Origin: Thermofilaceae archaeon
GTDB lineage: Archaea; Thermoproteota; Thermoprotei; Thermofilales; Thermofilaceae
DNA: 64,000 nucleotides
Reading direction: 5' to 3'
Assembly: GCA_038861545.1 (NCBI GenBank)
Contig: JAWCCZ010000001.1
Location: 256,001-320,000 of the forward strand
Shown: one piece after another, positions 1 to 64,000 of the stretch
Layout: the number at the start of each line of letters is the position of its first letter
Position numbering within the stretch: position 1 is the stretch's first letter
Made by a program: the position numbers and the translations under genes
Notes under the pieces: model-generated
The model's database searches: none
What the model was told of the DNA's origin: nothing
What the model saw: only the letters and a program-made list of their open reading frames with translations

Positions 1-1513
1 CACTGGTGTGCAACTAGGTGACATCGTAGATCTCGCTGGTATTAAGTTGAAGGTAGTCGGTTTTTATGACTCGAAGACTCTATCCTCTATAAAGGACGTT
101 GGAGGTTACGATATTTTACCACTAAGTACCCGCCCCGATGGGGCGGTTGAACCAGTTCATCCGGACGAAATGGTAATTATAGCGCCAGAAGTAGCTATAA
201 GGCTAGGAGGATTTACAAAACGAATCTACGCGAAAACCGGCAGTGATCGTGAGCTTTTGAATTTGGCTAAGAGGTTAAGCACACAGGAAGAGTATATAGC
301 CGTAGCTAAGCCGGCAGACGGGTATATTAGGATTTACTTCCCAGGATTCACTGTTGAGTTTAGGGGGAACGAGGCTTTCTTGCCGATGGCTTTCGTATTT
401 CTGAATATAGCAACCGTGGTTTTAGCGTCGGTTTACGAAAGAAGAAACGAGATTTTTACGCTAGCTTCTATAGGTTTGAACCCTACTCACATATTTTCAA
501 CATTCCTATCCGAGGCCTTTCTACTAGGTTTCATCGGTGGGGCACTTGGGTACCTTACGAGCTTTACAGTATTTAAAGGTCTACAGTTATCTGCAGCAAT
601 GGTGCCGGTCGATGTAAAAAGCGACTTCCATAGTATGCTTTTCATCATAAGCTTGTCAACAATTTCATCCGTAGTTGCTGGTATAATTCCATCCCTTAAG
701 GCTTCAGCTTATGCCACTCCATCTTTAACTAGGCGATGGAGACTAGAGGCGGAAGTCGCAAGCGGTGTATGGAAAGTTGAAATCCCAGCCAGGGTGACAG
801 AAGACAAAGCACTACAGTTCACCGAGTTTATTGTTGAAAGGTTAAGAGAAGAAGGGTACGGAATAGAGCGGGTTATAACAGACGTAAGCATGCATGAAAA
901 GGTTGAAGGGGGAATGCAGACCTACGAGATTAAGTTTACTTACAGTAAAGGTGGCGGACAGGCCTTCACGGCTCCAAGCAGGCTGGTTATAAAGCCTTCA
1001 AACCAGGAGTTTTACAGCGTCCAGCTGCTAGTGGAGCCACGCTCAGCGTATCCAAAGCTTTATCAGAGGCACGTGCAGGAAGTATCGAGTTTTGTCAGAA
1101 ATGTGACCCTTGAATGGGCGTCACTGCGGGTTAGATTATTGGTGCCTGTGGGAACTGACCCAAGTTCTGTAGTGGAGCTTATCCGTCACTACAACCCACA
1201 ACTTGTAATAATTATAAGTAGAAGAGGAGATCCAAAAATCGTTAGAGAAATCAGAGGTAGGATTCGCGGTTTAGGATTACGTCCACCAGCGGTTGAACTC
1301 ATCGACCTTAAAAGTAAACAAATTGATGAGCTGGTAATTGAAGTTAAAAACCTTATTTCTAAGGCAGATATTATTGCAATAGACTCGGATGACGGAGTCT
1401 TAAGCGCTATAGTAGCACTCGTGGCTGCAACTGAGGGACGAAGGGTATCGGTATTGAAGAATGGAAAAGTCGAAGAAACAAGCGTAGATAAGCTCCTTAG
1501 ACCAGCTGCTTAA
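1..1513 (+). CDS. Large FtsX/MacB-family ABC permease (5' end outside window) with extra C-terminal CARF/Csa3-like domain
   Basis: Frame open from the window edge; SVYERRNEIFTLASIGLNP and FLSEAFLLGFIGGALGY FtsX permease motifs; about 128 extra aa after VRNVTLEWASL. Confidence 0.85.
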   Translation, partial: TGVQLGDIVDLAGIKLKVVGFYDSKTLSSIKDVGGYDILPLSTRPDGAVEPVHPDEMVIIAPEVAIRLGGFTKRIYAKTGSDRELLNLAKRLSTQEEYIAVAKPADGYIRIYFPGFTVEFRGNEAFLPMAFVFLNIATVVLASVYERRNEIFTLASIGLNPTHIFSTFLSEAFLLGFIGGALGYLTSFTVFKGLQLSAAMVPVDVKSDFHSMLFIISLSTISSVVAGIIPSLKASAYATPSLTRRWRLEAEVASGVWKVEIPARVTEDKALQFTEFIVERLREEGYGIERVITDVSMHEKVEGGMQTYEIKFTYSKGGGQAFTAPSRLVIKPSNQEFYSVQLLVEPRSAYPKLYQRHVQEVSSFVRNVTLEWASLRVRLLVPVGTDPSSVVELIRHYNPQLVIIISRRGDPKIVREIRGRIRGLGLRPPAVELIDLKSKQIDELVIEVKNLISKADIIAIDSDDGVLSAIVALVAATEGRRVSVLKNGKVEETSVDKLLRPAA

Positions 1514-1626
1514 AACTTGCATACTTACATATGAGTCCTGTTTTGCCAAGCTAGATTTTTACGGGTCTTCGACCACTGGAAAATGGGCCTATACAAATTT
1601 ATCTTAGCTTTTTCGGATATTAGCTC

Positions 1627-2532
1627 ATGAGCGCTTTAACAGTGCTCGGTGGAAGTCGGGCGGAGCACATTGCAGTTGGTTTAGCTAAGCTACTTAAGGC
1701 TGAATTAGGTGAAGTCGAGGTTACCAAGTTCCCTGATGGAGAAACATACATAAGGCTTCTACCCGATGTAAAAGGACGCCGCGTGGTATACGTCAACACC
1801 TTACAGCCTTCACCTAACGATGCTTTAACAGAGACTTTCCTCACTTTAGACGCTTTAAAAGACTTAGGGGCTAGGGAGGTACATGCCATTATACCTTACA
1901 TGGCCTACGCACGCCAAGATGAGAGATTCAGACCTGGGGAAGCTATTAGTATAGCGACAGTTGCTAAGCTCTTTAAGTCACTTGAGCTGGATTCGATTTA
2001 TACTGTTGATATGCATCTACACCGTGTAACCGACCCGTCTAGGCTATTCGGTGCAAGATTCAGAAACCTGACAGGTGTTCTTGAGCTCGCAAAGTATGTT
2101 AAACATCGGTCTGAGCTTAGGGAGAATGCTATTGTAATAGGACCTGACGAGGAAGCCGAGCAATGGGCTAGGATAATGGCGGAGGATTTAAACCTAGATT
2201 ACGCAGTTCTAGAGAAGAAGAGGTACTCTGCTACAGAGGTCAGAATAGAGGCGCGAGGCGCTGATGTTGGGGGTAAAAAGGCAATAATTGTTGACGATAT
2301 AATATCTACTGGAGGCACAATAATAGAGGCCGCTAAGGTTCTTAGGGAGTTAGGGGCTTCCGGCGTCATCGTCACATGCGTTCATCCTGTACTGTCTGGT
2401 AACGCGTACGCTAAACTACAAAAGTTGGACTTATTAGATTTAGCTGGCACAGACGCTGTATTAAGCCCAATAAGCCATATACCCATAGCACCCGCTATCG
2501 CAGAAGCTTTAAAAAACGAGCTTTCTCTCTAA
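1627..2532 (+). CDS. prs: Ribose-phosphate pyrophosphokinase
   Basis: KFPDGETYIR, IPYMAYARQD and IIVDDIISTGGT PRPP-binding motifs. Confidence 0.97.
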   Translation: MSALTVLGGSRAEHIAVGLAKLLKAELGEVEVTKFPDGETYIRLLPDVKGRRVVYVNTLQPSPNDALTETFLTLDALKDLGAREVHAIIPYMAYARQDERFRPGEAISIATVAKLFKSLELDSIYTVDMHLHRVTDPSRLFGARFRNLTGVLELAKYVKHRSELRENAIVIGPDEEAEQWARIMAEDLNLDYAVLEKKRYSATEVRIEARGADVGGKKAIIVDDIISTGGTIIEAAKVLRELGASGVIVTCVHPVLSGNAYAKLQKLDLLDLAGTDAVLSPISHIPIAPAIAEALKNELSL

Positions 2533-2570
2533 TTATCAGTTTTCTTTTTAGTTTGTAGAGGCTTAAAATA

Positions 2571-3305
2571 TCATTTATGTTCGAGTTTTTCAAGTGGCTT
2601 AACGTTGCCATAACAAGGTTTAGGTCCGCAAACGGGCGCTGCCCAACGCACCGCGTTAGCTATCACTTTTCTAACATTCTCATTGTAGTACGTAGGGTAG
2701 CTTTCATGCCCAGGTCGGAAGTAAAAGATTCTCCCTAGGCCACGGTAAAAGCAACAACCACTTCTAAATACTTCGCCCCCCTCGAACCAACTGATGAATA
2801 CGAGCTCATCTGGCTGTGGAATGTCAAAGAACTCTCCATACATTTCCTCGTGCTCGATCTCAAAGTACTCTCCTAAACCTCTAGTGATTGGATGCCATGG
2901 AGCTACAACCCATATGCGCTCTTTTTCACCAGCTTCTCTCCATTTCAAGCTGCAGCTAGTACCCATCAACCTGCGAAAAATCTTTGAGTAGTGCCCTGAG
3001 TGTAGAACGATTAAGCCCATACCCTCTTCAATTATCCTTCGGTATATTCTTTCAACCACCTTATCCTCTACCTTATCGTGAGCTGTGTGCCCCCACCATA
3101 TCAACACATCCGTGAGTTTGAGGATCTCGTTACCTAAGCCATGCTCTGGCTCTTGCAGAGTAGCAGTTCGAACTTCAATATCAGGCTGCTGACGAAGGTA
3201 CTCCGCTATAGCTTCATGTATACCCATAGGGTATACACGCGCGATTTCAGGCTCTGTTCTCTCATGTATATACTCGTTCCAAACGGTAATTCTTATCTTT
3301 TGCAC
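2571..3305 (-). CDS. thuA: ThuA-like (trehalose utilization) protein
   Basis: [41 protein letters not shown]. Confidence 0.92.
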
Positions 3306-3405
3306 GTAAGTCTATTAGCAGCATCTTAGAAAAATTTTTGCAAAAAATCAAAGCAGATTAACGATACCTTTAAAATAGCTTTTGTAGCAGCGCGGAGTAT
3401 CGGAG

Positions 3406-3825
3406 ATGGAAAGAACTGAAAGTATTGAGGAAAGCAATCATCGAGTCGTGGGTAAACATGTTTATGGGAACCTGTATGACATCGATTTAACAGTAGCTGG
3501 CGACGAGGAGAAATTAAAGAAAATAGTGGAAGAGGCCGCAGAACTCGGTAAAATGAGGTTATGGGATCTGAAATCTTGGAGTTTTGGAGGAGGTAAAGGA
3601 GGTGTTTCCGTAATTGCACTGGTTGTGGAGAGCCACATAGCCATTCACACATGGATAGAGTATGGCTACGCTACAGTTGATGTATACACCTGCGGTGAGC
3701 AAAGTGACCCATTCAAAGCCTTCGAACACATTATTAAAACACTTAAGCCCAGGTTCTATACATTTAATTATGCAGATAGGAGCAGCATTCCCAGAATCGA
3801 GAGAATTTATAACTTAAAGCGGTAA
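3406..3825 (+). CDS. Pyruvoyl-dependent decarboxylase proenzyme (AdoMetDC family), likely crenarchaeal arginine decarboxylase
   Basis: E-SHIAIHTW self-cleavage motif; GKHVYGNLYDID, WSFGGGKGGVS and YADRSS resemble the crenarchaeal ArgDC paralogue (from recall). Confidence 0.85.
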   Translation: MERTESIEESNHRVVGKHVYGNLYDIDLTVAGDEEKLKKIVEEAAELGKMRLWDLKSWSFGGGKGGVSVIALVVESHIAIHTWIEYGYATVDVYTCGEQSDPFKAFEHIIKTLKPRFYTFNYADRSSIPRIERIYNLKR

Positions 3826-4076
3826 AATTCACCATTTTATCGAAGTTTCTTGGGCTCATCAACAATTAAATAAAGTTTAAGTTAATATGTTTAAATTATT
3901 TTAATAAACATAGAATTTTATGAAAATTTGGTAAAATTATTATATAATAATTTTATATTTGCTAAGTTTATTAACTGTATTTTTAGTAAACTATTTAAGT
4001 AACAAATAATATAGTAAAAATTATAAAAAGTAATGCTTATATATTAAATTTATATATGTATAATTGATCGGAAACG

Positions 4077-4970
4077 ATGATATTAGATTGGCGGAAAGGT
4101 ATAGTTTTTCTTATAGTAACATTACCTCTCATATTTATGATACTTACACGCTATACTGCTAGTGCTGCAGATCCCCTTAGACAAGCAGAGGAGACTGCAG
4201 AAAATATTAGGGGGGAGACCGGACTAGTGGTTAATGGTCCTTTTAATACTCCTATTTTCTCATTTGAGTTAGTAAACATTTCTAGCTTGGATGAAAAGAT
4301 CTTACAGGGTCCCAGTCTACAAAAGTATAAGCCAGTTTTCGCCGTAAAGGAGAAGCAAAGTTATGATCTATACGTTATACTTTATGATTATTATCATGAT
4401 GAATACTTAATTCTCTATATACACCCTAATGGAAGCCAATTGGTAAAGAAACTATTTTTCACAAAGGTTTCAAGTGAATATATTGAAAAGGAGGGATCGA
4501 GACAAGAGGTTGTTATCAACGACAACAAAAAAGTTACGATAGAGGGACATTTAGCATGCCAGCTTGATAAGTATACAGCAGAGTATGTTTCGCTTCAAAC
4601 ATCCTACATGGATTTTGACTGTTGGTATACTACGAAATTCGGGTCATATAACCTTGTCACCACACATGCTAAAGGACGCGTATTTTATATTCCAGGTCAG
4701 TATGTTACAGGCTTTACAGATAGATCCTATGATGTAATACATGATCCTGGCATTACAGGATGCTGGTTTAAATCGTCTTCATCAGGAGCCGGTTTGCCGC
4801 AAGCAACTTTAAAGGCAGAAGGAAAATACTTGATCTGTTGGAGCCTAATCCCCCTTCCAGTGTCAACTCAATGGAATCAGTTTGCTCGGTTTATCTTTGA
4901 CGCTGTAACAGAGACTCCCGATTGTGAAGGCATGCATAACTCTTGGGTATCATATAATTGTAATTGTTAA
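4077..4970 (+). CDS. Hypothetical secreted protein with Cys-rich C-terminal half
   Basis: 297-aa ORF with hydrophobic N-terminal signal ending ASA-ADP; 7 Cys, ends YNCNC; AT-rich context. Confidence 0.75.
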   Translation: MILDWRKGIVFLIVTLPLIFMILTRYTASAADPLRQAEETAENIRGETGLVVNGPFNTPIFSFELVNISSLDEKILQGPSLQKYKPVFAVKEKQSYDLYVILYDYYHDEYLILYIHPNGSQLVKKLFFTKVSSEYIEKEGSRQEVVINDNKKVTIEGHLACQLDKYTAEYVSLQTSYMDFDCWYTTKFGSYNLVTTHAKGRVFYIPGQYVTGFTDRSYDVIHDPGITGCWFKSSSSGAGLPQATLKAEGKYLICWSLIPLPVSTQWNQFARFIFDAVTETPDCEGMHNSWVSYNCNC

Positions 4971-5060
4971 ATAACATTAAGTTTTGCATTAAAAAGTAGA
5001 AGTTTAAAGTAAATACCTTCTAGCAACAAAATATACTGAAAAGTCATGTTTAGAGAATTC

Positions 5061-6113
5061 TTAGTCAAATACAACTTCAGGAGGGTAAATCCAATTGAGA
5101 TATCTAAGCTGTATGTGTGCTTCATGGATCCAGCCTCTATGTATTAACAGCCTATAGCGGAAGCATATAGGGTCTGTTACTAACAAATCACCAGCTCTAT
5201 GGCCAGTGAATTCAGAGAGACCGAAGACATTAGCTGTCATCAAACCATAATCACGTGCATGCCAATAAGTGGGGTGCCGAGGATTTAAGTAGTGATCGAA
5301 AATAGTCACACCATATATACGGTTAGCAAGGGGGCCACTGTAATCACACCACTCTGCTTTCTTACCCCATACTTCCTTTTCGTTAACTCCGCCCCAGCTA
5401 TTCATTATTTTTCCGCCACTTAATACGTTCATTGAGTTGGCCACCCGTATCGAGACCATTCCAGCCTCCTTCGTATCGCCAAGCATAGTTTCACCCTTTG
5501 GTTTAAGGAGCACATCATAATCAATTAACCATTCCCCGCTAGGTGTGTTCCAGAAGCGTATCCTTCTATCCTCTAGAAGGAAGCACGAACCTTCTGACTC
5601 CCACGAGTTTTCAACAGCTATTTCAGCATACACCGGTCCAGAAATTAAGCGTGTGAAACGCAGGAGTCGTATTCTACCTTCTCCTGCCCAAAAGTCAATT
5701 CCATTTACATTACCATGGGCTGTCCAAAGAGAATGATGGTGAGGATGATCGCTCGGCGAGTTTTCTGTAACACTGGAATTCTTATTTACATTTAATGGAT
5801 AGACGTAAGGAATCCTAACTTCACGGTACCTATAGCTTGCTATATGCTCGAAGCCACGCATAAGTTTAACCTCGCTTCCCGTATCAATAAGCCGGAATTC
5901 CATAATGGGAGGTTCATCTAAAAGTAGGAGTTCTCTGATTTCCCCAGCTCTTAAGTAGGGTATAATGAAGGAAAGCTTACCCTCTAAAACATGAGAGGGG
6001 TAAAGGTACCCGGCCTTATCCCTCAACATGTAAGTTCCATCACTCAGTTCAGTGAAAGTTTCACAGGGGGTTTCTATAGCATCGCGGAATCCTCGGATCT
6101 TCAGCTTCGTCAC
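5061..6113 (-). CDS. DUF6807 / PmoA-like family protein (carbohydrate-associated, function unknown)
   Basis: DHPHHHSLWTAHGNVNGIDFW, WCDYSG, PTYWHARDYGL. Confidence 0.8.
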   Translation of the reverse strand: MTKLKIRGFRDAIETPCETFTELSDGTYMLRDKAGYLYPSHVLEGKLSFIIPYLRAGEIRELLLLDEPPIMEFRLIDTGSEVKLMRGFEHIASYRYREVRIPYVYPLNVNKNSSVTENSPSDHPHHHSLWTAHGNVNGIDFWAGEGRIRLLRFTRLISGPVYAEIAVENSWESEGSCFLLEDRRIRFWNTPSGEWLIDYDVLLKPKGETMLGDTKEAGMVSIRVANSMNVLSGGKIMNSWGGVNEKEVWGKKAEWCDYSGPLANRIYGVTIFDHYLNPRHPTYWHARDYGLMTANVFGLSEFTGHRAGDLLVTDPICFRYRLLIHRGWIHEAHIQLRYLNWIYPPEVVFD

Positions 6114-6121
6114 AGATAGAT

Positions 6122-6133
6122 GAGAAATTTCTC
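6122..6133. promoter_or_regulatory. Palindromic putative operator GAGAAATTTCTC
   Basis: Perfect 12-bp palindrome between a TATA-like element and the start codon of 5061..6113. Confidence 0.35.
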
Positions 6134-6155
6134 TGTGAAAAAGTTAACGAAGATA

Positions 6156-7568
6156 CTATTTTGTTTTAATTCGCATATCAAGTTCAGTGATTATAGGTTT
6201 CGCCCAGTCAGCTAACGCGAGCCAAGCAGCCATCAACACACCTCCAACGATATTACTAAGCATTATGCCTGTCCATACACCTAATGGTCCCCAGTTCATG
6301 GGAAACGCTAGAAGATAAGATATACCAACTCTCACTAACCATAACCTGCCTATGTTGATCACTGTAGCTGCCATTGTACGACCAGCGCCTCTAGCGGCTG
6401 AAAAGCCACACATGAAGAAAGCGAAGAAGGGGAGTCCCAGAAGGATTGTATCTAGAAACTGAAGACTAACATCGGTTACTGTGGGGTTCGAGGTAAAGAT
6501 GTGAACTACAGAGTCTCTGATAAAATACATTACAAGGGATGAGGCGGCTACGATGGAAGCAACGAAGAGCGAACCTTTTAAGGCACTGCTTTTCGCTCGG
6601 GCGAGCTCGCCTGCACCAAGCAGTTGCCCAATAATGATTGCTATCGAGCCTGATAATCCCCACATGGCAGCATCAGCGATGTCCAGAACGATGAAGCCTA
6701 TCGAGTAAGCAGTAGCTACTTCAACACCAAAGGAATTAACAAGCCTCAGTTGTGTCATGAAGGCAGAGCTGTTGAGCATGGACATCACAGCTATGGGACC
6801 TCCAACTTTTGCAACCATCTTAACCCATACCATGTCGAAGTTTCTGGTTAGGTTAGGTTTGATTTCTTTAAAGCGGTAGTTAAAAAGCGTTAAAAGAAGT
6901 ACAAGCGAAATAATAATACCAATTGTGTCTGTCAGTGCAGAACCTATGGGACCCATGCGAGGAAAGGGCCCGATTCCGAGTATAAGAAGAGGGTCTAACA
7001 CTGTATTAACAGCCATGCCGAAGAAGTTTATGAAAGAGGGTAACTTAGTTTCACCAATAGATGAGAGAATTGTAGTTAAAGTCATGGTTACCGCTGAGAG
7101 CAGCATGTTGAACGAAGTGACTGCTGTATACTCCATTACATGGTAATATATCTCCGATGGCGTCGAGACGACATATCTAAAAATCCAAGGTCTTAAAATG
7201 AAAAATGTCATTGACGAAAACATACCAACAAATAGAGCTGCCGTAAAGAATCTTGAAATTTCTTTTTTAACCTCTCCAAACATTTTTGCGCCCATATACT
7301 GTGCAACAACACTTGTTCCAGCAGTGCCAAGTGCATTTAAAAGGGCCATGAAGAAGAATTGAACAGGGAAAACCTGTCGGGGTATAGCTATAGCGTTTTC
7401 ACTGAATAAACTTAGCCAGAGAGAGTTTAAGACATTATAAGATAAACTAATTAACTGAGACAACATAGGGGGTGCTCCCAGCTTTAACAGTGTAGTTATT
7501 AATGACCCCTTAATTACACGGTCTCTATATCCTTCAAGCCTTGTTGCATGCTCCACTTTAACCACCAA
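6156..7568 (-). CDS. MATE family efflux transporter
   Basis: About 12 TM segments; NTVLDPLLILG, GQLLGAG, GPLGVWTG motifs. Confidence 0.93.
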   Translation of the reverse strand: MVVKVEHATRLEGYRDRVIKGSLITTLLKLGAPPMLSQLISLSYNVLNSLWLSLFSENAIAIPRQVFPVQFFFMALLNALGTAGTSVVAQYMGAKMFGEVKKEISRFFTAALFVGMFSSMTFFILRPWIFRYVVSTPSEIYYHVMEYTAVTSFNMLLSAVTMTLTTILSSIGETKLPSFINFFGMAVNTVLDPLLILGIGPFPRMGPIGSALTDTIGIIISLVLLLTLFNYRFKEIKPNLTRNFDMVWVKMVAKVGGPIAVMSMLNSSAFMTQLRLVNSFGVEVATAYSIGFIVLDIADAAMWGLSGSIAIIIGQLLGAGELARAKSSALKGSLFVASIVAASSLVMYFIRDSVVHIFTSNPTVTDVSLQFLDTILLGLPFFAFFMCGFSAARGAGRTMAATVINIGRLWLVRVGISYLLAFPMNWGPLGVWTGIMLSNIVGGVLMAAWLALADWAKPIITELDMRIKTK

Positions 7569-7751
7569 ACACTACAAGCGGCAATTTACTGCCGGCTCAG
7601 CGGAGGCTCTCCCTCAGCCCTATTTAAAACTTTAATAATATGTAACGTTATAATTGACTTAAGTAGTACTGGATAAAGATTCAGGCAATACTTGCCGAAA
7701 TGTGGACTTGAAGATCGTAAAATTTTACTCTCCTCAAAATATACCTTACTT

Positions 7752-9641
7752 GTGGGTCGTAAAATTTTAGTTCTAACATTTGTACTTATGCTAGCGGTCA
7801 CAGAGGTTTTGCAGGCGATACCGCAGCAGCTAAAGGTCGTAGGTTTTGCATGGATTTCAGCGCCGGCGGTAATGCAAACAGAAGAGGGTTATGCTGGCAC
7901 TACGACTAACGTGACTGTTTTGATCACTGAAGGCTGGGGCGATGTCTATGTGTCTACCTACTCGCTTACACAGGAGGATTTTCAAGGTGCTGCAACAGCT
8001 GCAGCTCGGGTTGTTTGCAACCTGCTCGGAGTGAATTTTTCCGATTATAACTTCTACTTTAAGGTTCAAGGAACTGCCGTTATTGTCGGGGGCCCAAGCG
8101 CGGGCGCAGCCATGGCTGTAGCCGTATATTCAGCCCTCACAGGTGCTCCAATCAACAGATCGGTGATGATTACTGGGATGATTTCACCAGATGGCACTAT
8201 TGGTCCTGTTGGAGGAGTGTACGAAAAAGCACAGGCTGTCGCTTTGAATGGCGCGAAGATATTCCTTGTACCACCGGGACAGAGCGTAGTTGTAACGTAT
8301 ACCACTGTGGAAAGAAGAGTTGGGCCATTTCGAGTTTATAGCACTCAGCCCAAGGTTATCAACCTCACAGAACATGCAAGAAAAGAATGGGGGCTTACAG
8401 TGACGGAGGTTTCAACCGTCAGAGATGTTATGAAGTTTTTCTTTAACGTGGAAATCTCCCAGCCTTCTCCTGGGACAATTGTGATCAGCGATGAGGTTCT
8501 TGAAAAAATAGCTGAGGTTAAAGTCAAGGTACTTTCAAAAGCTGAAGCGGAGCTGGCTAGCGCCTCCATAATGATCAATTCATCCTCACTGAACAGGCTG
8601 GTTCGAGCGTTGTTGAACAGGAGGCTTTCCGACGCTAGAGATTACCTAGTCAGGGCTAAAGCTCTGCGAGGCGTTGAATCCATTCAATTGCTGACGTATA
8701 GCATTTCAATGTCCCGCTGGGTTTCTCTATTGGCTAGCTACTACTCAGGTGATGAGCTGAACCAATACGTATCAGACTACTTCAATAGGTTAAGCGTATT
8801 TTTAGCATCTATTGAAGAAAAGAATCCTTGTAATTTCCAAGAGCTTAATTACCTGGTAATAGCAACTGACTTAGCTGTCCGCGCAGCGCGTCTTTATAAC
8901 GAGTCGGCGCGTCTTTGGTCCAGCGATCCAGATGTGGCATTACAAAACTTAGCTTATTCCTCAGCATTTTTAGAGGAAGCGGAAGCATGGATCGAAAACT
9001 TAGATAGGGGATCGCCTTTCCCCGCCCAGCAAGTAGCACAAACTTATCTCTCAATTGCAAGATCAACGTGGCCTTATGTATATTCAGTGCTAAGCACATC
9101 GGGCGGGAGTACATCCCTTGTCGAAATAGCCAGTAGCTACTATAGCTTCGCGGTCTCATCATATTCGTCTGGACGTAGTCTACTGGCAGCAGTTGCAGCA
9201 GCGAAAAGCGTTGCAATAGCGGAGGCAGCAATTTTATCGTTGCAGTCATCAGCTACCGGCAACGACATTTACTTTAGGGTTTCTAATGAGCAAGCACTAG
9301 CAGCGGTATCTCAGGCATATGATCTTTTAGCCGGCGTCTACTTCCTTAATTTTAGTTCTTTGGTAACACCGCAGGACGCTTTATCAATGTATAAGCATGC
9401 CACTCATTTAAGCACTTTAACTTTAGCGCTTGCCAAGTCGAGAGGTTTTGAAAGCCTAACTGTGAAGTATGAAAAAATTCATCAGAATTCACAACTACCT
9501 CGACCGAGCGGAAAGCGGGAGGGGAAAGGAGAGGAGAATTTAATAGATAAGTTCCTCAGTTTATTCGAAAAAATTGCCGATATAATCAAGGGTTTTTTCA
9601 AATGGTTTGCTAACATGCTCACCAGCGATAGCAATGTTTAA
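7752..9641 (+). CDS. Secreted archaeal S16 (Lon-like, ATP-independent) serine protease
   Basis: GGPSAG Ser and PVGGVYEK Lys dyad; no AAA domain; start placed at GTG 7752, which gives a signal peptide. Confidence 0.88.
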   Translation: MGRKILVLTFVLMLAVTEVLQAIPQQLKVVGFAWISAPAVMQTEEGYAGTTTNVTVLITEGWGDVYVSTYSLTQEDFQGAATAAARVVCNLLGVNFSDYNFYFKVQGTAVIVGGPSAGAAMAVAVYSALTGAPINRSVMITGMISPDGTIGPVGGVYEKAQAVALNGAKIFLVPPGQSVVVTYTTVERRVGPFRVYSTQPKVINLTEHARKEWGLTVTEVSTVRDVMKFFFNVEISQPSPGTIVISDEVLEKIAEVKVKVLSKAEAELASASIMINSSSLNRLVRALLNRRLSDARDYLVRAKALRGVESIQLLTYSISMSRWVSLLASYYSGDELNQYVSDYFNRLSVFLASIEEKNPCNFQELNYLVIATDLAVRAARLYNESARLWSSDPDVALQNLAYSSAFLEEAEAWIENLDRGSPFPAQQVAQTYLSIARSTWPYVYSVLSTSGGSTSLVEIASSYYSFAVSSYSSGRSLLAAVAAAKSVAIAEAAILSLQSSATGNDIYFRVSNEQALAAVSQAYDLLAGVYFLNFSSLVTPQDALSMYKHATHLSTLTLALAKSRGFESLTVKYEKIHQNSQLPRPSGKREGKGEENLIDKFLSLFEKIADIIKGFFKWFANMLTSDSNV

Positions 9642-9684
9642 AAATGGAGACAAACTTTTAAGAATACTTTCTTTTCCCACATGC

Positions 9685-10854
9685 ATGGAAAATAGTGGGA
9701 AAAGGATTGGGATGCGTAATGTTTATGCACTTGGAATCGTCAGTTTATTTACTGATATCTCGACAGAAATGGTTATGGGTTATATTCCAGTTTTTGCTGT
9801 ACAAGAGCTCGGTGCTACTAGAGCTTTCTTAGGTTTAATAGAAGGTGTTGGGGAGTTCGTCAACTACTTTTTCCGAATGATCAGCGGCTTTATCTCAGAC
9901 AAGCTAGGTAGAAGGAAACCCTTGGTGTTCGCCGGCTATACGCTGTCGACATTCTCTAAGCCGATGTTCGCCTTAGCTACATCTCCGCTTGACATACTGG
10001 CTGTGCGGGCAGCGGATAGGACGGGCAAAGGAATCCGCACTTCACCGCGGGATGCGCTTATCAGCCAGTCCGTAGGAGAACGTAGTGTGGGTAGAGCTTT
10101 TGGGCTTCATCGCACTTTGGATCAATCAGGAGCTATTCTGGGTCCCCTGTTAGCTACATTGCTTCTGCCATTTCTCGGGGCTAGGAACCTGTTTATAGTT
10201 TCTTTTATACCGGCAACAATTGCGCTCCTGGTTCTCTGGTTTTTTGTCATTGACGTAAAGACTGAGTTTAAGAGAGGAGTTTTGTTGAAGGGAGCACGTA
10301 ATCTTCTTAAAGGAAACTTTCTCCTGCTGCTTTTATCAATCGCTATCCTCGGCTTCGGCTACTATAATTTTTCATTCATTCTAGTTCGCTCTACAGAGCT
10401 CGGCGTAGCCGGATACCTTGTTCCACTAGTCTACCTAGCCCTAAATGTTTTTCACACAGCAATAGGCTACCCAGTGGGTTATATTTCGGACAAGGTAGGA
10501 CGAGAACCACTCCTAGGAATTAGCCTTATTTTATTTTCCACTTCCTCGCTAGCAATGGCATTTCTTGATAATTATTTCACCGTAATAGCGCTCGTTATAT
10601 TTTATGGTCTTTTCTTTGGCATGTATGAAACACTTTCCCGTGCCATCATCCCGCGCTACACGCCAAATGAACTAAGGGGTACCGCTTACGGCCTTTTCTA
10701 CCTGACTAGTGGCATAACCTCACTAATAGGTATGGCTATCGTCGGCTACCTGTGGGACTCTCAGGGTAGAAGTACAGCATTTACTTACAGTGCTTTTCTT
10801 GGACTAGTAAGCGCCCTAATCGTAGCTCTTCTCTCAGCTAGAGTTAAAAAGTAG
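9685..10854 (+). CDS. MFS transporter
   Basis: SDKLGRRKP and DRTGKGIRTSPRDALI motifs; about 12 TM; ATG 9685 follows a TATA-like box. Confidence 0.93.
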   Translation: MENSGKRIGMRNVYALGIVSLFTDISTEMVMGYIPVFAVQELGATRAFLGLIEGVGEFVNYFFRMISGFISDKLGRRKPLVFAGYTLSTFSKPMFALATSPLDILAVRAADRTGKGIRTSPRDALISQSVGERSVGRAFGLHRTLDQSGAILGPLLATLLLPFLGARNLFIVSFIPATIALLVLWFFVIDVKTEFKRGVLLKGARNLLKGNFLLLLLSIAILGFGYYNFSFILVRSTELGVAGYLVPLVYLALNVFHTAIGYPVGYISDKVGREPLLGISLILFSTSSLAMAFLDNYFTVIALVIFYGLFFGMYETLSRAIIPRYTPNELRGTAYGLFYLTSGITSLIGMAIVGYLWDSQGRSTAFTYSAFLGLVSALIVALLSARVKK

Positions 10855-10873
10855 ATGATTGTCCGGCCTACTA

Positions 10874-11407
10874 CTATTCCAGTTCAAGCATTTTTAGACT
10901 AGTTTTGATAACCCTTATGTGTTCGACAAGTTTCTTGCCTAGCAGCCTACAAGCCTTCAGCGAGTTTTCATCCGGTTCCCCTATTGCTATTGCACCGTAA
11001 TGAAGAGTGACTCCGTGGGCTACATAGTCAGGTACCCCAAAGGTCATCATACCGAAGTTCAGAATCGCTGAAATAATAGACCATAACGCCATTTCATTAC
11101 CCCCACTTAATCCTCCCGACGAGGTGAAGGCTACAGCTACCTTGTAACGGAGTTTACCCCAGTACTTGATTAGCTGCTTATTGAAAAAGTAATTCATTTT
11201 ATAGCTCATAGTACCACAATGAGTTGGGGAACCGAAAGCATAACCATCATAGATGGGAACTTCATCTATATTCACTTCATCTACTTTAACTACCTTCACT
11301 TCTGCACCCTCTTCGACGGCCCCCTCCGCGACTGCCTTAGCCATTCTTTCCACATTGCCAGTCCAACTATCGTAAACTACCAGAACCTTAATCTTTTCTC
11401 CATTCAT
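10874..11407 (-). CDS. WrbA-like flavodoxin / NAD(P)H:quinone oxidoreductase
   Basis: YDSWTGNVERMA, FGSPTHCG, AFTSSGGLSGGNE. Confidence 0.9.
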   Translation of the reverse strand: MNGEKIKVLVVYDSWTGNVERMAKAVAEGAVEEGAEVKVVKVDEVNIDEVPIYDGYAFGSPTHCGTMSYKMNYFFNKQLIKYWGKLRYKVAVAFTSSGGLSGGNEMALWSIISAILNFGMMTFGVPDYVAHGVTLHYGAIAIGEPDENSLKACRLLGKKLVEHIRVIKTSLKMLELE

Positions 11408-11510
11408 AAGAGCCCTAACTTATACAGTATTAAAAGGAAAACCCGGACAATCAATATAATCTGAAGAGTCACATGTAAATTTATAGCCCTACTCTACATC
11501 CAGCATCTTA

Positions 11511-12686
11511 TTAACGGATTACCAACTCGCTATTTAATGTCTTAAGGTTTAATGATTGAAGTGTCTTCCCGCCTAGCCTGCGCACGAAAGCTAATAAATC
11601 CTGGTATGCAATAATCTTGGATTTCTGCCTGAGGTTTGGAGGGCCGGGGCGCTTCATATAGAAAGCATTAATTTCAGGCACGGTTCCATAGATTCCGGAT
11701 TTCAGCGAAACGTAGGCTAGCCTTGCAAGGTCTACCATGTAGCCAGCGAGCGCTGGGCTATCATTAATCCTCATATTAACTGTCAACTCGTCCGTGAAAC
11801 CGCCAAAGGTAATCCATTGGACGTGCATAGCGACGAATTTCTTGTCTCCCAGCGGCTCGAGGTAACCAGTTGGCTTGATAAAATGAGGCGGGTCATAGCC
11901 AAGTACATCATCGAAAAAACTGCTTTTAGTTTCCTCTTTAGCCTTGTTCCTATCCGGTTCTATAAGGGATAGGAAATCACTATTTCCTCCAATGTTGAAC
12001 TGTGCAACTGATAGCACTTTGCGACCTCTTTCCGCTAAATGTTCTACAACGTCGATCGTTAAAGGCGTCGCACCTGTAGCACCATCGTCACCCAGCACTA
12101 GTGATTCAGATTTAAGCGCTTTATCGACGAAAGCTGGACTACACGCCACATGCGCAGGCTGTAGGTTCACATGGGCTACACCACCTTGCTTCAAAGTCAG
12201 ATAAGCGTAGACTTGGGGATGGGGTAGCAGGCCCTTCAGTGCGGCTTCCTCAACTTCGTCCCAAATGTAAAGTGGGCTTGTTCGTGCTGTAGTGGTGACA
12301 TCTATTACCACATCGGGTTTAGCATCGTCAAGGAATTCCTCAAACTTTGTCAATGCTTCCTCAAGAGAATACCCCTCATCTAGCGCTCTCGTTTTAACAT
12401 GGGAGGGGGTGCTATTCAGCTTTAAACCGGGAGCTACTGTAACACTTTTTAACTCAGGCTCAGGCTTAAGACCATATCTCTCAACTACCTCGTATAGGCT
12501 CCTCCCTACTTTTCCGGCGTCAACATCCACACTGGCTACAACCTCTAATTCTTCAATAGGTATACCGAAGTCAACTTTTGCTAAGGGAATCCCCCATGGC
12601 TCCATTAACCCCTTCTTCAATCTAGCTAAACCCCAAGCGAAAACCGAAGCCGCGTATCCCTGCCCCAGTAGTAAGACCCGTACCAT
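11511..12686 (-). CDS. ino1: myo-inositol-1-phosphate synthase
   Basis: LGQGYAAS Rossmann motif, GDDGATGATP, QFNIGGNSDF, RINDSPALAG. Confidence 0.93.
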   Translation of the reverse strand: MVRVLLLGQGYAASVFAWGLARLKKGLMEPWGIPLAKVDFGIPIEELEVVASVDVDAGKVGRSLYEVVERYGLKPEPELKSVTVAPGLKLNSTPSHVKTRALDEGYSLEEALTKFEEFLDDAKPDVVIDVTTTARTSPLYIWDEVEEAALKGLLPHPQVYAYLTLKQGGVAHVNLQPAHVACSPAFVDKALKSESLVLGDDGATGATPLTIDVVEHLAERGRKVLSVAQFNIGGNSDFLSLIEPDRNKAKEETKSSFFDDVLGYDPPHFIKPTGYLEPLGDKKFVAMHVQWITFGGFTDELTVNMRINDSPALAGYMVDLARLAYVSLKSGIYGTVPEINAFYMKRPGPPNLRQKSKIIAYQDLLAFVRRLGGKTLQSLNLKTLNSELVIR

Positions 12687-12689
12687 GGT

Positions 12690-12724
12690 TATCTAATGAG
12701 TATTAGATATCTTATAATTATAAG
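12690..12724. promoter_or_regulatory. ino1 promoter with palindromic operator
   Basis: TATCTAAT-GAGT-ATTAGATA (12690-12709) and CTTATAATTATAAG (12711-12724, TATA-containing palindrome). Confidence 0.6.
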
Positions 12725-12806
12725 CTTTTCCCCGGATGAATCCTATACAGGCAAAGAGGTAAAGCTAACAGGAGAAGAAAGGGCTGACTTGGAGCGATGA
12801 CGTGCG

Positions 12807-13139
12807 TTAGCGAGTAAGCAAAGTCATTTTCTCTAACCTGGTGACCAGCTCCTTCAGATGCGCTATACCATCGGCCAATAGATTTTTACCTTTATCTGTC
12901 AGCCTGTAGTATCTCCTACGTTCACTCCAGTAGCTTTCAACAAAACCCTCGTTTTCCAGTTTGTTTAAGACGACGTAAGGCAACACTTTCCCGGGGTTAA
13001 ACCCGAAGTCATCCTCAATGGCTTTAGCCACCTCGTAGGGGTAGCTATCGTTCCTGCTGAGTTCAGCGAGTACATATAACCATAGGTTCTCAACTCCGGT
13101 TTTTCTCTTTAGCCTACCTAATGGTTTGGGATCGCTCAC
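12807..13139 (-). CDS. PadR family transcriptional regulator
   Basis: YVVLNKLENEGFV and RRYYRLTDKG wHTH; start set at GTG 13139 (ORF extends to 13178). Confidence 0.9.
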   Translation of the reverse strand: MSDPKPLGRLKRKTGVENLWLYVLAELSRNDSYPYEVAKAIEDDFGFNPGKVLPYVVLNKLENEGFVESYWSERRRYYRLTDKGKNLLADGIAHLKELVTRLEKMTLLTR

Positions 13140-13208
13140 ATTTACAGGTGAAATCACGCTGCAAAAAAGATAGCGCACAGATAAATAGTACCTGTAATTC
13201 GTTTCAAT

Positions 13209-13997
13209 GTGAAACTTGCTATTCAGGAAAATCTTCTTAAGGGGGATAGCTTGGCCGAACGCCTAGCATTAGCCGAGAGACTGGGTTTTGAAGGCGTAGA
13301 GTTCTGGGGATCCGGTCTGCGAGAAAAGTTAGCCGAGGTTAAGCAAATTCTCTCCACAACTAAGGTTAAAGCTTCCACCGTCTGTTCAGGATACAGGGGA
13401 GATCTCCTTTCAGCAAGCAAGGAGGAAAGACTGCTTGCAATGCATGACATCGAGGTGTTGCTAGAGATCGCTGCCGAACTTGATGCGGTAGGGCTTATCG
13501 TTGTACCCACGTTCAGTGGGCCAAAGTTGCCAGATCTTAGCCCATTGTATCCGGATGTGTGGCATCTTGAGCGGGAGTTACTTATACATGTGCTCAAAAA
13601 CCTAGCTCGAAAAGCTGAGGATACCGGTGCAAGTATATTAATAGAACCTCTAAATAGATATGAAACCCACTTCCTAAATAGGCTTGATCAGGCTATAAAG
13701 ATCGCAGAAGAAGTTGGATCGCCGGGCGTTGCCGTTATGGCTGACTTTTTCCACATGAACATTGAGGAAGCAAATATTGCAGGGTCTCTGAGGAGTGCGC
13801 TGAAGCATTTGAGGCATATTCACTTAGCGGACAGCAATCGCTGGCTACCCGGTTTCGGGCACTCAGATTTCCGAGAACCTTTTAAGGTCTTAAGGGAAGG
13901 AGGGTACAGGTACTACATGGCGATGGAGTGTCACGTACCGGAGCCAAAGGAGGAAAGTTTAGCTAAAAGCGTGAAATACCTTAGATCCCTAATTTAA
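13209..13997 (+). CDS. Sugar phosphate isomerase/epimerase (xylose isomerase-like TIM barrel)
   Basis: IEPLNRYE, DFFHMNIEE, HIHLADSNR and PGFGH metal-binding motifs. Confidence 0.92.
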   Translation: MKLAIQENLLKGDSLAERLALAERLGFEGVEFWGSGLREKLAEVKQILSTTKVKASTVCSGYRGDLLSASKEERLLAMHDIEVLLEIAAELDAVGLIVVPTFSGPKLPDLSPLYPDVWHLERELLIHVLKNLARKAEDTGASILIEPLNRYETHFLNRLDQAIKIAEEVGSPGVAVMADFFHMNIEEANIAGSLRSALKHLRHIHLADSNRWLPGFGHSDFREPFKVLREGGYRYYMAMECHVPEPKEESLAKSVKYLRSLI

Positions 13998-14059
13998 TAC
14001 AGTTTAGTTTGTAAACAGTAAATTTTATATTTCTTTTTAAACTTTCAAGCAGGGGCATA

Positions 14060-15253
14060 GTGATCAAATGTTGGAAACTTGCTGTAGCTTTTCTACTATT
14101 TGCAGCATTATCCTACATAGTGTTTACCGCCATACTGCGTGTTTTCTTGTTATCCTTTTCAAAGGAACCCGAAATTCCGCCTCAAGAAGGGATTCAAACC
14201 CCAAGAGCTGGAGACGCTATTGCTATAATGATGGAGTATGGAGCGAATTGTTTTCGTCTTAGGTTGTTTGTCGACCCTAATCCGCGTGATGAGTGGGGCG
14301 GGTTTACCGGTAATAACCTGGAGTATACAGTGAGGTTAGCTAAGAGGATTAAAGCTGCTGAAGCGAAGCTAGTACTCGACCCGCATTACTCGGATACCTG
14401 GGCGGACCCGGGGAAGCAATACACTCCCAAGTCATGGCTGAATTTAGGTTTTGAACAGCTTGTCGATAAGGTTTACGAGTACACGCACGATACCATTACT
14501 GCTTTTAATGATGAGGGAGCTTTACCCGACATGGTGCAGATAGGCAATGAGATAACCTGTGGGTTTTTATGGCCTGAAGGTAAGGTATGTGATGTTGAAA
14601 ACCCTCAAGAGCAGTGGAGTAAGTTTGCCACTCTGCTTAAAGCCGCTATAAAAGGCGTAAAAGACGCTCCTGGAGGGGGTAACATTCAGGTAATTCTACA
14701 TATTCACCCTGGAGGTAGCTGGGAAACTACCGATTGGTTTTTTTCGAACTTGGAGGATCAAGGTGTGCCATACAACATTATCGGTTTAAGTTACTATCCG
14801 ATTTGGCATGGTTCATTAACAGATCTCAAAAAAAATCTTGTGAATACGGCTAATAAATTCAACAAAGAGATTTTCATTGTCGAAACTGGGTACCCCTATC
14901 AACAAATCAACTTTGGTCAGCTAGAAGAAACCGGTTCTCGATACATGACTTGGCCGCGGACGCCCGAAGGGCAGGCCCAGTTCATCACAGATGTTATACA
15001 AGCAGTATATGAAACACCCAATCGAAAAGGCATGGGTGTTCTTTGGTGGTACCCGGAGGCGATTCCAGTTAAAGAGTTAACCGTGTTAAACGCTACAGCG
15101 CTTTTTGATGAAAAAGGCCGAGCTTTACCGGCTTTAAAGGTTTTCAAAGAATTCCGTAAAAGATTGAGTTCGGAGTTCCTGCTTGGTGGCGATATATCTG
15201 CCCTGGGCGAAATCGAAAGATTGGGTGGAGTTTACTTGAGCGGAAGTGGGTAG
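14060..15253 (+). CDS. Membrane-anchored GH53 endo-1,4-beta-galactanase, apparently circularly permuted
   Basis: FRLRLFVDP, HYSDTWADPGKQ, QIGNEI (acid/base), IVETGYP (nucleophile); N-terminal TM; GGDIS segment at the C-terminus. Confidence 0.93.
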   Translation: MIKCWKLAVAFLLFAALSYIVFTAILRVFLLSFSKEPEIPPQEGIQTPRAGDAIAIMMEYGANCFRLRLFVDPNPRDEWGGFTGNNLEYTVRLAKRIKAAEAKLVLDPHYSDTWADPGKQYTPKSWLNLGFEQLVDKVYEYTHDTITAFNDEGALPDMVQIGNEITCGFLWPEGKVCDVENPQEQWSKFATLLKAAIKGVKDAPGGGNIQVILHIHPGGSWETTDWFFSNLEDQGVPYNIIGLSYYPIWHGSLTDLKKNLVNTANKFNKEIFIVETGYPYQQINFGQLEETGSRYMTWPRTPEGQAQFITDVIQAVYETPNRKGMGVLWWYPEAIPVKELTVLNATALFDEKGRALPALKVFKEFRKRLSSEFLLGGDISALGEIERLGGVYLSGSG

Positions 15254-15639
15254 CTTTTTTAGAAGAGGTACTCCGAGTCCTCCTTTATAGATCTAATAGC
15301 ATTTAGAACTGGCACTCGAACAAACCATCCGCATCTCCATGTACAGCTCCTCAAGTACCTGTACTTCACTATGCATAGTTAGCTCGCTAGTTAAGCGCCG
15401 CCTTACGTTTGAGAAGGTTGCAACTCAAAGGTAAACCTACTCGCCGCGCCTTTCAGCAGTCTAAGCTCACTTCTACTCAGGAAAGGCTCAGCAGCATATA
15501 GACTCCAACTCGCGACTCGATTACGCTGACGAGCTAGCCTCTAAAGGGAAAACTCTATCTGCTATAGACGCCGGCTCAGAATTCGGGACAAGGTATTATG
15601 ATATTTTCATATCCCAAGTATCCCAGGTATTACAGTTAT

Positions 15640-16070
15640 GTTCACATCGCTTGTAAAGAATGTATCGAGGATATTGCGAGAGCTTAGAAAGCTAAAGTTG
15701 AACTAAGCTGCAGAACTTAGGCCGAGCTTCTAGAAAAGCCAGTCAGGTCTAGAGGGAGTAGAAGATAAGGTGAGAAAAGCACGGAAAGGTTTCTGAAGTT
15801 AAGAGAGGGGTAACAGCTAAGTGGAGCGGAAAGACTGTACTAGAGGAGTTAGCCAGGCTGCATGAAGCTGAGAGCTCTGACTCTCGCCGCTAAAATCCTT
15901 TGTAACTGTTTTGAAAACTGACGAAAGGTATAATGACAGGCGCGCCGGGGCCTCTGCAAGCTTTCAGGAAGTACATGTATGATCAGCAAAGCCGTACCAT
16001 TTACCTCGCAAGCCGGTGCAGGTAGCACCATTATTATGCCACCAGTCAAGCTGATCAAGGAGGGTTAACT
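15640..16070 (+). pseudogene. Possible decayed antitoxin / PIN-toxin (VapBC-like) remnant
   Basis: Broken frames read ...WSGKTVLEELARLHEAES overlapping MKLRALTL..., later IYLAS; many stops and frameshifts. Confidence 0.3.
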
Positions 16071-16312
16071 TTCTATTACTGTCGTGCATTTCATAGATTC
16101 GCTACGCGATGGTTGGCGACCCGAAGTGGGCGGATAGCTCTCCCAGACGTACTACCCATAAAGGGTATACGTACATGCAGGAAGAATTCTTTCCACCTAA
16201 TGACACCACTGTTTTTCACCGGTTCTACAACGTTTTCTACTACTGTGGTGAGCGCAGACGCTAGGAAAGTACACCGTGACAGTAATATAGATGGGTTTAC
16301 ATTATTGATCTT

Positions 16313-17116
16313 GTGAACTCCGGCAAAAGGGTTAGGTTAGCTAGAATTTTTAGGAGAGGTAGAGCATTGATCCTAGCGATAGACCATGGTTTGAAGGTGG
16401 GTCCACTTAGGGGGATTGAAAACCCAAGGAAGGTAGCTGAATTAGCAGTTGCAGAGGAAGTAGACGCGATAATGGCAACTCCTCCTATTATCGAATATAT
16501 ATCGGACTTTCTATCAGACCTCTATGCTATCGCACGGGTCGACGGCGGAGCGACGTCAATAGGTCCCAATATCACCAATGATATCACTTTATTTACAATT
16601 GAGGAGGCTATCAATGTAGGGGCAGATGCGGTTGTCGCTTTTGGTTACATGGGTATAGAAAAGGAGAGTGTGCAAATTAAGAAACTTTCGCAGGTAGCTA
16701 GCGAATGCAAAAGATTAGGTATACCTCTAATCGCTGAGATGCTACCAGTAGACCTAGTTAAACACCATTTCTCAGGAGGAGATCGTAACTTGAACCCGGA
16801 GAGCATAGCACTGGCTGCTCGAGTTGGATGGGAAGTAGGTGCCGATGCTGTAAAAACATACTACACAGGCGACCCTGAAACTTTTAAACGGGTTGTCAAT
16901 TCATGCCCGATACCGATACTAGTATTGGGAGGGCCTCCAGTTGAGGATTTCGTTGCTTTTCTGGAACAGATCGAAAGTGCCCTTAAAACTGGTGCACAAG
17001 GGGTAATTGTAGGTCGGAATATTTGGCAACATCCGACTCCCAGGCAAGCCCTCAAAGCTCTCAGTAAAGTTGTACACGAGGGTTGCATCGCCAAGGAGGC
17101 TGTAGGGAAAGCATAA
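16313..17116 (+). CDS. DhnA-type class I aldolase (FBP aldolase / ADH synthase family)
   Basis: AIDHG, GADAVKTYY Schiff-base Lys, IVGRNIWQ. Confidence 0.9.
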   Translation: MNSGKRVRLARIFRRGRALILAIDHGLKVGPLRGIENPRKVAELAVAEEVDAIMATPPIIEYISDFLSDLYAIARVDGGATSIGPNITNDITLFTIEEAINVGADAVVAFGYMGIEKESVQIKKLSQVASECKRLGIPLIAEMLPVDLVKHHFSGGDRNLNPESIALAARVGWEVGADAVKTYYTGDPETFKRVVNSCPIPILVLGGPPVEDFVAFLEQIESALKTGAQGVIVGRNIWQHPTPRQALKALSKVVHEGCIAKEAVGKA

Positions 17117-17269
17117 AATACTTTTCCCTATGCAAGGTTGCCATTATTCAATGCAGTACTAATTGATTGCCTAGGGCAAAAGCATTTTTAGTAATTGATC
17201 TACCTCATAATACACTTATATCAACGCTATTCTTAAAGTTGAGCTAGGGTTTGGTCTTAGCGATACGCT

Positions 17270-19414
17270 ATGGTCTTATCGAAAGAGTTCGTTAGCAAAC
17301 TTCTCGATTTACAAAGACCTGAAGAGCTAATGCTTCCGATAGAACCCAGAGTAGATCATGCTGATCACATGGTAAAAACCGCTTTACTTGGCTGGAGTGA
17401 GCTGGCCGCTGATCATATATTACATTTCGAGGTTAGTGACAAGCTTCCTGCGCTGATATCTTCTCTAGTTAGGAAGTCAGAGATCTTACTCAGGACGCAC
17501 ACCATAGCAGATGCTCAGGAGGAGGTCCTTAGGGATCGTGTTGCCTGTAGGGTCAGAATCTATGACATGTTAATTGAAACAGCATTAAACTTAGCTGGCT
17601 GTGAGTCTGATTGGGCTTACCTTGAACCTTTATTTGTTGACAAAGCTTTGAGCAACATAGTAGGTGCATTTAAGGAATGGGAAAAGCTCGAGGAGCGTGA
17701 ATTAGGAGGAATCTTTGTTTTAGAGACAGTAGTTGAACGCAAGCTTAGAAAGATGGAGAAAGTGAACAAGGGTAATAGCCTCGTTGCAGCTATAGCTAAG
17801 CTGGTGCGTGAGCGATTAGAGCCAGGCAATTTAGCAGCAAGCTTTATAGAGTCCATGGCTGAGTGCATTCGAGGTAGCTTTTATCGACGTGCATACGAGC
17901 AAGGTTTATGCAAGTTTGGCAACGACTATGCATTAGGCCTCCGTTTCCTTAGACATCTCGGTTTCGTTCAAGTGTCGACAAACCCATTGCTTGCTGCACG
18001 TGCTTACGACGATGAACCTGAGCTTTGGCGAGGTTTCGAGGAGTATACTCGTAGAGTACTAGTTGTAGAACATCCAGAATGGTTTAATGATCCAGAAAAC
18101 CACTTGGATGAGTTAGCGATGGAGGCGACTAGATATGCTCTAATGGATAACTTTTACGTGTTCCGAGTCCCCTTTATACTCTCAGGTTATCATGACGGGT
18201 TAGTCAGCTATCAGCTGAATCCGTTGATAGCTCACGACGCTGAAAGAAGCGTTGAAGCCGTAAAGGTCTTTGCTAACCGCCTTGAAAGGGATTTGAAGGT
18301 GTACGACGAGTATCTATGGTGGGGATATAACGTATCTGAAAAAGGTAGACCCAACCTGGTAGTAAAGGTAGCAGCTGCTTATCCCGCGGCAATAGAAATA
18401 GTAGAAAAAATTAACGAAATGGGTATAGGGCAGAACATTACTCTAAGCTACACGGTTAGTCAAGAGGTGCTTTTAGGTGTCTCGGCGCTAAAGGGGATGG
18501 GCAAGGCCATTAGTAAAGGCCTGTTACCCACTCAGACTTATAACACCAATATGTCCGGCAGGCTGGAAGATCACCTTAGGGAAGTTGCAGCAACCGACTT
18601 GCTACTGAAAGGGCTAGCTCAACTAAGTTGGGAGGAGCGCTGGGCTATACTTGACGAACTTGCTTCAAAACTGGGGGTAAAGCCTGAGGAGTGGAGTAAT
18701 GCGAAAAGCCAGGGTATAAAAACCGCCGTCGAATTTCTATGCAGCACTAGAGTGCTGGGCAGAAACATGACAGACGCTCGATTTCTCCAAGCACTCGCAA
18801 AAACTAATGTTTTTGCGTCAGAAGAAAATATGGTAAGACAGGTCTCAGAGTTAGAAGAAGCGATTAAATTGTCGGGAACTCTTATAGCAAAGCGGGTTTA
18901 CGAGATCTTTTTTGCTCCATGGAATCGAAGTAGATGGATAGAGTACCTTGTTAAGGAAGTAGGCATTGATGAAGAGGATGCAGAGATAGTCTTAGATAGA
19001 CTGGATCTCCTGCCAGCTTCAAAAAGGAAACCGGCTGATACGCTACTCACCTTTTCCTCAAGAAATGTAACCAATACCGAGTTCCCTGATCATCAGTTAA
19101 ACGTTGAAAGAGTTGCTAAGGATATTCGGTTTGATGATATTTGTGAATCTATATTGAAACCGGTAGAGGAAAGGCACATCGGTTTACTGCGTAAAATTCC
19201 GGATTTCGTGAGGGCTTATGAGGCTTCGCCCGAAGTTAATGAATTGCTACACAAAGTTGGCATAAAAGGTGATTATGGTAGCAATGGTATAAGTCCTGCT
19301 GATTGGCCATCATACGGTCCCTGCTTGAAGACCCTGAATGAATTCACCTACGCCTATACATCGTTTAGGTGGAGAGTGGCCCAGTTAGCTAAAAGTATAG
19401 GTAAGAGTGGCTGA
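17270..19414 (+). CDS. Very long transaldolase-family protein
   Basis: GNDYA, VSTNP, NLVVKVAA (Schiff-base Lys), NITLSYTVSQ, SGRLEDH; about 210-aa N-terminal extension. Confidence 0.8.
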   Translation: MVLSKEFVSKLLDLQRPEELMLPIEPRVDHADHMVKTALLGWSELAADHILHFEVSDKLPALISSLVRKSEILLRTHTIADAQEEVLRDRVACRVRIYDMLIETALNLAGCESDWAYLEPLFVDKALSNIVGAFKEWEKLEERELGGIFVLETVVERKLRKMEKVNKGNSLVAAIAKLVRERLEPGNLAASFIESMAECIRGSFYRRAYEQGLCKFGNDYALGLRFLRHLGFVQVSTNPLLAARAYDDEPELWRGFEEYTRRVLVVEHPEWFNDPENHLDELAMEATRYALMDNFYVFRVPFILSGYHDGLVSYQLNPLIAHDAERSVEAVKVFANRLERDLKVYDEYLWWGYNVSEKGRPNLVVKVAAAYPAAIEIVEKINEMGIGQNITLSYTVSQEVLLGVSALKGMGKAISKGLLPTQTYNTNMSGRLEDHLREVAATDLLLKGLAQLSWEERWAILDELASKLGVKPEEWSNAKSQGIKTAVEFLCSTRVLGRNMTDARFLQALAKTNVFASEENMVRQVSELEEAIKLSGTLIAKRVYEIFFAPWNRSRWIEYLVKEVGIDEEDAEIVLDRLDLLPASKRKPADTLLTFSSRNVTNTEFPDHQLNVERVAKDIRFDDICESILKPVEERHIGLLRKIPDFVRAYEASPEVNELLHKVGIKGDYGSNGISPADWPSYGPCLKTLNEFTYAYTSFRWRVAQLAKSIGKSG

Positions 19415-19471
19415 TGCAGTACTCAGGACTGGGTAGCAAGGTATAACTGTCACGTTTTCCCTGTGAATGAT

Positions 19472-20566
19472 ATGGGCTCTGAAACTACTAAACAGGTTCA
19501 GCTACTGGTAACTTGTAAGGTTGGAATGGAGAGAATCGTCTCTTCCTATATTAAGGAGCTCATCCCGCAAGCTAGTATTGTACCAGCACCTCATGGTTTC
19601 CTCGGTTTAATCCTTGTTTCAAATATAAAGGATCCATATAAAGTTCTGGATGAAATTAAAGCCAAAGTACCTGAGGTGGAAAGGGTTTATCCAATTCTAG
19701 AGTCATGTGAGGCTTTGCTCGATGAGATCGTAAAGTATGCGAAGAAGATTGCTGGTCATATATATGCCGAGGAAAGTTTCGCTGTGGTAACTGTAAGAAG
19801 AGGGAAGCATGATTTTAAGTCCCTAGACGTTAATGTAGCGGTCGGTGCAGCTGTTAAAGAGCTCACAGGAGCAAAAGTTGATCTAGAGAACCCGGATAAA
19901 GTGCTAGTAGTTCAAATACTGCATAACATGGCCTATCTAACAGTAGTGCAAGGCTCCGAGTTCCATAAGAAGATGAAACCGTATAAGTTTCCAATGTATA
20001 AGTTTTTTAGAAAACTCGCCGTGGCACACGAGCCTTATCTCGGTCCGAGTGATGCAGCGTACAATATGGGGACAAGGATTGGAAGAGAAGTTCAGACTTA
20101 CGAGCTCGGCAAACTATACGTAGCTCCGATAGGTCCTGTAGAAGCTGAACCTCTCTATTATTTTCTAAAAGGATTATTTGAAGGGGCAAGATCCCGTTAC
20201 GAGGTTCAAAAGAAAAGCTATGGGCGTGAAGTGCACCGTACGGTCTTCCAAGTACAGGACATGTACCAATGGGTTCGCTCCAGAATGGGAAAGCCTTTAA
20301 TAATTTTCGAGCCAGAAGGTGAGCCGGTCTCTCGCTTAGGAAATGAACTTACAGAGTTTATAATCTCCAATGTTAGAAAGGGGAGGGAAATAGGGTTGAT
20401 GGTCGGGGCTAGAGAGGGTGTGCCAACCGGCTTGTTCAGATACGCGGACTTTATTTTAGATGTAACGCCTGGAGTGATCATATCAACTGAGTACGCATTA
20501 TCTTCGGCCCTGGTAGCTTTAACAACTGTACTACACGGGGCGCTTGCCCAGGAAAACGAGTTTTAG
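19472..20566 (+). CDS. THUMP domain plus SPOUT-family RNA methyltransferase
   Basis: FAVVTVRRGKHDF and VDLENPDKV (THUMP); VGAREGVP and ISTEYA (SPOUT); alternative start 19463. Confidence 0.88.
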   Translation: MGSETTKQVQLLVTCKVGMERIVSSYIKELIPQASIVPAPHGFLGLILVSNIKDPYKVLDEIKAKVPEVERVYPILESCEALLDEIVKYAKKIAGHIYAEESFAVVTVRRGKHDFKSLDVNVAVGAAVKELTGAKVDLENPDKVLVVQILHNMAYLTVVQGSEFHKKMKPYKFPMYKFFRKLAVAHEPYLGPSDAAYNMGTRIGREVQTYELGKLYVAPIGPVEAEPLYYFLKGLFEGARSRYEVQKKSYGREVHRTVFQVQDMYQWVRSRMGKPLIIFEPEGEPVSRLGNELTEFIISNVRKGREIGLMVGAREGVPTGLFRYADFILDVTPGVIISTEYALSSALVALTTVLHGALAQENEF

Positions 20567-20612
20567 TTTTAAAAATAGCAACACTTAAAGCACGGGTTTT
20601 CCTTAGGGCGGC

Positions 20613-20840
20613 ATGGCTAAAGCGCGTGTTGAAGCTTGCAGCTATAAGGGATGTGCAGAAGCGGCAACTTACATACTTGAGCTTAACGGTAAGAGGTTCA
20701 ATGTTTGCAGAAGCCATTACCGGGAGTTACTACGGCGTTTAGAGGAGAAGGCAAAAGAAATTGGAGTAGCTTCGTTATCGGAGCTAAGTCCAACAGAAGT
20801 TGAAGGTGGGGTCCGCTCTTTTAAGTTTCGCAAAAATTAG
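20613..20840 (+). CDS. Small hypothetical protein, putative Zn finger
   Basis: C-x4-C...C-x2-H; own TATA-like element upstream. Confidence 0.6.
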   Translation: MAKARVEACSYKGCAEAATYILELNGKRFNVCRSHYRELLRRLEEKAKEIGVASLSELSPTEVEGGVRSFKFRKN

Positions 20841-21178
20841 TGCCACTGCATGCCACCTTAGCTTGTTGGCATTTATTCATAGGTCATTTTTCTATGAAGC
20901 CAAAGCGCGTTTAAGTACTTGAAGCGATTTTAATGTGTGTTAGGAGATTGAGCTAGAATATTAAGAACCAAGGATGACTTAAGAAGGAACATTTACGCCA
21001 AGTATCCGAACGCTAAACTTCTAGACCACCATGTATCGATTTCATGCATAAATAACAGTTCCAGCTTTTTAGAGATCCACTATAATTCTTTTTGAGAACT
21101 ATCGGGATGCAACTGACTAGCCTCTTATACTCTTTTTATAACTTAAATAAATTTAAAGTTTATAAATAAAAATTTGAA

Positions 21179-21397
21179 TCAACCACCATAGAGCCGTTTA
21201 AGGTGCTCCTCCTCCCTATGCGCTATCGTTATAGCACCTGTTGGACAGTGCGTGATGCATGCCCTGCACATCACACATTTGTCTTCGTTAACCGGGTATG
21301 ATTTCCCCCGCTTTATCACAAAAACCCCACTGGGACAGACTTTGTAGCACGTTGCACAGCCGGTGCACCTATTATGGTCAACTATAACGCGCGGCAT
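21179..21397 (-). CDS. 2x[4Fe-4S] ferredoxin
   Basis: CTGCATCYKVCP and CVMCRACITHCP. Confidence 0.93.
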   Translation of the reverse strand: MPRVIVDHNRCTGCATCYKVCPSGVFVIKRGKSYPVNEDKCVMCRACITHCPTGAITIAHREEEHLKRLYGG

Positions 21398-21406
21398 ATT
21401 TTTCGG

Positions 21407-22366
21407 TTAGGGTACAACCTCTATAATTTCATACTGTTTAGTGCCAAGGCCAGCTTTCTCCGCGGCCTCCACTTGGATGTAAGGATCTTTGCCGTGGATT
21501 TTCAGCCACTTATTGTCTCCGGGCTTCAAACCTAATTTATCGGCGATAGAGCCTGGAATGTTCGGGGCTTCATCGATTATCTTCAGCGAGGCATATTCAA
21601 CGGCAACGATGTCCTCGGAGATCAGGATACCTATGTCGGGTACTATTGGTATGTCTGACCAAGGCGCGCAATCACACATTGTCTGAACATCCATAACGTA
21701 ATTAATATGTAAAGCCTTTCCCCTCTTATTCTTGAGGACGGCCTTTGCAGCGTCCACGCACCCCTCCTGAAAAGCTTTCCCGATGTTGTCAAGTTTCTCG
21801 AGCTGGTGAATCTCGCCACGCGTTTTATAGCTAGTACATCCCATTGCGAGGTTCTTGATCGCTCCACCGATGCCAGGAGCTATATGCCCCTTAACGTGAG
21901 AGAAGTTAATGAGAATATCCGCATCATGAATGTTACCAGCTACTTGAACTTTCTTCAGATGGTAGTAGGTATCGGGCTCCACTTCGTAAAAGAAGTTCTC
22001 TTTAATACCGTTGGCTGGTATGAGAGGCGCACCAACAACGTCATAACCGAAGCCGTTATAGATCCCAGCAAGAACGTGTCTTAACCCCCAAGTATCAGTT
22101 ATGAAAGGGATCCCACCTAGTTGCTTCACGTAATCAACAAGGATGCGTACGAAAACTGGTCTGATGTAGCGGAAGCCGCCTTCCTCCATCGGGCCTACAT
22201 GAACCTTAATAGCCACAATGTTTCCTTTCTCTATAATATTACTGAGTAGCGACTTCTCTAGAGCTTTCTTAAACTTTACAGGGAGGCTCCCTTCCCTGGC
22301 TCGGCTAAAATCTCCACCGCTCGGCGGGGTGAATTGAGCGTTCGCAAAGTAGACTTTGCTAGTCAT
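21407..22366 (-). CDS. DUF362 Fe-S protein
   Basis: VAIKVHVG, SHVKGH, GGAIKNLAMGC, CDC, DIGILIS. Confidence 0.9.
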   Translation of the reverse strand: MTSKVYFANAQFTPPSGGDFSRAREGSLPVKFKKALEKSLLSNIIEKGNIVAIKVHVGPMEEGGFRYIRPVFVRILVDYVKQLGGIPFITDTWGLRHVLAGIYNGFGYDVVGAPLIPANGIKENFFYEVEPDTYYHLKKVQVAGNIHDADILINFSHVKGHIAPGIGGAIKNLAMGCTSYKTRGEIHQLEKLDNIGKAFQEGCVDAAKAVLKNKRGKALHINYVMDVQTMCDCAPWSDIPIVPDIGILISEDIVAVEYASLKIIDEAPNIPGSIADKLGLKPGDNKWLKIHGKDPYIQVEAAEKAGLGTKQYEIIEVVP

Positions 22367-22505
22367 AATCAGGCCCTAAGAGCTATACTATAAAAAAATT
22401 ACGTAATATCTAAAATACCTTTTTAGTTTGCTTTCCTACCTAAACGAATAGAAAAGCCACTTTTTAGTTGGATAAGCTTCGTCTATAACTTATATAGCCA
22501 TGTTA

Positions 22506-24005
22506 CTAACTCCCTGCGTAGCGTATGTAAACGTTCATTCTATCTTCCTCAACAGTAGAGGAATAACCTGCTTTAATTAGTTCCTCCATTGAAAGCCTTA
22601 ACCATTGGCCAAAGTAACCGGAAGCCGTGTTATCGGGATCGATTGTTGATAGATCTCTATAGCCCAGCTGTTTAGCCACAGGTATCAGTACGTATTTTGA
22701 TGCCCAGTAATCTAATGCTGCTGGATCTTGGCTAGCCGCTATTATGTTCACCATAACGGCTCGATCGTAGGGAGTTGAGGGGCCTCCTCTGGGATGTGGA
22801 TTGATCCAGATCGAGTCAAGGATATTAAGAATGGGTACACGCGTTTCCACCATCACAGTACCCATACCCCCTTTACCTACACTGTTGTGCGGGTTATGGC
22901 CTGTTAATCGATCGCTAACCACTCCCATATAATGTTTTATACACGCCGTTACACCATATATCGAATGAGTTTTCAATACGGGTACGTTTAGCACCTTTAG
23001 CCTTGAGCTATTATATTCCTCTTTCTCCGGATTCCATACACCTAGCTTAAAACTAATGTAAGTACCATACTTAGTTTTAAACTTGGGATAAGAAACCACG
23101 ATTCCAGTCCTGGGGTTTTGCGCATCGTAAACTACGTATCCATCTTCCAGGTCGCCATCGCTGTACTCCTTTGCACGCTTCAGCGTAATGGTATCCCATA
23201 GGTACGTTGAAACTCTATAACCCTGCCCGGCGAAGAAGTCCGCAACCTTCTGCATAGACTGAGAGGTATCCTCTGCGTTATTTTCCTTCCAGTCTAGGCT
23301 ACCTCCTATGCCCTGGCTTCCGTACTGTGCCTGTCCATTATCGGCTATAACTATTTCACCAGTAAACCCATCAGGATGATTTATGATCACCTGGATCAAT
23401 GATTTCACCAGATCTGTACTCGTGCCACCACGCTGATCCCACTGAGAATTTACCTTAATTATAACTACATCATCAGCCGCTATTAATCCATTTGGCCCCA
23501 TGGTTTTTTCAGTTTTATCCGACCTGTAGAATTTCACTCCATGTTCCCCCATTAACTCGATTAACGCTAAAAGGTCGTTTTCCTTTCCCCTTGCACCGGT
23601 TACAACGAATATGCTTGAAGCAGGTTGCTCTGAGGCTATCCACTCTTTTATTTCTAACTGGATTGCTCTACTTGGCTTAAAGGCTATCATGTAAGTTATA
23701 AATCCCGCCGCTACAAGCGCAGCGAGCATTAGTAGTAATGTAATCCTTTTTCCCGTGAAAATCCGTATAAGAGGGGTGGTTAGTGGTATAACATAAATGG
23801 CCAACCATAAACTCGCGTTGGTTAAAGCGGCTTTTTGGCATGGATACTGAATCCGAGATGGTTTAGTGCCGGTACGCAGTAGGAACCAAATCAAGCTTGC
23901 AAGACCTATGATAAAGAAACGGTCAAATCGGTTACAAATGACCGAGTTTCCTTTGTTTTTATCGATGCTAGATGCTTCCAGCCAGAGTTTCTTAAGTGCT
24001 TCCAC
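22506..24005 (-). CDS. DUF362 domain protein with N-terminal membrane segments
   Basis: WFLLRTGTKPSRIQYPCQ membrane module; VIIKVN, PVLKTHSIYGVTACIKHYMG, ASQDPAALD. Confidence 0.85.
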   Translation of the reverse strand: MEALKKLWLEASSIDKNKGNSVICNRFDRFFIIGLASLIWFLLRTGTKPSRIQYPCQKAALTNASLWLAIYVIPLTTPLIRIFTGKRITLLLMLAALVAAGFITYMIAFKPSRAIQLEIKEWIASEQPASSIFVVTGARGKENDLLALIELMGEHGVKFYRSDKTEKTMGPNGLIAADDVVIIKVNSQWDQRGGTSTDLVKSLIQVIINHPDGFTGEIVIADNGQAQYGSQGIGGSLDWKENNAEDTSQSMQKVADFFAGQGYRVSTYLWDTITLKRAKEYSDGDLEDGYVVYDAQNPRTGIVVSYPKFKTKYGTYISFKLGVWNPEKEEYNSSRLKVLNVPVLKTHSIYGVTACIKHYMGVVSDRLTGHNPHNSVGKGGMGTVMVETRVPILNILDSIWINPHPRGGPSTPYDRAVMVNIIAASQDPAALDYWASKYVLIPVAKQLGYRDLSTIDPDNTASGYFGQWLRLSMEELIKAGYSSTVEEDRMNVYIRYAGS

Positions 24006-24167
24006 ATAATTACTACTTTAACGGTTTTATAGGTTTTGACTTTAACAGGATCCTATCAGAGTTCCACTTTGTTTATCAGTTAGTTAAAAGTCGTTAAAAA
24101 TTTTGCTATAAAGTAATTTTATAATAATAATTCTTTTTTACTTGAGTTTAACAAACAATATGTTATC

Positions 24168-24659
24168 ATGACATCTAAATGGCTTCCCCGGGGGTTATCT
24201 ACACTTGGTCTACTAGTCCTTTTATGTTCGTTTAGAAATCCCTGGGTAATCATGCGAGTAGGGGACTTAAAGATCAGTTACACTCCCTATAGTCTGCTAG
24301 ACTGGTTGGCTAGCGGAGGACAGGCCTCAGCGTTGGAATTACTCACTATAGCGGAAAACCTAGAGGCAGCCGTTCGTCTTTACTCCATTTTCCTTTTGCA
24401 TTCGTTTCTTTTTGCGCTTGCATTAATTATCTGTTTATTAACTCCGATTACTGCATCCGTCGGCAGTTGTGCATTGTCAGCAGTTTTTTCAATAGCGTCG
24501 CTTGCAACGCTTCACTATTTCATTGAAGAGTTGGTTAAGGAACTGAAAGCTTCGGGAGTAGCATGTGGCTTTCAGCTTGGAAGCGGGGCAATGTTAATCA
24601 CTTTTTCAATAATCCTTTACTTGGGAGGGGCGTTATCGGCTTGGCGCATATCAAAATAG
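24168..24659 (+). CDS. Hypothetical membrane protein (about 4 TM)
   Basis: 163-aa hydrophobic ORF with AT-rich promoter region upstream. Confidence 0.7.
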   Translation: MTSKWLPRGLSTLGLLVLLCSFRNPWVIMRVGDLKISYTPYSLLDWLASGGQASALELLTIAENLEAAVRLYSIFLLHSFLFALALIICLLTPITASVGSCALSAVFSIASLATLHYFIEELVKELKASGVACGFQLGSGAMLITFSIILYLGGALSAWRISK

Positions 24660-24742
24660 CTTTGTCCTCGGTAGTTACTGACTCATGTATCAATTATTAA
24701 CTAAAGTAAAAAGATATATTGACCCTATATCAAACCCTCACC

Positions 24743-24851
24743 GGGCCGGTAGATCAGACTGGGAGATCGTCCGCTTGGCATGCGGGAGATCCTCTCGAGA
24801 AAGCCTCGAGAGAACCCGATGCCCCGGGTTCAAGTCCCGGCCGGTCCACCA
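24743..24851 (+). tRNA. tRNA-Ala(GGC) with 32-nt intron at 45/46 (24789-24820); CCA encoded
   Basis: Acceptor GGGCCGG/CCGGTCC with G3.U70; D stem GATC/GATC; anticodon arm TCCGC-TTGGCAT-GCGGG; T arm CCGGG-TTCAAGT-CCCGG; intron removal restores variable loop AGGCC. Confidence 0.95.
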
Positions 24852-24931
24852 CTCAGATCCTTTGACGTTCATCTATGAACTATAAGTTCCGAAAAGTTTT
24901 AAACGATAGCTTATAGAGTAACCAGGTTGTT

Positions 24932-26044
24932 ATGAAGGAGAAAATACTCCTACTGCTGGGTCTGGTAGCTATAGCGATGATAGCAGTAGTGATCGTGGAC
25001 TTAGCAGCAAGCTGGGGTGCCCCTGGCTTAACAGTTTCATACTCGTGGTGGCTTGTAGGCTTAGTTGGATACGCTATATCAATGATTACCCTTGTTACTG
25101 CGTACGGTATCTTTGGAAGACGCCTTTCACCGACGCCAGTTAGCTTAGGAGGATTAAGAGCCTCCATGTTAGCCACTAGTGCGGCGGTTATAGGTGGTTG
25201 GATAATCATCTTAGCTTTTCTCTCGGCTTTTCTAAATCCGGAATTAATTTCACAGTTAACTTTCCTTTCACTGGTTTACGCAGCGATACCCTCACTATTT
25301 TCTTGGCTTCTATCGCCAGCGCTCATTAATTTAATCTATGGTTGTCATCCTGACCCCTCTATTCAGGAGGTTGTTAACAGGGTTGCCGCTAAGGCTGGTA
25401 TGAAGCCACCAAAAGCGATGATCGCTAGAATGAAGGAACCCAACGCTTTCGCTTACTCTTCACCCATACTTGGTAGCTATATCGCCGTGACAGAGGGTAT
25501 GTTGCACATCTCTAGGGTAGAGGAGTTAGAGGCTGTAATAGGCCACGAGCTGGGGCACCATAAGCATAGGGATAACGTCGTAGTCCTGGTCTTTGGATTG
25601 TTACCCTCTGTCATCTATTTCCTCGGCAGGTACCTTATGTATGCTGGCATGTACTCAAGGTACTATTATGACGGTGATCGGAGTAGAAGGAGCGAAGGTA
25701 ACTTTGTTTTTCTCTTGACTGGTATAGCCTTAATGGCCATAAGCGTGCTTATTCAGCTCGGTGTCCTAGCTCTCTCCAGGCTACGCGAGTTCTACGCGGA
25801 TGCTCATGGTGCTAAGGTAACCACACCAGATTCTATGATTGGGGCACTGCACTCTCTTAATTCGTTTTACAATAGGTATAAGGCAGCAAGGGCTAAAGTA
25901 GATAGTAGCAAGCTAAAAATGCTTTTCATTTATGCTTTAACCGATCCATATATTGGCTTCGAGGAATTGTTATCTACCCATCCGCCAATAGAGAAAAGAA
26001 TCGCTTTTCTGAGCTCGCTTAGAGGTACCAGTATTAAAGCATAG
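24932..26044 (+). CDS. htpX: Zinc metalloprotease HtpX (M48)
   Basis: PNAFA, HELGH, SRLREFYAD, STHPPIEKRI. Confidence 0.93.
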   Translation: MKEKILLLLGLVAIAMIAVVIVDLAASWGAPGLTVSYSWWLVGLVGYAISMITLVTAYGIFGRRLSPTPVSLGGLRASMLATSAAVIGGWIIILAFLSAFLNPELISQLTFLSLVYAAIPSLFSWLLSPALINLIYGCHPDPSIQEVVNRVAAKAGMKPPKAMIARMKEPNAFAYSSPILGSYIAVTEGMLHISRVEELEAVIGHELGHHKHRDNVVVLVFGLLPSVIYFLGRYLMYAGMYSRYYYDGDRSRRSEGNFVFLLTGIALMAISVLIQLGVLALSRLREFYADAHGAKVTTPDSMIGALHSLNSFYNRYKAARAKVDSSKLKMLFIYALTDPYIGFEELLSTHPPIEKRIAFLSSLRGTSIKA

Positions 26045-26074
26045 GCAATATAACCCTTTGATTTTTTCTTTTCT

Positions 26075-27736
26075 GTGCATAAAGTTCGTCGGTTGGTAAT
26101 TACTATTTTTGCAGTCATTACCGTAGCATTTCTAGTATTTTTCGGAATATGGTTCTCGGGTAGAGGTAATCGGGCTCTTCGAATGAGGCTTCTCTATGAG
26201 GGCTGCAGATACGGGACTCCACCCAACCCCTTATTGGTTAGGAATTGGTTTGAGAAAGGGGAGATAGCATCTTTTGAGTTTGAAGTTGAGAATCCCCTTC
26301 AACAGGATTTGTGGGTCACGTTCTTGTTAAAGCCTCTGGGTACCGGCGACGCGCTGGTAGTCAAGGAAGAGACGGTTAAGGCGGGTGAGGGGAAAAGGAT
26401 TGCTTTTGAAGTTGACACAAGTAATTTGGAAATAGGGTTATACAAGGTTTCAGCAAACATAGGGGGAGTAGGGGAGATAGAAGCAAATACTGCCCCTTTT
26501 AATTTGACAAACCTGGATTCGTATCCTTGGCTGCTTGCCGTACTCAGTGGATCGGCTAAATGTTTAGAAGATTCACTCGATGGGTTACCTAAATTAATTG
26601 TTAGTAAGGGGCTGGGAGTAAATATTCACTTTATCGCTCCGGGAAAAGTGGAAAAGCTGGACTTGGATATGATCGCTTACGCCGGTTTCAATCTTATTAG
26701 GATGGATCTTTTCTGGCATGAGATTGAACGTAATATCGGGTCCCATGATTTCTCGAGTTATATTGCACTGACAAGTGAACTTAAAGAACGTGGTTTACGT
26801 CCCTTGTATATTCTCGACTACGGGAATCCTCTCTATGAAAACGGCTTACCCCCACGCACAGATAGTGGTGTAGCAGCCTTCGTTATGTATGCGAGAAGTT
26901 GCGCTGAAGTATTTAGAGATTATGCTATTTACGAAATCTGGAATGAACCTAACATCCCAGTTTTCTGGAAGCCATCACCTAACACAAGTGATTACGCACG
27001 ACTGGCAAAAGCAACGGTGCAGGGAATTCGAGAAGTATGTGGAAAGTGTACCATATTAGCTCCCGCAACATCCGGTGTAGATACGGATTTCATAACACAT
27101 ATTTCAATGTTAAAAGCTCTCGACCACGTCGACGCAGTTTCAGTTCACCCATATCGTAACTCACCGCCAGAAACCGCCTTAAACGATCTGGAGAATCTAA
27201 GGAATTTGACTGGTGATAGGGCAATAGCTATTAGCGAGTGGGGTTATCCCACTGGAGGGAGTTACGGGAATAAGGTCGATGTTATAAAGCAGGCACAATA
27301 CATCGTTAGAGTATATCTTGTTAGTTTACTGGCACGAGCTCCGATTACCATATTATACGACTGGAAGGACGATGGGTTATTACTCGAAGATAGTGAACAC
27401 AATTTCGGCCTGGTAGCGCATCACATAAGAGGTCTCGAATGGTTCATTATTAAGCCAGCATACTTTGCTATTTACAACTTTAACCGTTTGCTCTGTGGCT
27501 TTTCCCCTGCTGGTACACTAAATACTAATGGCGTGTACTCCTTAATACTTGAGAAAAACGGAGAAAAGCGAATTGTGCTATGGACTCAAGGTCCAGAAGT
27601 CGAAATTGAATTAAACTTGCAGGAATCCGAAATCGAAATATTGCATTTATTTGGGGGGGTCGAGCATTTATACTCAGAAAGCGGAACTTACATGGTCAGG
27701 GTAGATGGATCTCCCAAAATAGTAAGGTTGCCATGA
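26075..27736 (+). CDS. Membrane-anchored clan GH-A glycoside hydrolase (GH39/GH5-like) with N-terminal Ig-like domain
   Basis: N-terminal TM; IRMDLFW, EIWNEPN (acid/base), SVHPY, ISEWGY (nucleophile). Confidence 0.85.
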   Translation: MHKVRRLVITIFAVITVAFLVFFGIWFSGRGNRALRMRLLYEGCRYGTPPNPLLVRNWFEKGEIASFEFEVENPLQQDLWVTFLLKPLGTGDALVVKEETVKAGEGKRIAFEVDTSNLEIGLYKVSANIGGVGEIEANTAPFNLTNLDSYPWLLAVLSGSAKCLEDSLDGLPKLIVSKGLGVNIHFIAPGKVEKLDLDMIAYAGFNLIRMDLFWHEIERNIGSHDFSSYIALTSELKERGLRPLYILDYGNPLYENGLPPRTDSGVAAFVMYARSCAEVFRDYAIYEIWNEPNIPVFWKPSPNTSDYARLAKATVQGIREVCGKCTILAPATSGVDTDFITHISMLKALDHVDAVSVHPYRNSPPETALNDLENLRNLTGDRAIAISEWGYPTGGSYGNKVDVIKQAQYIVRVYLVSLLARAPITILYDWKDDGLLLEDSEHNFGLVAHHIRGLEWFIIKPAYFAIYNFNRLLCGFSPAGTLNTNGVYSLILEKNGEKRIVLWTQGPEVEIELNLQESEIEILHLFGGVEHLYSESGTYMVRVDGSPKIVRLP

Positions 27737-27772
27737 TATCGAGCTTAATAACCGTAGGCGGGAGTAATTACT

Positions 27773-28696
27773 ATGAGTCGAGTTTACGCGGCTAAATGTG
27801 ATTCTCTAGGAGCTGGTATATCCGAGATTCTAAACTTAATAGAATTAGGGGATATAGGCGGGAAAGTTATTGTAAAAGTAAATTTTGTTTCAGCTTATGA
27901 GCCACTGTGCGCCACGCCTGTCGAGGCTGTTGAAGAGCTGGTCAAATTCCTCTCAAGTCGGTGTAGAATTATTATTGCTGAAGCGCCGACAATCGGCAGG
28001 TTTAAGGATGCTGTGCGAAGATACGGCTATGAAAGGCTCTTAGAGTATGGTGTTGAGTTTTTTGACTTGAGTGAGGATGACTACGAGGATTTCTACGTGT
28101 GGGGAAGAAACCTGAAGCGTGACATAAAAGTAAAGGTATCCAGAACCATACTGCAGTGCGATTGGTTAGTATCGCTGGTTCGCCCGAAAACTCACGATGC
28201 TGTAATCGTTACCTTGACCGTAAAAAATGTGGCAGTTGGTGCACTAGAACCAGGTAGCCGTCATAAAATTCATCAAGGCTATAAAGCTATGAACATTAAT
28301 CTGGCTTATCTAGCCACACGGCTGATGCCAAAATTATCCCTTATCGATGGCTATGTTGGTATGCAGGGAGCTGGTCCTACACGTGGTGCTCCTTGCATCC
28401 TAGGCGTCTCCCTTGGCGGCCGTAACGCGGTGTCTGTGGATGCTATGGCAGCGACTATAATAGGTTTTAACCCATTCGATATTGGGTACCTTTATTACAT
28501 TTCGAAATGGGGTTATGGGTCGATAGGCCCCAATGACATCAAAGTAGTAGGGCTACAGGATTGGCGACTTTACGCGAAAAGTTTTCAACCTCATCCCAAT
28601 TTTCAACGTCAACTTGAGTGGAGGCTTAGGTCAGACGAGCTCGTAAAGGTTGAAGAAGAACTAGTGGATGAAGGTGTTATCCGCGAAGCTCCGTAA
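27773..28696 (+). CDS. DUF362 domain protein
   Basis: VIVKVNFV, PKTHDAVIVTLTVKN, IDGYVGMQGAGP. Confidence 0.87.
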   Translation: MSRVYAAKCDSLGAGISEILNLIELGDIGGKVIVKVNFVSAYEPLCATPVEAVEELVKFLSSRCRIIIAEAPTIGRFKDAVRRYGYERLLEYGVEFFDLSEDDYEDFYVWGRNLKRDIKVKVSRTILQCDWLVSLVRPKTHDAVIVTLTVKNVAVGALEPGSRHKIHQGYKAMNINLAYLATRLMPKLSLIDGYVGMQGAGPTRGAPCILGVSLGGRNAVSVDAMAATIIGFNPFDIGYLYYISKWGYGSIGPNDIKVVGLQDWRLYAKSFQPHPNFQRQLEWRLRSDELVKVEEELVDEGVIREAP

Positions 28697-28727
28697 CTTG
28701 TTTTAAAGAGTATCTGCACCCCATCCT

Positions 28728-29897
28728 ATGAAGTATTTGAACTTTAAACGATATGAGAAAGTTTTAGAAGAAAATAGGAGAAGACTTGAAACCGTAAGGG
28801 GTTTCGAGGAACCTGATCGTGTTCCAGTGATCATTAACATTCAAGGTCCGTATTATGCCCGCCTTTTCAATATTCCTCTCTCCATATACTATAGAGATTT
28901 GAAGGTTATGCTGGACGTGCAAGTGAAAGGCCTCGAGTGGAAATTAAACTGGCTTAAAGATGACCTAGTTTACATGGGAGTGAGCCTGGATTGGGGCCCT
29001 ATTACTGAAGGCGTGTTCTTTAACTGTGAAATTATTATGCCAGATCAGAAGACTCCATGGCGAAGCCCTTGGATAATACCTTCTATTAAATCATTGGAGG
29101 ATATAGATAGGCTGGAAGTTCCAGATCCTCGGCAACATAAGGAAGTGAAGAAGTTCTACAGTCAGTTAGAAGAACTACGTAGGTTAGCCCGAGAGTACTA
29201 CGAGGGGTTACCGGTGGGGGGCATGTTTCAGATACATCCTCCGGTTTCTGCGGCTGGATCGCTGCTGGGCCCTCAAAGGCTCTACACGTGGATGATCAAG
29301 TACCCTGATGAAATGCATAAACTTTTCAAGAAGTTAGAGGAAGCTTACGTACTCCTGCAAGAGCACTACTACGAGGTAACCTCAAGTGAGCCCGGTTACT
29401 TGGGTTTAAACGATGACCACGCAGGCTACCTAAGTAGGAAGTTATATGAGAAATTCGCTTTACCTTATAATACCCGTCTCTATGAGCGGTTTGGGACTAA
29501 ATACCGTTATCTTCATATGGATTCACGCATGGACCATATCACCGATATTGTTAGAGACGTGTACAAAGTTAAGTATGTGGACGTTGGTGTAGAAAACGAT
29601 ATTAGTATAATTGCGAGAGAGTTTAAAGGTAAAGTCATAATAGATGGCAATGCCGATTGGCGTGTTCTACTTTGCGGTGAGTTCGAGCTTATTGAACGCG
29701 AAGTAGAGAAGTGTATATATTATGCAGCCCCTGGAGGCGGTTACGTTTTCGACAACGGCGGGGAAACATATGCAGAGGTTCCACCAGAGGCGTTGAAATA
29801 CGAAGTAGAGTATGCAAAAAATGTTGGTAGGTATCCTATAAATTTAGATAACTTCAAACATGAGTTTAGATATATAAAAAGAGATGGATTGGACTAG
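28728..29897 (+). CDS. Uroporphyrinogen decarboxylase / MtaA-CmuA-like TIM-barrel protein
   Basis: EPDRVPV, LSRKLYEKFALPY, IIDGNAD, APGGGYVF. Confidence 0.85.
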   Translation: MKYLNFKRYEKVLEENRRRLETVRGFEEPDRVPVIINIQGPYYARLFNIPLSIYYRDLKVMLDVQVKGLEWKLNWLKDDLVYMGVSLDWGPITEGVFFNCEIIMPDQKTPWRSPWIIPSIKSLEDIDRLEVPDPRQHKEVKKFYSQLEELRRLAREYYEGLPVGGMFQIHPPVSAAGSLLGPQRLYTWMIKYPDEMHKLFKKLEEAYVLLQEHYYEVTSSEPGYLGLNDDHAGYLSRKLYEKFALPYNTRLYERFGTKYRYLHMDSRMDHITDIVRDVYKVKYVDVGVENDISIIAREFKGKVIIDGNADWRVLLCGEFELIEREVEKCIYYAAPGGGYVFDNGGETYAEVPPEALKYEVEYAKNVGRYPINLDNFKHEFRYIKRDGLD

Positions 29898-29911
29898 TAG
29901 TTATTTAACTA

Positions 29912-33151
<3,240 letters not shown>

Positions 33152-33172
33152 TTAGCTTTACCAACCACATCG

Positions 33173-34207
33173 ATGTCATTAAGGGTGCTCACCTACGTAG
33201 ATGTGTTAAAGATTGCAAATCAAGTTGGGCTCTTTAAATTCACAGACGAATTGATATTAAGAGTTGAGGAGGCATTTAAGAATTGGCACAGCTTTAAGAT
33301 GGTGCCGCGAGTTAGTTTTCACTACTCACACGGTGTAATGGAGGCAATGCCAATCAGCGACGATAAATATTATACTGTAAAAATAGTAAACGGGCATCCC
33401 GGAAACCCAAGTAAAAATCTTCTCACTGTAGTAGCTGTGGGGCTTTTAGCTGACGTTGAAACCGGGTATCCATTAATGTTCTGCGACGCCACTCTCTTAA
33501 CGGCTTTTAGGACTGCTGCAACTAGCGCGGTTGCTACCAAATATTTGGCAAGGCCGAACAGCAAATCTCTCGGGATAATAGGTACGGGCTCACAAGCGGA
33601 GTTCCAATGCGTAGCTATCAGCAGAGTTATACCTATTAACGAAGTCGTATTCTATGACGTGGACCAGCTAGCTATGGATAAATTCGAGAAAAATGTTCAA
33701 CATACTGGTTTGGAAATCCACCGCGCTTCAAGTGCAAGAATGGTCGCTTCATTAGCTGACATCCTAATTACAGCTACAGCTGTAAGAGGAAAGCACAAGG
33801 TGGTTAGTAGGGAGGATATAAAACCTGGCACACATATAAACGCGATTGGTGGAGACGCGCCTGGAAAAACAGAACTTGATCCACGCATATTATTTGATGC
33901 GAAAGTTGTCGTAGAGTATATGGAGCAAGCCATAACCGAGGGAGAAGTCCAAAACATTACTGCCGATAAGGTTTACGCCGAGCTATGGGAGATAGTAACT
34001 GGAGTAAAGAATGGTAGGATAAACGAGCAGGAGATCACAGTCTTCGACTCCGTAGGGATAGCATTAGAGGATTGGGCTGCGCTAACCTACATTTACGAAA
34101 AAGCTCAGGAACTCGACTCAGGTACCAATGTTAGACTTCTTCCCAAAGTATTGAACCCAAAGGATCTATTTTCACTTTTAAGTTCTTCGACTAATGTCGG
34201 ATGGTAA
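33173..34207 (+). CDS. Ornithine cyclodeaminase (mu-crystallin family)
   Basis: VKIVNGHPGN, TAFRTAATS, GTGSQAEFQ, FDSVGIALED, PKDLF. Confidence 0.88.
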   Translation: MSLRVLTYVDVLKIANQVGLFKFTDELILRVEEAFKNWHSFKMVPRVSFHYSHGVMEAMPISDDKYYTVKIVNGHPGNPSKNLLTVVAVGLLADVETGYPLMFCDATLLTAFRTAATSAVATKYLARPNSKSLGIIGTGSQAEFQCVAISRVIPINEVVFYDVDQLAMDKFEKNVQHTGLEIHRASSARMVASLADILITATAVRGKHKVVSREDIKPGTHINAIGGDAPGKTELDPRILFDAKVVVEYMEQAITEGEVQNITADKVYAELWEIVTGVKNGRINEQEITVFDSVGIALEDWAALTYIYEKAQELDSGTNVRLLPKVLNPKDLFSLLSSSTNVGW

Positions 34208-34901
34208 AACATTTTTAGATCCCTGGACGGCGGTGCGCGTGGATAGCATTTCAATTAGCGAGCTTGCTAACGCTGGAGTACTTTTTATATGGGTAGTATT
34301 TGTGGTAACCTTGCTCACTAAGAAACTATACGATTTTATGAAATCACGGAGTTTACCACATAACATCATTATATACTATAATAGGAAGATTATTCATGCC
34401 TTAACTGGAGGAGTGGTGGCGATACTTGTACCCTTCATGTTCTCCTCTCCATGGCTTCCTTTCGGTTTTGCAATGTTATTAGCTGTCTTCACATATTTTC
34501 CTCATAAAACAGGAAAGCTGTTCTATTGGTTCCAAGACCCTGAAAACATATATGAAGTTCACTTCTGCATCATGTGGGGTTTTAGTATACTGGCTAGCTG
34601 GCTATTTTTCGGGGACATGAAGTTTGCTATCGTTCCTACTGCTTTCATGTCATTCGGAGACGGTATAACGGGAGTGGTTAGGAACCTCATTTACCGGAGG
34701 CGTACTAAAGCATGGGCTGGAAATTTGGCTATGGCTTTAGTATGTGTACCCACAGGTTATGCAATCGCCGGGGTTTGGGGAGGCCTAGCCGGTATAGTAT
34801 CAAGTGTAATCGAGCACTTCGAGTTCAAGCCACTTGACGACAACATAACAGTCCCGCTTTCCGCCCTTTTAGTGCTTCTCGCTGGGAGAGCAGCCGGTTA
34901 A
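34194..34901 (+). CDS. Dolichol/phytol kinase family (CTP-dependent) membrane protein
   Basis: YNRKIIH, SFGDGITG, DDNITVP. Confidence 0.85.
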   Translation: MSDGKTFLDPWTAVRVDSISISELANAGVLFIWVVFVVTLLTKKLYDFMKSRSLPHNIIIYYNRKIIHALTGGVVAILVPFMFSSPWLPFGFAMLLAVFTYFPHKTGKLFYWFQDPENIYEVHFCIMWGFSILASWLFFGDMKFAIVPTAFMSFGDGITGVVRNLIYRRRTKAWAGNLAMALVCVPTGYAIAGVWGGLAGIVSSVIEHFEFKPLDDNITVPLSALLVLLAGRAAG

Positions 34902-37042
34902 ACATGAGAAGAGGTACAAGTTGAGCCTATACTTCTTGTTTCCCTAGTATCTAGATAGACTTTTACGTCAATGGCGACTACTCCTTTCTCGTAAACGAAT
35001 AGAGGGTTTACATCTATTTCAGAGATTTCCTCGAAGGACTCCATTAAACCAGCAACTCCTAGTATAGATCTCTTAACTGCTTCTATGTCTAAGGGTTTTC
35101 CTCGATAACCTTTTAGTAAAGAACCAACTTTTGTTTCCGCGATCATCTCTTCTAAATCTTCTTCTGTTAAAGGTGCTATTTTAATGGAAATATCATTGAT
35201 TAATTCTACCATGAGACCCCCCCATCCGAAAGCAATCATAGGTCCGAAGACAGGATCGCGACGACAACCCAAAAATACTTCCACCCCTTTCGGCATCATT
35301 TTCCTGACGGAAACTCCGTTAATCCTAATATTCGGAAAAGCAGCTTTTACGTTATTAAGTATTTTTGTATATGCTTCTTCCACATCTTTATCTGAGTCTA
35401 AGTTCAGGATGATTCCACCAACTTCAGTTTTATGAGCTATATCGGGGGTCTCTACCGCTAGTGCTACAGGGTATCCAAGCTCGCGTGCGGCAGCAACAGC
35501 TTCCTCTTTACATGTTGCTAACCGCGCTTTAATAGTAGCTACCCCATAAGCTTCTGCTACTTTAAATGCCTCTATAGGGGTAAGCATTGTGTACCCCCTA
35601 ATTAATGCCTCCCTAATTATGTCCTTCACAACTTCGCTTTCACCAATTATTTGTAGCTGCTTTCCTGGTTTTCTTCTGCCCTTGTAATAAGCGTATACTG
35701 CAGCTAGAGAGTGAGCCGCCTCTTCCGGTGATTCATAGCTCGGTATACCTGCTGAAATGAGCTTCCTTAAAATAACCCGGCTTTCTTCTCCACCCGTTAC
35801 TGAGACCACAAGTGGTTTTTTTAATCCAACTTCAGATACAGCTTTTAAAATAGCTTCTCCAATTTCGTTGGGCGTAGGGATTGCACCCTGACCTGCCCAT
35901 AGGAGTACTGCATCAATGTATTCGCTCTTTAGTAACGTTACCAAAGCTCCCTTAAGGTTACTAGCTGTCATCATACCGGTAAGATCAACTGGGTTTCGAA
36001 CGCTGCCGAACGGAGGCATAAATTTACTGAGCTCTTCGGCAAGATCAGGTGTAATATTAGCTAGCTTGATCCCCCATTCGCTTAGTGTATCCGAAGCCAG
36101 CACTCCTGCTCCGCCTCCATGAGTTAAAATAACTGTATTACTCCCTTTGGGTTCAGGGGATAAAGCAAGTGCTAAGGCCCAATTAAAGAGCTCCCTGAAA
36201 TTTAACGGTCTTAGGGCACGTGCCTGCCTGAACGCTGCCTCATATGCTTCATCAGAACCGGCAAGCGAGCCAGTGTGTGATTTTATAGCTTCAGCTGCAT
36301 CAGGACTTCTACCAGCTTTAAGAATCAACACTGGTTTTTCTGGTGTAGTCTTAGCTAGTTCGTCCAGGAATCTTCTTCCTTCTCCCTTACTGAGACCTTC
36401 AATATACATGGCAATCACTCTCGTGCCGGGATCATTTCTAAAGAAGTTCAAGAAATCACTTTCACCGATATCTGCTCGATTACCTATACTCACAAGGCTG
36501 GAAAAGCCTATACCTCTTTCACGAGTCCACCATATGAGTGAGGTGATCAATGCACCGCTTTGTGAGAGGAAAGCAATTGAACCTGGGAGAGGCGCCGCGT
36601 CAATAAAACTATAGTTTACCTTAGCTAAAATATTCCAAACTCCTACTATGTTTGGCCCTAATAATCTAAAACCATACCTTCGCGCTATCTCCACCAGTTT
36701 TACCTCTAGATCAGTTTCCCCCACCTCCTTAAAACCGGAAGAAATTACCGCTACCCCCCTTACACTTTTCTTCCCACATTCCTCGAGTATGAAGGGAACC
36801 GATTTCGCTGGTACAGCTACAACCGCGAGGTCAACTTGCTCGGGCACGTCGAGCACACTAGTATAACATTTCAAATTCAAGATTTCAGTTGCATTTGGGT
36901 TGACTGGGAAAACCCTACTTACAGGAAAACCTGATTGAATAATGTTTCGCAGTATTCTATACCCAATTTTTATAGGGTCACGCGAGGCTCCTATCACAGC
37001 TATGGTTCTCGGGCGTAGGAAAACTTCTGTGCCGGTTGTCAC
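34898..37042 (-). CDS. acd: Acetate/acyl-CoA ligase (ADP-forming), fused alpha-beta
   Basis: AVIGAS CoA-binding motif, SQSGA, SHTGSLAG phospho-His, C-terminal ATP-grasp HKTEVGG and EIDVNP. Confidence 0.93.
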   Translation of the reverse strand: MTTGTEVFLRPRTIAVIGASRDPIKIGYRILRNIIQSGFPVSRVFPVNPNATEILNLKCYTSVLDVPEQVDLAVVAVPAKSVPFILEECGKKSVRGVAVISSGFKEVGETDLEVKLVEIARRYGFRLLGPNIVGVWNILAKVNYSFIDAAPLPGSIAFLSQSGALITSLIWWTRERGIGFSSLVSIGNRADIGESDFLNFFRNDPGTRVIAMYIEGLSKGEGRRFLDELAKTTPEKPVLILKAGRSPDAAEAIKSHTGSLAGSDEAYEAAFRQARALRPLNFRELFNWALALALSPEPKGSNTVILTHGGGAGVLASDTLSEWGIKLANITPDLAEELSKFMPPFGSVRNPVDLTGMMTASNLKGALVTLLKSEYIDAVLLWAGQGAIPTPNEIGEAILKAVSEVGLKKPLVVSVTGGEESRVILRKLISAGIPSYESPEEAAHSLAAVYAYYKGRRKPGKQLQIIGESEVVKDIIREALIRGYTMLTPIEAFKVAEAYGVATIKARLATCKEEAVAAARELGYPVALAVETPDIAHKTEVGGIILNLDSDKDVEEAYTKILNNVKAAFPNIRINGVSVRKMMPKGVEVFLGCRRDPVFGPMIAFGWGGLMVELINDISIKIAPLTEEDLEEMIAETKVGSLLKGYRGKPLDIEAVKRSILGVAGLMESFEEISEIDVNPLFVYEKGVVAIDVKVYLDTRETRSIGSTCTSSHV

Positions 37043-37101
37043 ATTTAAGCTCTACTAGAAAAGTACTTATTAAAGTTTATTTAATTACGCACGGTGGTGC
37101 T

Positions 37102-37641
37102 GTGCTCTACGAAGTCTGTTTTAATGCTCGAGGTGGTCAGGGGGCAGTAATTGCAGCTAGGTTGCTGGTGCATGCGGCATGCCTCTCCGGGCTATGGGGA
37201 CAGGCTTTTCCTTTATTTGGAGGGGAGAGAAGGGGTGCACCGGTTTTCTCTTATGCTAGGATCTCGGACAAGCCCATCAGGCTTAGAAGCCAGATTCGTG
37301 AGCCTAATGCCCTCTTAGTATTTGACCGCTCCTTAATGGAAGGCAGCATTAAAGTCAAGGAGAATGGAGTAGTGCTGGTAAATTCTCCTTCTAGACCGCA
37401 AGTTGGTCACGCTAAAGTGTACTGGCTTGACGCAACTTCGATTGCGAAAAAGCACAACCTAGTTATCGCCGGCTGGCCAGCTGTGAACAGCGCTATGCTA
37501 GGAGCGTTTGCAAAGGTAACTGGCATAGTGGCGATTAATGACTTGGTTAAAGCCATTAAGTCCGTATGGACGGGTACCCTAGGCGATTTAAACGCTAGAG
37601 CTGCAGAAGAAGCTTATAGAGGGGTGTTAAACAATGCATGA
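37102..37641 (+). CDS. porG: 2-oxoacid:ferredoxin oxidoreductase gamma subunit
   Basis: RGGQGAV, FGGERRGAPV, NSAMLGA; GTG 37102 follows GGTGG RBS. Confidence 0.92.
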   Translation: MLYEVCFNARGGQGAVIAARLLVHAACLSGLWGQAFPLFGGERRGAPVFSYARISDKPIRLRSQIREPNALLVFDRSLMEGSIKVKENGVVLVNSPSRPQVGHAKVYWLDATSIAKKHNLVIAGWPAVNSAMLGAFAKVTGIVAINDLVKAIKSVWTGTLGDLNARAAEEAYRGVLNNA

Positions 37642-37897
37642 GGGTCCAATTACTGCTATTGCATGCCCCGCTAAGGGCTCAGCTGGCAAAACCGGCTTGT
37701 GGAGGACAGAGAGGCCAGTTATAGACCGGTCAAAATGCTTGAAATGCCTGGTATGCTGGCTTTACTGCCCGGAAGCGGCGATCATCAGAGATGGAGACGA
37801 TAGCGTAGAGGTAGATTACGAATATTGTAAGGGATGTGGAATTTGTGCTAACGAGTGTCCCGTTAAGTGTATCACAATGGTACCGGAGGTGGTTTAG
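37634..37897 (+). CDS. porD: 2-oxoacid:ferredoxin oxidoreductase delta subunit
   Basis: TGLWRTERP and two 4Fe-4S motifs. Confidence 0.94.
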   Translation: MHEGPITAIACPAKGSAGKTGLWRTERPVIDRSKCLKCLVCWLYCPEAAIIRDGDDSVEVDYEYCKGCGICANECPVKCITMVPEVV

Positions 37898-39091
37898 ATG
37901 CATAGGGCAGTGATTTCAGGTAACGAGGCCGTAGCTTTAGGGGTTAAGCTGGCTAAAGTAAAGGTAGTTGCCGCTTATCCGATAACTCCGCAGACAACCA
38001 TAGTGGAGAAGATAGCCGAGTATGTTGAAAGCGGTGAGTTGAGAGCTAAGTTAGTTAACGTCGAATCTGAGCATAGCGCAATGGCGGCTTGCATCGGCGC
38101 AGCCGCCGGAGGTGCGAGAGTTTTCACGGCTACCTCTGCACAAGGGTTGCTTTATATGAGCGAAATGGTTTTCTGGGCTGGTGGAGCTCGGTTACCTGTA
38201 GTTATGGCTGTTGTCACTAGAGCAATCGCACCTCCTTGGAGCATCTGGTGCGATCATAATGACGCGCTATCTCAAAGGGATTCAGGTTGGGTACAACTTT
38301 GGGTGGAAAACGCTCAGGAGGCTCTGGATACCGTGATCCAGGCCTACAGGATCGCGGAAGAGGAACAGATTATGTTGCCAGTCATGGTTTGTCTCGACGG
38401 CTTCTTAGTTTCACATTCTTATGAACCAGTAGAGATACCAAGCCAGCAACTAGTCGATTCCTTCTTACCAGAGAAGACTCCAGCACCCTATTGGATTGAT
38501 ACAACGAACCCTAGGTCTTATGGAACGATCGCGAACCCTGAAGCCTACATGGAGTTTAGGTACAAGTTACAAGAAGCAATGGAGCGAGCAAAGAGAGTGG
38601 TGAGGGAAGTAGACGAAGATTGGGGGAAGCTAACTGGTAGGAGCTATGGTGGATTAGTTGACCCATATCTTTGTGATGACGCCGATGTTGTAGCTGTGGT
38701 AATCGGCTCTTGGGCAGGCGATGCCAAGGAAGCGGCTGATATAATGAGAAGCCACGGAGTTAAAGCAGGCGTATTGAGATTGAGATCCATAAGACCATTT
38801 CCAGCAGAAGATTTAGTGAAAACATTGGAAGGCGTGAATGCTGTAGCAGTTGTGGATCGCAGTCTTTCGCCTGGGCTTCCAAGCATCCTGCTCTCTGAGG
38901 TAAAAGCCGTGTTGTACGATTACGGAACGAGGCCATACATAAGGGGCTTCATAGCTGGGCTTGGGGGAAAAGATGTTACGCCGCAGGATTTCGTAAAAAT
39001 CTTCGAGAAAACTCTGGAAGGGTTAAAGGAAGAAGAAACAGGTAAAGTAGAATGGATTGGGTTGAAAGGTGGTGGTAGTGGTCACCGTTAA
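37898..39091 (+). CDS. porA: 2-oxoacid:ferredoxin oxidoreductase alpha subunit
   Basis: AYPITPQT, VESEHSA, TATSAQGL. Confidence 0.95.
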   Translation: MHRAVISGNEAVALGVKLAKVKVVAAYPITPQTTIVEKIAEYVESGELRAKLVNVESEHSAMAACIGAAAGGARVFTATSAQGLLYMSEMVFWAGGARLPVVMAVVTRAIAPPWSIWCDHNDALSQRDSGWVQLWVENAQEALDTVIQAYRIAEEEQIMLPVMVCLDGFLVSHSYEPVEIPSQQLVDSFLPEKTPAPYWIDTTNPRSYGTIANPEAYMEFRYKLQEAMERAKRVVREVDEDWGKLTGRSYGGLVDPYLCDDADVVAVVIGSWAGDAKEAADIMRSHGVKAGVLRLRSIRPFPAEDLVKTLEGVNAVAVVDRSLSPGLPSILLSEVKAVLYDYGTRPYIRGFIAGLGGKDVTPQDFVKIFEKTLEGLKEEETGKVEWIGLKGGGSGHR

Positions 39092-39986
39092 GGAATTGGA
39101 TCGAAAAGAGTATTGGTTACCTGGGCACTCAGCCTGTTCTGGTTGTCCAGCTTCACTGGGTCTTCGAATGCTAGGCAAAGCTCTTAAAGGTAATTTTATA
39201 CTGGTGGTGCCAGCTTGTTGCACCACAGTAATTCAGGGGGCTTATCCCCATACCCCCTCTTATGCCCCTTTACTCAACATAGCTTTCGCTGCAACAGCGG
39301 CTGCCGCTTCCGGGTTAAAGGCTGCTTTAGAGTTGAGGGGTATAAACGTGCCTGTAGTTGCATGGGCAGGCGATGGAGGAACCGTTGACATAGGACTGCA
39401 ATCTCTAAGTGGTGCAGCTGAGAGAAACGAGGATATTTTATACGTATGCTATGACAATGAGGCCTACCAAAATACCGGTATTCAACGGAGTGGAGCGACG
39501 CCATATGGAGCATGGACAACGACAACTCCATTGGGTAAAAGGGAGAAAAGGAAAGACGCTCCGTGGATTGTCGCCGCACATAGGGTACCTTATATCGCTA
39601 CAGCCTCTATTGCATACCCACTGGATTTTATTGAAAAAATTCAAAAGGCTGTAGCAAAGAAAGGGTTCAAGTATATACATTTACACGCTCCATGCCCTAC
39701 TGGATGGAGGTTTCCCCCAAGCAAGACAATTGAAGTTGGCAGACTGGCCGTTGAAACAGGTATGTGGATTCTGTACGAGATAGAGGACAGCGTCTTTAAG
39801 CTTACTGGTAGGAGTAAACCCCTCCTCAATCCCTTAAAAAGAAAACCAGTTGAAGAGTATTTGAAGTTACAGGGAAGGTTTACCCACTTATTAAAGCCTG
39901 AGAGCCAAGAGGCGTTGAAATTACTAAAATTACAGATAGAGGAGAGCTGGAGTGAAATAAATAAACTTGTAAGGAGTCAACTATAA
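39078..39986 (+). CDS. porB: 2-oxoacid:ferredoxin oxidoreductase beta subunit
   Basis: GHSACSGC, GDGGTVDIG TPP motif, DNEAYQNTG, PCPTGW; start 39069 or 39078. Confidence 0.95.
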   Translation: MVTVKELDRKEYWLPGHSACSGCPASLGLRMLGKALKGNFILVVPACCTTVIQGAYPHTPSYAPLLNIAFAATAAAASGLKAALELRGINVPVVAWAGDGGTVDIGLQSLSGAAERNEDILYVCYDNEAYQNTGIQRSGATPYGAWTTTTPLGKREKRKDAPWIVAAHRVPYIATASIAYPLDFIEKIQKAVAKKGFKYIHLHAPCPTGWRFPPSKTIEVGRLAVETGMWILYEIEDSVFKLTGRSKPLLNPLKRKPVEEYLKLQGRFTHLLKPESQEALKLLKLQIEESWSEINKLVRSQL

Positions 39987-39999
39987 AGTTACGAAAATT

Positions 40000-41193
40000 T
40001 CACATATGCTCTTTAATCATCCTAGCTAGGCGGGCGACCCCCTCCTTCATGGAATCCAAAGGTGGATAAGAGAAACTTAACCGAGCTGTGTTATAACCAG
40101 ATCCGTCGATATGGAAAGAAGTGCCGGGAACATAAGCTACCTTGTACTTTTCTAGCGCAAGCGGTAGAAGAGCATCAAGGTTCACTCGAGAAGGTGCAGT
40201 CAACCACACAAACATGCCGCCTCTCGGCCGTGTCCATTGTGCACTCTCAGGCATGTGCTCGCTCAAAGCCTCCAGCATTACATCACGTCTTCTCCTATAA
40301 ATTTCCTTTATACGGGGTAGCTGTTTCTCGATTAAACTTTTCCGCAGGGCTTCAAGCAACACATACTGGCATAGTGTTGGCGACTGAAGCGTAACCGCCT
40401 GCTTAGCCACAGCAAGGGCGTTAATAAGTGCTTCATCAGCGATAACCCACCCCAGTCTAAGGCCAGGCGCCAGTAACTTGCTAACAGTAGATACATATAT
40501 GACTTTCCCACCATCGTCCATAGATTTCAACGAAGGGGGTTCTCCCCCCTCGAAAGTAAAGTAACTGTATGGGTCATCTTCAACTACTAGGGTATCATAT
40601 TCCTCGGCTAGCTCCAGCAATAATTTCCGTCTCTCAAATGACTGTGTCGAACCTGTCGGATTATGGCAAGTGGGAATAGTATATATGAACTTCACTCTAG
40701 TACCTCTTCTTTTAGCTTCTTTTAAAACTCGTTCAACGGCTTCAACATTAACACCATTTTCATCCATAGATGCCCCCTCTATACGCGGCTCGTATACTAC
40801 AAATGCTTGAAGAGCCCCCAAATATGTAGGGTTCTCTGTTAGGATCCAGTCTCCCCTATCGATCAAAACGCGCCCTAAAAGATCCAAAGCTTCTTGGCTG
40901 CCCGAGGTTATCAAAAGATTCTCAGAGCTTGCTTTTAAACCTCTTTTACGCATAAAGTCAGCTAGCTCTTTTCTCAGTTCATCAATACCTTCAGTCGGAG
41001 CATACTGCAATGCCACTGCAGCTTTCATAGAAAGAACTTCTCTCAAGATATCCTGTATCTCGTTAACTGGGAAACTGGCTGGGTCGGGAATTCCCCCGCC
41101 AAGCGAAATAACGTCACGTCCAATCCATTTTAGAAGGGCCCTTACTTGAGAGGCTTTCATTAACTGTGTCCTAGCCGAAAGGAATTTTTCCAC
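40000..41193 (-). CDS. PLP-dependent class I aminotransferase (aromatic / 2-aminoadipate type)
   Basis: ISLGGGIPD, HNPTG, EDDPY, SKLLAPGLRLGW. Confidence 0.93.
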   Translation of the reverse strand: MEKFLSARTQLMKASQVRALLKWIGRDVISLGGGIPDPASFPVNEIQDILREVLSMKAAVALQYAPTEGIDELRKELADFMRKRGLKASSENLLITSGSQEALDLLGRVLIDRGDWILTENPTYLGALQAFVVYEPRIEGASMDENGVNVEAVERVLKEAKRRGTRVKFIYTIPTCHNPTGSTQSFERRKLLLELAEEYDTLVVEDDPYSYFTFEGGEPPSLKSMDDGGKVIYVSTVSKLLAPGLRLGWVIADEALINALAVAKQAVTLQSPTLCQYVLLEALRKSLIEKQLPRIKEIYRRRRDVMLEALSEHMPESAQWTRPRGGMFVWLTAPSRVNLDALLPLALEKYKVAYVPGTSFHIDGSGYNTARLSFSYPPLDSMKEGVARLARMIKEHM

Positions 41194-41344
41194 AGACCCC
41201 CTTGTAAAATGTAAAAAAGGTATCTTATAAAAATGCTTAGAAAGTTTTATTTATATAAGTTTCAAGCAAGGTTCACATAAGCTAAAACTCAACATATTTT
41301 AGGTAAGGAAAGATCAATAGCCGCCTAAAAATAATCTATAAACT

Positions 41345-43441
41345 TTAAAGGTTAAGACCCGAAACTAAAGTAAAAACTAGATAGCTGGCTATTAGTGATG
41401 ATAAAAGTGACCACGCTGTAACAGAAACAGTGTATCTAAGGCTCCCAGTTTCCTTGTATACAGTCTCAATAGTAGCTATACAAGGCATATATGTGGTGTA
41501 AAGTGTGAGTAAGGACAGAGCTTGAGCACTAGTTAACTGAAGAGACTTAAGTGCATTTATAGGGTCAGTCTTCGCGATTACCGATATAGAAAGTATTGTA
41601 GCTTCTTTGGCTATAAGTCCAGCTACGAGTGAGAAGCCGATGAGCGTTGCTTTCTCTCCTGTAATCCCAATGAAAGTTAATAGGGGTGATAGAGTATCGC
41701 CGACTGCTACCGCAAAACCGCTTAACTCAGATGTTAATGTCCATATAGCTAAGCTTAACCCGAAAATCACGATCCCAGCTCTTTTCAAGTAGTGTTCCGT
41801 ATAATCCCAAGCTATCCACCATAAAACTCTGAAAGAGGGGAAGTGAATTGGAGGTAATTCTATTAAAAGCTCCGGCAGGTCTCTTATACCGTAAAATCTC
41901 CTAGTAATCCTTGAAGTAAAGGCGAAGAGCATAAAAGCACTTGTATAGGAGATCAGCAACGCGGTAGCAGATACAAAAGGAGATGGAAAATAAGCGGAAA
42001 TAAATGCTACGATGATGGCTAATCGTGCTTGGCAGGGTATGAACGGAACCGAAAACATGAGCTGTTTCCTTTCCACCTCATCGGGTGTCGCCCGAGATGC
42101 CATCACAGCTGGGACATTGCATCCTAAACTGATTAAGAGAGGGTACACTGCTCGACCAGACAACCCTAGCCGCTGGAAGAAGCGGTGAAGCGAAGCTGCT
42201 ATGTATGGTCCTACACCACCATCCTCAAGCAGGGATAGCATGAGCAAGGCTGTGAAAATTAAAGGTAAAAAAGTGAGAACTAATCCCACTCCTTGAAGTA
42301 TTCCATCAGCAATTATACTTTTTACGAGAATAGGCAGAGAACTCCCTCTTACTAACATAGATATGTTATTAAAAACGCTTGAAATGAGACCAGCTAAGGT
42401 AAGACCCTCCAATAATTCGGCTACATCAGCCGCACCAATTGCTTTTAGGATAAAGGTTAGAGGAAAGCCAGTGTTTAGTGTGAAAATTGTTAAGTAGAGA
42501 GATAAGAGTATAAGTAATGAAACTGCTGCTCCAACTCGAGATAATAATATTTTTTCAAAGGCCCCAATATCTTCACGAAGTCGTTTTCTAACCATTGCGA
42601 TTTTACAAAGTCTATCTACAAAACAGAACCTGTACTGGATTTCTAGCTCATCAACCTCCCTACCGGTAGATTGTATAATTAAATTCCTTAACTCTTTAGC
42701 TTTCTGTATTATCTTCTCTTCTCCAACAGATTGTATTAGTGTTGAGATGTGTTCGTCGCCTTCAAGCAATTTCAACGCTACCCACCTAAGTGGAGCTTTA
42801 AAGGGTAAGTTTACGCTAGCCAATCTTTTTTCTAGTTCTTTGATATGGTTCTCGAGATAACCGTATTCTATTTTAAGAAAATTCCCAGTATTCTCCTTTA
42901 AAATTTGAAGAAGCTTGGTGATTAATTCTTCAATCCCCTCTCCTGTCACTGATGAAACAGGAACAACAGGTACACCAAGCTCGCTTTCAAGTTTACTAAC
43001 ATTTACATGAACTCCGTATTTATGGGCAATATCCCACTTGGTTAATGCTATGAGAGCTCGCCCTGTTAGCTCGAGAGCGTGGACTGCTAAGTACAGCGTA
43101 CGTTCAAGAGCCAGCGAGTCTACAAGAATTAGTAGAGCATCCCACTGACCTGTTATCAGGAAATCTCTTGCAACTTTTTCTTCTGCGCTGGTTCCTGCTA
43201 ACGAATAAATTCCTGGTAGATCAATTAAAACTATTTCTTTATCACCTACTCGAATTAGACCCTCTTTTCGCTCAACCGTAGTCCCTGGCCAGTTAGCAAT
43301 GTGAGCAATTTCCTTAGTTAAAACAGTAAATAGTGTTGATTTACCAACATTAGGGTTCCCAACGACAGCCACTTTAAAGGGGCGTGAACTCACCCCTCCA
43401 GAACATGTCGGTTCATTCGCTGTATTGAACTTCTTTTTCAT
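41345..43441 (-). CDS. feoB: Ferrous iron transporter B
   Basis: GNPNVGKS, NWPGTTVE, DLPG, GCNVPA, PCQARL. Confidence 0.96.
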   Translation of the reverse strand: MKKKFNTANEPTCSGGVSSRPFKVAVVGNPNVGKSTLFTVLTKEIAHIANWPGTTVERKEGLIRVGDKEIVLIDLPGIYSLAGTSAEEKVARDFLITGQWDALLILVDSLALERTLYLAVHALELTGRALIALTKWDIAHKYGVHVNVSKLESELGVPVVPVSSVTGEGIEELITKLLQILKENTGNFLKIEYGYLENHIKELEKRLASVNLPFKAPLRWVALKLLEGDEHISTLIQSVGEEKIIQKAKELRNLIIQSTGREVDELEIQYRFCFVDRLCKIAMVRKRLREDIGAFEKILLSRVGAAVSLLILLSLYLTIFTLNTGFPLTFILKAIGAADVAELLEGLTLAGLISSVFNNISMLVRGSSLPILVKSIIADGILQGVGLVLTFLPLIFTALLMLSLLEDGGVGPYIAASLHRFFQRLGLSGRAVYPLLISLGCNVPAVMASRATPDEVERKQLMFSVPFIPCQARLAIIVAFISAYFPSPFVSATALLISYTSAFMLFAFTSRITRRFYGIRDLPELLIELPPIHFPSFRVLWWIAWDYTEHYLKRAGIVIFGLSLAIWTLTSELSGFAVAVGDTLSPLLTFIGITGEKATLIGFSLVAGLIAKEATILSISVIAKTDPINALKSLQLTSAQALSLLTLYTTYMPCIATIETVYKETGSLRYTVSVTAWSLLSSLIASYLVFTLVSGLNL

Positions 43442-43673
43442 TTTCTTCCCTTGGCTTAACTAATACTTTAACAGCTAAACCACGACCTAGTGCAGCTGTA
43501 ACTCCTCTAACCTTTACAACTACGGGTCCAGAGAAACCATTGATAAGCACTTCGACTTCAGATCCAGGGGAGAGCCCCATTTCAAGCAGTCTTTTCTTAG
43601 CGCCTAATCCACCAGTAACCTCTACCACAAGTACTTTACTCCCAGCAGGGACATCAGCTAAGGATCGAATCAT
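43413..43673 (-). CDS. feoA: Ferrous iron transport protein A
   Basis: RLLEMGLSPG, ALGRGLA; overlaps feoB. Confidence 0.94.
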   Translation of the reverse strand: MIRSLADVPAGSKVLVVEVTGGLGAKKRLLEMGLSPGSEVEVLINGFSGPVVVKVRGVTAALGRGLAVKVLVKPREENEKEVQYSE

Positions 43674-44287
43674 TTTACCACTTTTTTCACATAAATCAGC
43701 CTTGCGATGTTTAGGGGGATACGAAGTACCCGAGTACTCACATTCACAATTACATCGCTTCCATCAAATCCAGAAACTTCGGTTAGGTCTCCCGCTTTCA
43801 AGGCTAACTTACGTCCCCAGTCAACAAGCTCACTGATTTCACCTATTCTCACGATAGTATAGGTACCTTTTCCAGCGTTGCTTAATGGTACAGCGGGTTC
43901 TGTGACGCGTGTAGGCACTGGATTACCGTGGGGGCAATGAGATGGTTTCCCCAAGTAATCGTCCAGAAGCTCAGCGAAATGGTCAACATGTTCAAGCTCG
44001 TGAGCTAAATTATGTGCTTCCCATAAGTCAACCTTCAGAACATCAGTGAGAAATCTCTCAACAACTCTATGATTGTATATGACTCTTACGGCCTTTTCGA
44101 TGCCTTTCTGAGTCAGTAAATATATAGGACCTCTTTTAATTATATAACCCTCTTGTTCAAGTTTTGATAGTATGCGGGTAGCCGTTGAAGCTTTTACACC
44201 TAAATTCTCGGCGACAAAGCTAAGCCTAGCCTCTATTCCAGCCTCGTTCAACCTGTATACAACAGCTAAGTAATCCTCGCTTCTCAT
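43670..44287 (-). CDS. DtxR/MntR family metal-dependent repressor
   Basis: SEDYL, HRVVERFL, AHELEH, CPHGNP; C-terminal FeoA-like domain. Confidence 0.94.
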   Translation of the reverse strand: MRSEDYLAVVYRLNEAGIEARLSFVAENLGVKASTATRILSKLEQEGYIIKRGPIYLLTQKGIEKAVRVIYNHRVVERFLTDVLKVDLWEAHNLAHELEHVDHFAELLDDYLGKPSHCPHGNPVPTRVTEPAVPLSNAGKGTYTIVRIGEISELVDWGRKLALKAGDLTEVSGFDGSDVIVNVSTRVLRIPLNIARLIYVKKVVK

Positions 44288-44300
44288 CTAAACCTCAAAA

Positions 44301-44332
44301 CAAAAAAATTAGGCATATACATAAATTTTTTG
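44301..44332. promoter_or_regulatory. Putative DtxR-type operator for dtxR-feoAB
   Basis: 32-bp imperfect palindrome CAAAAAAATTAGGCAT|ATACATAAATTTTTTG, 13/16 arm matches, 14 bp upstream of the ATG. Confidence 0.65.
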
Positions 44333-44345
44333 ATTAGTCTAAAAT

Positions 44346-45173
44346 TCACTTATTAAAAGCATACACGAAGGCTTGGCCGAATGTTTGCTCCGGGAAATAG
44401 ATAACCGTGTGGTAACCTCGTCGCTCAAGCTCTTCGGCAATTTCGCTTGGCTTAACGATCGGTAAATGCGCTTCTATAACAATTCTCCGCACTTTTTCCG
44501 GTTCTATGCTCCGAGACCCACTGATAAGCTCGAGCTCCGCCCCCTCAACATCTATTTTCAGAAGGTCAACATAACTTAGTGATATGAGAAGCGAATCGAG
44601 TGGAAATGCCCGCACGTAAATTCGGTGTAAAACCCCACCCATTAACTCAGCATAATCCCTACGTGTACTTGCATTAATCGGGCTATGAGGTTGGAAAAGA
44701 ACAAGCTCTTCCCAATTCACCCAAGCACATCCTTTAAGCAACCTAACATTGCTAAGATTGTTCTCAGCCACATTAAGCTTCAGAAGCTTGAAATTCTCTG
44801 GAAATGCTTCAACCGCTATTACACGCCCCATAGGCCCAACAAGTTTAGCGCTCCTTAACGTATAAAGCCCAATGAAAGCTCCTAGATCCACAACGCTCCA
44901 GCTAGCTTTAGGCCTAAAATCGGCTATAATTTCATAGTCTCGATAGTAAAACACATGGAGTATATTCCTTAGTACAGTTTCTAGGAGGCCGAGCGTAGAA
45001 TAAATGGCTAGCCCATTTTTAAAGTGCAGCCTTACAAGTAGGCGCGGGGCTAATTTTCCTATGTAGCTTAACGTGGCTAGCATCACTAAATTATCCGAAA
45101 GACAATTCATTTTCGTAGCACTGATAAGCTCGCTGAACATAACAATACGATGTGCGGTGTAGTTTTTAACCAA
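44346..45173 (-). CDS. FkbM family SAM-dependent methyltransferase
   Basis: VVDLGAFIGLY, AVEAFP, LLKIDVEGAE; true start probably downstream of 45173. Confidence 0.9.
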   Translation of the reverse strand: MVKNYTAHRIVMFSELISATKMNCLSDNLVMLATLSYIGKLAPRLLVRLHFKNGLAIYSTLGLLETVLRNILHVFYYRDYEIIADFRPKASWSVVDLGAFIGLYTLRSAKLVGPMGRVIAVEAFPENFKLLKLNVAENNLSNVRLLKGCAWVNWEELVLFQPHSPINASTRRDYAELMGGVLHRIYVRAFPLDSLLISLSYVDLLKIDVEGAELELISGSRSIEPEKVRRIVIEAHLPIVKPSEIAEELERRGYHTVIYFPEQTFGQAFVYAFNK

Positions 45174-45307
45174 TTCTCTTAGGAAGAGAGTTTACAAGCA
45201 ATACCAGCCATATAGGGGCTTTTGAATAGTCTAGTCATAACGCTACTAAGTCGATGTACACTAAACCGGTAGGAATTCTTTTTATCTCCGCCTCTATCAC
45301 TATGTTT

Positions 45308-45370
45308 AGGGGAGTGATGACTGAACTCTCATCTGAAGTTATGATTGAGTTTCTGGTCGCTGACCTCTCT
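45308..45370 (+). ncRNA. C/D box guide sRNA
   Basis: C box GTGATGA 45314-20; 12-nt guide; D' CTGA 45333-36; C'-like ATGATT; guide GAGTTTCTGGTCG; D CTGA 45360-63; partly complementary ends; intergenic. Confidence 0.75.
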
Positions 45371-45555
45371 TAAATTTCGTTAGCATAGCTTTCTTACACA
45401 TAATCTAGGTTTCGCTTAGCTATATTCTCAGGACTCTAAAGTTTCGATTAACTTTAGTAAAAATAAGGTTAATCTTAGAAGAAATATAGCTTTTTTGGTT
45501 ACTTAGAATACCGATAAACTAATTTACCAATGTTTTAGAAAGACTATGTAAACCT

Positions 45556-46197
45556 ATGCCTGGTTTGAAACTCCATAACGGTGATACGGTAGTTTTTGCC
45601 GGCGATAGTATCACGGATTGCGGGAGAATGCAGAATCCGCCTTTAGGATACGGTTACGTTTACATTTTTAACAATTTAATCTTAGCTAAGCACCCGGGCA
45701 TTAAGGTAAACGTTGTAAACGCAGGCGTTAGCGGGGATACAGTTATCGAGCTAAAGAGCAGGTGGGAAGATGATGTATTAAGTTTCAGCCCAGATTGGAT
45801 TTCTATACTTATAGGGATTAACGATATACATCGCATGCTTTCAGGTCAGCAAGGATATGACGCTGAGAACTATTATAGAAACTACAGGGATATCCTAACT
45901 TTAACTAAAAAGAAATGCGAAAGTGTGAAATTCATACTTTTAACACCTTTTTATGTAAGTAAGGCAGCAACGGAGAATACTCACCGGAAGCGGGTCCTCG
46001 AAACTATTCCAAAATACATAGAGAAGGTGAAACAACTAAGTGAAGAATTCTCGGCAATTTTTATAGATCTTCACGCAATGTTTCAATCGATGCTAATATA
46101 TCGTGAGCCTGTAGTGTACGCGCCCGAAGCTGTACACCCAAATTTTGCGGGGCACACAGCTATTGCGCTTGCAATACTAAACGTGCTTGAAAGCTAA
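45556..46197 (+). CDS. SGNH/GDSL family esterase
   Basis: FAGDSIT, NAGVSG, IGIND, EAVHP. Confidence 0.92.
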   Translation: MPGLKLHNGDTVVFAGDSITDCGRMQNPPLGYGYVYIFNNLILAKHPGIKVNVVNAGVSGDTVIELKSRWEDDVLSFSPDWISILIGINDIHRMLSGQQGYDAENYYRNYRDILTLTKKKCESVKFILLTPFYVSKAATENTHRKRVLETIPKYIEKVKQLSEEFSAIFIDLHAMFQSMLIYREPVVYAPEAVHPNFAGHTAIALAILNVLES

Positions 46198-46220
46198 AAA
46201 TAAATCTGTAGAAAAACTTT

Positions 46221-47054
46221 CTATTTTTCTAAGGCAATTGAAGCTAAAACCCATAGCTCCATTAGTCCGTAGGCTTCGATTATGTTTTTTGCAGTGTATT
46301 TCACCACTAAAGGTAATAATCTCCTAACTCCAGGGGTGAGACACGCTACATCAGCGTAAGCTGTAGAGCAAAAAGTGATGCGCAGTTCGACGGGTTCATT
46401 TACAACGAGTTTTTTCGTCTCACCAGCCTTGAACTTTTGCACAGCCTCTGCTGCACCATTTTTTAGCATGGCAACCGTTTTTTCCAAACTTGGACTACGA
46501 GCAGAGTACCTGCCGAGGCTCTTCTTCAAAGGCACTTTAACAACCCAAGGAGCGTACCTGTTAACATCGCTTTCCAGCAATGCCTCATCCCCAGCTACAA
46601 GTATTACCGGTTTGCCGTAATGTCCTGCTACGTATGCATTTAAAAGAAATTCGCTAGCTTCAACTCCATTAATGCTCACGCTTCTGATTACCCTTCCACT
46701 GTAGGTATGATCAAACGTTGCCTCTTGTGTACCAGCTTTCGCGTGATAGCCAAGGAATAGCACAGCATCTGCCTCTTCAACAGCAGTCACCATGCTGATG
46801 GGTCGGGGAAACCCTCTAATCACTTCTACATATACAGGAAATTTCTCCACATCTAGGTTAACCATACCCCCATGACTGTCGGCAACTATTACTTCAGCGA
46901 AACCCTGCCGGTGTAGTTCCTCAACTACTGTAGTGACAAGTGAAGTGGTTATTCTTCGAGATTCTTCAAACAAAGGCCTTCCAGGGGATAAGTGATCCCT
47001 AGATACGATGAAAGGCATTCCCTCTACATCCACAGAGATATATGCTTTCATCAC
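46221..47054 (-). CDS. dppA: M55 family D-aminopeptidase
   Basis: ISVDVEG, DSHG, GYHAKAG, FDHTY. Confidence 0.92.
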   Translation of the reverse strand: MMKAYISVDVEGMPFIVSRDHLSPGRPLFEESRRITTSLVTTVVEELHRQGFAEVIVADSHGGMVNLDVEKFPVYVEVIRGFPRPISMVTAVEEADAVLFLGYHAKAGTQEATFDHTYSGRVIRSVSINGVEASEFLLNAYVAGHYGKPVILVAGDEALLESDVNRYAPWVVKVPLKKSLGRYSARSPSLEKTVAMLKNGAAEAVQKFKAGETKKLVVNEPVELRITFCSTAYADVACLTPGVRRLLPLVVKYTAKNIIEAYGLMELWVLASIALEK

Positions 47055-47110
47055 TGTCTTGATATCCGGACGGCAAAAAGTATTTGTGTCAACAATGTTT
47101 ACATAAATGT

Positions 47111-48136
47111 ATGAAAAAGTTAGTAATAGCAGTAATTACGATGCTGTTTATATCAAATATAGCTATTTCTCAGACTCCTACACCTCTGTCTATTAATTTT
47201 GACAGGGACTTTAAACTGGTCATGGCTTATCCTATAGAGATAAAATACGGTAGCAGGGTAAGAGTAGTCCTGGACTTAACAGCTTTGCGAGATGCATTCG
47301 TGAATACTCTATACGTCAAGTTCGTCTTAGTGCATGAAAACGGAGCCGTCACTCTCTTCGAGAGGAGTCTCTTAGGGCCTAAGGATTTCACACAAGGCGA
47401 GCAATACCACACTTCTATAGAGTTCCAAGCCGCTATACCTACGCCTCAGCCTCCTAAGGATCCTTTCATTGAACTCACTGTAAAAATGAATTATACCGTG
47501 GACTCTACTGAGAAATTTTACGAGTATAGAGCCTCGATCTCCCTTGTGCATCGTTTAACCTACGCGGAGCTGAGTGATCAGCTAGCTAAAGCTCAGGAGA
47601 AGGCAGAGCTAGCCGACAAGCTGGCTGTTGAGCTAAACAACTTGAAGTTAAAACTGGCTAACGAGAGCGGGAGGGCAAGCGCTCTTAGCAATGTAGTGAA
47701 TGACCTGATGGCTGAGCATAAAGCCCTAATCAATAGAATTAGCGAACTAACTGGGCGAATTGGTGCAATGGAAAACGAGAATTCGGCACTTAAGGCGGAG
47801 TTAGAGTCTTTAGAGAAGGAATTAGATAGGCTGAAGTCAGAAAACGCCGCACTAAGAGAAGAAAGAAGCGGGTTATCCTCAAGATTGACAAATATAGAAG
47901 ATCTTTATTCGCTGGCAACTAAAGAGTTATCAAACTTAAAGAAAGAGTATGACAAAGTTTTAGCAGAGTCTAACAACCTTAAGATCGGTTTAGCTGTAAC
48001 GCTCACTGCTTTTGCTGCAACACTTATAACCATAATCCTGCGTAAAAGAGGTTTTAACACTAGCGGAAAACTGTTCCCACTTCCTCCACCGCCGGACAGT
48101 GTTAAAACCTCAAGTTTCATAGTGAATAACGCTTAA
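47111..48136 (+). CDS. Exported coiled-coil protein with C-terminal membrane anchor (stalk-like)
   Basis: Signal peptide MKKLVIAV; beta-rich domain; long heptad region; TM IGLAVTLTAFAATLITIIL; Pro-rich tail. Confidence 0.8.
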   Translation: MKKLVIAVITMLFISNIAISQTPTPLSINFDRDFKLVMAYPIEIKYGSRVRVVLDLTALRDAFVNTLYVKFVLVHENGAVTLFERSLLGPKDFTQGEQYHTSIEFQAAIPTPQPPKDPFIELTVKMNYTVDSTEKFYEYRASISLVHRLTYAELSDQLAKAQEKAELADKLAVELNNLKLKLANESGRASALSNVVNDLMAEHKALINRISELTGRIGAMENENSALKAELESLEKELDRLKSENAALREERSGLSSRLTNIEDLYSLATKELSNLKKEYDKVLAESNNLKIGLAVTLTAFAATLITIILRKRGFNTSGKLFPLPPPPDSVKTSSFIVNNA

Positions 48137-48177
48137 CAGAGTTCGAAAGTATTAAATAACATGAAAGTCAAAGGGTT

Positions 48178-48945
48178 GTGCTAGGCTATCTGTTGTTAGG
48201 CCTGCTTCAAGGCATCTGCGAATGGCTTCCCATCTCTAGTAAAACCGTCCTTTTTCTTGCATCATCCTTCTTACTTGGGAGGGATTTTGCTGAATCTTAT
48301 GATTTAGCTTTAGCTCTACAGGCTGGCACTATTGCCTCAGCTGTTTTATACTTCCGGAATAATTGGATGAATATGCTCCGAGATAAAAGGATTCTAATTT
48401 TCCTAGCTTTATCTACGCTGCTTACAGGGGTTATCGGGGTCCCCCTATATCTCTTCGCTAGAGAAGCTTTAGAGGGCACAATTCATCAAGTGTTCCCCAC
48501 ATTATTTATAGCGATTCTGCTGATGGCCCAGTCGCTCATAAGCCGTTTAAGTAAGGCAGGTACAAGGCATGTCGAAGATATAAAGGCCTTAGATTCTATT
48601 CTATTCGGAATCATACAAGGAATGGCCAGCTTGCCTGGAATCAGTAGGTCCGGCTCTACTGTTACTCTTCTCCTATACTTAGGTTTTGCCCCTTATGACG
48701 CGTTGAGCCTGAGTTTCGCGGCATCTATACCCGCAAGCGCAGGAGCGCTTATTACGGTACTCCTATTTAATAGAGGGATATTTTTCGAGGATTTAACTAA
48801 ATTACTTGCGGCTTTCGCTATTGCTGCAGTTACCGGCTACTTTTGCATTAAAGGTTTAATTAGGATCGCGACTAGGCACGGACCGGTTTTTTCAGGGTTT
48901 ATGGCTATTATCGCATTATTTGCAGTCTTTCTATCTTTTGTATGA
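48178..48945 (+). CDS. uppP: Undecaprenyl/dolichyl-diphosphate phosphatase (BacA family)
   Basis: QGICEWLPISS and LPGISRSGST. Confidence 0.93.
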   Translation: MLGYLLLGLLQGICEWLPISSKTVLFLASSFLLGRDFAESYDLALALQAGTIASAVLYFRNNWMNMLRDKRILIFLALSTLLTGVIGVPLYLFAREALEGTIHQVFPTLFIAILLMAQSLISRLSKAGTRHVEDIKALDSILFGIIQGMASLPGISRSGSTVTLLLYLGFAPYDALSLSFAASIPASAGALITVLLFNRGIFFEDLTKLLAAFAIAAVTGYFCIKGLIRIATRHGPVFSGFMAIIALFAVFLSFV

Positions 48946-50712
48946 ACTTAGCAGCGTGAGTAAGTGTGGCAGATCTGTGTGTTGTATTGCTGGAAAACCA
49001 AGCCTGAGAGCTTTTACCTGAGCGTAAACGTTGTTAGTAACAAGCACTGGCAAGCGGCCCGAACGTTTAGCACAGACAGCATTTCTCAGGTTGTCTTCAA
49101 CTACAATGGCTCCTTCTTTACATATATTTAAAAACATAGCTTCTTTGTAAGGGCCAACGTCGTCATCACGCCCAATTATATGTTCGCACAGCTTAGTAAA
49201 CCCAGTTTTCCGCAGGATTTCTTTAGCTGAACGTGAGGTTTGAAGCGTTGCCACTTTAATTTCCAAAGGCAGGTTATTGAAAACCGAAGGCTTCACTAAA
49301 GGCTTTGCCGCCTTAATCGCTTTAAGCTCGTTTTCCTCCACTACAGATGATGCAACTTCATATTTCTCTTTGTCGGTGATCCATAATCTCCTCAGCGCTT
49401 CTGTAACCCCCTCCCAGGGTTTTGCAAGATTTTTCTTCTGAAGAATTGCTCTAACAGTCCTCCAATCTACAGGCAAGCTCACAAGTGTACCGTCTAAATC
49501 GAATACTATTTCCCTCACTCCTGCTCTCATAGCTGAGTGAGCCCACCACCGCAGTTTATTTATGTCGCTAACGATGCTACTAATCCAACTCTTTTTCTCG
49601 CGCTGTAGCCGTTTAAGCGCCCATATGAACTGGGCTGTTACTCTGACTGTGTCGGAGAGGTCAACGTCACAGTATCCTCTGTGTGCAACTCCGGTAAGCA
49701 TGTGACCCCATACACTGGGTATTTTAGCAAGGTATCTTATGCCATCCAGGACCCAGTAGTATTTACCATTGCGGACCCTCAAGCCTGCCGCTGCCTTCTT
49801 CGCCGACTCTACTCCCTCCATGTAAGCTTTGGCTAGTATAGCAGGAAAATGATAGCCGAGAGAGACTGGTAAATCTAAGCTTCCCCAAAACTTTGGATTT
49901 AGCTCCACTACGAAGTATTCTCCTGTATCTGCAACAAACCTCGTTTCCACCATTATAGGGCCACTCCATTTTAACAGTTTCACTATTCCACGACCCAGCT
50001 TGAATAACCTCGGATCTAATACAGGGCCTTTCGCGGAGAGGCTTGCCCCACCAGCTGGGTCGTACTCAGTAATTCTTTCATGTGTAAACTCAAGGATAGA
50101 CTCACCATTAAACGCGACCGCGTAATATCCCCTGCCAATACCTGGTATGTACTCTTGAACTAAGCACGGAGCTCTTTCAGTAGCTCTCCTAGTAGCTAAT
50201 TCCATGGTAGGAAAGTACTCTGGCTTCGCGGCATCTCCTAAACCTTTTACGACCAATGGAGGCTCCAGATCTACGAGCTTGGCAATATCATTAGATCGCG
50301 CCACTGTTATCTGCTTAGGTGTCTTACCTAATTCCCTTAAAAGGTCAGGTAATTTCTCTTTATTAGAGGCGAGTTCAATCGATTCGAAACGTGGTGCTAC
50401 AAGCGTTACCTCAGTTTTTTCGAAAAGGTTTTTCCATTTCGCAAACGTAAGTACATCTATAAAATCGACAGGGATCACGAGGTCTGCCTCCCATTCTTTA
50501 GCAATTTTCGCAATAGTATTAGCCCAAGGGAGCCCACTTCGAGGATTCTTAACTACAGTTTTCTTCTCGAAAAACTTGGAGAAAACATTTGGGTGGATTG
50601 AGTGCGCCACCCCATAAACTGAAAACCCATGATTCCTTAGGGACGACGAAAGTGGTAAAGCTTTCCTAGAGGCTATGGAAGCTAGAAGTACTTTGCTCAT
50701 GCTCCTACCCAT
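48931..50712 (-). CDS. ATP-grasp ligase fused to C-terminal HAD phosphatase
   Basis: LVQEYIPG, VVELNPKFWGS (ATP-grasp); VFDLDGTLV, VAT and VVEDN (HAD motifs). Confidence 0.87.
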   Translation of the reverse strand: MGRSMSKVLLASIASRKALPLSSSLRNHGFSVYGVAHSIHPNVFSKFFEKKTVVKNPRSGLPWANTIAKIAKEWEADLVIPVDFIDVLTFAKWKNLFEKTEVTLVAPRFESIELASNKEKLPDLLRELGKTPKQITVARSNDIAKLVDLEPPLVVKGLGDAAKPEYFPTMELATRRATERAPCLVQEYIPGIGRGYYAVAFNGESILEFTHERITEYDPAGGASLSAKGPVLDPRLFKLGRGIVKLLKWSGPIMVETRFVADTGEYFVVELNPKFWGSLDLPVSLGYHFPAILAKAYMEGVESAKKAAAGLRVRNGKYYWVLDGIRYLAKIPSVWGHMLTGVAHRGYCDVDLSDTVRVTAQFIWALKRLQREKKSWISSIVSDINKLRWWAHSAMRAGVREIVFDLDGTLVSLPVDWRTVRAILQKKNLAKPWEGVTEALRRLWITDKEKYEVASSVVEENELKAIKAAKPLVKPSVFNNLPLEIKVATLQTSRSAKEILRKTGFTKLCEHIIGRDDDVGPYKEAMFLNICKEGAIVVEDNLRNAVCAKRSGRLPVLVTNNVYAQVKALRLGFPAIQHTDLPHLLTLLSSYKR

Positions 50713-51766
50713 AAAGGCTAAGCCAGTGTTCGCATATGCTCAAACAGTTCGTCAGCCACGCTCCCCTACTTTTGAAAAATGATAACATTTTTCTATACAT
50801 CCTGCTCCATTCTCCGTAAAGAAGCTCACTGAAAGTATTGTTATGCCATAAAATTGTCAAGACGCCTCCGATTTTTTCGACAGTAGCTGCTAGCTTTTTT
50901 ATCAAATCGAACGCCTCTTGTGGTTGTACATGCATGTAACCCCAAAACGTGGTATCCATAATAGCCAGTGGGATTTCCAGTATAGCAATCTCTCCATCAT
51001 CAACAACTGGTTTAAACGGATAACACATTCCATTCCTAAATCCCGGTGAATCGGGGAACGCCAGTGTAGTGTCGTATTTAAAACCAGCTGCTTCTACAGC
51101 AAGCCACGTCGAGGGGTAGGTAAATCTCAGGTAATGCATACGCACACCAGCTACCTTGTAGCCCTCTAACATGCTTTCAAGGATTGCTTTCTCCTTTGCC
51201 AGGACTTCGGGTTTATCATGGGAGAGGTATCCGCCATGTAGTCCGACCTCCCACCCCTCGCGGATTATCTTGCCTAGTTCACCTGCTAGGAACTCTAAAT
51301 CATAGTATTCCTCGTATCGTTCCTCCAATAATTCTCTGGGTGTTGCTTTCACCAAAAAGCTTGAGGTAGCTGAAAATTCCTCCTCGATTTTAACGATTTC
51401 TCTAAGAGAGTAAGGATTGTACAAACGCCATTTACTAGCGGTACCAAGCTTCCAGAGCAACATTATGCTCAGGTTATGCTTACTGCGAGCTGACTCTAAT
51501 GCTTTTTTAACATGCCTTGAAGGCGGATATGCCCAATCTACATCGTGAGTTAAGCACACGGCAAAGCGCTTCCCCCCTGGCCACGTTATTTGGAAACCCT
51601 TCTCGTAAAGGTTTTCGGAAACAGTAGGAACTAAATGGTTTCCGTTGACGCTTTTTGCCAGTACTCGACCATGTTCATCCCTAGGTACTCCGATTTCTCT
51701 CTGTAGACTGAAAATCCTCCAACTTTCGCTGTCTAAATTGCTCCTATTGAGCGACACTTTTCTCAT
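50705..51766 (-). CDS. Polysaccharide deacetylase family protein
   Basis: CLTHDVD, EVGLHG, RMHYLRF, YDTT, GFRNG, ILWHN. Confidence 0.9.
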   Translation of the reverse strand: MRKVSLNRSNLDSESWRIFSLQREIGVPRDEHGRVLAKSVNGNHLVPTVSENLYEKGFQITWPGGKRFAVCLTHDVDWAYPPSRHVKKALESARSKHNLSIMLLWKLGTASKWRLYNPYSLREIVKIEEEFSATSSFLVKATPRELLEERYEEYYDLEFLAGELGKIIREGWEVGLHGGYLSHDKPEVLAKEKAILESMLEGYKVAGVRMHYLRFTYPSTWLAVEAAGFKYDTTLAFPDSPGFRNGMCYPFKPVVDDGEIAILEIPLAIMDTTFWGYMHVQPQEAFDLIKKLAATVEKIGGVLTILWHNNTFSELLYGEWSRMYRKMLSFFKSRGAWLTNCLSICEHWLSLYG

Positions 51767-51785
51767 ACACTATTTTTGAACATAT

Positions 51786-52697
51786 TTATGTTTCTAAAGT
51801 ATCAGCATTTCGAATCTCTACATCGGTCCCTAGCCAGTAAACATACTTGAAATTCTTCCAATTTAATGCAGCTGCCGAAACACTATCCTTTGAAGCTACA
51901 ACTATGCCAAGCGAATATTTCTCCCCGTCCAGCCTTGCCACCTCGGCAGCCGCCTCAATTACTGAGTTAGCAGCCTTAGAGGTATCGTAACCTTGCGATA
52001 GCAGCATTACAGCTTTAAACGCAGCAACTGTTCTCATGGCTACTTCTCCAACGCCTGTGCAAATAGCTGCGCCGTACCTGCTGTCAGAGTAGAATCCAGC
52101 TCCAACTACTGCAGAATCAGCTACTCTTCCTGGGAATTTAAAGGCGATCCCACTTGTTGATGCGCCGGCAGCGACATTTCCCTGCCGATCCATTGCTATG
52201 ACGCCTATCGTATCGTGCCAGATTCGCGAAGCTAAGCGGAATATTTTGTCATAGTAGGTAAAGAGTTGCGCGGAGCCTTCAACTATTTTCTTTTCCAATT
52301 CTCTTTTCCTCTGAAAGGCTTCGGGCGATAATTGAGGCGTTTCAACCAGTTCTAACCCAAGGTGCTCCGCCAGTTTCACAGCGGGTTCGCCTACTATAAG
52401 CGAGTGCGGAAGTAATTCAAGGCATTTCCTGGCTAGGCTGATCGGATGCTTAACGCGCTTTACAGCTGCAACCCCGCAAGCCCTTAAAGTATACCCGTCC
52501 ATTATTCCGGCGTCAAGTGTGACTTCTCCAATCCAATCAGGCCAGCCGCTTAAGCCAACGCTTCTTTCATTGGGATCGTTCTCAACCGCAGCTATGCCGC
52601 GCTCAACTGCATCAACTGCTGTTCCTCCCCTTAGAAGAACTTCTACGGCTGTTTGAACCGCCTTAACCCCGGAATCGTGGTACGATGCTGCTAGCAC
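51786..52697 (-). CDS. Ntn-hydrolase: glycosylasparaginase / isoaspartyl peptidase-like
   Basis: SVGLSGWPD, TLDAGIMDG, HD-TIG autocleavage site, STSG, GRVADS, TGVGE; start set at GTG 52697 (ORF extends to 52736). Confidence 0.9.
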   Translation of the reverse strand: MLAASYHDSGVKAVQTAVEVLLRGGTAVDAVERGIAAVENDPNERSVGLSGWPDWIGEVTLDAGIMDGYTLRACGVAAVKRVKHPISLARKCLELLPHSLIVGEPAVKLAEHLGLELVETPQLSPEAFQRKRELEKKIVEGSAQLFTYYDKIFRLASRIWHDTIGVIAMDRQGNVAAGASTSGIAFKFPGRVADSAVVGAGFYSDSRYGAAICTGVGEVAMRTVAAFKAVMLLSQGYDTSKAANSVIEAAAEVARLDGEKYSLGIVVASKDSVSAAALNWKNFKYVYWLGTDVEIRNADTLET

Positions 52698-52785
52698 TGC
52701 TGCGGTACCGAAAAGCCGGGTAAAAAAACTTAACATGCGGAAAACTTTTAAGTTACTAAGTTACTAATGTAAATGAGCTGAAATT

Positions 52786-53160
52786 ATGAAGGAGCACCCA
52801 ATTGGATGGCCGCGTGAACACCTACCACACCACTGGTGTGGCCCTCCTCACAAGCCTCCCCATTTCAGAGGCCTTCTTCACCTAGCGATTTTAAAGTCCC
52901 TTAAAGATGGACCAGTGCACGGAGCTGAGGTTCAAAGGATAATTAGAGAGAGGTATGGAGTGGAAGCCCCTCCACCAGCTGTTTACGGCTTATTGAGAAG
53001 GCTGGAGGAACAGGGATTCGTTATCTCCACATGGGAAACCGCTGAAAGCGGGCCCGCTCGCAGGGTTTACAGGATAACTGAAGAGGGGTTAATGTATCTT
53101 GAGCACTCCTTTGAACATATGAAAAAACTGAAAGATCTCCTCGATAAACTGATTGAATAA
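52786..53160 (+). CDS. PadR family regulator with His/Pro-rich N-terminus
   Basis: VYGLLRRLEEQG, GPARRVYRITEEG; N-terminal HLPHHWCGPPHKPPH. Confidence 0.92.
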   Translation: MKEHPIGWPREHLPHHWCGPPHKPPHFRGLLHLAILKSLKDGPVHGAEVQRIIRERYGVEAPPPAVYGLLRRLEEQGFVISTWETAESGPARRVYRITEEGLMYLEHSFEHMKKLKDLLDKLIE

Positions 53161-53188
53161 ATAAGAGTACAATATTTTTTTATATTTT

Positions 53189-55453
53189 TCAAGGAATCGA
53201 TACTATCTCATACCATATGGTTTCAAAATCTGAAACCACTCTAAAGACCTTATATTCACCATCCGTCGAGACCGGCACTTTGGCTCGTCTATTACCATTA
53301 TTATCTAAGGCCCAGACCTCTATGTTTTTCGAGGTTTTTATTTTTAAGGTAGCGTTTAATCCCTCAATTATAGTTGGGCCTTCCCCCCAGTCGCCTACCT
53401 GCCCCCACTGGAAAGGGCATACAATTTTCTTCCCTTTAGCATCTCCTAACGCCTTCATGCGAGTTGAGCCCACAGCAATTATTTTCTTCGTATCGTAATC
53501 CCTGATTCTAATCCCAATATTAGTAGTATAGCCAGTGGTTATCAATAACATAGTATTCCAGTAGTCAAAGGTTTCATTTTGTTTCGTGACAAGTGATACT
53601 ATGCCCCAACCGTTAAGCACCGTATTATCTACCTCTAAGATTAAGTTTTTGAAATTAAACCTTTTACCCCCGATGAATCCAACAAGGGCTAAAGTTCTAT
53701 CAGTTTTGACAACAAGGATCCCCTCGTTCCTTCTCGAGGTATCCCAGGCAATTTGTCCCGTGTCAGAGTTGTATACACCCGATTTAATCTCTTCTGGGAG
53801 AGTTACGGTATCCGGAGTCTTTATCTCCTCGCCGGGGGGTGTGTAAGTCGCTACTGCTACTTTATGGATTAAAGATGCCTCAGCCGGAATACCCACGTCA
53901 AGTCCATCTGCATAGTTGTACTCTTTCAGAAAGCGCCTTTCCACGTAATCTGGCAGATCCGCTACTACGTAAGTCTTAGCAGGCTCTACGTCGCCACGAA
54001 CGAACACCATGTAAGCTGGAATCATCAACGCCATCTTAGCGGGGTTTTGATCAATGTCGAAGAACCCCCTCAGCCTCTTTGAATCCCAGTCGCCGAGACT
54101 CCCATATGCAAAGAAAATTATGCCATCCCAGTCTTGAAGCGCGGCATACGTTGCGAGTATTAAGGTTCCTTCAGGACCGTACATGTTGGGATTTGGATGA
54201 TCATACTCGCTAACCACGAACGGCTTCCCGTAAACTCTGTAACTGGCTAAGCTGATAATCGTGCTTTTCAGCGGGTTGTTAACCATTGGTTCATTGAGAA
54301 CGTACCAGTTCTGCGGATCCCAAGGAGCTCCCGGGAATTCTGGATGTTGCCAATAGGCGTGAGCATCAATTGCGTCGAAGCGTGACTGTATGTTTAAAGG
54401 GCTGAAAACTGCTGTACTACCAACTATAATTCCTTTATAACCGATTTCCTGTCTTAAGAAATTGTAAAGTTCTGTGTAAGTCTCTACTTCAAGCTGGTAC
54501 ACGAAGTCTAACCATGCCTCTCTAACGAAATCGGGCGCTTCCCAGTACATTTTACTGGTTAAGGCAGGAGCTCTAGCACTAACAATACCCCACTTCCTTG
54601 TGAATTCTTCTATGGAGCCATACCTAGATTGTAGATATGAGTTCCACAAGTTTTCCAGCTTTGTCTTGTAATGATCCGGAAGTCTGCTAACTAGGTCGGT
54701 TAGCATATACCAGAACCATGATCCCATTTCGTTAACAATTTCTACAAAGGCTACTTGAGGATCATCAAAATACCTCATACCAGTGTATGGATTTTCATGT
54801 GTCAAGAGCTGGTACACAAACTCCTTATAAAGTGCCCTGATCTGGGGATCGATAAACATAAGCGCATGCTGATCTTTATTGTCAATGTTCTCAATTTCTG
54901 CGGGTAACCCGTCAGCAGCTTTGAACCTCCGGTTAACTAGTAAGTTTATATTAACGTAGATCCCATGATCTCTGAGCTTAGCCACAAAATAATCAAATCT
55001 ATCAAGTGCTTCTGAGTTAAGGTGCCTAGTAGTTTCAGCGCTGTATCCTCCGAAGATATTAATTGATTCCCACGAAGCGTCAATTCCATGCAGCCTAACC
55101 AGGTTAACTCCCAGCTTAGCTAGTCTTCCTGCGATCTTACTTGCATCTTGTTTTTGGGGGAAGCAGGCTCCACCGCCTATGTTCACCCCGAAGAACTTAA
55201 TTCTATGTCCATTCACATAGAAGTGTCCATCATTACCGACTTGCACTCTTTCAATAGTTTTATTCCACTCGGAAGCCCAATATTTTACGCTTGTTGCAGT
55301 TTCAGCTGAATCGTCCCAAGGAATATAAAATTCAAATAAATTGAATATATCAGGTGGAGTTTTCTGCTTGGAACCCAAGAAGTTCGTAATCAATAAAACC
55401 ACTCCAACTGCAACTACAGTGAAAATCACAGCAAATTTACGCTTACCGCTCAC
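53189..55453 (-). CDS. Membrane-anchored clan GH-A glycoside hydrolase (GH5-like)
   Basis: N-terminal TM; GVNLVRLH, LLTHENPYTG, EIVNE, DAHAYWQHP, VVSEY, AALQDWDG. Confidence 0.85.
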   Translation of the reverse strand: MSGKRKFAVIFTVVAVGVVLLITNFLGSKQKTPPDIFNLFEFYIPWDDSAETATSVKYWASEWNKTIERVQVGNDGHFYVNGHRIKFFGVNIGGGACFPQKQDASKIAGRLAKLGVNLVRLHGIDASWESINIFGGYSAETTRHLNSEALDRFDYFVAKLRDHGIYVNINLLVNRRFKAADGLPAEIENIDNKDQHALMFIDPQIRALYKEFVYQLLTHENPYTGMRYFDDPQVAFVEIVNEMGSWFWYMLTDLVSRLPDHYKTKLENLWNSYLQSRYGSIEEFTRKWGIVSARAPALTSKMYWEAPDFVREAWLDFVYQLEVETYTELYNFLRQEIGYKGIIVGSTAVFSPLNIQSRFDAIDAHAYWQHPEFPGAPWDPQNWYVLNEPMVNNPLKSTIISLASYRVYGKPFVVSEYDHPNPNMYGPEGTLILATYAALQDWDGIIFFAYGSLGDWDSKRLRGFFDIDQNPAKMALMIPAYMVFVRGDVEPAKTYVVADLPDYVERRFLKEYNYADGLDVGIPAEASLIHKVAVATYTPPGEEIKTPDTVTLPEEIKSGVYNSDTGQIAWDTSRRNEGILVVKTDRTLALVGFIGGKRFNFKNLILEVDNTVLNGWGIVSLVTKQNETFDYWNTMLLITTGYTTNIGIRIRDYDTKKIIAVGSTRMKALGDAKGKKIVCPFQWGQVGDWGEGPTIIEGLNATLKIKTSKNIEVWALDNNGNRRAKVPVSTDGEYKVFRVVSDFETIWYEIVSIP

Positions 55454-55558
55454 GGATACTCATTGTCATCCTTACTATTATTAAGTATAACCTCCATCAG
55501 TTTTCTAAAATTCTTCTTTCATGAGGGCATAAAATAATCAAATTTCTGCTTAGCTGAA

Positions 55559-58456
55559 TTAACTAGAGGATAACATGCACCAGTCCAGTGTAACTTCTAG
55601 GTGTTTCCTCTCGAATTCTTTTTCTTTTAATCTGAATACCGTCGAGCGTGTCTCACCGGGACCCAATTCAATAGGATACATTTCGGTGGGAATTCCATCT
55701 AAACGAAGTATTACCTTTACTGTATCTGTCACTTCACCGATGTTCATTACTTCTACCCTTACAGTAACTTCGTTTCCCTGCCTTTCAAAGTCTATGCTTT
55801 TCAACTCAAACTTAGCCTCAAACCGTTTCTCCACGGTGAAAGTGCCCTTCAGCCTTATATCCTCAGACGATGAGCCCACCATCACAAGGAATTCGCCCGG
55901 TTCTACCACTCTCCTCATTCTTTCATTAAAGAAAGCCAGGTCATCTGGTTTCAACTGGAACATTATTCGCACATGCTCGCCCGGTTTTAGGTTTACACGC
56001 TTGAAGCCTTTCAGTTCCTTTATGGGTCTAGCAACGCTGGAGACGAGATCCCTGATGTACATTTGAACCACTTCGTCACTTTCGCGATCTCCAGCGTTGC
56101 TCACAGTAACCGCGACCTCGACTAGCTTGCCCCCCTCTATAACGTTAATGTTCAGATCACTATACTCGAATTTCGTATAGCTTAAACCATGGCCGAACGG
56201 GAAAAGCGGTGCCCCGGTCATATTTACATAATCGTATACTCTTCCCGAGGGTTTATAGTTATAATACAGGGGTAATTGTCCCTCATGATGAGGCCAAGTG
56301 AAAGGTAGTCGACCGGAGGGGCTGAAATTTCCAAATAGTATGTCAGCTATAGCTTTACCCCCTTCCTGGCCAGGGTACCAGGCTTGCAAAAATGCAGGGA
56401 CTCTGTAAATCCAATCGCCTACAACTGGGCTACCGCTAACTAATACAACAATGATATTTGTGTTTACTTCCAGTAATTTTTCGATCATCCGTTCCTGAGA
56501 CCTCGGCAATCTTAGGACAGCTCTATCCTTCTCTTCACCTTCAATTATATCAGCGAAAAAGATAACAGCATCGGCCTCTCTTGCTAGCTCTATAGCCTTC
56601 CGCATCTCTTCACAGTCAACAATATCCCAGCCAAGTCTAACACCAGCGTAACCCCTTGTTCTAACAAACTCCAATACGAAGCTCTGCTCCCCTTTAATTT
56701 CGGTTTCAACTATTTTGTAAGTGCTGATCCCCGTTGCATCTATTTCGGCTAGGATATGCGTGCCAAGTATAAGCCTAGCTTTACCGCCTGCGACACCTAG
56801 GCAGAACGCGTACCTGCCAGGCATCGGTGGAAGTAGTCGACCGGAGAATCTAACCGAATAGTTTTCATTTTTAATCAATTGGTGAGGCCTCCTATAACCC
56901 CATTCATACCTAAAACCGCCCCAATGCAGGCTAATTGTATCTACCACAGGTGAACCCTGAAAGTCCGGTGCATCGAAGATCTCAATGCGCACACCATCAC
57001 CCCTCATATCTTCAGGTGGGGCCAAATAGCCAAGCCTAAGGCCCGGGAGCCAGTTGTGAATGGCGCTCCAATAGTCTAATCCAATGGGACAAGCTTCAAC
57101 ATAGTTGACTTCAACCTGACAGCCTCTCAGCTCATCCCTGATAGCGTCCAGCGGTGTAATTGCTCTGCCGGGTTCCCCACTATACCCGCCCAGTTTAAGT
57201 TGCTTTGCCGCACCACCCACTACAAGTAGTTTCTTTAGCTTGCCTTTATTTAGTGGGAGAAGGTTGTGCTCGTTCTTAAGCAGAACTATAGCTTTCCTTG
57301 AAGCTTCAAGGGCTAGATACCTGTGCTCTTCACTGCCTATGATTCTCTTAGCCTCTCCTGGATCAACGAACGGGTTGTCAAAGAGACCTACTAGGAATTT
57401 CACCCTAAGGACTCTGCGAACGGCTTCATTGATTACCTCCATTGGGATTAAACCTTTTTTTATAGCCTTCAGAAGTTCCTCTCCAAAGATGTCGACGCTG
57501 GGTAGCTCAACCTCTAAACCAGCTTCCAGTGCCAGTTTAGCGGCGAGATCTCTTGTGTTCGCTAGCGAGTGCTGATAGATGATGCCGGATACCGAGCCAT
57601 AATCCGATACGACGAACCCCTCAAATCCCCATTCCTTCCTTAGTAGATCGGTAAGTAGCCATCTGTTACTACTGCATGCTATTCCGTCCAGCGAGTTATA
57701 GGCCGCCATAACCGAAAGAGCTCCTGCTCTGATGCAGGCGCGGAAGGGTGGCAGGAAAACTTCTCGGAGTATAAGCTCTGAAAAGTGTGCCTCGTGACTG
57801 TCCCTTCCCCCCTCTGCCTCAAAGTTTGCGACGAAGTGCTTTGGAGTTGCTACAATATATTCTTCGCGGAGGGCTCTGCAATAAGCCTCGCCCATTACTG
57901 AAGTCAAGTAAGGGTCCTCTCCATATGTCTCTTCTGTCCGACCGGCTCTAATGTCTCTAGCTAAGTTAACAACCGGAGAAAGGCACTGATGTATACCTCT
58001 TGCCCGGGTTTCTTTAGCCACCGCTTTTGCAACCCTGTATACTAGATCTGGATCCCAAGTGGCGGCGAGAGCTATCGCTTGGGGGAACTGTGTTGAATAC
58101 TTAGCTAAACAGCCGTGAAGGCATTCATCATGTATGAGGGCTGGTATGCCTAAACGTGTACCCTCAATAAGCTTGCGCTGAACTTCATTGGCCAGCTTGG
58201 CTCCCTCTTCAGGTGGCAAAGCTCGAAGGATGCATGAAAGGTTCCCCACTTCCTTAAACTCAAAACTTGACTGAAGTTGCGAAACCTTCTCCTCTAATGT
58301 CATTCTGTTTAGAAGGTCTTCTACTCTTTCTTCAATCGGTTTAGAGGGATCCTCGTATGGGTCTTTTACTCCATTTTTGTTAAAATCGATCCAGTTTTTA
58401 TTATATATCCCAATTTTCTCGGCGCCGGGAGGTAGGTAGAATTCTCTGTTACGCAT
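55559..58456 (-). CDS. GH3 beta-glucosidase/xylosidase with PA14-like insert and Fn3 domain
   Basis: MTLEEK, GRTEETYGEDP, KHF, VVSDY nucleophile, WYPGQEGG, PFGHGLSYT. Confidence 0.95.
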   Translation of the reverse strand: MRNREFYLPPGAEKIGIYNKNWIDFNKNGVKDPYEDPSKPIEERVEDLLNRMTLEEKVSQLQSSFEFKEVGNLSCILRALPPEEGAKLANEVQRKLIEGTRLGIPALIHDECLHGCLAKYSTQFPQAIALAATWDPDLVYRVAKAVAKETRARGIHQCLSPVVNLARDIRAGRTEETYGEDPYLTSVMGEAYCRALREEYIVATPKHFVANFEAEGGRDSHEAHFSELILREVFLPPFRACIRAGALSVMAAYNSLDGIACSSNRWLLTDLLRKEWGFEGFVVSDYGSVSGIIYQHSLANTRDLAAKLALEAGLEVELPSVDIFGEELLKAIKKGLIPMEVINEAVRRVLRVKFLVGLFDNPFVDPGEAKRIIGSEEHRYLALEASRKAIVLLKNEHNLLPLNKGKLKKLLVVGGAAKQLKLGGYSGEPGRAITPLDAIRDELRGCQVEVNYVEACPIGLDYWSAIHNWLPGLRLGYLAPPEDMRGDGVRIEIFDAPDFQGSPVVDTISLHWGGFRYEWGYRRPHQLIKNENYSVRFSGRLLPPMPGRYAFCLGVAGGKARLILGTHILAEIDATGISTYKIVETEIKGEQSFVLEFVRTRGYAGVRLGWDIVDCEEMRKAIELAREADAVIFFADIIEGEEKDRAVLRLPRSQERMIEKLLEVNTNIIVVLVSGSPVVGDWIYRVPAFLQAWYPGQEGGKAIADILFGNFSPSGRLPFTWPHHEGQLPLYYNYKPSGRVYDYVNMTGAPLFPFGHGLSYTKFEYSDLNINVIEGGKLVEVAVTVSNAGDRESDEVVQMYIRDLVSSVARPIKELKGFKRVNLKPGEHVRIMFQLKPDDLAFFNERMRRVVEPGEFLVMVGSSSEDIRLKGTFTVEKRFEAKFELKSIDFERQGNEVTVRVEVMNIGEVTDTVKVILRLDGIPTEMYPIELGPGETRSTVFRLKEKEFERKHLEVTLDWCMLSSS

Positions 58457-58900
58457 ACTGTCAAGTGTATTAGACTTGTAAAAATAAGTTGCGCAAAAGA
58501 TGTGAATGTATTCATTAATGGATGTAGTACCTATGGAACAATCTTAAAATATGTAAATCTCTGACGATTAACCCAGCTTAAGCCTTTACCGATGTACCCA
58601 CAATAGTTTAATCAAGTATAATCTCATTTGGCTGAAAGGATAACCAAGTAGTTAACATTCTATTAAAATTTATTTTATTGAGGATTATAATTGCCACCTT
58701 ACAGTTATTTCTGTAGCCGGTTAGCATTATTGCTTTAGTGGTTATAGTCACCGAGTATGAAAGGTCAACCTATCCAGTATATTCCCTAACATTGCAGGCA
58801 TAAGGGCGGCAGAACATATTCCGAGCACGTAGGCTAGCGTAAGATTGGTTTATGCGTATGTTAATGATGAACTAAAATATGGTGAATATTCTCCAATGAG

Positions 58901-59453
58901 TTACATAGGTATATTAGGACACTAGAACGCTCTCTCGATTTGATTGAGAGAGTATATCCTCTGCTGGAGGAAGGAAAAAGGTAGGACTAGATACCTGGTG
59001 AAGGACAACTTTTTCAGGTTTTGGGTCAAATTTGTAAGACCTAGTTTTAACCTATTACAACTCGGTGAAGTGAAAAAAAGGTATCTAGAGGCTTTACAGA
59101 AATGCTGGACAAATATGTCTCCTTAATCTTCGAAATACAGCATTGGAGCATTTTGCCTGTCGAGTCCCAGCAACAAGAGTTGACAGGTGGTGTGGGGGAG
59201 AAGTAAGGGTCGACGGCGTGACTGTAAATGAGAAAAATCGAAAAGTTTTCCTTTGGAGGCTAAATAGTCAAAGAAGCTGGTAGATAGGTCTGTCCCGCGG
59301 GAGCTTGAAAGGAAGGCGGACGAATTCTAGTAGAGAAGAGGAGATCGTGAGGAAGTGAACTACTTATACTAGAGAAGCGGCTTCACAATCGAGCCTGAGG
59401 AGGAGGTTATACTCGTGAACTTAAGCGACATTTGCGCTGAAACATGCAACTAA
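58901..59453 (+). pseudogene. Remnant of archaeal ATPase-DUF234 (PD-(D/E)XK) protein C-terminus
   Basis: Frameshifted fragments LHRYIRTLERSLDLIERVYP, YLVKDNFFRFWVKFV, RVDGV...LEAK*, RSGFT; several stops. Confidence 0.7.
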
Positions 59454-59495
59454 AGTTACGTTAGGGTAATTAAAGGCTATTCCTACTATAAACAC

Positions 59496-60980
59496 ATGAA
59501 CATAGCGTTAATATTCGATTGCGGTTCAACTAACCTGAGAGTAGCAGCGATTAACGAGCAAGGCGAAATTGTGGCTCAGGCTAATACCTCGAATTTTCCA
59601 GTACCGCAACCGGGTCACGTAGAATGGCTCACCTGGGATATTGACGGGATATGGGTTAAGCTTTGCAGGCTTTCAAAACAAGTTGTAAACCATTTAGAAA
59701 GAGCTAAAATTGAAGCAGTGGCTGTCACCACATGGGGAGCAGATGGGGCCTTGGTCAAACGGGATGGCTGTCTAGCTTATCCAGCTATCTCATGGCAGTG
59801 TCAGCGGACAAGAGAGGTAGTGCCGAAAGTGCTAGAATTAATAAGCCCCAGGGAAATCTTCCGGATCACTGGCTATCAAGCGATATATTTCAACACACTT
59901 TTCAAACTCTACTGGATCAAAAAGAATGCCCCTGAAGCTTTTAGAGAAGCTTACACATGGTTAATGATGCCAGGTCTCATAGTTCACAGGCTCTGCAGTG
60001 AGTTTCACGTAGATCCAACAAGTGCATCAACAACAATGTCAATGGACCTAGGCAAGCGTGACTGGAGTTCCGAAATGCTTGCATTGGCGGGGCTTGAGCC
60101 CAGCTTCTTCCCCGAGTGGGTTGAGCCAGGGGAAATCATAGGCTTCGTAAATGAGGATGCCTCGAAGTTAACCGGGATTCCCAACGGTGTGCCAGTTGTT
60201 GCTGCTGGTCATGACACGCAGTTCGCTATCTTAGCTGCCGGCGCCGGTGAGAGAGAAGCAATTCTATCAAGTGGAACGTGGGAAATCCTAGCTCTACGCT
60301 CGAATAGCTACGATCCAAACGAGAAAGCTTTAGAGCTAGGCATGATCATTGAAGCTGATGCAGAGCGAGGTAAATGGAACCCCCAGCTACTGATGATCGC
60401 TTCAGCTGTAATCGAATGGTTAAAAAACCTTGTTTACCCAGAGTTGGGGCCAAGCGAGTACACAGCTATGGTTAATGAGGCGAGAAAGGTCGAACCGGGT
60501 TCCGGAGGTCTTATCCTTATACCAAGCTTTGTACCTGACTCAGGACCTTTAAGCAAATATGGCATGAAAGGGGCAATACTAGGGCTTCAGCTTAGCTCTA
60601 GCAGAGGCCAGCTCTACAGGGCAGCTATGGAAGGTCTTTCGATACAACTGAGGTTAGCATTGGAATCTCTTGAGCAAGCTTTTAGCTTCAAAGCTAAAGG
60701 GGTAAGGGTGGTGGGTGGGGGATCGAAAAATGATCTATGGAATCAGATTAGAGCTGATGTGCTGGGGTTACCGGTTTCAGTGCCGCGTTTCAGTGAGGCT
60801 ACAATTCTAGGTGCAGCTGTTGTAGCCTTTAGGGGCACGGGAGTTTACAAAAGCTTTGAGGAAGGTCTTAGAGCAATAAGTGGGGAAACTCGCGTTTTCA
60901 AGCCGGAGAGTAACGAAATCTATGACTCAATTTATAGGCGCTTCTTGACAACTCTCGAGACTTTCTCTAAGCTATCTTAA
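59496..60980 (+). CDS. fucK: L-fuculokinase-like FGGY carbohydrate kinase
   Basis: FDCGSTNLR, AVTTWGADG, ISWQCQRT, AGHDTQFA, LSSGTWEIL, GGGSKNDLWNQI. Confidence 0.85.
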   Translation: MNIALIFDCGSTNLRVAAINEQGEIVAQANTSNFPVPQPGHVEWLTWDIDGIWVKLCRLSKQVVNHLERAKIEAVAVTTWGADGALVKRDGCLAYPAISWQCQRTREVVPKVLELISPREIFRITGYQAIYFNTLFKLYWIKKNAPEAFREAYTWLMMPGLIVHRLCSEFHVDPTSASTTMSMDLGKRDWSSEMLALAGLEPSFFPEWVEPGEIIGFVNEDASKLTGIPNGVPVVAAGHDTQFAILAAGAGEREAILSSGTWEILALRSNSYDPNEKALELGMIIEADAERGKWNPQLLMIASAVIEWLKNLVYPELGPSEYTAMVNEARKVEPGSGGLILIPSFVPDSGPLSKYGMKGAILGLQLSSSRGQLYRAAMEGLSIQLRLALESLEQAFSFKAKGVRVVGGGSKNDLWNQIRADVLGLPVSVPRFSEATILGAAVVAFRGTGVYKSFEEGLRAISGETRVFKPESNEIYDSIYRRFLTTLETFSKLS

Positions 60981-61300
60981 ACTGATATACATAACTTCTT
61001 TTCACACAGTTTAGAACCGCTTTCAGAGCTTAGCGTAGCCAACATTATACAGCTATCAGTCTCGGCGTTTTCAACTATGTTATTATGCTATTTCTCTAAT
61101 GTGATGGATGTAAATCCTCTATTTTCGCAAACTCACACAGCTACGTACTTTAAAAGGTTGGAGGGGTAATTCCGGCGAAGCTACCCAAGCAGCATCGGAA
61201 ATAATTTCATGGTTACCCTTTAACGAAACTTAACCATAGTCTTGGGAGTTTAAAATCCATAACACACTTATACCATTCGGGCGTAGTAGCCCGGGGGGTT

Positions 61301-61801
61301 ATGCCTAAACAGGTTTTGATAGCGTATTATAGTTGGTCCGGGAATACGCGTAGGCTCGCTCAAACTATACACAAGATCATTGGGGGTAAGCTTTTCGAAG
61401 TTGAACCGGCTACACCCTACCCAAGCTCATATAATGCAACTGTTGAGCAGGCGAGAAGGGAAATTCAGTCAGGCTATAGGCCTCAACTGAAGGCTAAGCT
61501 CGCGAGCATCGAGCCTTATAGTGTAGTATTCATCGGATCACCTAACTGGTGGGGGACTATAGCTCCCCCCATCGCGGCATTTCTCTCCGAGTATGACCTC
61601 TCGGGAAAGGTTGTAATTCCTTTTTTCACCCACGGTGGAGGTGGGATGCAGAATATGCTCACCGATTTGAAGAAACTTTGCCTTAACTCAAGGGTTCTCG
61701 AACCTTTTCTCGTACAAGGAAGCAGAGTCGGCGCAGCCGAGAAATCTGTCAGCGAATGGCTTCATAGAATTAAAGTAAGCGAGTTGGTTAGCAGCCCGTA
61801 G
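61301..61801 (+). CDS. Flavodoxin
   Basis: YYSWSGNT, GSPNWWGT, FFTHGGGG. Confidence 0.92.
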   Translation: MPKQVLIAYYSWSGNTRRLAQTIHKIIGGKLFEVEPATPYPSSYNATVEQARREIQSGYRPQLKAKLASIEPYSVVFIGSPNWWGTIAPPIAAFLSEYDLSGKVVIPFFTHGGGGMQNMLTDLKKLCLNSRVLEPFLVQGSRVGAAEKSVSEWLHRIKVSELVSSP

Positions 61802-61812
61802 TAGGTAGCGGC

Positions 61813-62242
61813 GTGAGCGAAGAGGAGAGTTAGCAGAGTTTGCTTCACTTCCTGCGACTCGCTGTTGCTGCCTAACATTCTCAGGAACTTTGCTGGGAAA
61901 GTATATGCTTACTTACTCATCCAACCAGTAATCTCGCCAAGCTGTGATGTAACTCATGTAGCGCTCGCACTGGGTTCCCGCATCTATTGGCATAGGCACC
62001 CAACCCCTCAACGGCTCGTGGTTACAAGTGGTCAAGGGTGGTATCAGAAAAAGGGCTAGGAGCCTAAAGAGATGTACCCCGATGGCGCGGTCATAATCCC
62101 ACCCAACACAAAGCATTGGCACGGCGCGATAAGGGATAAGTGGCTTTAGTTGCTTTTCAATTCTACCGTATGTGGATAGGGTACTATCCCCGCCGAATGG
62201 TTCAAGCCTGTTCCAGAAGAATACTACGGTAAGCTTCCTTAA
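61813..62242 (+). pseudogene. Cupin-domain pseudogene
   Basis: WHRHPTPQRLVVTSGQGWYQ, then stop; shifted AVIIPPNTKHWHGA; ends EWFKPVPEEYYGKLP*. Confidence 0.8.
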
Positions 62243-62326
62243 CTGAGACTTAAGGGCAACTTAATTTGTCAGTAGCACAAGACGTTACAAATCAACGTAA
62301 ATAGTTAGGTCCAACTTAAACAGTCC

Positions 62327-63184
62327 ATGCCTAGATTGAAAGCTTGGGAAGGTTACAACCTGCATTCGACCCTAGCCCCCTCCTTCGTTAGGGCTTTATT
62401 CGAAAGAAAGGGTGATAGCTACGTAAAAATCGCTGGTCGAAGTAAAGGCGCGGTCATGTACCAAGAAGGAAGGTACGTAGTCGGTAAAATGTGTAGCGTG
62501 GAGGAGCTTAACTATTGGAGTGGGTTATGGTTAAGCCGGCAGTTAGTCGAGGAAAAAGCCCCCCTGTTGGCAGACATGCATAGAGATCTCGGGCTCTCTA
62601 TTAGCCCGTACGATAAGCATCTGATTTTCATCGCAGTATTCCTCAGCAGAGCTACTTCTTGGGAGATAAACGTGCTTAGATGGTGCAGAGCTATATTCGC
62701 GAGAACTGATAATCCGGAGGAGCTTCTCCAGCTAGACTTCAGTCAGCTTGGCAAAAGTTTCCAGTTGCGTCAGCTCCATGAAGCGTTAAATGAATATGCC
62801 ACCGTAGCATGTATAAGCGATGCAGGAGAGCTAAGGGCGAGGCTTCTTGGAATCAAGTATGTAGGGCCAAAGCTCGCCGACGCTTACCTACTTTTCTCTG
62901 GTATTGATACAAGTGCCGCACCAGTGGATCGTCACGTCCTAAGAATGGCGGCAAGACTCGGGCTCTCAAGTGTGCCACCAAAGAAGGAGTTATGCACCCG
63001 CTGCTCCTGTACTAAGTGTCCAGTTTCGGGGAGCTGTCTCAGGTTTCAGTTAACCAAGCTATATGGCTCTGCAGCTGGATGGGTTCAAACAGCTTTCTAC
63101 GTGCATGATACAATGTTCTGCGCAAGGAAGGCTTGTGGTCCATGTATCCTATTTAAAGTCTGTAAGTATACCTCGCTTAGATAA
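62327..63184 (+). CDS. HhH-GPD family DNA glycosylase/AP lyase-like protein
   Basis: LLGIKYVGPKLAD HhH motif; PVDRH catalytic Asp; two Cys clusters. Confidence 0.85.
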   Translation: MPRLKAWEGYNLHSTLAPSFVRALFERKGDSYVKIAGRSKGAVMYQEGRYVVGKMCSVEELNYWSGLWLSRQLVEEKAPLLADMHRDLGLSISPYDKHLIFIAVFLSRATSWEINVLRWCRAIFARTDNPEELLQLDFSQLGKSFQLRQLHEALNEYATVACISDAGELRARLLGIKYVGPKLADAYLLFSGIDTSAAPVDRHVLRMAARLGLSSVPPKKELCTRCSCTKCPVSGSCLRFQLTKLYGSAAGWVQTAFYVHDTMFCARKACGPCILFKVCKYTSLR

Positions 63185-63185
63185 T

Positions 63186-63240
63186 GGGTGATTAACTACG
63201 AGCGCTCTGATCTAATGCGGGTTCCCTTACACCCGGCAAC
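63186..63240 (+). ncRNA. Possible C/D box sRNA (degenerate second half)
   Basis: GTGATTA, 12-nt ACTACGAGCGCT, CTGA, then GTTCCCTTACAC with only CCGG as a D-like box. Confidence 0.35.
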
Positions 63241-63487
63241 TACCCCCAGTTTCTTATCGCAAGCCGTAGGCTATGTGCTTTTAGTTAGGGGGTCATATCA
63301 GCAACATCAAGTCGTTTAACTCTATCAGTGGATTCCCCCTATAGTTTAGCGTTGAGCTACACGATACAACGGGCTCGCATAGAATTCCTACTCGCCAGTT
63401 CATAGCTTTCACTCTAACAGGAAATTGAGTAGCCAGAGTTTAGGAAAAGAGGAGGTTTATCTAGTATCGAATTCATTTTCCATACCT

Positions 63488-64000
63488 ATGTGCCCAACTG
63501 GGCATGTAGAGCAAAGCGGGGAAGGTTACGATCCTGTAGAGCTTGTAGAAGGTTTGAGGAGGGTGGTATGTCACGGCCTTAAAAGGAAGTACTATAGGTT
63601 CCGCGGCGGCCGATGGTACGGCGGTATTGCTACAGCCGACTGTATAGGCTGTAATCTTCGCTGCGTGTTCTGCTGGGGTTGGTCTGCCCGAGACGCTCCT
63701 GGGGAAGTGGGTAGGTTCTACAGTCCCAAAGAAGTTTTCGAGAACCTTAAACGCATAGCTGAGCGCAGAGGCTATAGCAGAGTGAGGATCAGCGGTAATG
63801 AGCCTACGCTATACTGGGAACACTTACTGAAGGTTATCGAGTTAATCGATGAGGCTAAACTGATGTTTATCCTGGAGACTAATGGGATTCTAATAGGCGG
63901 TAACAAAAGCTACGCAAGGGATCTCTCCGAGTTTTCTAGCGTCCACGTAAGAGTATCGATAAAGGGAACCAGTTCGGAGGAGTTTCACCTCCTTACTGGA
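63488..64000 (+). CDS. Radical SAM protein, 3' end outside window (absent from ORF track)
   Basis: RKYYRFRGGRWYGGIATADCIGCNLRCVFCW with CxxxCxxC, RISGNEP, LETNG. Confidence 0.92.
   Translation, partial: MCPTGHVEQSGEGYDPVELVEGLRRVVCHGLKRKYYRFRGGRWYGGIATADCIGCNLRCVFCWGWSARDAPGEVGRFYSPKEVFENLKRIAERRGYSRVRISGNEPTLYWEHLLKVIELIDEAKLMFILETNGILIGGNKSYARDLSEFSSVHVRVSIKGTSSEEFHLLTG

Follow-up and report, generated by a model that had tools for sequence, protein, structure and literature searches.

A naturally circularly permuted GH53 barrel in Thermofilaceae archaea with its first strand at the C-terminus

In this work we describe a protein of glycoside hydrolase family GH53, encoded in the genome of a Thermofilaceae archaeon, in which the first strand of the (beta/alpha)8 barrel has moved from the N-terminus of the domain to the extreme C-terminus of the chain. 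The window is the whole stretch of DNA that was analysed (64,000 nt of contig JAWCCZ010000001.1), and the window protein is the product of the open reading frame at 14060-15253 on its forward strand, to which all window coordinates below refer. A sequence-only reading of this DNA had proposed a natural circular permutation. We find the proposal well founded: alignments in swapped order, a rotation test, a predicted C-terminal barrel strand, conservation across a clade and purifying selection all agree with it. Taking the parts together, we are fairly confident that this is a functional permuted GH53 enzyme, one that is probably anchored in the membrane, closes its barrel in one chain and is derived by duplication.

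Results

The gene and its parts

The reading frame at 14060-15253 has a GTG start and runs uninterrupted for 397 amino acids plus stop, with zero frameshifts or internal stops. From the frame and its Pfam match we annotate the whole as a permuted gene for a predicted GH53 endo-beta-1,4-galactanase. Record P0002 is a 397-aa protein identical to the window protein, which was also the sole GH53 match in a profile search of the window genome. About 30 nt upstream of the GTG lies the AT-rich, TATA-like box aaattttatatttc (14020-14033), a putative archaeal promoter judging from its letters.

The protein starts with a hydrophobic helix (residues 1-34, 14060-14161), a signal-anchor or uncleaved signal that AlphaFold2 (AF2) models as a helix over residues 2-34. 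Homologous hydrophobic N-termini are found in relatives, and the helix of the window protein probably inserts in the membrane. It is followed by a Pro/Glu-rich linker (residues 35-48, 14162-14203), predicted to be flexible from a pLDDT below 50 at residues 34-47. Across the permuted clade the linker between anchor and core varies from 7 to about 30 residues. A weak BLAST extension raised the idea that residues 29-48 are a decayed old beta1, which we rejected, since in basal members no more than 7-12 residues separate the anchor from alpha1.

The GH53 domain begins at GDAIAIMMEYGANCFRLR, C-terminal to the helix and the linker. Its core, which runs from alpha1 to alpha8 and comprises canonical beta2-beta8 with their helices, covers residues 49-368 (14204-15163) according to Pfam (50-362), AF2 and the structural aligner VIA-align. 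In the solved canonical enzyme 7OSK the catalytic residues are Glu165 as acid/base and Glu266 as nucleophile (PMC8447715). The predicted acid/base of the window protein is E164 in the GNE motif on canonical beta4 (14549-14551), which aligns with the GNE of 7OSK, and the predicted nucleophile is E275 in the VETG motif on canonical beta7 (14882-14884), which aligns with the region of Glu266. Both glutamates, in the contexts QIGNEI and IVETGY, are invariant in the 21-sequence permuted alignment and in the 67-sequence alignment. Towards the end of the core, LFDEKGRALPALKVF (residues 348-362) is followed by ten residues and then by FLLGGDISALGEIERLGGVY (residues 373-392). A short connector (residues 369-372, 15164-15175), modelled as coil with a pLDDT of 97-98, joins the end of alpha8 to the relocated beta1 module. 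This module spans residues 373-397 plus stop (15176-15253, the codon of F373 being 15176-15178) and consists of a strand, a short helix and the first hairpin strand, as assigned by BLAST, profile and AF2. The sequence-only reading had already placed the start of the domain at GDAIAIMMEYGANCFRLR after a TM anchor and a Pro-rich linker, and had called both catalytic Glu intact and the frame free of frameshifts; these observations stand.

The missing first element lies at the C-terminus

Pfam family PF07745 (Glyco_hydro_53) matches residues 50-362 on profile positions 26-340 of 340 with 304.1 bits, against a cut-off of 24. As the match starts at position 26, nothing at the N-terminus corresponds to the first 25 positions of the profile. 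The missing first element had been claimed to appear in frame at the C-terminus from 15176, and several comparisons place it there. BLASTP against the canonical protein P0034, which comes from a Nitrososphaerota archaeon MAG, returns two segments in swapped order. The core segment aligns query residues 49-366 with P0034 residues 55-374 at 53% identity, and the tail segment aligns query residues 373-392 with P0034 residues 35-54 (14/20 identical, 70%, E 5e-6). The match of the tail is closer still to the N-terminal beta1 of the planctomycete GH53 P0030, with 17 of 21 residues identical (E 4e-10).

A custom profile built from 46 canonical single-domain relatives gives the same result. The tail matches its positions 23-48 with 23.6 bits (E 4e-9), and the native window protein yields two matches, h52-365 and then h24-48. 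When the sequence is rotated, so that residues 363-397 precede residues 48-362, a single continuous match over h24-362 is obtained with 510.5 bits. The window protein without its tail scores 478.6 bits, so the rotated tail gains 32 bits. On these alignments, the tail resembles beta1 far more than chance would allow. A Pfam scan of the 35-residue tail alone gave no family, even at E values up to 10. The general Pfam model is thus blind to the tail, and the evidence that the tail is beta1 comes from close relatives, where it is unambiguous.

Predicted structure

For structure prediction AF2 was given the 67-sequence alignment of 21 permuted and 46 canonical proteins, in which the tail columns are backed by 21 sequences. 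The model has a mean pLDDT of 92.3 and a pTM of 0.85. After the N-terminal helix and a disordered stretch at residues 34-47, alpha1 is found at residues 53-59, and the core supplies seven strands (64-70, 103-109, 158-160, 210-215, 240-245, 270-276 and 324-329). At the C-terminus alpha8 (357-368) is followed by a strand at residues 374-378 with a pLDDT of about 98 and by a helix at 382-387, the tail as a whole having a pLDDT of 95-98. Only when the C-terminal strand is counted does the model have eight barrel strands. Strand assignment and pLDDT speak indirectly for its place in the barrel.

Foldseek matches the model to solved GH53 structures with an E value of 9.6e-29 and, like the structural aligner VIA-align, ranks these structures first. 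VIA-align superposes model residues 49-367 on residues 75-396 of the 7OSK chain (Z 38.8, rmsd 2.0 A, 306 aligned), and its ranks 1-10 are all GH53 entries, with other clan GH-A folds at Z of about 21-22. Model residues 368-397 and the first ~74 residues of the 7OSK chain are left unaligned, as would be expected of a sequential aligner that is given a permutant. 7OSK is IaGal of Ignisphaera aggregans, 1R8L/1UR0 is BlGal of Bacillus licheniformis, and 1HJS and 1FHL are fungal GH53 enzymes. Ten distinct solved GH53 sequences were matched in a PDB search, and all ten are in canonical order.

All permuted members except the basal P0019 and P0022 carry a 4-residue insertion in the beta2-alpha2 loop, in the EWGGFTG region of the window protein (residues 73-79, 14276-14296). 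In the AF2 model isolated beta-bridges occur at residues 76, 82 and 393, and therefore the insert may pair with the shortened C-terminal hairpin strand. The insertion postdates the permutation, the basal pair being without it. A similar insert is present in canonical 7OSK.

Occurrence in relatives and selection on the tail

Homologues with the same order were suggested as a check on the permutation, and such homologues were found. Among the best 120 clusters at 90% identity, the order of anchor, core and beta1 tail recurs in 20 further clusters, which bear the NCBI and JGI names Thermofilum, Thermofilaceae, Infirmifilum and Bathyarchaeia; the remaining clusters are canonical, tandem two-barrel or unclassified. 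These permuted relatives are 51-74% identical to the window protein and come from different studies and assemblers. In the taxonomic order of the window, 5 of 41 genomes have a GH53 protein; it is permuted in all five, and none of the five has a canonical GH53. In the clusters and genomes examined, no member of the permuted clade is without the tail.

In the sets that we searched, the permuted form appears to be confined to this clade, which comes from a small group of heat-loving archaea. In a 50% clustering with 1.84 billion representatives the entire permuted clade collapses to one representative, P0003. No other permuted form was found in the best 150 of the 50%-identity representatives beyond P0003 and the fragments P0125 and P0149, and none outside the clade among 115 longer proteins.

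Six tail residues (G376, D378, S380, L382, E386 and G389) are invariant in the 21-sequence alignment. In a codon comparison of six genes pN/pS is 0.18-0.44 for the tail and 0.18-0.42 for the core, with the synonymous sites of the tail saturated (pS 0.5-0.87). The tail is under purifying selection equal to that on the core.

Phylogeny and cut site

A maximum likelihood tree was built from the core alone, with the tail columns left out, and included 22 permuted sequences. All 22 form one clade with support of 96/85. Its sister is a group of seven canonical proteins (100/100), and the pair, jointly supported at 98/96, is nested among canonical GH53s. The sister proteins are also anchored at the N-terminus, with a TM helix and a basic amphipathic helix preceding beta1. 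As the permuted clade is single and nested within canonical GH53s, the tree indicates a single origin of the permutation, in an ancestor that also gave rise to canonical archaeal GH53s with an N-terminal anchor.

The cut site is immediately N-terminal of alpha1, and the moved piece is more than strand 1: it comprises beta1, a short helix and the beta-hairpin of the first beta/alpha loop. Basal permuted members end in ...GGVFRDDGDP, which holds the entire first beta/alpha-loop hairpin, and start with ...M-DAIRIM. In Thermofilaceae members the hairpin is shortened and its second strand is trimmed. In another lineage the same site tolerates an insertion of about 150 residues, since in the metagenomic protein P0192 (763 aa) the beta1 module at 185-214 is split from alpha1 at residue 369 by an inserted copy of a repeated N-terminal domain.

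Tandem copies and possible recombination

At a locus of Thermofilaceae SKYB99 that is syntenic with the window (L001), two permuted GH53 genes stand in tandem, copy a at 4664-5923 and copy b at 5947-7047. Copy a has an anchor; copy b has none and is 74% identical to the window protein. The last 76 nt of the two copies, exactly the beta1 module, are 100% identical, and the cores have ~55% protein identity and differ at 59% of synonymous sites. We read this as a sign of gene conversion or recombination that was limited to the moved module. When the tail of copy a is read on into the core of copy b, the canonical order is obtained, broken by a stop and a short spacer.

The window protein is closer to lineage a (P0004 and the genus-mate G020) over residues 1-105 (14060-14375), and the remainder, starting at about residue 106 (14376-15253), is closer to lineage b (SKYB99 copy b). 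This pattern suggests that the window gene is an a/b recombinant, formed by a deletion between tandem a and b copies.

GH53-GH53 fusions with two barrels occur frequently in Bacteroidota and Sedimentisphaerales. Many of the proteins P0054-P0119 and P0271-P0278 from these groups are 650-750 aa long and have two complete GH53 barrels in tandem. The first and the second barrels of such proteins form separate clades in the tree, which points to one old fusion.

Substrate loop and genome context

In IaGal the beta8-alpha8 loop carries a Trp of subsite -3 (PMC8447715). Lineage b, that is the window gene and SKYB99 copy b, has lost the near-invariant Trp-Gly of this loop: at 15076-15100 of the window (residues ~340-347) lineage b reads LTVLNATALFD, versus LTVWNGGATALFD in nearly all relatives. 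The loss could alter or weaken substrate binding and, as it lies in the subsite -3 loop, the product profile may differ.

The immediate neighbours of the gene encode a PadR regulator, a xylose-isomerase-like barrel, a DhnA-type aldolase and a 714-aa transaldolase-like protein, and do not form a galactan-utilisation cluster. Elsewhere in the genome there is a weak GH42-like candidate for a beta-galactosidase; GH1 was not found in the genome. The DeoC/DhnA-type aldolase (267 aa) and the following 714-aa protein, which has a weak, partial transaldolase match, lie at 16313-19414, and both genes are conserved in L001 at a syntenic position. Between the GH53 stop and the aldolase, about 1 kb (15254-16265) is without any ORF of at least 70 aa. 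Within the genome this stretch occurs only once and does not belong to a repeat. It is an insertion, absent from G020 and L001, where the equivalent gap is ~100-140 bp. It has no Rfam match and no similarity to L001 proteins, and a search with tblastn led us to reject the idea that it is a decayed second GH53 copy. Further along the window, Rfam finds a tRNA across 106 nt (24743-24848) that ARAGORN missed, probably an intron-bearing archaeal tRNA.

Discussion

How the permutation arose

A model of permutation by duplication has been described (PMC3320104), and we consider tandem duplication the most likely route here. After such a duplication, the first beta1 module would have been lost, together with all that follows the second one. 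The tandem copies in L001, whose identical 76-nt beta1 modules fit such an origin, and the bacterial two-barrel fusions show that duplication intermediates are accessible in the GH53 family, which favours this route. A fused two-barrel intermediate was not found in the archaeal clade among the 115 longer proteins.

Of the other explanations, the one that survives best leaves fold and function as they are and concerns the route only. In a fission and fusion scenario, a gene for a beta1 peptide and a gene for the core would have been rejoined in reverse order. It is a recognised alternative (PMC3320104), and the L001 order of tail a, stop and core b does resemble a split canonical gene. However, neither a free-standing beta1 gene nor a beta1-less core with a partner was seen in searches that covered all but the 'shorter' length class, whereas tandem copies and two-barrel fusions are both present in the family. 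We therefore regard fission and fusion as possible, though rather unlikely, and tandem duplication as the better account.

Is the barrel closed in one chain?

In the mechanism that we propose, the N-terminal hydrophobic helix would tether the enzyme to the outside of the archaeal membrane and the flexible linker would run directly into alpha1. The chain would then continue through canonical beta2 to alpha8, and the four-residue connector would lead to the C-terminal beta1 module, which would insert between beta2 and beta8 and close the eight-stranded barrel, presumably within one chain as in the model. A different possibility is that, in a domain-swapped dimer or oligomer, the C-terminal beta1 completes a neighbouring subunit's barrel, and in L001 the tail of one paralog might even complement the other. 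Permutants that are cut in a loop are prone to swapping, and L001 copy b, which is without an anchor, directly follows copy a and has an identical tail. Against this, AF2, run on the monomer, models the short connector between alpha8 and beta1 confidently within a single chain. Moreover, in a TIM barrel the end of alpha8 adjoins the start of beta1, and closure in cis should therefore be unstrained. For these reasons a domain swap seems improbable to us.

A further alternative is that the tail has no function. It could be a remnant of a lost downstream tandem copy, in which case the protein would be a seven-stranded, inactive or differently folded GH53 relic. A downstream tandem copy is indeed present in L001, Pfam misses the tail on its own, and the window lineage is without a conserved Trp. 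But 6 of the 20 tail residues are invariant among clade members that are 51-74% identical to the window protein, all clade members examined keep the tail, its pN/pS equals that of the core at saturated synonymous sites, and AF2 gives its strand a pLDDT of 98. A relic of this kind is very unlikely. Least of all do we expect an assembly or annotation artefact, with a misjoin, a frameshift or a collapsed tandem repeat mimicking a permutation: the window locus is known from one assembly and tandem GH53 copies with identical 76-nt segments, as in L001, are repeats that can mislead assemblers, but the same order recurs in over 20 independent sequences, which are 51-74% identical and stem from separate studies and assemblers, the reading frame is continuous, and synteny with L001 and G020 is kept on both sides.

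The predicted active site is unchanged, with E164 as acid/base, E275 as nucleophile and the conserved Trp and Arg residues in place. The enzyme would thus be expected to cut pectic beta-1,4-galactan through the double displacement that is usual for retaining enzymes, and by homology it is probably a retaining endo-beta-1,4-galactanase with extracellular pectic galactan as its substrate.

What the permutation may do to the tether

A TIM barrel has the start of beta1 on the side away from the active site and the start of alpha1 on the catalytic side. It follows from this topology that the permutation carries the tether from the bottom of the barrel, where beta1 starts, to the rim of the catalytic face, where alpha1 starts. 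We can speak of a relocation because the canonical sister clade is also N-terminally anchored, and in this topological sense the earlier claim that the permutation puts the membrane tether at a new point on the barrel is true. Whether the move of the tether is the function of the permutation, or the selective reason for it, is a further step, and we put it forward as a putative explanation.

A bolder reading is that the permutation is adaptive, turning the substrate groove towards the cell, and that the Thermofilaceae locus is a living example of permutation by duplication. The living-example part draws on the tandem a and b copies, their identical 76-nt beta1 module and the apparent a/b recombinant in the window genome. 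We regard this combined reading as speculative and on balance doubtful. If it were true, the anchor at the catalytic rim, with linkers down to 7 residues in basal members, would make the groove face the cell surface, and galacto-oligosaccharides would be freed beside uptake systems. The beta1 module would be a recombination cassette common to neighbouring barrels.

Significance

Both chain orders exist within one family at more than 50% identity, together with a canonical sister, a single origin, tandem paralogs and two-barrel fusions. As both orders coexist in one family, the route, the cost or the benefit of a permutation can be addressed directly by a simple assay of a thermostable enzyme. 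The cut site, in beta/alpha loop 1 immediately before alpha1, is permissive and may be useful for engineering clan GH-A barrels. For permuted proteins an annotation such as 'GH53, N-terminally truncated' is misleading. A paper from 2021 lists Ignisphaera and Desulfurococcus as the only archaeal hosts of GH53 (PMC8447715), so that the Thermofilaceae and Bathyarchaeia enzymes widen the archaeal range. A full-text search of the literature found no report of a permuted GH53.

Comparison with known systems

The window protein belongs to the same Pfam family as the canonical GH53 enzymes, such as IaGal (7OSK), BlGal and the fungal enzymes, and has the same predicted (beta/alpha)8 fold. Shared, too, are the two catalytic Glu, the acid/base on beta4 and the nucleophile on beta7, as well as the Trp of HYSDxWADP, and the core of the window protein is 37% identical to 7OSK and 53% identical to canonical relatives. 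The difference lies in where the chain begins and ends: the window chain starts at alpha1 and ends with beta1 and the hairpin of the first beta/alpha loop. Its beta8-alpha8 loop is also shorter than in the canonical enzymes, and is without the Trp in the window lineage.

The nearest proteins on the tree are those of the canonical sister (P0021, P0024, P0025, P0027, P0032, P0034 and P0035), at ~50-53% identity. As in the permuted clade, a hydrophobic anchor lies at the N-terminus and the one catalytic domain has a similar size. In the sister the order is TM helix, amphipathic helix, beta1 and core, whereas permuted proteins have neither the N-terminal helix nor beta1 in that place, beta1 coming after alpha8.

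To our knowledge natural circular permutations of TIM-barrel enzymes are rare, and the known examples separate distant families (GH70 and GH13). The best-known precedent among glycoside hydrolases is that of the GH70 glucansucrases, which are described as having a circularly permuted (beta/alpha)8 barrel relative to the GH13 alpha-amylases (MacGregor et al. 1996, as cited in PMC6274110). As in the permuted GH53 proteins, a glycoside-hydrolase TIM barrel has been naturally permuted there with its catalytic residues kept. The GH70/GH13 pair, however, belongs to clan GH-H, consists of two families of low identity and is cut elsewhere in the barrel, whereas the GH53 permutation lies within one family of clan GH-A, at more than 50% identity, with the cut in beta/alpha loop 1. 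Saposin/swaposin and the DNA methyltransferases are examples of permutation by duplication (PMC3320104). Their folds and functions differ from those of GH53, but the proposed route is the same, namely a tandem duplication followed by a new start and a new stop.
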